From Haliotis rufescens (lineage: Eukaryota), in NCBI RefSeq assembly GCF_023055435.1, contig NW_025963891.1, forward strand, positions 5,828,001 through 5,892,000: 64,000 nucleotides of DNA. The letters run 5' to 3'. How positions within the stretch are numbered: the first letter of the stretch is position 1; every line of letters starts with the position of its first letter. The notes under the pieces were generated by a model, which made no database searches, was not told the DNA's origin, and saw only the letters and a list, made by a program, of their open reading frames with translations. The position numbers were made by a program, and so were the translations under genes. Positions 1 to 64,000 of this stretch are shown piece after piece.

Positions 1-40
1 CGCGCAAACGACACAACTATTGGCGCCAGTATATTGTCTC

Positions 41-412
41 GGTAGTACTGTCCAGTGATCCTTTACATGGACTATATGCAATGACCCCGCCCCACATCTA
101 TACAGACCGACGTCCAAATCTGTCATGTTACCTTACGTTGACGTTCGTTAGGATGCCTCCAGACACGTCAAAGCCTATCCAGAAAGACAAGAGGAAAAAT
201 CTGGAATCCCTGAAAACATTGCACGAGACCATCTGCGATTCCCCCAGTTTCTATGCTCTAAGGTCGCCGTGCAAGCGGACGATTTCTTATCGTCTGTACA
301 GTTACTTAAACTCTTGAGGCCTGGCGTGATTTGATTGGCTGTTTGGCTCGATTTCTTGAAAGATCCCGGATTTATGTTGTTTACCTAGGGTACCCTGTGC
401 AGGGACGATCAT
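41..412. repeat. About 380-bp direct duplication, copy 1 (copy 2 at about 7691-8082)
   Basis: Near-identical sequence GGTAGTACTGTCCAGTGAT...GACGATCATT at both positions. Confidence 0.9.
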
Positions 413-589
413 TGCATTGCCTGGCCCAGTTCAGCTAACGTAGCGGATGGCCTTTGACGTCTGCGTACACGTCTCCCGATCATGTCGCAGACGTGCTCTA
501 TGCGGGAACGGTCAGGACTCATGGCTGGCCATTGCATTCTGGTGATGTTTTGCTGCTGCGGTCACGGTGGGCACGAGCGTTGTCGTCTT

Positions 590-720
590 GAATATTGCAG
601 CAATATCACGGCGGGGGACACCAGAAAAGGGCTTCACACATTGTACCCATGTCGGGAATCGAACCCGGGTCTTCGGCGTGACGAGCTAACGCTTTAACCA
701 GAAGGCTAGCCGACCGCCCT
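590..720 (-). mobile_element. tRNA-derived SINE (family 1), 3'-truncated
   Basis: Near-identical to 4265-4386. Confidence 0.85.
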
Positions 721-1630
721 CGAGGCGCGGGTAAAGGGAGATAACCATATAAGACAGGCCTACTGTAAAACACTCGAACACTTTCAGGCCATTTTTCCGA
801 AATATTGGGTATACACAGGAACTCGTTATTGGTCAGTAAATAAAAATATATACCCCCCCTATATGTAAGTAGAGAAATGGAGCGTCACTCGCCATCTTGC
901 CTGTTTGTTAACATTCGATATCCACGGCGATTTTTGTATTATAAGCTTATTGACAAGCGCATTTCTTGCCGTAGATTGATCGATAATACATTTCTACACA
1001 TGTACAAGTCATCTACATTCGAACAATGTCCCTTACTTACCGAAATATCGACAGTTTATTTCGCTACCTGGGAAAATGTTACCAACCCCGAGCGGAAGTA
1101 AATTTCAAACGCGGGCAAAATCGAGCGAGCCACCTGATTGGCTGAAAATACGCAGCCCTCTAATTAAAGAAATTAGTGCGAAATTTGAAGACAGTTATCT
1201 GGAGCGACAGCAGAATCTAAAAAATGACATCAGATAATTTCTTCAAATGGTAAATATTTATTATGAATATGTTTTTCATTTTATAATATACTTGTCATCT
1301 AAAGCTTATCTATTATTAGCTGGTGAATTTTAAATTTACATCACTATATTAATATAATAGGCACATTTTCATGTATACTGCCTGTGCCTTATGACATTAT
1401 GATTACTGGTCAAGCAGATTGAAAATGAATAAAGTGAACATTTCAAGTTAATATTTATCATGAATGCAAAGTAATAAATCTATTTAAGAATAATAAGTAA
1501 ATTACAACATTACATGATAATATGAATATCACAAACACCCAAATCTCATGATGTGCCATTATAATATATGAAATTCTGAATTTTTACCAATGGCAGCTAT
1601 ATTGCGATGTTACAATAATTCAATTTTCAG

Positions 1631-2290
1631 TTATGTAAAGTTCTTGAAACATTCTTGTACATGAAAAGTATGTTGAAGATAGCAAAAGTACTAAACCAGT
1701 TGAAGAGATTTTCCAGAAATTTTGTGACAACTTTGGTCACAGATCAAAAGTGTTTGTCGGAAAATATATAAAAAAATGCTTTTCCAAATATCACCACAAC
1801 CAGGCACCGAAAACCTGGTGATTGGACAAAAAAACATCACGGTTTACCGTGGCATCAATGTGAGATCTGAACAGACACAAAACATTGAATTTGCTGCAAT
1901 ATCTGATAACATTCCAAAAGACTATTTTGTACTGCATACTCTATAACTGTTGGAAGGCAGACAGGATTATCCTGTAATGGGAACATGATATATTTACAAG
2001 TGAGATTTTCTACTGGTGGGCATGTACATCTTTCCGTCAGTGGTACAGTAATAAATGACACTTTTGGTATTCAGTCTATACATTACGACTCAAAAAAACG
2101 TAACTCATTCTTTTCGACACTGAATGTGACAAGATACTGTCAGGGCATATCTCCTAACAGAATATCAGATGAGAAAGAAAATATTGTTCTTCAGCTAAAT
2201 TTTGAGAAGGAACCCATTGCATACTCTGCTAACTGTTTGAAGGTATTATCTTTGAATTGTTTAAAGTCAACAGTAACATGTCAGAACTGT
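1631..2290 (+). pseudogene. Degenerate TE-borne ORF: winged-helix (RFX-like) segment followed by a Cys-containing segment
   Basis: Across frameshifts reads YVEDSKSTKPVEEIFQKFCDNFGHRSKVFVGKYIK / AFPNITTTRHRKPGDWTK / NITVYRGI, then ORF 1985-2320 with YCQG...YSANCLKVL...TCQNC. Confidence 0.4.
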
Positions 2291-2425
2291 AGATTCCATT
2301 TCTCTTCAGTCTCTCCGTAATTTCCTTGATAAGAACCGTTTTTCCTGTGCCAGCCTGGCCAGATTAGAGTGTTGTGTCCATCTTTGATCAAATTCCATGC
2401 AAACACTTGTTCTTAAGTCAAAGCT
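2290..2425 (-). pseudogene. PIF1-type SF1B helicase N-terminal relic (Q motif plus Walker A)
   Basis: Manual translation with one stop and one frameshift: LT*EQVFAWNLIKDGHNTLI / GQAGTGKTVLIKEITERLKRNG. Confidence 0.65.
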
Positions 2426-3245
2426 GGTTGCACATGTGTTGTTGTTTTCACGCTGTCTTGACATAAGTAGGTCAGCCAATCAGGTGGCTCGCTCGATTCT
2501 GCCCGCGTTTGAAATTTACTTCCGCTCGGGGTTGGTAACATTTTCCCAGGTCGCGAAATAAACTGTCGATATTTCGGTAAGTAAGGGACATTGTTCGAAT
2601 GTAGATGACTTGTACATGTGTAGAAATGTATTATCGATCAATCTACGGCCAGAAATGCGCTTGTCAATAAGCTTATAATAAAAAAATCGCCGTGGATATC
2701 GAATGTAAACAAACAGGCAAGATGGCGAGTGACGCTCCTTTTCTCCACTTACATATAGGGGGTATATATTTTTATTTACTGACCAATAACGAGTTCCTGT
2801 GTGGGTATACCCTCGCGTAACCTTGATTCGTGGATATAAGGAAAGTTCACCCAAATTCGTGGTTTTAATGTCCGATTTTGTTTTGTATACTCACTGATCA
2901 TTTAATTCATCTATTAAACTATAAGAAAATGACGAAGATTCCACTCGTGACTGAAAAGTTTGTTTACCGAAGCCATTTGCATTCATCAGCCATTCATGTG
3001 CACACAAAATGTGACGTCACCTTGATTCGTGGATTACGTAGTAGATTATTGTATCGCTATGTACGAAAGCCCAGTACCGTAACTGTGTAATATTTTTTTA
3101 TGAATTCGAATCTATACCTACCAGCATTTTTGTGTCGGCTGATAACAGTTGAAGAGCATAGATATTTAACACACAACTCCAAAACGAATCTTGTCAATAA
3201 AGTTATGTACCCTATTTACAGGTAAGTTTGTGTCCTCTTTCAGTC

Positions 3246-5238
3246 CTACTCTTCCGATGGTTTGCATGGCAGACCATGGCAAGGGCAATAAAACGTGTCA
3301 TGCGTCCGAAGCACGCGCACTGGACAACAATACTGCAAGTGCACCCAGTGGTTACAGTCATGATACATGCACTGCCCCCATTGTACGAAAAACAGTGATG
3401 TGCATTGGGCCAGTTCAGCGGGCTGAAAGTGATGACACACGCAACATGTTTTGTCATCGGATATTGGCGAATCCTCACTGTCACTGCTGTATAGTAGATT
3501 GATCGCACCGGACGGTCCCGCTGCTGGCTCGGTGGTACTTTTATGTTTCTTTTGAGATTGTTTAGCATATGTATGTGACTTTGCTGGTCGTTTCTTTGTT
3601 GGTACTGGCTGTTTAGAAGTTGAACTTTTAACATAGTTTTTAACTTGAATTTCTATCTCTGGTTCAGTTATGGCTTTGCCGCTAACGATCTTGTGGATAG
3701 ATCTACGTGGTTTTCTTTGCTTCTTCTGAATGACGGGAAGCTGGTCAACAAAGAATTGGGTTTGGTCAAAGTTAGTGACGATATTTTCTTTCTCAACGTT
3801 AGGGTTCGAACGTGGGCTGTGTACGTCGTCAGTAGCTGGTACTTGCTGCGACTTGTCTTCAACGTGTGATGCGTGGATAAAAGCAGCTGGTTGGAATGCA
3901 GATTTATAAATCATATCTGGCGAAAAGGGATAGATTCCAGACTTTCTGAATGCCGACTGCAAGTGACCAGGCGTTAAAGCAGCAGAATATGCCCTGCAGG
4001 CTACGGAGGCGATGTTATATCTGTTGACTGTGGTACCATCAGACTTCAATAGCTTGTGACATTCGGCATTGTAGATTTTTGTAAACGGACCGAAACATCC
4101 CACGTCCATTGGCTGCAAAATATTGTGTGAGCCGGGAGGACAAACAACACAATATTGTGATCTTTTGCCCAGTCTATCAGAGACGGAGAAATGTGCGACT
4201 TGTGGCCATCGTACAGAAGAGTGAATGAGTGAGTATGGTTTTACGCCGCTTTTAGCAATATTCCAGCAATATCACGGCGGGGGACACCAGAAATGGGCTT
4301 CACACATTTTACCCATGTCGGGAATCGAACCCGGGTCTTCGGCGTGACGAGCGAACGCTTTAACCACGAGGCTACCCGACCGCCCCTCGTACAGAAGAAG
4401 CAAAGGTCTATTCGGCGTTGCTGGAGATGCATATCGAAGGAAATGCCTGTCCAAGTAATCTTGGAATATAACACCATTTGACCATCCTGATTCAGAAACA
4501 GTTCCTTCACTTCCCGCTGTACAGCCTTCAAGCAATTCACTGCGCATTCTAGCTCCCGCAAATACAAAGAAAGGTGGAATAAATGTGCCCAGAGCGTTTC
4601 CACATCCCAAAAGTGTGACGACAGACGATCTCTCCGAAGAAATCTCGTAGGCCACGGAATTTCTTGAGCCAACAATTTTCGGTGCGACATGGGACTGGTT
4701 GATTCCTTTCTCGTCAACGTTATAAATTGCTTCTGGTCTTGATTGGAAACCGTATTTGTCCATAATCATGGCAAATTCATCAAAATATTTGTTGATGCAT
4801 TCCTCTGAACTTGCTTTGGCACGAAGTTCCGTGAGAGACTTGGCACTTCTAACTTTCAACTCTGGCCATCGCTCCAACAGACCATATAACCACTTGACAG
4901 ATAATGGATGGGACAGGTCACGTTTTCCTAACTGACAAGCAAAGTTAGACCCGACAACTTCCTTCCTGGTATATCCGTATCCGATGGATGCCATGTATGT
5001 CACATGGTCAACAAGTCTAGTTTCCTGCTCCGCATCAAAAATTGGAGTTGCACCTGACTTGACAGTGTCAACATTGATCTTGCCTTTTATCCTGTCTCTC
5101 AGTGTTTGCTCGGGTACAGAGAAGTTTAATGTCGCTCTATGAACTGCAACTTTATTGTTTTTGACTTCCAAGTAAGCATTAGTCAAAGCTGTAGGCGAAT
5201 AACTTTTGTATCCCTGTCGCGAAGGCGTCGGTGAACCC
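3246..5238 (-). pseudogene. pogo-type transposase (psq HTH, Tc5/CENP-B HTH, DDD core, C-terminal PHD-like finger), disrupted
   Basis: ORFs 4272-5186 and 3246-4118: VPEQTLRDRIKG, IYNVDEKG, LLLLY(D)GHKSH, LPAHT..ILQPMDVGCFGP, CCVC...WGQC..C.HWVH...C...CPC. Broken by a SINE at 4221-4386 and a frameshift near 4122. Confidence 0.88.
4221..4386 (-). mobile_element. tRNA-derived SINE (family 1), full length
   Basis: Minus strand has A box TAGCCTCGTGG, B box GGTTCGATTCC and a (CACT)n-type tail; 12-bp TSD TCGTACAGAAGA at 4209-4220 and 4387-4398. Confidence 0.92.
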
Positions 5239-5979
5239 TATGAAAATGAAAAAAAAGCTATACGAGATGGCCCGAAAATGTTTCCATAGATTTATAATTT
5301 TAACAGACGGCAGCACCTCAAGTCACGTGACTTATGTTAATTGACATCTACACAAGCAGGCGACGTGAGATGAGAAGGGTGGTGCTTACGGTATATATTT
5401 TATTTGATGTTTTGTAAATATGAAATTTGGTATTAGTGATCTAGGGCTATTTATCTCAGTGTTGGACATTTGGTTTTTCTGTACTTACGTGTAATGCAGC
5501 GATTCGGAATATTTTTGTCAGCAAGGCGTGACAGTGTGTACATCAAAAGCACCGCTGTGTGACGTCATACGAGACTTAATTAACGAGATATCACGATAAT
5601 TACCGCGATCCACGAATCAAGGTTATCCACGAAATTAGGTAACGGTACCTATGGGATGAGAATTTTTCCATTGTATCCCCTTCATCAGAAAAGGTGAATG
5701 TTCGAGTGGATTCCATGGTGTCTGGCCACTCTGACGTGTGTAGGACACGGAAATAGAAACTCAAAGCGCATGCCGGTTTCAGACACGGACTGTAAAATGC
5801 GGAAGATAAGGCGAAATCAACATAAAAGATACTAAAATACTTGTCCTGCAACATGGATACGTGTGCTCTTTTGTGTCACTGTCGGCCCATTTTTTAAAAT
5901 GCAAATCTAAAATACACAATAGCTCTTCCCATTTTGAATATAGAACAAATATGGCGAATAACGATGAAATGAGCGAGAG

Positions 5980-6067
5980 CACAGGAGTCCGTATCTAAAA
6001 ATAGACACCCTCATGCATAATCCTGAATATGCATGAGGGCGTCTATTTTTAGATACGGACTCCTGTG
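5980..6067. mobile_element. 88-bp hairpin MITE, P-like termini
   Basis: 40-bp arms (one mismatch) with an 8-nt loop; termini CACAGGAG...CTCCTGTG; 7-bp TSD GCGAGAG at 5973-5979 and 6068-6074. Confidence 0.85.
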
Positions 6068-6402
6068 GCGAGAGAGATAAAGTAATGGTCGGACCCGGAT
6101 ATTGAAAACGGAACTGAAAAATAGATATTTGCCCCTTCTATCATCAAACATTCATTACATTTGGAAGTATTGTATTCAGTGTTCAATACTAAGAAGTGAT
6201 ATACGCACGTCGTATAACTATGAAACTATACCGTGGGACATTGATTGTTTTTGTGAAGTTCTTTTTCAACATTTCACTGATTATTGATGATGTATGTAAG
6301 AAGCGACTGTGTTGACAATGGCGGAGGTAGAAGGATGCGAGATCGAGAAATCGACTAGGAAAGCGAGAAAATGTAAATCTTTACGTCAGGTTTCAGCTAA
6401 AG

Positions 6403-7537
6403 ACTGCAGTATTTTGGTCCCCACTTCGGAAGGAACGTTTTTACGTGTTTACGGAAGTTGTCGAATGAAAAACGTTCCACGCATGCGCAGTTCGTTATTT
6501 ACGGTCGAAGCGAGAGGATTTGTTGGCCGCCATTTTTCTACCGAACGCTGTCTGCAGTTCAGTATTTTCTTACACAGACAACACACGGGGGGTACAAGGG
6601 GGGTTTGTCCCCCCTTGTCAAAATATTAAAGTAAAAATGGGGGGTAAAGGGGGGTCACACCCCCCTTTTTTCAAATAAATCGCACGACGGTAAGTTCATT
6701 CTGTTACTTGAACAATATATTTTGTTGGGCGGACAACACAGCGGGGTTCAAGGCAGGTACAACCCCACCTTTATGACATTTTTAAAGAAAAATACGGGGG
6801 GTAAAGGGGGAGGATCCCCCTTTTTCAAATAAATCGCAATATAGTATAACTTCATTCATAAAAGCATGTGAATTTTCATAGGAAAATTATCATCGATAGA
6901 TACTTTCTCATTCAAACAATTCATTTGAAACGTTGAATTCGTTTTGACTCATATAGATTCTAGGACCTAAGTCTGTGGATCCATCTAGACCTAGTTCAAT
7001 TTCTTTTTCTGCTTCTTTTTCATCTTTTTCTTAAACGATCATTTTGCTTCCTAAGTTTAATAAATGTAAACACAGCCGGTGAACTGATCAATTGAACAAC
7101 TGAAATATTTCTTTTCTGATAATGTTTTGAACAAAATAATTGTCATACATTCCCGCATTCGCCCCATACCTATGCAAAGATGTCTTCACTGTACGCCAAG
7201 TCGACTGTTTTATTTGTACAAGCCACACTTTATGAATTTACAAGTTATGAGCGAAGTTGCTTTCGTAGTAACGAGTCCATATAAGGAAAGTCACATGATC
7301 AGACACGTGACGTCCTACGTCATTTATGTCCCGCCCACAAACAACAAAAAGTTGACAGTTCAATAATTCGGCTTCACTTTCTATCGTAAAACTCTCTACC
7401 CCAACAGAGGCGGAGTTTTAGACCATACTTTTCACGTCCAGCTCATTTTTGGGGTCCTTTTTGCTTCCGTACTGAAACTGCCGAAGGCAGCGGTTGCCTT
7501 ACGGAAACCCCCGAAGTGGGGACCCAAATACTGCAGT
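6403..7537. mobile_element. Non-autonomous inverted-repeat element, superfamily unassigned
   Basis: ACTGCAGTATTTTGGTCCCCACTTCGG at 6403 is inverted at about 7511-7537; internal G/C-tract duplications at 6585-6840; no clear TSD. Confidence 0.55.
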
Positions 7538-7690
7538 TGACCCCAATAGGTTCAAGCAGGTGGGTACCGAAATGATTGCATTTCCATCACATTTCCATCG
7601 GAATAAGATGTGAAAAATCGCCCTAAAATAGCGATTTGATTGTAAACAAATCATCAAACGTACACACAGGTTAAGAACATCAGGGTGATG

Positions 7691-8082
7691 GTAGTACTGT
7701 CCAGTGATTCTTTACATGGACTATATGCAGTGACGTTCTGGCGGCCGTAATGACCCCGCCCCACATCTTTACAGACCGACGTCCAAATCTGTCATGTTAC
7801 CTTACGTTGACGTTCGTTAGGATGCCTCCAGACACGTCAAAGCCTATCCAGAAAGACAAGAGGAAAAATCTGGAATTCCTGAAAACATTGCACGAGACCA
7901 TCTGCGATTCCCCCAGTGTCTATGCTCTAAGGTCGCCGTGCAAGCGGACGATTTCTTATCGTCTGTACAGTAACTTAAACTCTTGAGGCCTGGCGTGATT
8001 TGATTGGCTGTTCGGCTCGATTTCTTGAAAGATCCCGGATTTATGTTGTTTACCTAGGGTACCCTGTGCAGAGACGATCATT
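7691..8082. repeat. About 390-bp direct duplication, copy 2
   Basis: Matches 41-412 with one short indel. Confidence 0.9.
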
Positions 8083-8279
8083 AATAGTTTGTGTCTGCAG
8101 ACACCCGTAGCAAAGACGCACTGAGGACACTGGCTACTTCTCGCTGAGTTCTACCAGTTTAAAGCTTTCCAATAGCCGTTCACCACGTTCTGACGACCCC
8201 GTCCCAATCTGATCACCAATACTGCATTAAAGCAAAAGTAGAGAGCATACGAGTTGCTGTGGCTACTATAGGAAAAGTT

Positions 8280-8530
8280 ACCCGTGAAGATCCGGGGTAG
8301 AATAGGTCCTCAGCAACCCATGCTTGCCGTTAGGCGTTAGGCGACTAACGGGATCGGGTGAACATGCTCGTTGACTTGGGTGATGCATGTCATCGATCTC
8401 AATTGTGTGGATCGATGCTCATGATTTCAATCACTGGATTGTCTGATCCAGACTTGATTATTTTACAGACCGTCGTCATATAACTTGAATATTGCTGTGT
8501 GCGGTGTTAAACAACAAAGAAACAAACAAA
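8280..8530 (+). mobile_element. Short retroposon family 2 (structured non-tRNA head)
   Basis: Head ACCCGTGAAGATCCGGGGTAGAATAGGTC; tail CCG(C/T)CGTCATATAGCTGGAATATTGCTG...GTTAAAC(AAAC)n; at least 8 copies in the window. Confidence 0.85.
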
Positions 8531-9150
8531 AGAAGGAATACAAGTCAACAAGACTAATGGCTCAGAGCGATTTAACGACCTTTCACTTTAGTGTCAATAT
8601 AAAGAATGACCCTCTTCCGACGTTCACGGAGGAAATACTTGGTCCACGTGCATGGTTAGCGAAGCGTTCTATCTCGGGCAGTCATATTTCAAACACAATC
8701 TTTCTACTGACGACCGATCATAATGTTTTGATTTCACGAACCCCTGATATTTTGTCTGAAACAAAAGTACTCAAAGACGGCGTTCAAGCACTCTACTCAC
8801 TCTGTCTGAAAAAGAACAAGAAACACATCTCATCTCGCACAGAGGACAGTCAAAGCATCCATTTCACACCTGCAGCTAAAGGGATATGAGGATATTCTAT
8901 CCTAAATAATGAATTATGTATAATTATATAAAGCCAATATTTGGGCCGTAAAGGTAAATTTGGTTACCCGTCAACATATCACGTTAAGTTAGAATGTTGT
9001 ACACGCAATACCACGCTTCCTGTAGAAGTAGGCCATTGGTATAATACACCTTTGACACTCTGGGCGGACGCGACAGTCCATATCGCCCTTGAGCATGGGG
9101 CTAACCATACGTAATACTGAGTTGTTAACTCACCGGACCAAAGCGTAAGC

Positions 9151-9412
9151 ACTCAGCAATATTCCAGCTATATGACGGCGGTCTGTTAATAATAGAGTCT
9201 GGACCAGACAATCCAGTGGTTGACATTAGCCTACATCATGAGCATTGATCTACGCAATTGGGATACGATGACATGCATTAACCAGAGTCATTAACCAGAG
9301 TCAGAGAGCCTGGCCACCCGATCCCGTTAGTCGCCTCTTACAACAAGCATAGTCGCCTTATACGGCAAGCATGGGTTGTTAAAGATCTTTTTCAACCTGG
9401 ATCTTCGCGGGT
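9151..9412 (-). mobile_element. Short retroposon family 2
   Basis: Reverse complement of the 8280/60557 copies. Confidence 0.85.
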
Positions 9413-9513
9413 GATTATTACATGTATAGTATAACCATGCATAACCTGTGCCATTCTGTATATTACAGGATTAATGTCCGTACCATCATTATGTACACCG
9501 TACCACTGCACTG

Positions 9514-9516
<3 letters not shown>

Positions 9517-9555
<39 letters not shown>
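9517..9555. repeat. (TG)n microsatellite
   Basis: Direct reading. Confidence 0.95.
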
Positions 9556-9558
<3 letters not shown>

Positions 9559-9997
9559 ATGTATACATGTACTGTGTACTACTGTTAACAGTTGCCAGAA
9601 CATGTATAACAAAACGGCAAGGTAGGAGAGTGATCTTGTTTGGCCAACTGGAAATAAACATTTTGAAATTGCGGACAAGTTTGAAATAATCGTATAAATA
9701 TTGTTAGATATTGACAAATGTTTCTTTACAGTCGCCCCTCAGCAGAAAAAAATATAATTTGATAGAACAATGTGTTTGAGAGTAAATCAATAAACAAAAA
9801 TAATAATTTAACTCTGATTCCTATAGTATTTTGATTACCTGTTGCCGACCTCGGTAATGAGCGGCACAGATAGGCGTGAGAAGGAACAACACAACAACCT
9901 TCTGCTTTTTGTGGGACAGCGGCCTGTAGTTGGACTGATATCAGGCGAGACGTGTTGCCACAACTTGGACCTTACCGGACTCGGGAGGACATCCATC

Positions 9998-12900
9998 ATG
10001 TTGCTAAGTCTCGTCACCCTGGCAACTGCCGTCGGGATCGTTTCCCCGCAGGAGGTCCCAGTCACTGCACCGCACTTCCGGGTACCCGTCGACCCGGAGG
10101 TGTACATGGATGCTGTAAGTAAAAAAAAACAACCTTTGTCCCAAAAGCTCAATCAGTGAAAAAAACATATATTTCATGGACATTCTATTGCAGTAAGGGA
10201 GGAAGGAGGAGGAGAGGGACGAGTGACTCAGTTGTTTGAGGCACCGCGCTCGTTGTGCAGAGTTATGTCCCTTAGGTACACTATAAAGTTATTATTGTGG
10301 GTTTGAATCACAGATTTGCCTCGACTTTGTTTCACCGCGCCTGTGGATGACCAAAATTGTAGACCTGCATCATTTCGGACTTTCCTCACTCATGAAGCTG
10401 ACACGTCGCGACACAACGCAAATTCTGTTCATATCGTAACACCAGCCAACTCACTGTATTACAGTAAGACGAGATACTGTACAGTACATGATGCCGTGTG
10501 GTTCTCGTCTGACGGGCTTTCCAGCACTTAAAGGGGAGTCCCTATGCATGCTGAACACCACCATCTACCCGAGGCGAGGGTCTTAACTGACTATACTGGA
10601 CTTTCCTAGCCAGTTAACAGCCTTGCCTCGGGAACATGGAACACTATACATAATGTGAACGTTGTGTACATGACTATTATATTGAAGCACAATTGAAACA
10701 AGAGGGGATGGGGGTTGGGAACAATTCGTCAGATGATACAATATACTTTTTTATGTCTAATGGAAGCATATTTGTTACGTATACTTACTTACACCCTCTC
10801 GGGGACCTTCTTTGTGTCTGTGACTGTTCGACTCCCTCGTTGTCCCCAGACGCAGCTGATCACCAGCAAGGGCTTCCCGTGTGAGAACCACTACGTCACT
10901 ACAGAAGACGGATTCATCCTCAACATGCAGCGGATCCCTCACGGCAGGGGAGACAACTCGTCGGGGACAGGTAACAGATGCGTCTTCATGTGCATTATAA
11001 AAACAACAATACCACGGTGAATTTCGTCATTCCTTACGTAACAGGTAGATGTCTATAATTCATGCTAGGGAATAAGTTGTTATCCTAAATTTATCGTGTG
11101 CAAAGGAACATGACCCCAGAACATCACCAGTACGTGACCAGGTGAATTGTCTCAACTTACTCAGGTCTGTTACTTTATTGTTTAAAGCCAAGCGCGCGGT
11201 GATGCTGCAACATGGCCTTCTGGGTAGCTCACCTAACTTTCTGGTGAACCTCGCCAACGAGAGCCTCGCTTTCATCCTGGCCGACGCTGGTGCAGACGTG
11301 TGGCTGGGCAACGTGCGCGGGAACACTTACTCACGTGCCCACAAGACGCTGAAACCATCGGACAGGGAGTTCTGGGAATGGAGGTATATATACAGACGTA
11401 GAAATATAGATAAAGTTAATGATCAAAGTCCACGCGATCCACACAAGTAAGCTTACAAACATACAATACTAATCTCCGCAGTTACGACGAGATGGCGAAG
11501 TACGACCTGCCCGCCATGATTGACTACATCGTACAGACGACCGGGCAGCCCCAGGTCCACTATGTCGGACACTCTCAGGGGACACTCATCGGCTTCGCGG
11601 GCTTCAGTCAGAACAAGACTCTGGGTCAGCTGGTCAAGACCTTCATCGCCCTGGCCCCAGTGGCGACCGTCGGACACATCAAGAGTCCTCTCAGACTTCT
11701 GGCGCCGTTCTCGAAGGAACTTAAGGCAAGCTTTACCCCAATGTGTTGGAAATACGAGTTGGTATTTCTGTGGAGGAAAAATATTTGTTCCCGAAAATGC
11801 TGGAAAAAATGTGTCCACAGGTTTTACAAAAATCATAAATAATCCTTTCACAAGAAATGCACAATATGCTGTGGGTCAACACGGAATTGTGTGGCATATT
11901 TGTGGCTTGTGTGTATATTTTATATTGTGTGTCTGACTGAAAAAGATATTCTGCCTAAAACGAAATCCCCGCCAAGACGTGATCGATGTTTTATGTATTC
12001 CTGGTTTTGTTTCAGGAAGCCTTTGCTTTGTTAGGCCACGGCGAGTTGCTGCCGAGTACTAATCTGACCAAATGGCTGGCGAGAACCATGTGTAAAGTTG
12101 CTCCTGTCCTCTGCGAGAATCTGTATTTTGTCCTGAATGGCTTCGACTACCGGTCATTCAATTCTGTAGGTCTTTGTCTCCCTGGCTGTATACTGATTCT
12201 AGGTGTCAAGGGTTACGCCATCCTCGGTATTCCTAGGTGTAATATCTCCATTCTATTGTGATAAATACAAATGACCCATTTGCCAGTAAAAAATCTTCGT
12301 CTCGGAAGTGACGTCACCATCGTCATCTCCCAGATCACAACTTTTTGCAAGGAATCTCTCTTGGCAATGAGCTTAAATTAACTACCAATCAAATAGACTG
12401 GTTCCCGTTCGTTCCTGCGACAGACTGCGGAACAAGTGCAGCGACACCAAGCGGAGGATCCGGGAACCAGTCTACCAATCAAACGGACTCAATGAACGAG
12501 AATTTGACATTGGTAACATTTGTGTCCTAGATGATAGATTAGGGTAAATTGGGACTTAAAGTACACTCGGGGGTATATATCATGTAAATAATATCCCTGT
12601 ATCGTGTTTACAGTCTCGAGTTCCCGTGTATATGGCACACACACCCTCCGGAACCTCCACACAGAACATGTTGCACTTCGGACAGGTGAGCCATGAAGAC
12701 GTGGACAGTTTAGACATGAAACCATGGTCAGTTGAGACATGAAGAGTGGGGTCGGGTAGCCTAGTGGTTAAAGCGTTCGCTCGTCACGCCGAAGACTCGG
12801 GTTCAATTCCCGACGTTGGTACAATGTGTGAAGACCATTTCTGGTGTCCCCCGCCATGATATAGGTGGAAAATTGCTAAAAGCGGCGTAAAACCATACTC

Positions 12901-14830
12901 ACTCACCCACTGAGGTATGAAGACGTGGTCAGGTGAGACATGAAGACGTTGTCAGTTGGGACATAAAGACATGGTCAGGTGAGACATGAAGACATGGACA
13001 AATGAGACATGATGAGATGGTCAGGTGAGACATGAAGACAAGGTGAGTTGAGACATTGACATGAAGACATGGGCCGATGAGACACTCACCTTTACGCCAA
13101 TGTATAGACATGGACAGATGAGACACTGGTCCACACCCATATATTGATTGACAGCTGAGACACTGGTCCTTTCATCGTATATAGACAGGTGAGACACTAA
13201 AACTGCAATGGTGCTTCAACAATCTCTCACTTTTCTTCCCAGGGCGTCAACTCCGACAAGTTCCTGATGTTTGACTTCGGGTCCGCGGCTGCCAATACGG
13301 CGCACTATGGACAGGTGAGTGCAGCCAATCAGGACGACTCCGTCCTCAACCCCGCACCACACACGCGCCATCTTGCGGCTGTCGACACGTGTCTGTATAC
13401 ACCACGTGTCAAATCTCATGCATAGGCGGATCTACGGGGGGGGGGGGGGGGGGGGGGCCGTCCCCCTCTCTCCTTTTGAAAAACAAATGTAGTATGTTGT
13501 GGGTAGTAACATTATTAAAGAGGAGTTTGATATTTTGGACCCCTTCCTTTTGAAAATGCTGGATCCGCCCCTTTCAATGCTTTTTTTTCTTAATTCAAAA
13601 TCCAGTTGAAACGTTTAACGTGCGGTAGATCACTTTGTGTTCTGTAGCCAAGTTCTACACACTTGCAACCGCTCCCAGTACCTGTGACTAGAGGTATGAA
13701 CCAGTGTAAGCCATATATGTAAGTGGCATTCACAAGTTGTAGTATCGATGAAAACAGGATTGACTGGTGCCTTTATCAAACAAGTGTTCAACCACTGGGT
13801 AGAAGACAAGATTACAAACACATGGGGGAAGAGTAGGCGCGTAACATAAACCTGTAACAATACGGTAATTAAAAGTCAGCCATTATGTTTCATATGTAAT
13901 TTACATCTGTTGAAGACTGTTCCACATTGTTATGATTTGTCAAGTTTATTAAAATCTTAGAGAACAGTGTCTTCCTGGGAAGTATATCGCACAATGTTCT
14001 CTTCAGTCCTTTGTAAATATTATGTCTTCACAAAAGAAGTCATATTGAAAAGTTATCTTTATTTGTCCATAAATCTCAAAATGTGAAGCATACTTAAATG
14101 TGTCATAAAATACAACGTGCTTTCCTCTTTGAAAGCAATCGGTATATAAGGATTAGCAATATCCTATATATGTACCAACCTCATCTTTCACTGTTGTTAT
14201 ATTATTCTTGTATATGGCCAACTGGCCTCACGTACAGAAATAAAGAATTGAATACGGTTGTGATGAAGTGCACGTGGTTTGATGCCAATGTGTTACTACT
14301 ATTATTATTTACTATAGTAAATTACAAATACGATGTGATTCTAGTTGATGAGGTGACTGGTAGGCTGATAGGATGAAATAACCTCAATCCATGTCAAGTT
14401 TCATCAGGGGCCCGTTATATCAGAGGCAGTGGGTTGGCCTAGTGGTTAAAGTGTTCGCTTGTCACACCGATGGCTCGGGTTCGATTCCCCATATTTGTGG
14501 TGTCCCCCACCGCGATATTGCTTGAATTGCCACGCCGCCTACAGACATTATCATATGACACTGATTCAGTCAAATACACTACAGAAATGACCTCTCTTCC
14601 AGGCCACACCGCCTGCCTACCGCCCGGATGAGATGGACGTGCCCGTGGTGTTGTTTAGCGGAGGAAATGACTTCCTGGCAGACCCGGATGATGTCACGTG
14701 GATCCGGTCTCAGCTGAAGCACATTGTGGGAGATCACGTGATCCCTCACTGGGAACATTTGGACTTCACTTTGGCTATGGACGCCCCGGTTCTCTGTTAC
14801 GATAAAATTAAACGGATTATTTTTGGTTGA
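9998..14830 (+). CDS. Acid lipase type A copy 1 (lysosomal acid lipase / gastric triacylglycerol lipase family), 399 aa
   Basis: Exons 9998-10114, 10850-10970, 11188-11383, 11482-11725, 12016-12165, 12614-12685, 13243-13314, 14603-14830 sum to 1200 nt in one frame. Signal peptide [13 protein letters not shown]; motifs [40 protein letters not shown] (Ser), GGNDFLAD (Asp), WEHLDF (His). All introns GT-AG except intron 4 (GC-AG). Confidence 0.93.
12680..13197 (+). repeat. 23-bp degenerate splice-donor minisatellite in intron 6 of lipase A1 (also 24348-24728 and 41989-42292)
   Basis: Unit GG(A/T)CAG|GTGAGACATGAAGAC(A/G)T; begins at the exon-6 junction GGACAG|GTGAGCCATGAAGAC. Confidence 0.88.
12746..12910 (+). 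mobile_element. tRNA-derived SINE (family 1) in intron 6 of lipase A1
   Basis: Reverse complement of the 4221 copy; imperfect TSD TGAGACATGAAGA/TGAGGTATGAAGA; empty site in A2 (about 24447) and A3 (about 42065). Confidence 0.88.
13423..13572. mobile_element. Small G-rich MITE-like element in intron 7 of type A genes (also about 24958-25122 and 42527-42690)
   Basis: GGCGGATC(C/T)A...TGGATCCGCC inverted termini around G and C tracts. Confidence 0.55.
14425..14540 (+). mobile_element. Degenerate family-1 SINE in intron 7 of type A genes (paralogous copies about 25976-26090 and 43527-43640)
   Basis: GGCCTAGTGGTTAAAG...GGGTTCGATTCCCC...GGTGTCCCCC..CGATATTGCT similarity to family 1. Confidence 0.75.
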
Positions 14831-17800
14831 TCAAACCACATCTTAGACCCAAAGAAAAAGAAAAGTCATTGCGAGTGTTGTTTTATAATTAACTCACAGC
14901 CCCGAAGGACTAATAATTATCTGTGGTCAATAAGACAATTAATAAGATAATTAACAATTGTTTGAAAGACGACTGTTAATTGGGATAAAAGATCTCCGAG
15001 CTGTTTGTTTTTAACCGTGGCAATGAGTGTAGGTTCATGACTTAACAAGTGGTCTGGATCAGATAATTTTTTATGAGTAAGTTTAGAACACGTTTTGATA
15101 TAAAATGATCCGATTGTCAAAAGGTACTCCGGCAATACTGCTTGCTAATAAAACAATTTTGTTAAGACGTGATTTGTTATGAGGCTACAGCTCTATCCCA
15201 GCACGAAACGTAAAATGTTAAAACACTTTCAACAAACCATAATTATTATTTTGACGTCAAAGAAGACAATTAACAAATGAAACACTTCACTTTGCACAAG
15301 CCATCAATTTGACCAGTAATGTCCTCACATTGGAATCCCTCAGTATCTATACTTGAATATACTCAAGCCCACGCCCGTTGTTTTTTTAGTTAAAGAATTT
15401 TTTTTTTTCCACTTATAACCTTTGTTATAGTGCAAACCATTTCGATATCTGCGGGTTCCGAGTCGTCCCATACAAATCAGACTCCCGGTTTCAAGGATTT
15501 TTCTTTTAATTTGTGGCCCTTTAACCATTACTATAGACAATAGCTTTCACAAAGTTTCCAATACCCTACAATTTCCTGCTTATAGCTTCATTTATTCCTT
15601 TTTGAGTATGTAAGCACTGAAATTATTTGTACTCTTTGTGAAAACTGATAAAATCGATGTAGTAGCAGCGATTGTAGAAGTATAATAAGTTAGGGAGCCT
15701 CGTGCTTACCAAGTTTATTCAGTGGAGATTGTATATACAGTCTATATCCTACTTCTTCGTTTTGCCAACGTGATTTTGTGCTGAATTATGATACCGGCGA
15801 AAATTATGTATATTCGTGCGATCAACCGTAAATGGTCTCTGGCACACAAAATAGGATTCGTTCAAATATCTTCGAGACAATTTCACATGATTGAATTTTT
15901 CATTACATTCCAGTTTAGACTTATGAAGTTGGTTAGGTTTTGCATACACATTCTACTTTTTAGCGCAGATCACACTTCACATCTGCTAGCCTTGTCGAGT
16001 CTAGGCTCACAATATAAGACTCCCAATTTCAAAGATCTTACTGTTATCATGAAAATATTACTTTCATATGCAAACGACAACGCTTTACGCACATTATGTT
16101 TTTGTCCCTACGTCATCAGTCTACTTTACTTCAACAATGTTTATTGTCTGTTTCAATGTGATACCTGTGATCTAGCAGTCTGGTATTCCGACTGCAAGGG
16201 CGACCGCGAGCAGGATGTGCCGCTCGGTGGAAACTCGTCCAATGTTCTTTGTGTATGAGCCGGAATCTCCGCTCACCTGTATTTTGTGTGTACGAGCCGG
16301 CACCTCCGCTCAACTTGTTAATGTTATGTATAGTTGTTTCACGGATATTGACAATGTTGTTATTCACTTATTTACTTTTACACGCCTGTATATCTTATCT
16401 AATGTCATTTCATTCATCTCAGTCAAGTGTACTGCATGAAGCAACCACTTGTCAACCTGTCGATGTCATTTGCATTGATCTGTACTTGTACTTGTACTCC
16501 ATATTGTCATTATTTTTAAAAAGCTTTTGAGGACAAAAGCTCCACGACGTTCAGGGGTATTGTTATAGTGCAAACCATTTCAATACTTTTACTTAAATAG
16601 TGCAAACCGTTTCAATACTTTTATTTTACATTTCATTTATCTTAATACCTAACTGGTTCAATATGTTTCCAAGTGCACCGAAATTCTATGCCCTTTGTCT
16701 GTTTAATATATTCAGCAAACATTCGGCGTTCCCCTCTTATATCATAAGCCCCTCCGGGCAGGACCCTTAATCTCCAGCGCTATTTTTAAATTTTAATTAA
16801 CATCTCCTAACGTCGCCGGATCTTACGTATATACATACACGTGGGACAATGACCTTGCCACACGTTACGTAATACCTCGCTCTACAAAACCCGACTGACA
16901 TGGTCAGTCAGGGAGACAGCCTGGAGACAGCCTGGAGACAGCCAGAAGATCGACTCGTGTAAGTGACAGAACGGTTCTCCCACCCGGGATGATTGGCCAC
17001 TCGGTCCCGGTGTGCGTTCTGTCACGTTCTTATCAACATGTACCCTTTCGACTCATTTCAACCATCAACAATAAATATGGCTGCTGTCGTCCAAACTTCA
17101 CCCCTGAGTTTTGTCTTCCGTCATCACCCTGAGCTACCATTCGAGGGTCAAAATCCACGCCCTTGGACAGATGGGAACGAAGAAGATGACAGACAGCACC
17201 CCAACCAACCCGATCGTCAGCAACAGACAGCACCCCAGCCTACCCCATTGTCAGCAACAGACAGCAGCCCAGCCTACCCCATCGTCAGCAACAAACAGCA
17301 GCCCAGCCTACCCGAACGTCAGCAACACCGAAATTCAGACAATATTCATGTAATCAAGTGAGTACGCCAACATTCAGCCATGCTACCAACACTCAAGATC
17401 AAGTCGACCAACGTCAAGATTCTTCAGCAAGTGCCTACCGATATATGTGTGTGTGTGACAATATATTTGAACTTTCGTTCCAACTCTCAACGTGTACTGT
17501 GCTTATACGTATTTTCACGGACATTCTTGTTCCTATAAGGTATGTTATGTAATCAAGTCATTATTGTTTCGTTGTCTTAACATTTTGTCATTTTTTTCTA
17601 TAATGAGTATGTATTGCAATCTATGTATTGTTATCAGAGGTACAATCCTTATCAGATTAAGTTTTTGAAATCGGCTAGGCTCCTACTCTATTCATGTCCT
17701 ACACCCTATGCTTGTACGCATTTAGTGCAGATCCACGATATCTGCGGGTTCCGAGTCGTCCCATACAAATCAGACTCCCGGTTTCAAGGATTTTTCTTTT

Positions 17801-18089
17801 AATTTGTGGCCCTTTAACCATTACTATAGACAATAGCTTTCACAAAGTTATCCAATACCCTACAATTTCCTGCTTATAGCTTCATTTATTCCTTTTTTGC
17901 CGCTCGGTGGAAACTCGTCCAATGTTCTTTGTGTATGAGCCGGAATCTCCGCTCACCTGTATTTTGTGTGTACGAGTCGGCACCTCCGCTCAACTTGTTA
18001 ATGTTATGTATAGCTGTTTCACCGATATTGACATTGTTGTTATTCACTTATTTACTTTTACAAGCATGCATTTCGCCTGAAAACCTCTC

Positions 18090-19127
18090 TTATTTTGCAA
18101 GAAAAAACGAATATTCGAAGAAATTGTTTCAAATGTTCTTTATAAAAGACCAGATATCCAATCCCGTATCCCAGCCGCTCTACGGTACAGAGTTTGGAAA
18201 AACGCCACTTTTGATTGTTTTGATGAGATTTTACCATGCCACGCCTAAGTGAAAGTGACAGATGGCGAGCCAATTCCGCGCAAACAGGAACACCATATGA
18301 CGATGTTATCAATTAAACCTCGTCAGAGACCCGTCAGCCAGACGCCCAGACATGGATTCGAACCATGATCATCAACACAGGTTTCAGAAGTAAACTCTCG
18401 CATCCCGTACCATTCGCAACAGAGGCGAATCTGTGGAGACAGTCCGGCGACGTCTACATATCTGTTATGTTCATTGCTTAACAAGTGGTATGAATCAGAT
18501 AATTTTTATAAGTGACTTTAGAACCCCTTTTTTTCCATATAAAATGATGCGATTGTCAGAAGGTAATATTACTTGCTAATAAAACAATTTTGTTAAGACG
18601 TGATTTGTCATGAAATTACAGCTCAATACCAACACAAAAGGGAAAACGTAAAAACACTTCAACAAACCATAATATGACGATGTTATCAACAGAACACCCT
18701 CGTCTGAGACCCGTCAACCAGACGCCAAGACATGGATTCGAACCATTCACCATCAACACAGGTTCCAGAAGTCAACTGTGGCAGCCCTAACCATGCCTGG
18801 CAACAGGGGGGTATCTGTGGAGACAGTCCGGCGACGTCTACGTATCTGTGGAGACAGTCGTTGCAGGAACTCCGACATATCCTGCCAAAGGATACGTGAT
18901 GTCATTCCCCAGGCCTTTCGTCAACGTTTTGTGGCCTCAATGGGGCGAGGGTGTCAGGCCTGCATCAATGCACAAGGTAGACACACTCGCTACTGACTGA
19001 CTGTGCCTCCGAACCCTGTCATATTTGCATATGGCAACAGCGCTCTTCACATGGAATGTTGCTGGTTACCACACTACACACATTGCTCTGTCCATGCTAT
19101 TAAATTCCATCCACGAAATTAAATTAC
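18090..19127 (+). mobile_element. Tc1-type transposon relic, internally deleted and rearranged
   Basis: MPRLSESDRWRA (N terminus), VSVETVRRRLR, and IPQAF..FVASMGRGCQACINAQGRHTRY* (typical Tc1 C terminus). Confidence 0.7.
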
Positions 19128-19956
19128 AAAACAGATTTGTAGCGAGGCATCATCACTGCCTGAAACTTGGTTTCCCACAATATTTAACCAACACAGCCGT
19201 ATCGAAAAAGACTGGTTTCAATCCACTTCCTGTATTACATCTTACACCATTGTTTTGAATGATTACCTCCCTTGCATATTGAATTTGATAGTCTTTCCAG
19301 AGTTAATTAGCACAGTAGCCTATTAATGCCCAAGCTTGGTCAAGCCGCATTTTGGGCCCCCCATCTCTAATTGTGAATAGAAACACTCCACCTTAACATT
19401 CCATAATTCTGAAATTGTGTTTTTCTAAATTGTTTCATACATTGCAATCAACAGACTTCCTTGGTTTAACGTTAGAGTTTAATTCAAGGTCTTTTGTACA
19501 CCCTGATAAATGAAACTTTAAAATCAAGCTCTTGCAAATAAATTGATTTTTAGAAACCTGTTTCATACATCCTTCACTGGATGTGAATTAACACTGCAGG
19601 GTTCCAGATTATTGGTTAGCCATTGAGTATCTATAGTTTCTTCAATATATTTTCACTCCCTTGGGTATTTTTAAACTAATGAACTACTCTTTTTATAACA
19701 AATCTGCCAAAAACTGTTTCAGGGGCCTTGCAGTTAGCATATGTCCATGTGATGCCCCAAGGGTGTCCTGAATCAACATTAGCTCACGTGTCTAGCTACA
19801 GAAGGAGACATAGCACTTTTTCTCCTATTTATTAAATGCATTCAATCAGTAAAGGCATGCAGGTACCCAAGCTGAAAAGGCTTCAATAGTTAATTATACA
19901 GTACTGTTACATAAAGTAATAGTACGCAGTTTTTCACATTAGTAACTTATAATTAA

Positions 19957-20773
19957 TAGTGATGGGTATTGCCCCTTGAACCTGTATTCCAATATATTGC
20001 GATACAAAGTCGTGTATTGCGATACATACCACAATATATTGCTAAAACCAAATGTTTTCAAACTTCTGAGAAAAAAATGAAGAAATTCTTCTGTTTTAAG
20101 ACTTGGTTTATTATATTTGGGTAAAAACAAACCTTTTTGACTAGAAAAAAGACACATTATCATGATGGAGTTTTCCAAGAGGAAAAAACTAATGGAAGAC
20201 TTCAAGTGTTATTATTTAACACCAAATCATCTCAAAAGTCAAAATGATATGTTTCTGTGTGACTAGTCAAATGCAAACTGTGTAATAATTGTCTGTGTGT
20301 CAATCGACAAACAGCAACATTTTCTTCGATTGTTTGATCGATATCACGCTTTTTCAACCCGAAATGCTGCCACACATCGGATTTACCGCGAGTATTTCTA
20401 ACGACTTCCCAGTCACGATCCGCCATTTTGTTACCACGGATACGGCGAGATCTCGTAGCATATTGCATTGTTATCAAGCTCCTCACAGCGATAGCCCGTT
20501 CGCGGAGCTCTCTATGTTACCGAGAGTGTAACGAAGGTGTCACGCGCTGGGAAGGAGCTTGCATTGTTATATAGGAAGGGATGTAACTCTAACCGAACGT
20601 GACATCAGCTTTATCGATAGCCTTTGAAACAACGAATTAAAACACAAAATTCAAATAGGTAATGCTTTTTTTAAATGGCAATTTATTGCGATATTGAAAC
20701 TGTATCGCAATACATATTGGACACGAAGCCACATCGTGGTTAACCAGTATACCGTTTATACCGTGCACCTCTA
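19957..20773 (-). mobile_element. Non-autonomous hAT element with BED-finger relic, in the H2A.Z-fragment intron
   Basis: Termini TAGTGATG...CACCTCTA; 8-bp TSD ATAATTAA at 19949-19956 and 20774-20781; ORF relic GKSDVWQHFG...AVCRL. Confidence 0.82.
20475..20561. mobile_element. 87-bp MITE with 9-bp TSD nested in the hAT element
   Basis: Termini CAAGCTCCT...AGGAGCTTG; TSD CATTGTTAT at 20466-20474 and 20562-20570; empty site at about 38515. Confidence 0.85.
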
Positions 20774-20861
20774 ATAATTAAAGGCGTCATGGTGACTTAT
20801 TGTATTTATGGAAATATGTAACCTAACTAGAGCTGACAATGACATCAAATAAAGTACTTAC

Positions 20862-20986
20862 CACCACCAGCAATGGTTGCTTTGATTAATGAATCCAATT
20901 CTTCGTCTCCTCTTATCTGCAAATGGCGAGGTGTGATACGTTTTTACTTTCAAATCCTTACTGGCATTGCCAGCCAACTCAAGTAC
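20862..20986 (-). pseudogene. H2AZ: Histone H2A.Z orphan exon, degraded
   Basis: Paralog of exon 38816-38945 with a +1 insertion in the KVKR codons and a 6-nt loss in LQLAIR (125 nt); splice sites kept; last exon absent. Confidence 0.88.
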
Positions 20987-21731
20987 CTGAAAGAAACAGA
21001 AAAACATTGTCAACTCTGAATAAACCTGATAATGGGTAACACTAATCCAAGTTGGTCCTACATTTTAATAAGGAGGTCACAATTCTGCTCAAAAAGTGAC
21101 TAATAATAATAATCTAAAGTTTGGTGACAAATTATTTCCTGATAATTTCCTGACAATTACTGATCTTGTGATGACAAGCATGTTTCCAAATAAAACTGCA
21201 CTCAGGGAGCTGTGTGTTTCACCTGTTAAAGTTTAATACAGTCCAACACAGGATAACATAAGGACAACAAAAATTGGAGGAAAAAAGATAACTATGTGAT
21301 TCCATTTTTTTTGACAGATTGTCATTAAAATGCGGTATGGATCTGTCAAATTTGGAAAGTAGTCTAGGCACTGCAACAAATACACTATAAGGCAAATATG
21401 ATCTATTATATTGTCAGATATTGTCATATGTTTCTTTACAGTCGCCCTTAGCAGAAATTTTTTTATTTTGATAGAGCAATGTGTTTGAGAGTAAATCAGT
21501 AAACAAAAAAAATGATTTAATTCGCATTCCTATAGTATTTTGATTACCTGTTGACGACCTAGTTCCGCATGGAACTCTGGATAGGAGAGTGGTTGTGAGC
21601 GGCACAGATAGGCGTGAGAAGGAACAACACAACAACCTTCTGCTTTTTGTGGGACAGCGGCCTGTAGACTGATATCAGGCGACACGTGTTGCCACAACTT
21701 GGACTTTACCGGACTCGGGAGGACATCCATC

Positions 21732-24175
21732 ATGTTGCTAAGTCTCGTCACCTTGGCAACTGCCGTCGGGATTGTTTCTCCGCAGGATGTCCTAGTCACC
21801 GCACCGCACTCCCGGATACCCGTCGACCCGGAGGTGTACATGGATGCTGTAAGTAAAAAAATACCCTTTGTCCCAAAAGCTCAATCAGTGAAAAAACATA
21901 TATTTCATGGATATTCTATTGCAGCAAGGGAGGAAGGAGGGGAGGGGGAGGGAGGGGGAGAGGGGCGAGTGGCCCACTTGTTTGAGGCACCGCGCTTCGT
22001 TGTGCAGAGTTATGTCCCTTAGGTACACTATTAAGTATTAATATTGTGGGTTTGAATAAAAGATTTGCCTTGATTTTCTTTCACCGCGCCTGTGGATTTG
22101 ACCAAAACTGTAAACTCTTAGACCTGCATCATTTCGGACTTTCCTCACTCATGTAGCTGACACGTCGCGACATAACTAAAATTCTGACGAAGACGAGACA
22201 CTGTACAGTACATGATGCCCCCTGGTTCTCGTCTGACAGGTTTTCCTGCACTTAAAGGGGAGTCCCTATGCATGCTGAACACCACCATCTACCCGAGGCG
22301 AGGGTCTTAACTGACTATACTGGACTTTCCTAGTCAGTTAACTCCCTTGCCTCGGGAACATGGAACACAACATAATGTGAACGTTGTGTATAAGACGATT
22401 ATATTGAAGCAAAATTTGTCAGATGATACAATATATTGTTTAATGTCTAATGGAAGCATATTTGTTACGTATGCTTACTTACACCCTCTCGGGGACCTTC
22501 TTTGTGTCTGTGACTGTACGACTCCCTCGTTGTCCCCAGACGGAGCTGATCACCAGCAAGGGCTTCCCGTGTGAGAACCACTACGTCACTACAGAAGACG
22601 GATTCATCCTCAACATGCAGCGGATCCCTCACGGCAGGGGAGACAACTCGTCGGGGACAGGTAATAAATGAGTCTTCATGTGCATTATAAAAACAACAAC
22701 GCCACGTAGAATATCATTGGGTCGGTCCTTAAGTAACAGGTAGATGTTTATAATTCATGCAAGGGAATAAGTTGTTATCCTACATTTATCGTGTGCAAAC
22801 GAACGTGACCCCAGAACGTCACCAGTACGTGACCAGGTGAATTGTCTCAACTTACTCAGCTCTATTCCTTTATTGTTTAAAGCCAAGCGCGCGGTGATGA
22901 TGCAACATGGCCTTCTGGGTAGCTCACCTAACTTTCTGGTGAACCTCGCCAACGAGAGCCTCGCTTTCATCCTGGCCGATGCTGGTGCAGACGTGTGGCT
23001 GGGCAACGTGCGCGGGAACACTTACTCTCGTGCCCACAAGACGCTGAAACCATCGGACAGGAAGTTCTGGGAATGGAGGTATATATACAGACGTACAAAT
23101 ATTGATAAAGTTAATGATCAAAGTCCACGCGATCCACACAAGTAAGCTTACAACATACAATACTAATCTCTGCAGTTACGACGAGATGGCGAAGTACGAC
23201 CTGCCCGCCATGATTGACTACATCGTACAGACGACCGGGCAGCCCCAGGTCCACTATGTCGGACACTCCCAGGGGACACTCATCGGCTTCGCGGGCTTCA
23301 GTCAGAACAAGACTCTGGGTCAGCTGGTCAAGACCTTCATCGCCCTGGCCCCAGTGGCGACCGTCGGGCACATCAAGAGTCCCATCAGACTTCTGGCGCC
23401 GTTCTCGAAGGAACTTAAGGCAAGCTTTACCCCAATGTGTTGGAAATACGAGTTGGTATATCTGTGGAGGAAAAAAATCTGTTTCCGAAAATGCTGGAAA
23501 TAATGTGTCCACAGGTTTTACAAAAATCATAAATAATCCTTTCACAAGAAATGCACAATATGCTGTGGGTCAATACGGAACTGTTTGGCTTTAATAATTA
23601 AGGTTGTTTGTGTTTATATTTTATATTGTGTGTCTGACTGAAAAAGATATTATGCCTCAAACGAAATCCCCGCCAAGACGTGATCGATGTTTTATGTATT
23701 CCTGGTTTTGTTTCAGGAAGCCTTTGCTTTGTTAGGCCACGGCGAGTTGCTGCCGAGTAAGAATCTGACCAAATGGCTTGCGAGAACCATATGTAAAGAT
23801 GCGTCTGTCCTCTGCGAAAATCTGTTCTTTGTCGTGAATGGCTTCGACTACCGGTCACTCAATTTTGTACGTCTTTGTCTTCCTGGCTGTATACTGATTC
23901 TGGAAGACAAGGGTTACGCCATCCTCGGCATCCCTATAGGTGTAATATCTCTATTCTATTGTGATAAATACAACTGACCCATTTGCCAGCAAATCTTCGT
24001 CATCTCCCAGATCACAAATTTGCAAGGAATCTCTCTTGGCAATGAGCTTAAATTAACTACCAATCAATGGGACTCGATGAACGAGAATGTGATTTTGACC
24101 ACATTTCAAAATTGGGTAACATTTGTGTCCAACATGATAGATTAGGGTAAATTGGGAATTACAGTACACTGTGTG

Positions 24176-24235
<60 letters not shown>

Positions 24236-26383
24236 TACGTGTATATATCATGTAAATGATATCCTGGTATCATGTTTACAGTCTCGAGTTCCCGTGTATA
24301 TGGCGCACACACCCGCCGGAACCTCCACACAGAACATCCTGCACTTCGGACAGGTGAGCCATGAAGACATGGTCAGGTTAGACATGAAAGCATGGTCAGG
24401 TTAGACATGAAACCATGGTCAGGTTAGACATGAAACCATGGTCAGTTGAGACATGAAGACGTGGTCACGCAAGACATGAAGACGTGGTCACGTGAGATAT
24501 GAAGACGTGGTCAGGTGAGACATGAAGACATGGCCGGGTAAGACATGAGGACGTGGTCAGTTGGGATATGAAGACATGGTCAGGTGAGACATGAAGACAT
24601 GGGCCGATGAGACACTCACCTTCACGCCCATATGTAGACATGGACAGGTGAGACACTGGTCGACACCCGTATATAGAAATTGACAGCTGAGACACTGGTC
24701 CTTTCACGGTATATAGGCAGGTGAGACAACTGCAATGGTGCTTCAACAATCTCTCACTTTTCTTCCCAGGGCGTCAACTCCGACAAGTTCCTGATGTTCG
24801 ACTTCGGGTCTGCGGCTGCTAATACGGCGCACTATGGACAGGTGAGTGCAGCAAATCAGGACGACTCCGTCCTCAACCCCGCACCACACACGCGCCATCT
24901 TGCGGCTGCCGACACGTGTCTGTATACCTGTGTACACCATGTGTCAAATCTCATGCATAGGCGGATCCAGAGGAGGGGTTCGTGGTGGGTGGTGGGGGGT
25001 GGGCCGGGGCTCCCCTCTCCCTCCTTTTTAAAAAACAAATGTAGTATATTGTAGGTTGTAATATTATGAGAGGGGATTTTGATAGTTTGGATCCCTTCCT
25101 TTTGAAAATGCTGGATCCGCCCTTTTCATGCGTTTTTTTCTCAATTCAAAATCCAGTTGAAACGTTTAACGTGCGGTAGATTACTTTGTGTTCTGTAGCC
25201 AAGTTCTACACACTTGCAGCCGCTCCCAGTATCTGTGACTAGAGGTATGAACCAGTGTAAGCCATATATGTAAGTGGTATTCACAAGTTGTAGTATCGAT
25301 GAAAACAGGATTGACTGGTGCCTTTATCAAACAAGTGTTCAACCACTGGGTAGAAGACAAGATTACAAATACATGGGGGAAGAGTAGGGGCGTAACATAA
25401 ACCTGTAACAATACGGTAATTAAAAGTCAGCCATTATGTTTCCTATGTAATTTACATCTGCTAAAGACTGTTCCACATTGTTATGATTTGTCAAGTTTAT
25501 TAAAATCTTAGAGAACAGTGTCTTCCTGGGAAGTATATCGCACAATGTTCTCTACTGTCCTTTGTGAATATTATGTCTTCACAAAAGAAGTCATATTGAA
25601 AAGATATCTTTATTTGTCCATAAATCTCAAAATGTGAAGCATACTTAAATGTGTCATAAAATACAACGCGCTTTCCTCTTTGAAAGCAATCGGTATATAA
25701 AGATTAGCAATATCCTATATATGTACCAACCTCATCTTTCACTGTTGTTATATTATTCTTGTATATGGCCAACTGGCCTCACGTACAGAAATAAAGATTT
25801 GAATACGGTTGTGATGAATAGCACGTGGTTTGATGCCAGTGTGTTACTACTATTATGATTTACTATAGTAAATTACAAATACGATGTGATTCTAGTTGAT
25901 GAGGTGACTGGTAGGCTGATGGGATGAAATAACCTCAATCCATGTCAAGTTTCTAAAGGGGCCCGTTATATCAGAGGCAGTGGGTTGGCCTAGTGGTAAA
26001 AGTGTTCGCTTGTCACACCGATGGCTCGGGTTCGATTCCCCACATTTGTGGTGTCCCCCACCGCGATATTGCTTGAATTGCCACGCCGCCTACAGACATG
26101 ATCATATGACACTGATTCAGTCAAATACACTACAGGGCAATGATCTCTCCTCCAGGCCACGCCACCTGCCTACCGCCCGGATGAGATGGACGTGCCCGTG
26201 GTGTTGTTTAGCGGAGGAAAAGACTTCCTGGCAGACCCGGATGATGTCACGTGGATCCGGTCTCAGCTGAAGCACATAGTGGGAGATCACGTGATCCCTC
26301 ACTGGGAACATTTGGACTTTACTTTGGCTCTTGACGCCCCGGTTCTCTGTTACGATAAAATTAAACGGATTGTTTTTGGTTGA
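21732..26383 (+). CDS. Acid lipase type A copy 2 (LIPA/LIPF family), 399 aa
   Basis: Exons 21732-21848, 22540-22660, 22883-23078, 23176-23419, 23717-23866, 24282-24353, 24770-24841, 26156-26383; same phases and catalytic motifs as copy 1; GC donor at intron 4. Confidence 0.92.
24175..24236. repeat. (GCGT)n microsatellite in intron 5 of A2 (shorter at 41837-41881 in A3; absent in A1)
   Basis: Direct reading. Confidence 0.95.
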
Positions 26384-26900
26384 TCAAACCACATCTTAGA
26401 CCCAAAGAAAAAGAAAAGTCATTGCGAGTGTTGTTTTTTAATTAACTCACAGCCCCGAAGGATTAATAATTATCTGTGGTCAAGGAGACACGACATTCTA
26501 TATTTATAATGAAGATTGCTGCCATGTCGGTTCAACACAAACAATGAGATATTCTGTTTAACGCCTTCTTGGTAATTATGTCAGTTATTTCCCGGTAGCT
26601 GTACTGGGGAGGTAGTGCCGTGTGGGGCGCAGGTCATAGACGATTGCCACTTCTAAGACCCACGATTTATGATTATGATTCAGAGAGATCAACGGTCATA
26701 ATCAGGGCGGATTTGGGATTCGAACACATACTACACCGTCCCCCATGCCACCCTGAGTGACTGCATTCTTCCAGTGCTGTATTCTGTCCATGGTGTACGG
26801 CACTGACCATGCAGTACGGTCACTACTAGGACAATGACAATGATGACGATACTTTATTTCCCGACAAGGGAATTCTATGTACACGTGACAATGTTAACAG

Positions 26901-27032
26901 NNNNNNNNNNNNNNNNNNNNNNNNNNNNNNNNNNNNNNNNNNNNNNNNNNNNNNNNNNNNNNNNNNNNNNNNNNNNNNNNNNNNNNNNNNNNNNNNNNNN
27001 NNNNNNNNNNNNNNNNNNNNNNNNNNNNNNNN
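26901..27032. other. Assembly gap (132 N)
   Basis: Run of n. Confidence 1.
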
Positions 27033-27690
27033 GATCAAAAACTGGCCAGGACGCTCAATGGTCGCCTAAACCCAGGAAATCATGTTTCTATGTAACTGCT
27101 CCAGCAGTTGTTCAGCAGTAACTGCTCGAGTTGTTCAGCGTCTGCAACCACAATGAAACACTGCAGGTACAAGCCCTCTATTTATAGGCAGGCTGAGGAA
27201 GCTCAAAGGAGGCAGAAAAGAGGCAGAAGCATTGCCATGGTGTCTCAAGTGTTGCCGTGGTCGCCGAATGGAGGCACGTCGGTCGCCATACTCATCGTTC
27301 AATGCACGCTGTTGGTCGCCCAAAGAAGGCACAAGGGAGGCAGAAGCATCGCCCAGATTTACGGGACAGTATTTCAGCAGAACGCATCTATTACCTGGCG
27401 ACCACTGTGCCTTCATTCTGCAACAACGGCAATGCTTGTGCCTCCTTTGAGACACCTTTGAGACACCTTTGAGCAACCAACCTCCTCGGCGACCTTTGTG
27501 CGACTGTTTTGAACGTGTTCAAAATTTCACGGCGACCATGGCGTCCATGGCGATGTCTGAACCTCCTGTGTACCACATTGGAACGACCTCGGCAACCATT
27601 CTGCCTCCTTTGAGCCTCCAATGACGACCTGGCAAATTCTAAGGTCGCACACGGGAGGCACAAAGGTCGCCATCCAGTGTAAAGGCCCCA
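27033..27690. mobile_element. Non-autonomous DNA element, probably PIF/Harbinger; left end lost in the gap
   Basis: Ends ...CCAGTGTAAAGGCCCCA then TTA; internal repeated GGTCGCC/GGCGACC and GGAGGCA motifs; absent from the paralogous site at about 46360. Confidence 0.5.
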
Positions 27691-28043
27691 TTACATACAA
27701 CGCGTAGAGGTCAACAACCCGAAAATGTTTAATGATAAAGAGTAAATGAAACACAATCATATTTAAAGCCATCATATATCTATTTAAAAATGTAGCTTTT
27801 ACCATAGCCTGAGACAAGCGTTTATCTTAATTTATCATGAAGGTTTATTTACCTGGTCAACTGGTTTTCTCTTATATTTTAGGATTTAGGAACTTGTTTT
27901 TTAGCTGTCGACCTCTATGGCTATGCGTGATATAATAGACATGATAACGACAGCCGCAGCTGTTTGGTGGCCGACTTTACACATGTCAGTAGATCGGTGC
28001 TTGAAGTGACAATATTCGGCGTCATTTTTAACAAAAAGCAGCC

Positions 28044-31000
28044 ATGTCCATAGTGCTGATCGTTAGTGTGTATCTGATACCCTTGCTGGGTTGGACAATG
28101 TCCACCCGCACCCAAGCGGAGGTACCCGGTCTGACAACCGACCCCGAGATCTACATGAACACTGTAAGTCTTTTCTCAACTAGATTTGCTCACAAGTGCG
28201 CATGCACGAACGCACACATACATGCGGAATAAAAAGTGAGGTTTCTGAATATATTTGTATTTATGTGTGTGGGTAAGACTGAACAGTAAATTTCTTTAAA
28301 AATATCCACGAACCCTAACTTGCTTTGCTCTGTATAGAACTGTCGTCACGTGCAGGTAGAATAGCCCGTGGGGATTTTGCGTTAGTACCGATGCCCGGGA
28401 CAGTATACACATAATGGTTCTTTAATACAATGTCAGTTGTCAAGAATCGATAGCAGACTCGGGGAAATTTTAAATTTTTTTTTATTTTTGGTAGTACAAA
28501 AGAGTGGCACCGCCGTCCGAGCAACATTTACTTTACAAACTTACAACAAAAAAACACTTTGAAGGAACCCCACTTCAGGAACACACTCTCCGTGAGTCTC
28601 TGACTGTTCGACTCCCTCGTTGTCCCCAGACGGAGCTGATCACCAGCAAGGGCTTCCCGTGTGAGAACCACTACGTCACTACAGAAGACGGATTCATCCT
28701 CAACATGCAGCGGATCCCTCACGGCAGGGGAGACAACTACACGGGGGCAGGTAACAGATGCCTCTTCACGTGAATTGTGTTGGGGACATGTACCAATATA
28801 TGTCTTAATGTACATTGTGTGGGCGAGCTGTGTTGCCCAGCACCAAACTGAACAAAAGGCGACCTGTGGCGCCTCCACCCTTGAAGCCCAAAACCTAACA
28901 GAGAGCAATAGTTTCGGCTCATTTAGAGGATATTACATGACTATTTCGACCAGGGTTGCAACCGAAGCCATTACTTCAAGTATCCCGTTTTGTGATGTGC
29001 GATTCAATCTCCGTGTTACCTTGATCCTTCCTGCATCACCAAGCTGTCGCAGGCCATAGTGATATAATCCTCGTCATGGGTTTGTTTCCCTCCACACGCA
29101 TTCACTCCTTGCCATTATTTGCCGGGGGTATATTTTCAGGGTGATATTTGTTCAATACACTGATGAATAATCAACAACAACGAACTAACGTCGGACTTCA
29201 TGTCCATCCGAAATATACAAGGTTATTGCTCCGTGAATAACGCGTGATTCTAGGTTCGTCAGCATCATACCGTGCACGTGGGTTTCAACAAACTGATAGA
29301 ACTGAAATAGTGTTCCAAGCGGGGTTAACCCATGTCTCTGACTCATGAATGAATGAAATGAGTCTACCCTCTGACTGAAAGATTACTTTATGTCAAATTA
29401 GTTTCAGCCAAGCCAACTGTTCTGCTGCAACATGGCCTACTAGGAAGTTCCAACAACTTCGTTCTCAACCCGGCCAACGAGAGCCTCGCTTTCATCCTGG
29501 CCGACGCCGGCGCAGACGTGTGGCTGGGCAACGTGCGCGGCAACACTTATTCACGTGCCCACAAGACGCTGAAACCATCGGACAAGAAGTTCTGGGAATG
29601 GAGGTATATATATATATTGGGAAGTATATATACACCATAGCATGTGGTGAAGCCAATACTCTCCCCAATAAAGTTTTCACGTGTAGTTATGTATAGCTAT
29701 CCAAGTTTATATTTCTCTCCGGGTATTTCAGTTTCGACGAGATGGCGAAATACGACCTGCCCGCCATGATTGACTACATCGTACAGACGACCGGGCAGCC
29801 CCAGGTCCACTATGTCGGACACTCTCAGGGGACACTAATCGGCTTCGCGGGCTTCAGTCAGAACAAGACTCTGGGTCAGCTGGTCAAGACCTTCATCGCC
29901 CTGGCCCCAATCGCGACCGTCGGGCACATCAAGAGTCCTCTCAGACTGCTGGCGCCATTTTCTGAAGGATTGAAGGTAATCCTAAATGATCGCATCTACC
30001 TATAAGATCTTACATTGATGTGCCTTTGTTATGTTGGTATAGGATTCGGATTTCGGTGCAGAGTGGCGTCCCTTGGCTGCCAGGATCCCGGGTTTGACGC
30101 GATAATGACCCTTGGTCTGTTAATACCAGACCCTTGCTCGTTTGTTTCACCAAAATTTAAAACGTCCACGGAAAAGCCAGATATATTTTTGGTGTGATCT
30201 GATCCAAACTATCCACACGGTCACGGAAATCTAGGGGTATGCATTTGTGTGACGTGATAGGTTTATAATATGGATTGCCTACGTAAACTTTCCTCCATGT
30301 TACTGTGTGTTCCATTATTTGTTTCCGCCAGTATATTCACAATGTTGCAGCTTTTTGATCTGTTCGGCCACGGCGAGTTCGAGCCCAGCAGCAACTTGAC
30401 AAAGTGGCTGGCGAAGGATGTCTGCAAGGGTCTACTCCTCCTCTGTGAGGACTTCTTCTTTGTCATCGGCGGCTTCGACTACGCCACGGTGAACAAGGTA
30501 CGTCAGCTGGTGTCCAGTAGACACGTGCACACAATTATGAAGCCATAATAAGTGGGATAGAAGGATTTTACAGTTTTCAGAAGTATTCCAGCAGTATCAA
30601 AGGTAACCAAGGATTGGCATTTTATTCCCTAAAGCACTTTCTAACAAGCTACCGTGCAAATGTACCTACATACTGCTACTGGGAGCACTGTTACATCTTC
30701 CCGCGGCAAGGGCGTCCACAGACTTTAAAAGTCCAGTGGAAACTTGACGGTTATAGTCAGTTAACACCCTTGCCACGGGAAGATGGCGCTGTTATGTCTG
30801 TTCCACTTTCAGGCCTTGTTTGTGTTTCAGACTCGCGTCCCCGTGTACGTGGCCCATACACCCTCGGGCACCTCTGTGCAGAACATGATCCACTTTGGAC
30901 AGGTAGGTGGTACCTTTTGGACAGGTAGGTGGTACACTTAGGACAGGTAGGTGGTACACTTCGGACAGGCGGGGGGTACACTTAGGAAAGGTAGGTGGTA

Positions 31001-32705
31001 CACTTAGGACAGTTAGGTGGTACACTTTGGACAGGTAGGTGGTACACTTAGGACAGTTAGGTTGAATCTTTGGACACGTAGGTGGTACACCTTGGACAGG
31101 TAGCGGGTACACCTTGGACTGGTAGCGGGTACACTTTTCACAGGTAGGTGGTACACTTAGGACAGGTAGGTAGTACACTAGGGACAGGTAGGTGGTACAC
31201 TAGGGACAGGTAGGTGATACACTAGGGACAGGTAGGTGGTACGCTTTGGACAGGCAGGTCGTACACTTCGGACAGGTAGGTGGTATACTAGGGACAGGCT
31301 GGTGGTACTCTTTGGACAGGTAGGTGGTACACTTCGGACAGGTAGGTGGTAAAATAGGGACAGGTAGGTGGTACACTTTGGACAGGCAGGTCGTACACTT
31401 CGGACAGGTAGGTGGTACACTAGGGACAGGCTGGTGGTACTCTTTGGACAGATAGGTGGTACACTTCGGACAGGTAGGTGGTAAAATAGGGACAGGTAGG
31501 TGGTACACAAGGGACAGGTAGGTGGTACACAAGGGACAGGTAGGTGGTACACAAGGGACAGGTAGGTGGTACACTTTGGACATGTAGGTGGTACACAAGG
31601 GACAGGTAGGTGGTACACTTTGGACAGGTAGGCGGTACACTTTGGACAGGTAGGTGGTACACTTTGTCTTTCTAGAACTATCATTAGTCAAGAATCTTTT
31701 TATTACCATGGCTGATGTGTGAAAAAGATGTGTGTCAAATATATTATACTGTTGAATAAAAGGGCAACTAATTTTAAGCAGCATTTAGGAAGAAGCCGCT
31801 ATAGAAACGATTATTAATGACGTTCATACATCACTGGTAGCATACAATGTCACAGATGCAATTGTCTAAAAATGTCAGTATTGGATTCACCCAGGATCAA
31901 TGACTAAGTTGCTATGGTTACTCCCCAGGAAGTCAACGGCGACCAGTTCGTGATGTACGACTTCGGCTCGGCATCTGCTAACATGGCCCACTACGGACAG
32001 GTTGGTGTTGAGGGAGTGTGTGAGTGAGTTGGGTTTAACGCACCTTGGAACAATATTTCTGTTATAAGGCGTTTCAACTTACTATTGAAGGAAAGCTCAA
32101 AGTGATGCAGGTATAGGAATTATAATGCTTTGTTGAATTCCAGAAGCACGGGAATATTATACCGACAAAGCTAGAACACAGTCAGAGCAAGTGGGATTCG
32201 AACCCAAGATCATATGAATGGGTTGATGGCGTGTGTGTGGTTGGGGTGGAGACATCGTGGTTCAGTGCGTAAAATCGCTTCATGTCATTAGAAATTAACA
32301 CCTCTCCCCTCGGGGGCTTTTTATACAAGGCCAGTGTTTGGTAACCGTTGCAGTACCATAGCAACCGTTGGACATGAAGCCGTCTGCGTCCACGTGTAGG
32401 ATGTCGTCATTGGCTTGCCTTACCCTGCAGACTCAGATGCAGTCACATACACTAAAGGGCAATGACCTCTCTTCCAGGCCACGCCACCTGCCTACCGCCC
32501 GGATGAGATGGACGTACCCGTGGTGTTGTTTACCGGAGGAAAAGACTCTCTGGCAGACCCGGATGATGTCACGTGGATCCGGTCTCAGCTGAAGAACATT
32601 GTGGGAGATCACGTGATCCCTCACTGGGAACATTTGGACTTCATTTTGGCTCTTGACGCCCCATCTCTGTGTTATAATGAGATTAAAAGACTTGTATTTA
32701 GCTGA
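28044..32705 (+). CDS. Acid lipase type B copy 1 (LIPA/LIPF family), 399 aa
   Basis: Exons 28044-28163, 28630-28750, 29408-29603, 29732-29975, 30351-30497, 30831-30902, 31929-32000, 32478-32705 sum to 1200 nt. Signal peptide [16 protein letters not shown]; [19 protein letters not shown]; all GT-AG. The exon-5 acceptor is the least certain boundary. Confidence 0.92.
30891..31664 (+). repeat. 22-bp minisatellite built from the exon-6 splice donor of lipase B1 (about 35 units)
   Basis: Unit CACTTTGGACAG|GTAGGTGGTA; the first unit overlaps the true exon/intron junction at 30902/30903. Confidence 0.95.
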
Positions 32706-32771
32706 GACTTGCGCCACGACCACGTACAGCCCAAGTCCAGAGTGTTGTTCTAATCATGGATCAATCCATGC

Positions 32772-32777
32772 AATAAA
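32772..32777 (+). terminator. Polyadenylation signal of lipase B1 (paralog at 51356-51361)
   Basis: AATAAA 66 nt after the stop, conserved in both B copies. Confidence 0.6.
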
Positions 32778-33161
32778 ATAGTACAGTATTTGTTCGGCTC
32801 GTCACAATCTTAATTTGTATCTGCTGGTCTAATGTCACATATCCTAAGCTTTTAACAGTTTGCAAGAAAGGATTACAACATAGAAATAGAATAAGACTTT
32901 ATACGTATTGTAATATACGTAATATACGTACACCTCTATACGTCTTGTAAACACTTCCGCCCGTAGTGATTTCGGGTCAACACTGGTCAACACACCTGCA
33001 TGTTTCAATGTCATGACATCTCTTCAAGGTCCCAATACAATAGTTAGTGGCGTCTAGTGTACAACAATAGAAACTCTACTACAAGGGTCATGCCGTTTCA
33101 GCAGTATTTATGTTAGCTTGTTTTTGTCAGTGTTTGTATTTAAAGGATTATGTAAGGAAAG

Positions 33162-33387
33162 CTGTGAAGATCCGGGATAGACTAGGTCTTCATCAACCTA
33201 TGCTGACTAACGAGATCGGGTGGTCAAGCTCGCTGACTTGGTTGATGCATGTCATCGATCCCAATTGCGTGAATCGATGCTCATGATATCAATCACTGGA
33301 TTGTCTGGTCCAGACTCGATTATTTACAGACCGCCGTCATATAGCTGGAATATTGCTGAGTGCGGCGTTAAACAAAAAACCAACCAA
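33162..33387 (+). mobile_element. Short retroposon family 2, chimeric flanks
   Basis: Left flank equals that of the 51746 copy; right flank equals that of the 60557 copy. Confidence 0.85.
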
Positions 33388-34609
33388 CTTCATAGGATGT
33401 GAACGAGTGTCCATCTGGGCGAATAGTGTTCTTGCACCACGTGTTCATGTATGGAGACATTTATCAAAATGAGACCAATGGCACGTGTAGATGGTTCAAA
33501 AAGTAACATGAAAGTTCGTGGTACGTGAATATAAGATCTTGTACTCTAATACGTCAAGCAGAGTGTAAATGATCTGACGTTGAAGAGATTTCATTGGAAG
33601 TGACGCTAAAGGGTAGTGATGAATCGGGTTCCTTTGTCAGAAGACTTGACAACATTCATAAGACTAATTCCTCAAGGCGCGGAACTGTATACTTCTTTGT
33701 GACGTACTGGTCAGTTAAAATGCGATCAAAACAGAATCGTCACTGAATCCGTGTGTATGTTATAGTTGACCTTACTCTTCAAGATCAGCCAAGCTTTCGA
33801 ACGTCACTGGGGGTGCGGGATATCTATACATACATTTGCATAAAAAGACAAATGGCGTCTCACTCACGCTGAATGAGAAATATTTCAAATCTACCTATTC
33901 AAGAAACAAGAATTCAAGAACAGAATGCGAAAGTTGTCATCCATATTGTCTTCGTGCCTCTCCATGGCGTTTCAGGAACAATTCTTTGAGAAAAACTGAT
34001 GGCGTTACAAGTATTTTTGCGTTGAATATGGAAGGAATTGAGAATGAGTAGATTGTGGTATTTGTTATTTAGAAAAACTAATGCTTCGGATGGTGGCTGC
34101 AGGGACTTTGCTTTTGGAGACCTTACCGATACCAAGATTTTATAACTAAAGTACTACCGGAAATGCTCATTTTATAATTACGAATTATAGGGCTATGAAA
34201 ATAGCACATATCAAAATAATGCAAATCTACCTAATCTAGCCTATCTTAACGGACACTGTGAGAAGGCGAAAAGAAGTACTTTTACAGGTAAAATTGTGAT
34301 AAAGTTAGAAAATATTCGTGTGTTGTCATGCTTGTATGAAACGACCTGATAGCCTAAGGTAATACCTGACACCTTTCCCGAGATGATAACCACACTGGCC
34401 CGTGCATTCTCACAGGTGCAAATGTCACCTGCGTTGGGGGTGGTCTCAAAATATTGCTGTTATTTTACTTTTTAAGATATGTGTTGACAGGAGTAGCAGT
34501 TAAGACATGTACTGCCTTATATTTGAATGGAAAAAGTATGGGATAGTTAAAAGCTATGAAACGGGATTTTTTAATCAAGACGTATTTGTTGTTTTACAGA
34601 TGATTCCTT

Positions 34610-35600
34610 TAGCCAACTTCTGACTCAGCCTATGACGTATCTGAATCGGTACTATCACCCAAAGGTATAACTGGTGCAACAAGGCTGATCCCGCCGTCAC
34701 GGTGGCGGTACTGACGTTCTACTTCAAGAACATGTTCTTCAGCCTTTGGTCATATCTCTGGGATGATTCTAGCAAAGGCCGCGTTGATCAAACCCTTTGA
34801 GATGTGTGAGTTTCGAATGTTTTCTTATGTCTTGCCACGAACCCTTTACAGTGAAGTTAGCCCAGGTAAGCTCAATAGCCTTGAGCTCACAATGTCTGCC
34901 TGGCGTACGTAAGACAATATGACTGCGTTGTGCCACCCGGAAATACCTGTCTTGTACTTACTGGTCTCATATTCAGGCGAATTTGCTCCATCAGATGGTA
35001 TGAAGTCGACATTGCAAGATGTCCGCCTTCAGACTACTCATGATTCTAGACCTTATGACAACTGTGTTTTACATGGCACTGGAGCTTAGATTGGGCAGCA
35101 GTTGGTGTTCCAACCAGTCTTTGTACACATCCCCATTCATTTACTAATGATTATCATCAGTTTGCTTTTTCGCCTTCAAAATTAGCTCACGGGTTGCGGC
35201 GTACAAAACAATGACACGATTACCTTCACCTGATGGTGCCATGGGTGCTTTTCGTCCATCTGACGGTAGCCACATGTAGTCGGTGGATCGATTCTTATTC
35301 ACCCAGGTTTCATTAAGGTAAATGATCAGGAAGTCCTGACTGCGATAGTCATGATTGGTGCTGAGATAATGTGACCTCATAGACGGAATGGAATATTTTC
35401 TCCTGAAAAAAAGCTCCGTCGTCGCCACGTTTAGTGTATCTCATGGGCAGAAATAATTAATGTAGTCCGGGAAAAAATAATCGTGTCTTTAGTTTCCTCC
35501 CTAATTCTACTAAAAAGTCTATCAGTTGTGTTTTTGAGACGACCCCTCCCTTCTTTGCGTTATAGCCTGGACTTATTGGTATGAAAGCCCCAGGGCTTGT
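34610..35600 (-). mobile_element. IS630-Tc1-mariner (DDE_3-like) transposase relic; shorter copy at about 62320-62700
   Basis: Fragments YLNETWVNKN, PSGEGNRVIVLYA, WLEHQLLPNL, HCELKAIELTWA..VKGFVARH, EHVLEVERQY, with many disruptions. Confidence 0.65.
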
Positions 35601-37087
35601 GCAGTTCGGTAATACACTGAACATATAAATGGTACCCCACCATCTATTTTAAGTGTAAAGAAAAGAAAAGTGTTTTTGTGTGTGGGGATTAGATGTTTTA
35701 TGACGACTACATTATTATTACTATAACTGAGTCGCATGCGCATATGTCTGGTCCATTTAAGACTTCCCTCATTGGACTATTTTTTAGTTCCGAGTTTCCT
35801 CGTGAAAATCTGTCGAGGACTCCTTGTGACTGAAATGCTCAAACCACAGGTAGTTTGAATAGTGTGAAACACTCCATCTTGTTTCAACGGGCAAAAAGCT
35901 TTTTTCTATCGTTTCCAGTTGTACTGAATTGTCAACATCTTGAACAGAAAACATTGCAAGTTTCATTTTGTTGCTTTGAAACCTCATTTGTGCATCGTTC
36001 TCTATAGATATTGGATACACAATAAGGCCCTGCACACCATATACATGTAGGAGTTTAGTGGAGCAGTCCTTGCTGTACCTCACTTAAGACGTGAGGAAAC
36101 GGACCTTCAAAATAACCTGTTAGAAACTAACAGTTTTTGTCCGCCAGTCCTTATGATAACATCTAGCAAAACCCTTAAAATGGGCAAATTTCTACTAGTC
36201 CTTAAAATACCTTTACTATTGGGTAGTTTGGTAAGGACTATAGGACTAGTGCCAATTTCTAACGCTGAAATGCATTACCCCATCTAAACAAGTCCTCTTG
36301 GAAATGGGACGAGTGTTTCCTATTTGCCATAAGCAAGTTTTGTCTGTATTCACACTTGCAAAAAGACAACTAATGATTAGTGCACTATGTGTTTTAGTCG
36401 TATCGGCAATATGTCTGCCATATCGTGAGTTTAGTTCTAACCCTGCTTAATGCCCAAGTTCCATAGTCACCTTTTGATATTCCTCCACCATATCACAAAT
36501 TATTTCATATCGTTCGCGATTCTGGGTTACAATAGATCCCCAACAATGTATGCTGAAAACAAATGGTCGGGTGGTCAGGCTAACTTCGTTGAATTTATGT
36601 CACGGTATTTTTCGACAGCGATTTTTTCTGGCCAGGTCCTATTATTTACAGGTCAGTCGCAGCTGGAATGCTGTGTTAAACCAGTGCGGTTCTGTTTCAC
36701 ATCCCAAATATCCTTAAGACATGGTTATTTGAAAACAAAAGAATGTCTGATCAAAAATTGATAAAAATCATGAAAATGTAGGTCCTGATGCTAATCATCT
36801 GATACAACTCCCTGCTAAATGTATGCACTGCACAGTCACATTGGGTAACAGAACAAAATAGTTTGACATGTTAAACTTTAATGACGGACAAAACATGGAA
36901 TACAAAGACATTTCAAACACGAGTAAATAAAAATTTGAAATCTACCATGATGAGATGAACATGATTGCTACAGTGGAGTGAAGGGTGAGATGAGGTGATG
37001 GTTATGCTACAGACTGCCGCAGTGACAGTGTTCCACTGCAGCAGTAGCTACACATGGCAATGTACAGGATAGAACACATCCTCCATC

Positions 37088-38945
37088 TTATGCTGCCTTC
37101 TGGGAGCCCTTTCCGATCAGAGACTTGTGGATATGAGGGATGACACCTGAAACATGAACAGTGAAGAGTCAGGAATGTACAAAACTTACTTTCATCCACT
37201 AGTTATATAACTTACAAAACATATTTGTAGTGAGGCATCAACACTGCCTGAAAATTGGTTTCCCACAATATTTAACCAACACAGCCATATCGAAAAAGAC
37301 TGGTTTCAATCGACTTCCTGTATTACATCTTACACCATTGTTTTGATTGATTACCTCCCTTGCTTATTGAATTTGATAGTCTTTCCAGAGTAAACTAGCA
37401 CAGTAGCCTATTAATGCCCAAGCTTGGTCAAGCCGTATTTTGGGACCCCCATCTCTAATTGTGAATAGAAACACTCCACCTTAACATTCCATAATTCTGA
37501 AATTGTGTTTTTCTAAATTGTTTCATACATTGCAATCAACAGACTTCCTTGTTTTAACGTTAGAGTTTAATTCAAGATCTTTTGTACACCCTGATAAATG
37601 AAACTTTAAAATCAAGCTCTTGCAAATAAATTGATTTTTAGAAACCTGTTTCATACATCCTTCACTGGATGTGAATTAACACTGCAGGGTTCCAGATTAT
37701 TGGTTAGCCATTGAGTATCTATAGTTTCTTCAATATATTTTCTGTCCCTTGGGTATTTTTAAACTTATGAACAACTCTTTTTATAACAAATCTGCCAAAA
37801 ACTGTTTCAGGGGACCTGCAGTTAGCATATGTCCATGTGATGCCCCAAGGGTGTCCTGAATCAACATAAGCTCACGTGTCTAGCTACAGCAGGAGACGTA
37901 GCACTTTTTCTCCTATTTAATCAATGCATTCAATCAGTAAAGGCATAGTTAATTATACAGTACTGTTATATAAAGTAATAGTACGCAGTTTTTCACATTA
38001 GTAACTTATAAATAATAGTGATGGGTATTGCCCCTTGAACCTGTATTGCAATATTGCGATACAAAGTCGTGTATTGCGATACATACCACAATATATTGCT
38101 AAAACCAAATGTTTTCAAACTTCTGAGAAAAAATAAAGAAATTCTTCTGTTTTAAGACTTGTTTTATTATATTTGGGTAAAAAACAAACCCTTTTGACTA
38201 GAAAAAAGACTCATTATCATGATGGAGTTTTCCAAGAGGAGAAAACTAATGGAAGTGTTATTATTTAGCACCAAATCATCTCAAAAGTCAAAATGATATG
38301 TTTCTGTGTGACTAGTCAAATGCAAACTGTGTAATAATTGTCTGTGTGTCAATCGACAAACAGCAACATTTTCTTCGATTGTTTGATCGATATTACACTT
38401 TTTCAACCCGAAATGCTGCCACACATCGGATTTACCGCGAATATTTCTCACGACTTCCCAGTCATGATCCGCCATTTTGTTACCACGGATACGGCGAGAT
38501 GTCGTAGCATATTGCATTGTTATATAGGAAGGGATGTAACTCTAACCGAACGTGACATCAGCTTTATCGATAGCCTTTGAAACAACGAATTAAAACACAA
38601 AATTCAAATAGGTAATGCTTTTTTTAAATGGCAATTTATTGCGATATTGAAACTGTATCGCAATACATATTGGACACGAAGCCACATCGTGGTTAACCAG
38701 TATACCATTTATACCATGCACCTCTAATAATTAAAGGCGTCATGGTGACTTCTTGTATTTTATGGAAATATGTAACCTAACTTGAGCTGACAATGACATC
38801 AAATAAAGTACTTACCACCACCAGCAATGGTTGCTTTGATTAATGAATCCAATTCTTCGTCTCCTCTGATGGCTAGCTGCAAATGGCGAGGTGTGATACG
38901 TTTTACTTTCAAATCCTTACTGGCATTGCCAGCCAACTCAAGTAC
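37088..38945 (-). pseudogene. H2AZ: Histone H2A.Z (H2A.V) 5'-truncated unprocessed duplicate: last two coding exons plus intron
   Basis: Minus-strand exon 38945-38816 (130 nt, AG/GT bounded) translates [43 protein letters not shown]; exon 37146-37088 translates (G)VIPHIHKSLIGKGSQKAA*. This is the H2A.Z C-terminal half. No N-terminal exons found upstream. Confidence 0.92.
38016..38726 (-). mobile_element. Non-autonomous hAT element, paralogous copy
   Basis: Same element and site as 19957-20773; TSD ATAAATAA/ATAATTAA. Confidence 0.82.
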
Positions 38946-39402
38946 CTGAAAGAAACAGAAAAACATTGTCAATTCTAAATAAACTTGATAATGGGTAACA
39001 CTAATCCAAGTTGGTCCTACATTTTAATAGGGAGGTCACAATTCTGCTCAAAAAGTGACTAATAATAATCTACTATATTGTCAGATATTGTCATATGTTT
39101 CTTTACAGTCGCCCTTAGCAGAAAATTTATTTTTTTGATAGAGCAATGTGTTTGAGAGTAAATCAGTACACAAAAATAATGATTTAACTCGCATTCCTAT
39201 AGTATTTTGATTACCTGTTGACGACCTAGTTCCGCATGGAACTCTGGATAGGAGAGTGGTTGTGAGCGGCACAGATAGGCGTGAGAAGGAACAACACAAC
39301 AACCTTCTGCTTTTTGTGGGACAGCGGCCTGTAGTTGGACTGATATCAGGCGACACGTGTTGCCACAACTTGGACCTTACCGGACTCGGGAGGACATCCA
39401 TC

Positions 39403-41836
39403 ATGTTGCTAAGTCTCGTCACCTTGGCAACTGCCGTCGGGATTGTTTCTCCGCAGGATGTCCTAGTCACCGCACCGCACTTCCGGATACCCGTCGACCC
39501 GGAGGTGTACATGGATGCTGTAAGTAAAAAAATACCCTTTGTCCCAAAAGCTCAATCAGTGAAAAAACATATATTTCATGGATATTCTATTGCAGCAAGG
39601 GAGGAAGGAGGGGAGGGGGAGGGAGGAGGAGAGGGGCGAGTGGCCCACTTGTTTGAGGCACCGCGCTTCGTTGTGCAGAGTTATGTCCCTTAGGTACACT
39701 ATTAAGTGTTAATATTGTGGGTTTGAATCAAAGATTTGCCTTGATTTTCTTTCACCGCGCCTGTGGATTTGACCAAAACTGTAAACTCTTAGACCTGCAT
39801 CATTTCGGACTTTCCTCACTCATGAAGCTGACACGTCGCGACATAACTAAAATTCTGTTCATATCCTAACACCAGCCAACAAGACGAGACACTGTACAGT
39901 ACATGATGCCCCATGGTTCTCGTCTGCACTTAAAGGGGAGTCCCTATGCATGCTGAACACCACCATCTACCCGAGGCGAGGGTCTTAACTGACTATACTG
40001 GACTTTCCTAGTCAGTTAACTCCCTTGCCTCGGGAACATGGAACACAACATAATGTGAACGTTGTGTATAAGACGATTATATTGAAGCAAAATTTGTCAG
40101 ATGATACAATATATTGTTTAATGTCTAATGGAAGCATATTTGTTAGTATACTTACTTACACCCTCTCGGGGACCTTCTTTGTGTCTGTGACTGTACGACT
40201 CCCTCGTTGTCCCCAGACGGAGCTGATCACCAGCAAGGGCTTCCCGTGTGAGAACCACTACGTCACTACAGAAGACGGATTCATCCTCAACATGCAGCGG
40301 ATCCCTCACGGCAGGGGAGACAACTCGTCGGGGACAGGTAATAAATGAGTCTTCATGTGCATTATAAAAACAACAACGCCACGTAGAATATCATTGGGTC
40401 GGTCCTTAAGTAACAGGTAGATGTTTATAATTCATGCAAGGGAATAAGTTGTTATCCTACATTTATCGTGTGCAAACGAACGTGACCCCGGAACGTCACC
40501 AGTGAATTGTCTCAACTTACTCAGGTCTGTTCCTTTATTGTTTAAAGCCAAGCGCGCGGTGATGCTGCAACATGGCCTTCTGGGTAGCTCACCTAACTTT
40601 CTGGTGAACCTCGCCAACGAGAGCCTCGCTTTCATCCTGGCCGATGCTGGTGCAGACGTGTGGCTGGGCAACGTGCGCGGGAACACTTACTCACGTGCCC
40701 ACAAGACGCTGAAACCATCGGACAGGAAGTTCTGGGAATGGAGGTATATATACAGACGTACAAATATTGATAAAGTTAATGATCAAAGTCCACTCGATCC
40801 ACACAAGTAAGCTTACAACATACAATACTAATCTCCGCAGTTACGACGAGATGGCGAAGTACGACCTGCCCGCCATGATTGACTACATCGTACAGACGAC
40901 CGGGCAGCCCCAGGTCCACTATGTCGGACATTCCCAGGGGACACTCATCGGCTTCGCGGGCTTCAGTCAGAACAAGACTCTGGGTCAGCTGGTCAAGACC
41001 TTCATCGCCCTGGCCCCAGTGGCGACCGTCGGGCACATCAAGAGTCCTCTCAGACTTCTGGCGCCGTTCTCGAAGGAACTTAAGGCAAGCTTTACCCCAA
41101 TGTGTTGGAAATACGAGTTGGTATATCTGTGGAGGAAAAAAATCTGTTTCCGAAAATGCTGGAAATAATGTGTCCACAGGTTTTACACAAATCATAAATA
41201 ATCCTTTCACAAGAAATGCACAATATGCTGTGGGTCAACACGGAACTGTGTGTCTTTAATAATTTAGGTTGTTTGTGTTTATATTTTATATTGTGTGTCT
41301 GACTGAAAAAGATATCATGCCTCAAACGAAATCCCCGCCAAGACGTGATCGATGTTTTACATATTCCTAGTTCTGTTTCAGGAAGCCTTTGCTTTGTTAG
41401 GCCACGGCGAGTTGTTGCCGAGTAAGAATCTGACCAAATGGCTTGCGAGAACCATATGTAAAGATGCGTCTGTCCTCTGCGAGAATCTGTTCTTTGTCGT
41501 GAATGGCTTCGACTACCGGTCACTCAATTCTGTACGTCTTTGTCTTCCTGGCTGTATACTGATTCTGGAAGACAAGGGTTACGCCATCCTCGGCATCCCT
41601 ATAGGTGTAATATCTCTATTCTATTGTGATTAATACAACTGACCCATTTGCCAGCAAATCTTCGTCATCACCCAGATCACAAATTTGCAAGGAATCTCTC
41701 TTGGCAATGAGCTTAAATTAACTACCAATCAAAGGGACTCGATGAACGAGAATGTGATATTGACCACCTTTCAAAATTGAGTAACATTTGTGTCCTACAT
41801 GATAGATTAGGGTAAATTGGGAATTACAGTACACTG

Positions 41837-41880
<44 letters not shown>

Positions 41881-43934
41881 TGTATATACCATGTAAATGA
41901 TATCCTGGTATCATGTTTACAGTCTCGAGTTCCCGTGTATATGGCGCACACACCCGCCGGAACCTCCACACAGAACATTCTGCACTTCGGACAGGTGAGC
42001 CATGAAGACATGGTCAGGTTAGACATGAAACCATGGTCAGGTTAGACATGAAACCATGGTCAGTTGAGACATGAAGACGTGGTCAGGTGAGACATGGCCG
42101 GGTAAGACATGAGGACGTGGTCAGTTGGGATATGAAGACATGGTCAGGTGAGACATGAAGACATGGGCCGATGAGACACTCACCTTCACGCCCATATGTA
42201 GACATGGACAGGTGAGACACTGGTCGACACCCGTATATAGAAATTGACAGCTGAGACACTGGTCCTTTCACAGTATATAGGCAGGTGAGACACTAAAACT
42301 GCAATGGTGCTTCAACAATCTCTCACTTTTCTTCCCAGGGCGTCAACTCCGACAAGTTCCTGATGTTCGACTTCGGGTCTGCGGCTGCTAATACGGCGCA
42401 CTACGGACAGGTGAGTGCAGCCAATCAGGACGACTCCGTCCTCAACCCCGCACCACACACGCGCCATCTTGCGGCTGCCAACACGTGTCTGTATACCTGT
42501 ATACACCATGTGTCAAATCTCATGCATAGGCGGATCCAGAGGAGGGGTTGGTGGTGGGGGTTGGGGGTGGGCCGGGGCTCCCCCCTCCCTCCTTTTTAAA
42601 AAACAAATGTAGTATATTGTAGGTTGTAATATTATGAGAGGGGATTTTGATAGTTTGGTTCCCTTCCTTTTGAAAATGCTCGATCCGCCCTTTTCATGCG
42701 TTTTTTTCTTAATTCAAAATCCAGTTGAAACGTTTAACGTGCGGTAGATCACTTTGTGTTCTGTAGCCAAGTTCTACACACTTGCAGCCGCTCCCAGTAC
42801 CTGTGACTAGAGGTATGAACCAGTGTAAGCCATATATGTAAGTGGTATTCACAAGTTGTAGTATCGATGAAAACAGGATTGACTAGTGCCTTTATCAAAC
42901 AAGTGTTCAACCACTGGGTAGAAGACAAGATTACAAACACATGGGTGAAGAGTAGGGGCGTAACATAAACCTGTAACAATACGGTAATTAAAAGTCAGCC
43001 ATTATGTTTCATATGTAATTTACATCTGTTGTAAGGATTTGTCAAGTTTATTAAAATTTTAGACAACAGTATCTTCCTGGGAAGTATATCGCACAAAGTT
43101 CTCTACTGTCCTTTGTAAATATTATGTCTTCACAAAAAAAGTCATATTGAAAAGTTCTTTATCTTTATTTGTCCATAAATCTCAAAATGTGAAGCATACT
43201 TAAATGTGTCATAAAATACAACGTGCTTTCCTCTTTGAAAGCAATCGGTATATAAGGATTAGCAATATCCTATATATGTACCAACCTCATCTTTCACTGT
43301 TGTGATATTATTCTTGTATATGGCCAACTAGCCTCACGTACAGAAATAAAGAATTGAATACGGTTGTGATGAATAGCACGTGGTTTGATGCCAGTGTGTT
43401 ACTACTATTATTATTTACTATAGTAAATTACAAATACGATGTGATTCTAGTTGATGAGGTGACTGGTAGGCTGATGGGATGAAATAACCTCAATCCATGT
43501 CAAGTGTAGGGGCCCGTTATATCAGAGGCAGTGGGTTGGCCTAGTGGTTAAAGTGTTCGCTTGTCACACCGATGGCTCGGGTTCGATTCCCCACATTTTT
43601 GGTGTCCCCCAACACGATATTGCTTGAATTGCCACGCCGCCTACAGACTTGATCATATGACACTGATTCAGTCAAATACACTACAGGGCAATGATCTCTC
43701 TTCCAGGCCACGCCACCTGCCTACCGCCCGGATGAGATGGACGTGCCCGTGGTGTTGTTTAGCGGAGGAAAAGACTTCCTGGCAGACCCGGATGATGTCA
43801 CGTGGATCCGGTCTCAGCTGAAGAACATTGTTGGAGATCACGTGATCCCTCACTGGGAACATTTGGACTTCACTTTGGCTCTTGACGCCCCGGTTCTCTG
43901 TTACGATGAAATTAAACGGATTGTTTTTAGTTGA
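39403..43934 (+). CDS. Acid lipase type A copy 3 (LIPA/LIPF family), 399 aa
   Basis: Exons 39403-39519, 40217-40337, 40548-40743, 40841-41084, 41382-41531, 41923-41994, 42339-42410, 43707-43934; triad motifs intact; GC donor at intron 4. Confidence 0.92.
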
Positions 43935-44448
43935 TCAAACCACACCTTAGACCCAAAGAAAAAGAAAGGTCATTGCGAGTGTTGTTTTTTAATTAACTCA
44001 CAGCCCCGAAGGATTAATAATTATCTGTGGTCAATAAGACACGACATTCTATATTTATAATGAAGATTGCTGCCATGTCGGTTCAACACAAACAATGAGA
44101 TATTCTGTTTAACGCCTTCTTGGTAATTATGTCAGTTATTTCCCGGTATCTGTACTGGGGAAGTAGTGCCGTGTGGGGCGCAGGTCATAGACAATTGCCA
44201 CTTCTAAGACCCACGATTTATGATTATGATTCAGAGAGATCAACGGTCATAATCAGGGCGGATTTGGGATTCGAACACATACTACACCGTCCCCCATGCC
44301 ACCCTGAGTGACTGCATTCTTCCAGTGCTGTATTCTGTCCATGGTGTACGGCACTGACCATGCAGTACGGTCACTACTAGGACAATGACAATGATGACGA
44401 TACTTTATTTCCCGACAAGGGAATTGTATGTACACGTGATTAACACAG

Positions 44449-44580
44449 NNNNNNNNNNNNNNNNNNNNNNNNNNNNNNNNNNNNNNNNNNNNNNNNNNNN
44501 NNNNNNNNNNNNNNNNNNNNNNNNNNNNNNNNNNNNNNNNNNNNNNNNNNNNNNNNNNNNNNNNNNNNNNNNNNNNNNNN
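44449..44580. other. Assembly gap (132 N)
   Basis: Run of n. Confidence 1.
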
Positions 44581-45177
44581 AGGGTAAAGAGCACAACAGG
44601 CTTTAACAATTATTTGAAAGACGACTGCTAACTGGGATAAAAGATCTCCGAGCTGTTTGTTTTAAACCGTGGCAATGAGTGTACGTTCAACACTTAACAA
44701 GTGGTCTGGGTCAGATGTTTTTTTATGAGTAAGTTTAGAACACGTTTTTGATATAAAATGATGCGATTGTCAGAAGGCACTCCGGCAATATTGCCTGCTA
44801 ATAAAACAATTTTGTTAAGACGTGATTTGGTATGAAGTTACAGCTCTATCCCAGCACGAAAGGGAAAATGTTAAAACACTTTCAACAAACCATAATTATT
44901 ATTTTGACGTCAAAGAAAACCATTAACAACTGAAACACTTCACTTTGCACAAGCCATCAATTTGACCAGTAATATCCTCACATTGGAATCCCTCAGTATC
45001 TATACTTGAATATACTCAAGCCCATGCCCGTTGTTTTTTTAGTTAAAGAAATTTATTTTTTTTCCACTTATAACCTTTATAATTATGAGTTTTTGGATTT
45101 GAACCAGATAAAATGTTTATGACACAGCTCCAAGAAACACAACCAACCCATATGACGTTGGTATTGCATGTTATAGT

Positions 45178-46300
45178 TTATTTTGCAAGAAAAAACGAAT
45201 ATTCGAAGAAATTGTTTCAAATGTTCTTTATAAAAGACCAGATCCCGTATCCCAGCCGCTCTACGGTACAGAGTTAGGAAAAACGCCACTTTTGATTGTT
45301 TTGATGAGATTTTACCATGCCACGCCTAAGTGAAAGTGACAGATGGCGAGCCAATTCCGCGCAAACAGGAACACCATATGACGATGTTATCAATAGAACC
45401 TCGTCAGAGACCCGTCAGCCAGACGCCCAGACATGGATTCGAACCATGATCATCAACACAGGTTTCAGAAGTAAACTCTCGCATCCCGTACCATCCCTGG
45501 CAACAGAGGCGAATCTGTGGAGACAGTCCGGCGACGTCTACATATCTGTTATGTTCATTGCTTAACAAGTGGTGTGGATCAGATACATTTTTATGAGTGA
45601 GTTTAGAACACATTTTTCATATAAAACCATGCGATTGTCAGAAGATAATATTACTTGCTAATAAAACAATTTTGTTAAGACGTGATCTGTCATGAAATTA
45701 CAGCTCAATACCAACACGAAAGGGAAAACGTTAAAACACTTCCAACAAACCATAATATGACGATGTTATCAACAGAACACCCTCGTCTGAGACCCGTCAA
45801 CCAGACGCCAAGACATGGATTCGAACCATTCATCATCAACACAGGTTCCAGAAGCCAACTGTGGCAGCCCTAACCATGTCTGGCAACAGGGGGGTATCTG
45901 TGGAGACAGTCCGGCGACGTCTACGTATCTGTGGAGGCAGTCGTTGCAGGAACTCCGACATATCCTGCCTGAGATACGTGATGTCATTCCCCAGGCCTTG
46001 TCAACGTTTTGTGGCCTCAATGGGGCGAGGGTGTCAGGTCTGCATCAATGCACAAGGTAGACACACTCGCTACTGACTGACTGTGCCTCCGAACCCTGTC
46101 ATATTTGCATATGGCAACAGCGCTCTTCACATGGAATGTTGCTGGTTACCACACTACACACATTGCTCTGTTAATGCTATTAAATTCCATCCACGACATT
46201 AAATTACTTTGATCGATTGTCTCTGAATTTTGTTCGTCTAATAACGTTGCTTTTGAGTTTGTGCATATTGACTCAATGTTAGGCTAGCATCAAAAGTAGA
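45178..46300 (+). mobile_element. Tc1-type transposon relic, paralogous copy
   Basis: Same motifs in ORFs 45317-45565 and 45861-46076; ends approximate. Confidence 0.7.
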
Positions 46301-46712
46301 TTTGGCCCGAACATGGGGGAATCTGACAGTTTTATTGACATCATCACATCTTATCAGTTCACATACAACGCGTAGAGGTCAACAACCCCGAAAATGTTTA
46401 ATGATAAAGACTAAATGAAACACAATCATATTTAAAGCCATCATATATCTATTTAAAAAGGTAGGTTTTACCATAGCCTGAGACAAGTGTTTATCTTAAT
46501 TCATCATAAAGGTTTATTTACCTGGTCAACTGGTTTTCTCTTATATTTTAGGATTTAGGAACTTGTTTTTTAGCTGTCGACCTCTATGGCTATGCGTGAT
46601 ATAATAGACATGATAACGACAGCCGCAGCTGTTTGGTGGCCGACTTTACACATGTCAGTAGATCGGTGCTTGAAGTGACAATATTCGGCGTCATTTTTAA
46701 CAAAAAGCAGCC

Positions 46713-49700
46713 ATGTCCATAGTGCTGATCGTTAGTGTGTATCTGATACCCTTGCTGGGTTGGACAATGTCCACCCGCACCCAAGCGGAGGTACCCGGTC
46801 TGACAACCGACCCCGAGATCTACATGAACACTGTAAGTCTTTTCTCAACTAGATTTGCTCACAAGTGCGCATGCACGAACGCACACATACATGCGGAATA
46901 AAAAGTGAGGTTTCTGAATATATTTGTATTTATGGGTGTGGGTAAGACTGAACAGTAAATTTCTTTAAAAATATCCACGAACCCTAACTTGCTTTGCTCT
47001 GTATAGAACTGTCGTCACGTGCAGGTAGAATAGCCCGTGGGGATTTTGCGTTAGTACCGATGCCCGGGACAGTATACACATAATGGTTCTTTAATACAAT
47101 GTCAGTTGTCAAGAATCGATAGCAGACTCGGGGAAATTTTAAAGTTTTTTTTATTATTGGTAGTACAAAAGAGTGGCACCGCCGTCCGAGAAACATTTCC
47201 TTTACAAACTTACAACAAAAAAAACACTTTGAAGGAACCCCACTTCAGGAACACACTCTCCGTGAGCCTCTGACTGTTCGACTCCCTCGTTGTCCCCAGA
47301 CGGAGCTGATCACCAGCAAGGGCTTCCCGTGTGAGAACCACTACGTCACTACAGAAGACGGATTCATCCTCAACATGCAGCGGATCCCTCACGGCAGGGG
47401 AGAGAACCACACGGGGGCAGGTAACAAATGCCTTTTCACGTGAATTGTGTTGGGGACATGTACCAATATATGTCTTAATGTACATTGTGTGGGCGAGCTG
47501 TGTTGCCCAGCACAAAAAACTGAACAAAAGGCGACCTGTGGCGCCTCCACCCTTGAAGCCCAAAACCTAACAGAGAGCAATAGTTTCGGCTCATTTAGAG
47601 GATATTACATGACTATTTCGACCAGGGTTGCAACTGAAGCCATTATTTCAAGTATCCCGTTTTGTGATGTGCGATTCAATCTCCGTGTTACCTTGATCCT
47701 TCCTGCATCACCAAGCTGCCGCAGGCCATAGTGATATAATCCTCGTCATGGGTTTGTTTCCATCCACACGCATTCACTCCTTGCCATTATTTGCCGGGGG
47801 TATATTTTCAGGGTGATATTTGTTCAATACACTGATGAATAATCAACAACAACGAACTAACGTCGGACTTCATGTCCATCCGAAATATACAAGGTTATTG
47901 CTCCGTGAATAACGCGTGATTCTAGGTTCGTCAGCATCATACAGTGCACGTGGGTTTCAACAAACTGATAGAACTGAAATAGTTTTCCAAGCAGCGTTAA
48001 CCCATGTCTCTGACTCATGAATGAATGAAATGAGTCTACCCTCTGACTGAAAGCTTACTTTATGTCAAATTAGTTTCAGCCAAGCCAACTGTTCTGCTGC
48101 AACATGGCCTACTAGGAAGTTCCAACAACTTCGTTCTCAACCCGGCCAACGAGAGCCTCGCTTTCATCCTGGCCGACGCCGGCGCAGACGTGTGGCTGGG
48201 CAACGTGCGCGGCAACACTTACTCACGTGCCCACAAGACGCTGAAACCATCGGACAAGAAGTTCTGGGAATGGAGGTATATATATATTGGGAAGTATATA
48301 TACACCATAGCATGTGGTGAAGCCAATACTCTCCCCAATAAAGTTTTCACGTGTAGTTTTATGTATAACTATCCAAGTTTTGAACGACCATCTCAAGAAC
48401 ACTAATCAAGAACATTAATATTTCTCTCCGGGTATTTCAGTTTCGACGAGATGGCGAAGTATGACCTGCCCGCCATGATTGACTACATCGTACAGACGAC
48501 CGGGCAGCCCCAGGTCCACTATGTCGGACACTCTCAGGGGACACTCATCGGCTTCGCGGGCTTCAGTCAGAATAAGACTCTGGGTCAGCTGGTCAAGACC
48601 TTCATCGCCCTGGCCCCAGTGGCGACCGTCGGGCACATCAAGAGTCCTCTCAGACTGCTGGCGCCATTTTCTAAGGGATTGAAGGTAATCCTAAATGATC
48701 GCATCTACCTATAAGATCTTACATTGACGTGCCATTAATATATTGGTATAGGATTCGGATTTCGGTGCAGAGTGGCGTCCCTTGGCTGCCAGGATCCCGG
48801 GTTTGACGCGATTATGACCCTTGGTCTGTTAATACCAGACCCTTGCTCGTTTGTTTCACCAAAATTTAAAACGTCCACGGAAAAGTCAGATATATTTTTG
48901 GTGTGATCTGACCAAAACTATCCACACGGTCACGGAAATCTAGGGGTATGCATTTGTATGCACGTGAGGTGTATAATATGGATTGCCGACGTAAAACTTT
49001 CCTCCATGTTACTGTGTGTTCCATTATTTGTTTCCGCCAGTATATTCACAATGTTGCAGCTTTTTGATCTGTTCGGCCACGGCGAGTTCGAGCCCAGCAG
49101 CAACTTGACAAAGTGGCTGGCGAAGGATGTCTGCAAGGGTCTACCCCTCCTCTGTGAGGACTTCTTCTTTGTCATCAGCGGCTTCGACTACGCCACGGTG
49201 AACAAGGTACGTCAGCTGGTGTCCAGTAGACACGTGCACACAATTATGAAGCCATAATAAGTGGGATAGAAGGATTTTACAGTTTTCAGAAGTATTCCAG
49301 CAGTATCAAAGGTAACCAAGGATTGGCATTTTGTTCCAATTAAGAGAATCGACCCGCTTCTTCGAAGTGACAAGCGAAGCACTACCTAACAAGCTACCGT
49401 GCAAATTTACCTACAAACCGCTACTGGGAGCACTGTTACAAATTCCCGAGGCAAGGGCGTCCACAGACCTTAAAAGTCCAGTGGTAACTTGACGGTTATA
49501 GTCAGTTAACAACCTTGCCACGGGAAGATGGCGCTGTTATGTCTGTTCCACTTTCAGGCCTTGGTTGTGTTTCAGACTCGCGTCCCCGTGTACGTGGCCC
49601 ATACACCCTCGGGCACCTCTGTGCAGAACATGATCCACTTTGGACAGGTAGGTGGTACACCTTGAACAGGTAGGTGGTACACTTAGGACAGGTAGGTGGT

Positions 49701-51289
49701 ACACTTTGGACAGGTAGGTGGTACACTTAGGACAGTTAGGTTGAATCTTTGGACAGGTAGGTGGTACACCTTGGACAGGTAGCGGGTACACCTTGGACAG
49801 GTAGGTGGTACACTTGGGACAGGTAGGTGGTACACTAGGGACAGGTAGGTGGTACACTAGGGACATGTAGGTGGTACACTAGGGACAGGTAGGTGGTACA
49901 CAAGGGACAGGTAGGTGGTACGCTTTGGACAGGCAGGTCATACACTTCGGACAGGTAGGTGGTACACTTGGGACAGGCTGGTGGTACACTTGGGACAGGT
50001 AGGTGATACACTTGGGACAGGTAGGTGGTAAAATAGGGACAGGTAGGTGGTACACAAGGGACAGGTAGGTGGTACACAAGGGACAGGTAGGTGGTACACA
50101 AGGGACAGGTAGATGGTACACTTCGGACAAGTAGGTGGTACACTTCGGACAGGTAGGTGGTAAAATAGGGACAGGTAGGTGGTACACAAGGGACAGGTAG
50201 GTGGTACACAAGGGACAGGTAGGTGGTACACAAGGGGCAGGTAGGTGGTACACTTTGTCTTTCTAGAACTATCATTAGTCAAGAATCTTTTTATCACCAT
50301 GGCTGATGTGTGAAAAAAATGTGTGTCAAATATATTATACTATTGAATAAAAGGGCAACTAATTTTAAGCAGCATGTAGGAAGAAGCCGCTATAGAAACG
50401 ATTATTAATGACGTTCATACATCACTGGTAGCATACAATGTCACAGATGCAATTGTCTTAAAATGTCAATATTGGATTCACCAAGGATCAATGACTAAGT
50501 TGCTATGGTTACTCTCCAGGAGGTCAACGGCGACCAGTTCGTGATGTACGACTTCGGCTCGGCATCTGCTAACATGGCCCACTACGGACAGGTTGGTGTT
50601 GAGGGAGTGTGTGAGTGAGTTGGGTTTAACGCACCTTGGAACAATATTTCTGTTATAAGGCGTTTCAACTTACTATTGAAGGAAAGCTCAAAGTGATGCA
50701 GGTATAGGAATTATAATGCTTTGTTGAATTCCAGAAGCACGGGAATATTATACCGACAAAGCTAGAACACAGTCAGAGCAAGTGGGATTCGAACCCTAGG
50801 TCATATGAGTGGGTTGATGGCGTGTGTGTGGTGGGGGTGGAGACATCGTGGTTCAGTGCGTAAAATCGCTTCATGTCATTAGAAATTAACACCTCTCCCC
50901 TCGGGGCCTTTTTATACAAGGCCAGTGTTTGGTAACCGTTGCAGTACCATAGCAACCGTTAAGCCGTCTGCGTCCACGTGTAGGATGTCGTCATTGTCTT
51001 GCCTTACCCTGCAGACTCAGATGCAGTCACATACACTAAAGGGCAATGATCTCTCTTCCAGGCCACGCCACCTGCCTACCGCCCGGATGAGATGGACGTG
51101 CCCGTGGTGTTGTTTAGCGGAGGAAAAGACTTCCTGGCAGACCCGGATGATGTCACGTGGATCCGGTCTCAGCTGAAGAACATTGTGGGAGATCACATGA
51201 TCCCTCACTGGGAACATTTGGACTTCATTTTGGCTCTGGACGCCCCATCTCTGTGTTATAATGAGATTAAAAGACTTGTATTTAGCTGA
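46713..51289 (+). CDS. Acid lipase type B copy 2 (LIPA/LIPF family), 399 aa
   Basis: Exons 46713-46832, 47300-47420, 48080-48275, 48441-48684, 49060-49206, 49576-49647, 50520-50591, 51062-51289; triad motifs intact. Confidence 0.92.
49636..50255 (+). repeat. 22-bp splice-donor minisatellite of lipase B2 (about 28 units)
   Basis: Same unit; starts at junction 49647/49648. Confidence 0.95.
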
Positions 51290-51745
51290 GACTTGCGCCA
51301 CGACCACGTACAGCCCAAGTCCAGAGTGTTGTTCTAATCATGGATCAATCCATGCAATAAAATAGTACAGTATTTGTTCGGCTCGTCACAATCTTAAATT
51401 GTATCTGCTGGTCTAATGTCACATATCCTAAGCTTTTAACAGTTTGCAAGAAAGGATTACAACATAGAAATAGAATAAGACATTATACGTATTGTAATAT
51501 ACGTAATATACGTACACCTATATACGTCTTGTAAACACTTCCGCCCGTGGTGATTTCGGGTCAACACTGGTCAACACACCTGCATGTTTCAATGTCACGA
51601 CATCTCTTCAAGGTCCCAATACAATAGTTAGTGACGTCACGTGTACAACAATAGAAACTCTACTACAAGGGTCATACCGTTTCAGCAGTATTTATGTTAG
51701 CTTGTTTTTGTCAGTGTTTGTATTTAAAGGATTATGTAAGGAAAG

Positions 51746-51999
51746 CTGTGAAGATCCGGGGTAGACTAGGTCTTCATCAACCTATGCTTGCCGTAAAAGG
51801 CGACTATGCTTGTGAGAGGAGATTAACGGGATCGGGTGGTCAGGCTCGCTGACTTGGTTGATGCATGTCATCGTATCCCAATGGCGTAAAATGATGCTCA
51901 TGCTATCAATCACTGGATTGTCTGGTCCAGATTCGATTATTTACACACCGCCGTCATATAACTGGAATATTGCTGAGTGTCGCGCTAAGCAACAAACAA
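51746..51999 (+). mobile_element. Short retroposon family 2
   Basis: Family consensus; candidate TSD ATGTAAGGA at 51734-51742 and 52000-52008. Confidence 0.85.
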
Positions 52000-52261
52000 A
52001 TGTAAGGAGATAAATATACACACTGATTTTTCAATAAATATGGGTGGGTGGGGGTGCTTTGCATTGGACAAGGAGAAGCACATTTTAAATTTTTTCACCT
52101 ACAAACTGTCTTTCATCTGTTTTTTTCTGTTAAATAGATCCATGCGCTATCGTACGTGGGAAACAAACATATTTGCATAAGTTTCCTGATTTGATTTGAC
52201 CTTGTCCTTGATCTAGGTCACTCCAGTATCGCACAGATTGCCGTGGCAATATACGTCCGTG

Positions 52262-55200
52262 ATGTTGTTTGCTGTGACTCTCTCACTTCTAGTGGTTACG
52301 GTCGCCTCCCTCTTTCCCCCGGGGCACTCCCCTTCCCCCCCAGCTGGGAGAGGACCCTGAGGTCGACATGAACGCCGTGAGTATACACTGACTCATTCTC
52401 TACGAGTAGATATACGCGTTACGGTCTGACCAGATTCGTCATTCTTAACGTATTCGTGATTTAATTAATATAATTGCATGTAACAAATTTTATATTTGGG
52501 ATAACACTTTCATGGTAAAGTACAGATTCTAGAAGGTTTTGGGGGTTGAGTCCCATCCGGGATTCTAACCAACACTGCCAGAGTGAGGCAGCGAAACTCA
52601 GCGATCTAACCCATTCAGCCCTCGGGAATTCCTCAAAATGAAAGTCCGACAACTGGTTGTCCATTTCACGTATTTTATGCACCCCTCTGACAAGTATAAC
52701 TTGGCACGGCTCTCATGGCCGAATGGCATTGTGTATTCATGTTTGCATGTGTTTTAAGAAGGACTTTGTAGTTTGTCTGATTAAGCCCTAAGCCCTGGTG
52801 CCTGGTTATTTAGTATCCCTGTTTTGTGCCATCTATATATAGAGCGGTGGCCTTAATAAAATATCTGTGTCGGTCTATCTCATTAAAATCCGATCTTATA
52901 TTCAGATACTAAACCTCTCTCTGGGTGAAAGATTATTTGAATGACAGTTTGCCCTGATCGAAATTAAGTTGTCAAATCCACATGGGAATGAGACCGCGAT
53001 GGTCATGTGTGTCTATATAACGAATTCTTCCAAGGTGTCATGAAGACCCAGAACCCAGATCTTTTGTGTCCAGACGGAGCTGATCACCAGCAAGGGCTTC
53101 CCGTGTGAGAACCACTACGTCACTACAGAAGACGGATTCATCCTCAACATGCAGCGGATCCCTCACGGCAGGGGAGACAACTCTTCGGGGACAGGTAACA
53201 GATGCGTCAAGGCCTTGTCCTTAAGATACAGGTAGATATTGAAAGTTCATCCTACATTTATCGTGTGCAAGCTAAGTTTTTTGGGTGTAGTTTTGGGTGG
53301 CGCAGATAGCACAGATACATCTTGATTTGTATGTTCATTAACTGCGCATTCAATATAGTGCTAGTCATCGTAGCCATAGAATCTGGTATAATTGTGTACC
53401 TGTTTACCTTTCAAATGTATAACAACAGGGAGTGGCGGGTGGTGTGAGTTTGTTTATCCACGTTATGTTACACTTCCGTCAGAACCAATTAAACTGACAT
53501 AATGCCCCAGAAGTTGAAATCTTGCTACTTCAGTCAGACCGGCGGTGATGCTACAGCATGGCCTTCTGGGAAGTGCCACCAACTACCTCGACAACCTCGC
53601 CAACGAGAGCCTCGCTTTCATCCTGGCCGACGCCGGCGCAGACGTGTGGCTGGGCAACGTGCGCGGGAACACTTACTCTCGTGCTCACAAGACGCTGAAA
53701 CCATCGGACGAGAAGTTTTGGGCATGGAGGCATGTGTGGCACTTTTTTGTCAAACAAATACTCGCGTGAGCAACTCCAAATAGAGTTCATAGAGACCACC
53801 TACCTCGATGAACCCCTGTCGTCTGTGAGTTTGGTTTAACACCGCTTAGAAGAGTATTTCAGTTATCACCGGCCTCTCACCTTGATGTGGGAGGAAAGCC
53901 CGAAGTGATGCAGGTCTAAGACGTTTACCACTTCGGTGCAACATACGAGCAAGAATGCATGCTGTGCTGACAAACCTAGAAACATTATCAGGGCCGGATT
54001 CGAACCCACGATCACATGTTTCTGGCGCACCTAGGGACAGCGATTTGCGGCGTCTTGGGGGAGTTTGGCTTCCTGTGCCCTATGTCGACAATGAAATAAA
54101 CATCAAAACAAAACACACGTAGATTTATCTACATTAAAGTGCGACGTCTGTAGCCTTTTTTAGTAAAAAGTTCACGGTTTATAAGAAATTAACCCATTAG
54201 CTTATGGCTTTGAACGACCATTTCAAGAACTCAGGGATAGTTTTCAACAATCAGGAACATTTGAATTTCTCTCTGGGTATTTCAGTTACGACGAGATGGC
54301 GAAGTACGACCTGCCCGCCATGATTGACTACATCGTACAGACGACCGGGCAGCCCCAGGTCCACTATGTCGGACACTCTCAGGGGACACTCATCGGCTTC
54401 GCGGGCTTCAGTCAGAACAAGACTCTGGGTCAGCTGGTCAAGACCTTCATCGCCCTGGCCCCAGTGGCGACCGTCGGGTACATCAAGAGTCCTCTCAGAC
54501 TTCTGGCGCCGTTCTCGAAGGAACTCGGTGTAAGGTTTAAGCTATTTGTTGAAACGTTTTGAAAATAATCCATGACATCCTGATTCTGTATCACTACTTG
54601 AGCAGGGCTGGAGGGTGGTTAGTAGCTGTTCACATCACTATATATACCTAAACACATGTGACCCATGAAGATCCGTGGTAGAATTGGGGTAGAACTCATG
54701 TTTGCCGTAAAAGGCGACTATGCTTGTCGTAAGAGTCGACTAACAAGATCGGTTGGTCAGGCTCGCTGACTTGGTTGTGCATCGTATCCCAATTGCGTGG
54801 ATCGATGCATAAGATGACAATCACTGGATTGTCTAGTCCAGACTCGATTATTTACAGACCGCCGTCATATAGCTGGAATATTGCTGAGTGCGGCGTTAAA
54901 CAAAAAAAACAACCAAGCAACTTCATAGGATGTGAACGTGTGTCCATCTGGGCGAATAGTGTTCTTGCACCACGTGTTCATGTATGGAGACATTTATCAA
55001 AATGAGATCAATGGCACGCGTAGATGGTTCAAAAAGTAAATGGTACGTGAATATCAGATCTTGTACTCTAATACGTCAAGCAGAGTGTAAATGATCTGAC
55101 GTTAATGAGATTTCATTGGAAGTGACGCTGAAATATGCTTATTTACAGACCGCCGTCATATAGCTGGAATAATGCTGAGTGTGAATACATGTATAACATT

Positions 55201-57133
55201 CTCCCTACAATACCATTAAACCTGCACGAAGGGACCCGAGTGCACCAAATGCAATAGCCGGAAGCACTCTGTAAATCTCCTATAACCATCAGCGCTTGAC
55301 TCTGGGTTTTGCAGGCTGCTATTGGGCTGTTCGGACATGGCGAGTTTCTACCCAGCATGGAGCTGACCACATGGTTTGCCGATGGCGTGTGTACCGATAT
55401 CCCCCTCATCTGTGCGAATGTCTTATTTGTGCTTGGAGGGTACGACTTCAAGGCGCTCAATATGGTACGTTAAGTTTTGAAAATGATATTATTCTTATAA
55501 AATATTTTCCCCGTCAAATATCCGTTCCAATATATTGGCCGCAACTGACTGTTTGCATCAGTGTTTCATAAACATACACATTAGTTTTTATTCATTATAT
55601 GAAATATATTCTACCCAACGTTTGAGATAAGTTGTACAATTTCCAATTTTGTTGTGTCATGGTGTATAGAATGGATATATCTTTATCAATATATATTACA
55701 TTAGTATCACGTTAATACGTGTGGCGTGTATACACGTGGTTAGCCCAGGAAATAGAGTTTTCCCGATCACGTTGAGCATCCTTTATGTTACATACGTTTT
55801 GTACACTGCGGGTAGAACCCCACTCACTCACTCACTCCGTGCCCCTTGCGTCTACAGTCCCGGGTCCCAGTCTACATAGCTCACAACCCCGCCGGCACGT
55901 CCGTACGGAACGTGATGCATTTCGCCCAGGTGAGCCAGACATATACACACAACTATACAGCTACTACTAAACAACTACAACTTCTACTACACAACTGTTG
56001 ACTGGGGTCAGTTTGGTTTCTTAGATATGGATCTTTAAGAGAAAGGTATGAGGACTTATAGAGAAGGCATCTGTAAAGCTTTCAAAACGGTTTGTGGTAG
56101 CCATGTAGAGGACATCTCCAAGTTTGACGCATCAGTGACAAGAATGATGTCAGATGCAATTCCCTATTTTGACTTGTACCATTTGTTCCCGTGTTTGTTC
56201 AGGTGAACAATGGACTTGCCTTTGCATGTGTTTGTGACGGATGCCACCGGTGGGGCAGGATACGCTCCCCTTTTCGCGAACATCTAGCATCCTCACTATT
56301 TGATAGTGATTCCTGAACACCTGCTCGTGATATAGTCGGGATCGTACAATCGGCTCTGCTTTTGGCAGAGATTTCTTATGAGTATGGAAATAGTTTTGTT
56401 GCTCTTTTATTCTTACAGCGGTCCTGTACATATGTATGTTTGTATTCCACCGCAGGGTGTCAATACGGACAAGTTCATGATGTTTGACTTCGAATCTGCG
56501 GCTGCCAACATGGAACATTATGGACAGGTGAATGAGTGAGTGAGTGAGTGAGTGAGTGAGGGTTTTATCGCCGCTTATATTAATATTCCCGTAACAAACA
56601 AGCAATAGGCTTCACATATTGTACCAAAATGGGGAATCGAACCCGGGAATTCGGTGAGATGGCAGAACAAGTCGAAACGTGTCCAGACGGACCTGGTAAC
56701 CTGGCTTACCTGTGGGTTCTTGAGATCCCCGTGTCTAAGTCGGGGAGCATATAGACAAGGGGGTGTTTAGCTGTGACACACCCAATTATCTTTATTTATC
56801 CCGTCGGCTCATTGTCATGAAGATGTTTTTAGTTTGATGACTACTACGAAAATATCTTTCTTCGTAACTGTTGAATATCCTCTGGGTGACCTGGTCCTGT
56901 TTCAGTCGACCCCGCCCCTCTACCACCCAGAGCGGATGGAAGTTCCGGTCGTGTTGTTTAGTGGCGATAGGGACTTCCTGGCTGACCCGACTGACGTCAC
57001 GTGGCTCCGATCCCAGCTGAAGACAACTGTGGCAGATCACGTGATACCTCACTGGGAGCACCTGGACTTTATCTGGGCAGAGGACGCACCAACCCTTTGT
57101 TATAAGGAAATTCAACGACTCGTGTTCAATTAA
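52262..57133 (+). CDS. Acid lipase type C (LIPA/LIPF family), about 398 aa if the exon-1 frameshift is an error; otherwise a pseudogene or leaderless form
   Basis: Exons 52262-52376 (115 nt, one extra C in run 52335-52341, giving TGA at 52358), 53074-53194, 53534-53729 (GC donor), 54286-54529, 55315-55464, 55858-55929, 56456-56527, 56906-57133. [13 protein letters not shown] and WEHLDF intact; exons 2-8 open. Confidence 0.82.
54661..54920 (+). mobile_element. Short retroposon family 2 in intron 4 of lipase C
   Basis: Family consensus; followed by about 210 bp shared with the flank of the 60557 copy. Confidence 0.85.
56531..56660 (-). mobile_element. Degenerate family-1 SINE in intron 7 of lipase C
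   Basis: (GAGT)n tail, GGCTTCACATATTGTACC, GGGGAATCGAACCCGGG. Confidence 0.7.
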
Positions 57134-57282
57134 AAGCAGAATGAGTTTTTATCAACTGACACGAACGTATGTCATATTTCCCACAGTTTTTGTGTGTGTT
57201 TGAGGAGTGAGTGAGTGAGTGAGTGAGTGAGAAGGAGCTATATTCCAACGATATCACGTCTAAGGAACCTCGATTCGTCATT

Positions 57283-57445
57283 CGTTTATTTGTTGTTTAA
57301 CGCCGCTCTTGGAAATGTCTCAGCTATATCACGGCGGCCTGTAACTAATTTTGAGTCTGGACCAGACAATTTAGTGATTCACACAGGCATCGATCTACGC
57401 AGTTTGGATACGATGCCATGCATCAACTAAGTCAGTGACCTCCGG
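57283..57445 (-). mobile_element. Short retroposon family 2, partial
   Basis: TTTGTTGTTTAACGCCGC...GAGTCTGGACCAGACAAT matches the reverse-complemented 3' half. Confidence 0.7.
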
Positions 57446-57844
57446 CCACAATCACTTTCCTTCTTTGCTATCTATAGTAACATGACCGCCCATCATAATT
57501 AATATCGGCCGTTTGCTGTTCTCCTGTCGCATGCTGACCAACCTACCACTTGTCACTTAAACTGCATGGTATGGACCTGGATCCAACATCTATAGATTTC
57601 GTGATAACCACTGTCAACAATGGTCACCGGACGTTTTGAGCCGAAACACACAAAACGGCCTTGAGCTTGGGGTCAAATCATGGGAAGCTGTGAATAATAA
57701 AAATTTACAACAAAAAATAATGTCTAATCTTTCACTTAAGCTGCCACAAGTCACTCTAAAAACAGTGGCACAGACTGAACAGCCCATTTAAACAGGGCAC
57801 AAAATTATCTGGTCTCAGGCGGGTTCGTGTTCTAGTCATGACTA

Positions 57845-58072
57845 GCATGGGTTGGCCCATGCTTGCCGTAAAAGGCGACTAACGGGATCGGTTGGTCAAG
57901 CTCGCTGACTTGGTTGATGCATGTCATCGATCTCAACTGCTTGTATCAATACTCATGATAGATTATTTTACAAACCGCCGCCATATAGCTGGAATATTGC
58001 GGAGTTAAACAACAAACAAAGAAACAAAGCATGGGTTGCTTAAGACCAATTCTAACCCGGATCTTCACAGGG
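57845..58072. mobile_element. Family-2 retroposon pieces in opposite orientations
   Basis: Plus-strand body about 57856-58026 followed by a minus-strand head at 58028-58072. Confidence 0.7.
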
Positions 58073-58386
58073 CGACGCCACACTCTGATGTGCTACCAGC
58101 TTCATTCCTAAACGTGTGTGCTAATCACTCAACTCCATGCCAACTACTGGAGGACGCATCTTTGATGCTGCTTTCAACCGATGTGCACAATGCATTCCTC
58201 AGTGCTGTATAGTTTATTTCAATTGGCAAACAATAAAAATATTGGGCAAAGTGACATAAAACAAATGTCATCATGAACATGTGTTGTTCCAAATGTGTAA
58301 TGGATTTAAACAATAATTGATGGTTAGATAATTGATATGGGGGATACATTTTCCCGAATTAACCTGCATCGCTGAATTCTACTCCG

Positions 58387-58667
58387 TGTGTGTGTGTGTG
58401 TCTGCTTGTACTAGTCCGGGCTGATGCCAATTTATAGTGCTAGCCCACTGAGATACCATGCCACAGTTTAACATGAATACACCACTCAGAGAGTATACTG
58501 ACTCCGAGCCGACCAGTCCTTGTTTTAGCCCTTTAATGCCGAGCGCACAGGGTAACAAGAAGTACCATCTTTTAACGTCTTTTGCATGGTGTGACGCGGC
58601 CGGGGATCGAACCTCGGACATTCCGTTCTCCGGGCGGAAGCCCTACTACTAGACCACGGAGGCGGCC
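58387..58667 (-). mobile_element. tRNA-derived SINE with Meta-type central domain
   Basis: Minus strand: GGTCTAGTAGTAG A box, GGTTCGATCCC B box, then GTCACACC...AAAGACGTTAAAAGATGGTACTT...GCGCTCGGCATTAA resembling the MetaSINE domain (recognised from memory); (AC)n tail. Confidence 0.75.
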
Positions 58668-58736
58668 AAAGGATGATAAATCTAATTCTCACATAAAGAA
58701 CGTCCATGCCAGAATTCACCGAACTGTATACTGTAT

Positions 58737-59122
58737 ACAGATTGAGAGTAGTGCCGTCATGTGGGGACAGACTGGGAGTAGTGCCGTCATGTGGGGACAG
58801 ATTGAGAGTAGTGCCGTCATGTGGGGACAGATTGAGAGTAGTGCCGTCATGTGGTGACAGACTGAGAGTAGTACCGTCATGTGGGGACAGACTGGGAGTA
58901 GTGCCGTCATGTGGGGACAGACTGAGAGTAGTGCCGTCATGTGGGGACAGACTGAGAGTAGTGCCAGCATGTGGGGACAGACTAGGAGTAGTGCCGTCAT
59001 GTGGGGACAGACTGGGAGTAGTGCCGTCATGTGGAAGACAGCCTGGGAGTAGTGCCGTCATGTGGGGACAGACTGGGAGTAGTGCCGTCATGTGGGGACA
59101 GACTGGGAGAAGTGCCGTCATG
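58737..59122. repeat. 30-bp minisatellite, about 13 units
   Basis: Unit ACAGACTG(G/A)GAGTAGTGCCGTCATGTGGGG, head-to-tail with no spacers. Confidence 0.95.
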
Positions 59123-60556
59123 AAGTGGCGTTTTACTAGCGTGAAATATCGATTATACACTTTCAAATACATATACACAACACACCAGAACACCCTTGTT
59201 TTTATATGACTGCCATTGGTTGTGGGTATTGCAACGGTGTCGTCCCATCTTCCGGACGATTCATATGATTAGGGATCAATGATACGGTACGCCGATTTGC
59301 CGGTTAAAGTCTATATAACAGTGAGTAGTACACAGTTCCAGCCACACTGCCTTTACTGTGAACTTCAGACATACAATCCTTGATAATCACTGAACTCGAA
59401 TTAGGATAGGTGAAATTGGCGTCTACAATTAAAATAGGTACAGTTGGTGGACTTGAATTCAAACGAATATATTGACTGAATTATTGCAGGATGTCACTTA
59501 GTATAGCAGCATATTCATGAGACTTGTAGACATTCTAGTTAATTGCCAAAGGCAAACCGTGAACGCACTTCGAATTCACGAGAAGGCAGACACTTGGTCC
59601 ATTCTGGATGTGAGGATAGAGGGAAATGTACCAATGGCTTGCGGGTGATACTGCGAGCGTTAGATTAGGTTTTATAGCTAACGACGGACGCATAAAACCA
59701 CATGCACCCCGAGTGTTCCTGCTACAATGAATGTATCCTACCGACATGTTATAATCTTCCATTGTGAGAGAATTAAAGCAAATTCAAAATTGATAGTAAA
59801 CAGATGTTCGATTGAGCTGAGGTGAACTTGTGCTATGTCACGTGACTTTCATTGACTCGGAAAAAGCTTTTTTCTTCAAAGCTTGCTTATAAGGATTTAT
59901 TCTCCCGCTCAGAAATCCACATGCAGCCTGTCTTCTTCGTGGCGAGGTATTACGATTTATTCTCCCTCTCAGAAATTTCTTTCCCTCCTAGACGGGATAC
60001 ATAGCATTTTATCAAGATCACGTTAGCCAATCAGATCTCATCATTCTGACATGGAAGTACGATAAAGTATTTTATCAAGACCACGTGAACAATCAGATTT
60101 CAACATTCTGACATAAAGGCGGTTGTAATCAGTCACGCGGGATTAACCATACCACAGATTAACCTTGTTTCTCCACGGCTTTAGGCAAATTGAGTTTGTG
60201 GTCATTATGAGAGGGGAATGAACCGAGTGTTTATGCTTACTAGTGATGAAGTGAATCTCTCCCTTAATGGTCTTATAGATAAGTCTGACCTGGCAGTCTT
60301 TTTCAATGTCACCTCTGAGTGTATCACAACTCTATATCACCTGTGTGACCATGCAAATTCCATATCCTTGAAATCACACTAATCTGTCGTCGACCAGAAA
60401 ATCGAGTGATTGATGTTGTGAATAACGATCCACGCCGTCGGCGTACGAGGACACGCAATCCTAATCCTATTCTAACCCGGAATCCCACGAGGTCCGTCGT
60501 TAAGAATCAGCAACGTGTATGAGTGAGTTTCCCACCTAGCTATGCATTGCTTGTCC

Positions 60557-60811
60557 ACTCGTGAAGATCAGGGTACAATAGGTCTTCAGCAGCCCATGTG
60601 CTTACCGTAAAGGCGACTGTGCTTGTCGTAAGAGGCGACTATCGGGATCGGGTGGTCAGGCTCGCTGACTTGGTTGATACATGTCATCGTATCCCAATCG
60701 ATGCTCATGATATCAATCACTGGATTGTCTGGTCCAGACTCGATTATTTACAGACCGCCGTCATATAGCTGGAATATTGCTGAGTGCGGCGTTAAACAAA
60801 AAACCAACCAA
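60557..60811 (+). mobile_element. Short retroposon family 2
   Basis: Full family consensus including duplicated TGCTTG(C/T)CGTAA(G)AGGCGACT. Confidence 0.85.
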
Positions 60812-60983
60812 CTTCATAGGATGTGAACGAGTGTCCATCTGGGCGAATAGTGTTCTTGCACCACGTGTTCATGTATGGAGACATTTATCAAAATGAGATC
60901 AATGGCACGTGTAGATGGTTCAAAAAGTAACATGGAAGTTCGTGGTACGTGAATATGAGATCTTGTACTCTAATACGTCAAGC

Positions 60984-61262
60984 GGGGGCACGGGTGGCCC
61001 AGTCGTCTAAGGCGCCGCGATTCGCTGCGCAGGGTTGCGTCCCTTGGGCACGCCAGAAACCTATGATTGTGGGTTCGAATCCCGGTTCGCCCCGATTATG
61101 TTTCTAGGTTTGTCAGCACCATACCCGTGCTCGTGGGTTTCACCGAAGTGGTAAACGTCAGAGACCTGCATCACTTCGGGCTTTCCTCCCACATTAAGCT
61201 GACACGCCGTGATATAACTGGAATACTGTTAAAAGCGGCGTTAAACCCAACTCACTCACTCA
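60984..61262 (+). mobile_element. tRNA-derived SINE (family 3, V-domain-like body), recent full-length insertion
   Basis: A box TGGCCCAGTCG, B box GGTTCGAATCC, GTGGGTTTC...TTTCCTCCCAC body, (CTCA)n tail; TSD CTAATACGTCAAGC at 60970-60983 and 61263-61276; empty sites at about 33546 and 55068. Older minus-strand copies at about 53825-54060, 32015-32215 and 50605-50805. Confidence 0.9.
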
Positions 61263-62869
61263 CTAATACGTCAAGCAGAGTGTAAATGATCTGACGTTGA
61301 AGAGATTTCATTGGAAGTGACGCTAAAGGGTGGTGATGAATCGGGTTCCTTTGTCAGAAGACTTGACAACATTCATAAGACTAATTCCTCAAGGCGCGGA
61401 ACTGTATACTTCTTTCTGACGTACTTGTCAGTTAAAATGCGATCAATACAGAATCGTCACTGAATCCGTGTGTATGTTACAGTTGACCTTACTCTTCAAG
61501 ATCAGCCAAGTTTACGAACGTCACTGGGGGTGCGGGATATCTATACATACATTTGCATAAAAAGACAAATGGCGTCTCACTCACGCTGAATGAGAAATAT
61601 TTCAAATCTACCTATTCAAGAAACAAAACAGAATGCGAAAGTTGTCACCCATATTGTCTTTGTGCCTATCCATGGCGTCTACAGGCATGACTGAAACATG
61701 TTGCTCCTAGGTGGAAATTCTCCCTGATGATGGCGTTACAAGTAATTTTGCGTTGAATATGGAAGGAATTGAGAATGAGTAGATTGTGGTATTTGTTATT
61801 TAGAAAAATGAATACTTCAGATGGTGGCTGCAGGGATTTTGCTTTGGGGGACCTTCCCGATGCCAAGATTCTATAACTAAGTACTACCGGAAATACTCAG
61901 TTTGTAATTACGAATTTTAGGGCTATGAAAATAGCATCAAAATAACGCAAATCTACCTAATCTAGCCTATCTTAACAGACACTGTGAGAAGCCGAAAATG
62001 TACTTTTACAGGTAAAATTGTGATAAAGTTAGAATATATTCGTGTGTTGTCATGCTTGTATGAAACGGCCTAAAAGCCTGAGGTAATTACCTGACACCTT
62101 TCCCGAGATGATAACCACACTGGCCCGTGCATTCTCACAGGTGCAAATGTCACCTGCGTTGGGGGTGGTCTCAAAATATTGCTGTTATTGTAGTTTTTTA
62201 GATATGTGTTGACAGGAGTAAGACATGTACTGCCTTATATTTGCTTGGAAAATAGTATGGGATAGTTAAAAGCTATGAAACGGGATTTTTTAATCAAGAC
62301 GTATTTGTTGTTCTACAGATGATTCCTTTAGCCAACAATGACGTATCTGAATCGGTTTTATCACCCAAAGGTATAACTGGTGCAACAAGGCTGATCCCGC
62401 CGTCACGGTGGCGGTACTGATGTTCTACTTCCAAGAACATGATCGTCAGCCTTTGGTCATTCCTCTGGTGTGATTCTAGCAAAGGCTGCGTTGATCAACC
62501 CTTTGACGTGTGCGAGTCTTGAATGTTGTGTTGTCTTGCCACGAACCCTTAACAGTTAAGTCAGTTGTGTTTTGGAGACGATCCCTCCCTTCTTTGCGTT
62601 ATAGCCTGGACTTGTTGGTATGAAAGCCCCAGGGCTTGTGCAGTTCGGTAATACACTGAACATATAAATGGTACCCCACTTTCTGTTTAAAGTGTAAAGA
62701 ACTTGTATACATTTCTTACTACAGACACAGTTTCCTGTACTATGGCCACCATGCACATGTAATGCAACATGCATCATGGAAGCAGTGTTCACAAAACAAA
62801 TGCAGCGACATATTGTTATTTACTAAAATGCACATCACTTTTTCCCCGCCAATTGTACTTGTTTTTGTT

Positions 62870-62893
62870 TGTGTGTGTGTGTGTGTGTGTGTG
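62870..62893. repeat. (TG)n microsatellite
   Basis: Direct reading. Confidence 0.9.
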
Positions 62894-64000
62894 GATTAGA
62901 TGTTTTATGACGACTACATTATTATTACTATAACTGAGTCGCATGCGCATGTCTAGTCCGTTTCAGACTTCGCTCATTGGACTATTTTTTAGTAAGAGTT
63001 TTTTCTCCTGAAAAATTGTCGAGGACTCCTTGTGACTGAAATGTGACCATAGGTAGTTTGAATTATCGAGTGACTACCGTTCTATGACATCCGTCTGTGA
63101 AACACCCCATCTTGTTTCAACGGACAGAAAGCTTTTATCTATCGTTTGCAGTTATACTGAATTGTCAATATCTTGAGCAGAAAACATTGGAAGTTTCATA
63201 ATGTTGCTTCGAAACCCCATTTGTGCATCGTTCTGTATAGATATTGGATACACGATAAGGCCCTGCACACCATATACATGTAGGAGTTGAGTGGAGCAGT
63301 CCTTGCTGTACCTCACTTAAGACGTGAGGAAACGGACCTTCAAAATAAGCTGTAATCCCGAAAATGCAGGGTTAGAAACTAACAGTTTTTGTCCGCCAGT
63401 CCTTATAACATCTAGCAAAACCCTTGAAATGGGCAAATTTCTACTAGTCCTTAAAATACCTTTACTATTGGGCAGTTTGTTAAGGACTATAGGACTAGTG
63501 CCAATTTCTAACGCTGAAATGCATTACCCCATCTAAACAAGTCCTCTTGGAAATGGGACGAGTGTTTCCTATTTGCCATAAGCAAGTTTTGTCTGTATTC
63601 ACACTTGCCAAAAAGACAACAAATGATTAGTGAACTATGTGTTTTAGTCGTATCGGCAATATTTCTGCCATATCGTGAGTTTAGTTCTAACCCTGCTTAA
63701 TGACCAAGTTCCATGGTCACCTTTTGATATTCCTCCACCAGAATCACAAATTATTTCATATCATTCGCGATTCTGGGTTACAATAGATCCCCAACAATTT
63801 ATGCTGTAAACAAATGGTCGGGTGGTAAGGCTAACTTCGTTGAATTTATGTCACTGTATTTTTCGACAGTGATTTTTTCTGGCCAGATCCCAAATATCCT
63901 TAAGACATGGTTATTTGAAAACAAAAGAATGTCTGATAAAAAATTGATAAAAATCATGAAAATGTAGGTCCTGATGCTAATCATCTGATACAACTCCCTG

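What the first reader, a model, noticed from the sequence alone, without database searches (positions are those of the whole stretch)
814..2801. P-like long-TIR transposon with convergent relics of a PIF1 helicase and a winged-helix/Cys protein
Seen: 330-bp TIRs starting CACAG and an 8-bp TSD. The TIR contains CGCCATCTT (YY1-like), GCGGAAGT (ETS-like) and CCAAT/ATTGG motifs. Just inside the right TIR is a minus-strand ATG (2464-2462), followed by LT*EQVFAWNLIKDGHNTLI/GQAGTGKTVLIKEI. From the left TIR a plus-strand relic reads ...FQKFCDNFG..KVFVGKYIK/AFPNITTTRHRKPGDWTK/NITVYRGI...YCQG...SANC...CQNC. The two relics meet abruptly near 2290. Established: CANRG termini with 7-8 bp TSDs typify the P superfamily. 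LxxEQ plus GxAGTGK[ST] is the start of PIF1 helicases, which among TEs are the hallmark of TIR-less Helitrons. Inference: the parent is a large cut-and-paste transposon whose two TIRs act as inward promoters for a transposase-type gene and a PIF1 helicase, and this copy is a deletion derivative. I know of no described P lineage with this layout.
Basis: partly seen in the sequence, partly recalled or inferred. Interest (0 to 1): 0.8.

Follow-up and report, generated by a model that had tools for sequence, protein, structure and literature searches.

The report
P-type transposon carrying a PIF1 helicase
This 2-kb stretch of the red abalone genome is a gutted copy of a cut-and-paste "P-type" jumping gene whose complete relatives carry, besides their transposase, their own PIF1 DNA helicase, a gene pairing that recurs in abalone and bivalves and that I could not find described.

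Summary
Observation confirmed. Window 814-2801 is a 1,988-bp element with 332-bp terminal inverted repeats (TIRs, 97% identical), CACAG ends and the 8-bp target-site duplication (TSD) TGGGTATA.

It is an internal-deletion derivative, with the junction at 2293|2295. The same junction occurs 4 times in the genome. The family has about 160 pairs of termini, many in roughly 100-bp MITEs.

Longer relatives carry a P/THAP9-type transposase. Its model matches the Drosophila P transposase structure at E 2e-21, TM 0.8. Tail-to-tail with it lies a PIF1-family helicase with a long C-terminal extension and a PHD finger.

- Eight loci in about six diverged lineages of this genome (Haliotis rufescens) hold both genes.
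- The transposase and helicase trees give the same groupings.
- Consecutive gene records pair the two genes in Tegillarca granosa and Mytilus coruscus.
- The helicase resembles cellular PIF1 (E 1e-62) far more than the Helitron helicase (E 1e-11). No Rep domain was found.

Not shown: that the TIRs act as promoters (only indirect support), and what the helicase does. My proposal that it aids repair of the excision gap is inference.

No published description was found. Repbase and Dfam could not be checked. The scan's earlier notes held nothing on this element.

The parts
806..813 (.). Left copy of the 8-bp target-site duplication, TGGGTATA
   Evidence: identical to 2802-2809
814..1145 (+). Left TIR (332 bp), terminus CACAGGAACTCG
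   Evidence: I1, I2; 42 scored matches and 398 candidates in the genome; 164+164 termini within 3 mismatches of the 40-nt end
890..898 (+). Subterminal motif CGCCATCTT, inside GTCACTCGCCATCTTG. It is conserved in position in three diverged families. It may be a transposase-binding site or a YY1-like promoter element.
   Evidence: alignment of the TIRs of families F1, F4 and F2
1092..1099 (+). ETS-like GCGGAAGT; CGGAAGT is conserved in the F1 and F2 TIRs and in the right arm of F4
1137..1141 (+). ATTGG (inverted CCAAT) within CTGATTGG, conserved in the F1 and F2 TIRs at about position 322
1146..1656 (+). Non-coding leader of the transposase side. A GT...AG intron at about 1250-1630 is possible but unverified.
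   Evidence: Read from the sequence; collinear with L031; no RNA evidence
1657..2293 (+). Relic of the transposase N-terminal domain (about residues 1-221: RFX-type winged helix, a beta-rich domain, and the Cys motif C...C...CxxC), with frameshifts and stops
   Evidence: tblastn (E 2e-22); fold; invariant C169/C202/C217/C220
2293..2295 (.). Internal-deletion junction. It joins positions 1351 and 7370 of the long copy, numbered from that copy's own left end.
   Evidence: the 40-nt junction sequence occurs 4 times in the genome
2295..2421 (-). Relic of the PIF1 helicase N-terminus (residues 9-51, including Walker A GQAGTGKT), with one stop and one frameshift
   Evidence: 85% identical to the L031 helicase; Pfam PIF1 on the intact homologous ORF
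2422..2471 (-). Helicase 5' leader between the TIR and the coding relic. The start-codon region is disrupted in this copy.
2472..2801 (-). Right TIR
2802..2809 (.). Right copy of the TSD, TGGGTATA

Best explanation
Window 814-2801 is a non-autonomous, internally deleted copy of a P-superfamily cut-and-paste DNA transposon of the red abalone.

What the copy keeps: both 332-bp TIRs, the first ~220 codons of the transposase (broken), and ~45 codons of a helicase (broken). It can move only if a transposase is supplied in trans. That it did move follows from four copies sharing the same deletion junction at different sites; two of them, this copy and L037, have different intact TSDs.

What the complete elements encode (about 7 kb without later insertions):
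- A P/THAP9-type DDE transposase, with an RFX-type winged helix and a Cys4 motif at the N-terminus in place of THAP. The Pfam GTP-binding insertion domain is detected in the F3 lineage.
- Usually tail-to-tail with it, a PIF1-family SF1B helicase with a ~400-aa extension, ending in most lineages in a PHD finger.

The helicase gene starts 8-90 bp inside a TIR in three lineages, so its promoter probably lies in the TIR (inferred).

The pair was assembled once and inherited together across lineages, in gastropods and bivalves. This is shown by co-location, matching trees and adjacent gene records.

Proposed function (inferred, not shown). A P-type excision leaves a double-strand gap. The gap is refilled from the sister chromatid by long-tract repair synthesis, which often aborts and produces internal deletions like this copy. 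A self-encoded PIF1 would drive D-loop migration and make that synthesis processive, restoring the 7-17-kb element at the donor site. The PHD finger would tether the helicase to chromatin.
For: Structure of the copy.

Deletion derivative:
- The window equals the long copy's own positions 1-1351 joined to 7370-7889.
- The junction is present 4 times.
- Other derivatives join positions 1286|5420, 1377|5748, 1091|5821 and 1367|5779. Each has its own 8-bp TSD, one of them a 7/8 match.

Transposase is P-type:
- Pfam TNP-like_RNaseH_N (E 7.5e-14) and GBD (E 1.8e-5).
- Weaker RNaseH_C and Tnp_P_element HTH hits, in the canonical order.
- The AlphaFold model (pLDDT 78.9) has as its top Foldseek hits 6pe2/6p5a, E 2.4e-21, target TM 0.78-0.81. 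The next hits are at E ~1e-5 and TM ~0.3.
- Ends are CACAG and TSDs are 7-8 bp.

Helicase is PIF1:
- Pfam PIF1 plus Pif1_2B.
- Yeast Pif1 E 1.4e-62 and human PIF1 E 3e-52, against Helraiser E 2.5e-11.

The pairing:
- 10 of the 21 transposase matches in the genome have a helicase match within 2-13 kb.
- 8 fetched loci hold both genes, 7 of them tail-to-tail.
- An intact 772-aa transposase ORF lies in a 14.1-kb element with 341-bp TIRs (98.8%) and a 7/8 TSD.
- A 17.5-kb element with ~300-bp TIRs (one mismatch) has three copies 99% identical.
- The same sister pairs, (F1a,F1b), (F2,F6) and (F4,F7), with F3 remote, appear in both trees. All element helicases plus the bivalve ones form one clade, SH-aLRT 100, apart from cellular PIF1.
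- Consecutive records: KUTeg_016935/016936 in Tegillarca, CAC5424370/CAC5424371 in Mytilus coruscus.

Function: host PIF1 promotes long-range synthesis when the 14-kb gap left by P{wa} excision is repaired in Drosophila, seen in the absence of POL32 (bioRxiv 10.1101/554550).
Against: - The only two long copies of the window's own family lack a verifiable TSD. They share one flank at 87% identity, so they may descend from a single insertion that was later duplicated and inverted. Both are degenerate.
- One lineage (F3) has the transposase inside the first helicase intron on the opposite strand, so the layout is not fixed.
- There is no RNA evidence. The runs laid are of uncertain kind and cover the flanks equally, and a small-RNA run gave only 8 reads.
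- The gap-repair role is inference only. In Drosophila the host PIF1 requirement was seen only without POL32.
- Repbase and Dfam were not searchable, so prior description there cannot be excluded.
Confidence: 0.85

Rival explanations
1. The helicase works in the transposition reaction itself rather than in donor-site repair. It might melt the long TIRs or the staggered cleavage sites, load or strip the transpososome, or support a replicative (copy-out) step.
For: The helicase gene is retained in every lineage alongside the transposase and co-diverges with it. This shows selection for a function linked to transposition, but not which one. Other DDE transposon lineages also carry helicases of unknown role, namely KolobokH with RecQ and AcademH (PMC9587614; AcademH details are from my own knowledge).
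Against: MITEs of about 90-120 bp and deletion derivatives move without carrying a helicase. Canonical P transposase needs no helicase in vitro (established knowledge; review PMC7776569, listed but not read here). Neither point excludes help supplied in trans.
Confidence: 0.25
2. The helicase is a passenger. It would be a host PIF1-like gene captured once and carried along, either without a role in the element's spread or serving against host silencing through its PHD finger.
For: The helicase clade is nearer to cellular PIF1 than to Helitron helicases, which fits an origin by capture of a cellular gene.
Against: The open frames are long and well kept in the young copies: 806/829 aa in three copies 99% identical. 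Full-length conservation, including the extension and the PHD finger, spans gastropods and bivalves at about 38% identity. The helicase co-diverges with the transposase. A useless passenger should decay.
Confidence: 0.1
3. The pairing is a one-off nesting or chimera: a Helitron or other helicase-bearing fragment that landed inside one P element. On this reading the window copy says nothing about a two-gene parent.
For: The long copy L031 has no matching TSD and carries a private insertion of about 0.9 kb.
Against: - Eight loci in about six lineages hold both genes.
- Four independent deletion derivatives with their own TSDs span both genes.
- No Rep/HUH domain was found in any ORF scanned.
- Helraiser is a distant match only.
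- Adjacent gene records occur in two bivalves.
Confidence: 0.02

Closest known systems
P superfamily DNA transposons (Drosophila P element, THAP9, Galileo, 1360)
   Same: The transposase has the P-element RNase H fold with the insertion domain (Foldseek E 2e-21, TM 0.8; Pfam TNP-like domains). Ends are CANRG and TSDs are 7-8 bp. Internally deleted non-autonomous copies and MITEs are frequent. Long TIRs are already known from Galileo (my own knowledge).
   Different: The N-terminal DNA-binding domain is an RFX-type winged helix plus a Cys4 motif, not THAP. A second gene, a PIF1-family helicase with a PHD finger, is an integral part of the element. I found no such accessory gene described for P.
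Helitrons / Helentrons (Rep-Hel proteins)
   Same: They are the other eukaryotic transposons that encode a PIF1-like SF1B helicase.
   Different: Here there is no HUH/Rep nuclease, and the element has TIRs and TSDs. The helicase is a separate gene and is much nearer to cellular PIF1 (E 1e-62) than to Helraiser (E 2.5e-11).
KolobokH, Kolobok-1_CCri (RecQ helicase) and AcademH (helicase)
   Same: They are DDE cut-and-paste transposon lineages that carry a helicase as an accessory gene, in one case on the complementary strand (PMC9587614). The design principle is the same.
   Different: The transposase superfamily differs (Kolobok, Academ) and so does the helicase family: RecQ in Kolobok, and in AcademH a non-PIF1 helicase (from memory). 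They are not homologous to this pairing.
Cellular PIF1 (yeast Pif1/Rrm3, human PIF1, Drosophila PIF1)
   Same: The helicase core and 2B domain are shared, as are the Walker A and the FGGxQ...GDxxQLPPV motif. PIF1 is known to promote long-tract repair synthesis (break-induced replication, and gap repair after P{wa} excision).
   Different: The element helicases form their own long-stemmed clade (SH-aLRT 100). They have a ~400-aa extension of unknown fold and a C-terminal PHD finger, and they sit inside TIR-bounded, multi-copy elements.

Membership tests
P superfamily DNA transposon | DDE transposase with the P-element/THAP9 RNase H fold interrupted by an insertion (GTP-binding) domain | tested here: met
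   Pfam PF21787 (E 7.5e-14) and PF21788 (E 1.8e-5, above the curated cutoff), with a weak PF21789 hit and the PF12017 HTH in canonical order. Foldseek top hits are 6pe2/6p5a, E 2.4e-21, TMt 0.78-0.81. Conserved LDEM, DGAS and SDxxEN motifs are seen (near-invariant D384/E385/M386 and D475/G476; SDxxEN from the consensus line).
P superfamily DNA transposon | 7-8-bp target-site duplication | tested here: met
   8 bp in the window copy, L033, L034, L035 and L037, 7/8 in L032, and 7/8 in the C57 element. 7 bp in the F3 element and its MITE in the window. L031, L036 and L044 show no match.
P superfamily DNA transposon | Termini of the type CANRG | tested here: met
   CACAGG at the ends of four families.
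P superfamily DNA transposon | N-terminal THAP zinc-finger DNA-binding domain (typical of P and THAP9) | tested here: not met
   There is no THAP hit even at E 10, while a canonical relative, P0017, does have THAP. Residues 1-72 fold as an RFX-type winged helix (1dp7 Z 10.5, rmsd 1.8 A, 69 aa). I treat THAP as typical of the superfamily rather than defining.
P superfamily DNA transposon | GTP as cofactor; 17-nt staggered cleavage | not testable with these tools
   Needs biochemistry.
PIF1 family (SF1B) helicase | PIF1 helicase core with the 2B/SH3-like domain and motifs (Walker A GxGKT, FGGxQ..GDxxQLPPV) | tested here: met
   Pfam PF05970 (E 7.9e-27) and PF21530 (E 1.3e-9) on P0018. Yeast Pif1 E 1.4e-62 over residues 3-335. 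The motifs are visible in the P0018 sequence.
PIF1 family (SF1B) helicase | 5'->3' ATP-dependent DNA unwinding | not testable with these tools
   Needs an enzyme assay.
Helitron | HUH/Rep nuclease fused upstream of the helicase | tested here: not met
   No Helitron_like_N or Rep hit in any ORF of the elements scanned. The helicase ORF begins at its own ATG next to a TIR.
Helitron | No TIRs, no TSD, 5'-TC...CTRR-3' ends | tested here: not met
   The element has 332-bp TIRs, CACAG ends and 8-bp TSDs.
RFX DNA-binding domain | RFX-type winged-helix fold; Pfam RFX_DNA_binding | tested here: inconclusive
   The fold match is clear: 1dp7 Z 10.5 and 8zjr RFX5 Z 10.4, with the next hit at Z 7.0. Foldseek gives TMt 0.68-0.70, E 0.03. 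There is no Pfam sequence hit. The fold is shared; homology and DNA binding are not shown.

The most novel reading that the evidence does not exclude
A whole clade of P-type transposons in molluscs, and perhaps other marine invertebrates, carries its own PIF1 helicase to make the repair of its excision gap processive. An ordinary cut-and-paste element would thereby become effectively replicative. On this reading, many of the 'PIF1' and 'dispensable helicase' genes reported in bivalve genomes are cargo of these elements and not Helitrons.
Probability: 0.3. Interest if true: 0.8.

Novelty: new variant of a known kind. Interest (0 to 1): 0.62.

Why it matters
1. It adds to the P superfamily a lineage with a second conserved gene and a different DNA-binding domain. 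This parallels the helicase-bearing lineages of Kolobok and Academ, and suggests that DDE transposons have recruited helicases repeatedly.

2. It offers a concrete, testable link between a transposon-encoded factor and the long-standing question of how cut-and-paste elements gain copies through repair of the donor site. It may also bear on why P-type elements shed internal deletions so readily.

3. It changes annotation practice. PIF1 domains in mollusc genomes are routinely read as Helitrons or as odd host genes (PMC9646362; bioRxiv 10.1101/2020.09.15.298695). Here they belong to TIR elements.

4. The three 99%-identical 17.5-kb copies with long open frames suggest very recent activity in a farmed species.

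Tried and rejected
- TIR-encoded start shared by both genes. An ATG inside the TIR (MLPTPSGS...) runs in frame into the helicase in the window subfamily (an open fusion in L037). It is out of frame in all other copies, and the transposase side has stops. Rejected as a general feature.
- RNA evidence. The runs offered were of uncertain kind and covered the flanks as well. The miRNA-seq run gave 8 reads. This gives no conclusion on expression, transcription start sites or the putative intron at 1250-1630.
I used consecutive accession numbers and locus tags instead.
- Extending the F3 copies on C594 and C334.
- tRNA origin of the flanking 129-bp repeat. ARAGORN found nothing.
- hAT, Kolobok and Helitron as the superfamily. 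Rejected on the fold, the ends and the absence of Rep.
- Literature. Seven searches found no P-plus-PIF1 description.
- Joined sequences. For the two trees only, the tblastn pieces of each locus were strung together inside a local script, with X at stops. Nothing joined was printed or saved to the notes.
Full report
**1. The observation**

Window 814-2801 is bounded by inverted repeats. The arms 844-1145 / 2472-2773 are 302 nt long and 97% complementary. The arms 813-862 / 2753-2802 are 96% complementary. Together they give TIRs of 332 and 330 bp.

The ends read CACAGGAACTCG. The element is flanked by TGGGTATA on both sides, at 806-813 and 2802-2809.

On the + strand, 1657-2293 aligns over three frames with residues 1-221 of an intact 772-aa transposase from a sister family (E 2e-22). 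On the - strand, 2421-2295 is 85% identical to residues 9-51 of the family's helicase and includes the Walker A motif. The two relics abut at 2293|2295.

**2. The family in this genome**

The genome is Haliotis rufescens. Protein P0018 is 100% identical to a locus on a contig of exactly the length of C168.

- The TIR has 42 scored matches out of 398 candidates.
- The 40-nt terminus occurs 164 times on each strand within 3 mismatches. Many of these are pairs about 100-120 bp apart, that is, MITEs.
- Paired TIRs give elements of 1.9-3.2 kb and one of 7,889 bp.
- 8-bp TSDs are intact for the window copy, L033, L034, L035 and L037, and 7/8 for L032.

Against the 7.9-kb copy (L031), numbered from that copy's own left end, the window copy equals positions 1-1351 joined to 7370-7889. 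L036, L037 and L038 share this junction. The 40-nt junction sequence occurs exactly four times in the genome. So the deleted form has itself transposed.

Four other derivatives have different junctions: 1286|5420, 1377|5748, 1091|5821 and 1367|5779. Each links the transposase 5' part to the middle of the helicase gene. That is the pattern expected if all of them derive from a two-gene parent by independent internal deletions.

**3. The long copies**

L031 carries ORFs with Pfam TNP-like_RNaseH_N on the + strand. On the - strand it carries ORFs with PIF1 and Pif1_2B. Between them is a region homologous to the C-terminal extension of the helicase.

A second long copy (L047/L050) is collinear over positions 290-7186 at 86-94% identity.

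Caveats:
- L031 has no matching TSD.
- It carries a private insertion of about 0.9 kb.
- Its right flank is 87% identical to the flank of the second copy. The two may therefore stem from one insertion that was duplicated and flipped between its TIRs.
- Both copies are degenerate.

**4. Sister lineages**

Searching the genome with the transposase core and with the helicase N-terminus showed the two co-located at ten places. With about 40 helicase loci in 1.33 Gb, chance predicts roughly 0.001 such neighbours per transposase locus.

I fetched eight loci, and all hold both genes. Seven are tail-to-tail, in the order TIR, transposase, helicase extension, helicase core, TIR.

- C57 element: 14.1 kb, 341-bp TIRs (98.8%), ends CACAGGTACTGG, and a TSD of CCTTGAAG/CTTTGAAG. 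It holds an intact 772-aa transposase ORF and a helicase gene split by LINE insertions.
- F3 element (C168:5446600-5464054): 17,455 bp, TIRs of about 300 bp with one mismatch, ends CACAGGAGTCCG, and a 7-bp TSD. Three copies are 99% identical over about 8-10 kb. About 160 MITE pairs belong to this family, one of them in the window at 5980-6067 with a 7-bp TSD.

In F3 the order differs. Helicase exon 1 (residues 1-33) lies 417 bp from the left end. A 6.9-kb intron follows, and it contains the transposase gene on the other strand (against the NCBI models P0018 and P0138).

**5. What the proteins are**

*Transposase.* Pfam finds RNaseH_N, the GTP-binding insertion domain, a weak RNaseH_C hit and a weak P-element HTH hit, in the canonical order. 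An AlphaFold model built on 14 sequences (pLDDT 78.9) has the Drosophila P transposase strand-transfer complex as its top Foldseek match (E 2.4e-21, target TM 0.78-0.81). RAG1 and Hermes follow far behind.

There is no THAP domain. A model of residues 1-235 (pLDDT 85.4) shows three parts. Residues 1-72 form an RFX-type winged helix (1dp7 Z 10.5, rmsd 1.8 A over 69 residues; RFX5 Z 10.4; next hit Z 7.0). Residues 78-166 form a generic alpha/beta domain. Four invariant cysteines follow: C169, C202, C217 and C220.

*Helicase.* Pfam finds PIF1 and Pif1_2B. Yeast Pif1 scores E 1.4e-62 and human PIF1 E 3e-52, while Helraiser scores only E 2.5e-11. A ~400-aa extension of unknown fold follows. Most relatives end in a PHD finger. 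No Rep/HUH domain was found in any ORF scanned.

**6. Co-inheritance and spread**

The transposase and helicase trees give the same sister pairs: (F1a,F1b), (F2,F6) and (F4,F7), with F3 remote. The element helicases and the bivalve ones form one clade (SH-aLRT 100) apart from fish and fungal PIF1. Two loci contribute short helicase pieces, so deeper nodes are open.

Full-length helicase relatives at about 38% identity occur in Saccostrea, Sinanodonta, Tegillarca and Mytilus, most ending in the PHD finger; partial matches occur in Argopecten and Pinctada. Transposase relatives occur in Mytilus, Mizuhopecten, Pecten, Sinanodonta, Tegillarca, Lingula, corals and Ptychodera.

Gene records place the two side by side:
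- KUTeg_016935 / KUTeg_016936 (KAJ8306390.1 / KAJ8306391.1) in Tegillarca granosa.
- CAC5424370.1 / CAC5424371.1 in Mytilus coruscus. A second M. coruscus pair shares a 330,616-bp contig.
- LOC125372344 / LOC125372343 in the abalone.

**7. The promoter idea**

The helicase start lies 37 bp (L031), 55 bp (C57) and about 85 bp (F3) inside the inner edge of a TIR. The TIRs of F1 and F2 are otherwise unalignable, yet they share three motifs at matching positions: GTCACYCGCCATMTTG at about 75-95, CGGAAGT at about 265-280, and CTGATTGG at about 322. F4 shares the first in both arms and CGGAAGT in its right arm only.

This fits promoter or transposase-binding elements, but it is indirect. The laid reads gave no usable RNA evidence.

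**8. Mechanism**

Shown: the copy is a non-autonomous derivative of a two-gene P-type element, and the gene pair is old and co-inherited.

Inferred: the helicase's role. P-type excision leaves a gap that is refilled from the sister chromatid. The synthesis often stops early and the break is then joined, which gives internal deletions. Host PIF1 promotes long-range synthesis in exactly this assay in flies lacking POL32 (bioRxiv 10.1101/554550).

A self-encoded PIF1 would favour full restoration of a 7-17-kb element. I put this at about 0.3. A direct role in transposition stands at about 0.25, with smaller weights on a passenger or anti-silencing role.

**9. What is known**

Helicase-bearing DDE lineages exist: KolobokH and Kolobok-1_CCri with RecQ (PMC9587614), and AcademH. 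PIF1-like helicases are otherwise tied to Helitrons. Seven literature searches found no P-plus-PIF1 element. A bivalve transposon survey does not mention it. Two mollusc genome papers list PIF1 domains as transposon-related or as unexplained hemizygous genes. Repbase and Dfam were out of reach.

I rate it a new variant of a known kind.

**10. Method notes**

For the trees, pieces were strung together locally with X at stops.

Noticed in passing
window 5980-6067: An 88-bp MITE of the sister 'F3' P-PIF1 family, with ends CACAGGAGTCCG and a 7-bp TSD GCGAGAG. About 160 such pairs occur genome-wide.
   Followed up: yes
window 591-719 and 4257-4385: A 129-bp repeat (95% identical) with enormous depth in all three contig runs, so a very abundant SINE-like element. 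ARAGORN calls no tRNA in it.
   Followed up: partly
proteins P0181, P0183, P0189: Three proteins labelled 'MAG: Sedimenticola sp.' are about 50% identical to the mollusc P-like transposase. They are probably host (bivalve) DNA binned into a symbiont genome.
   Followed up: no
L041 8503-10000 and L054 1-1900 (C168:5456.5-5460k): Inside the 17.5-kb F3 element the helicase gene is followed by tandemly duplicated helicase fragments (94-99% identical). A nested mariner-like transposase fragment lies at L054 1942-2292.
   Followed up: partly
L039 8194-9606 and L040 8-3292 (C57): A non-LTR retrotransposon, read as such from its long ORFs (470 and 1,094 aa; no domain search run), is inserted in the helicase gene of the C57 element. 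A second LINE-like fragment lies at L040 7113-9789.
   Followed up: no
window 2816-2835 and 3015-3034: A 20-nt direct repeat, CGT(A/C)ACCTTGATTCGTGGAT, lies just right of the element, with 199-bp spacing. Its meaning is unknown.
   Followed up: no
L031 8390-8886 vs L050 3267-3770: The flank of the 7.9-kb copy is 87% identical to the flank of the second long copy 310 kb away, but it abuts the opposite end of the element. This suggests a segmental duplication followed by an inversion between the TIRs.
   Followed up: partly
run X1, record 6: A 2,290-nt contig from another sample (organism A) spans the window's deletion junction with 33 differences. The deleted form is therefore shared beyond this assembly.
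   Followed up: no
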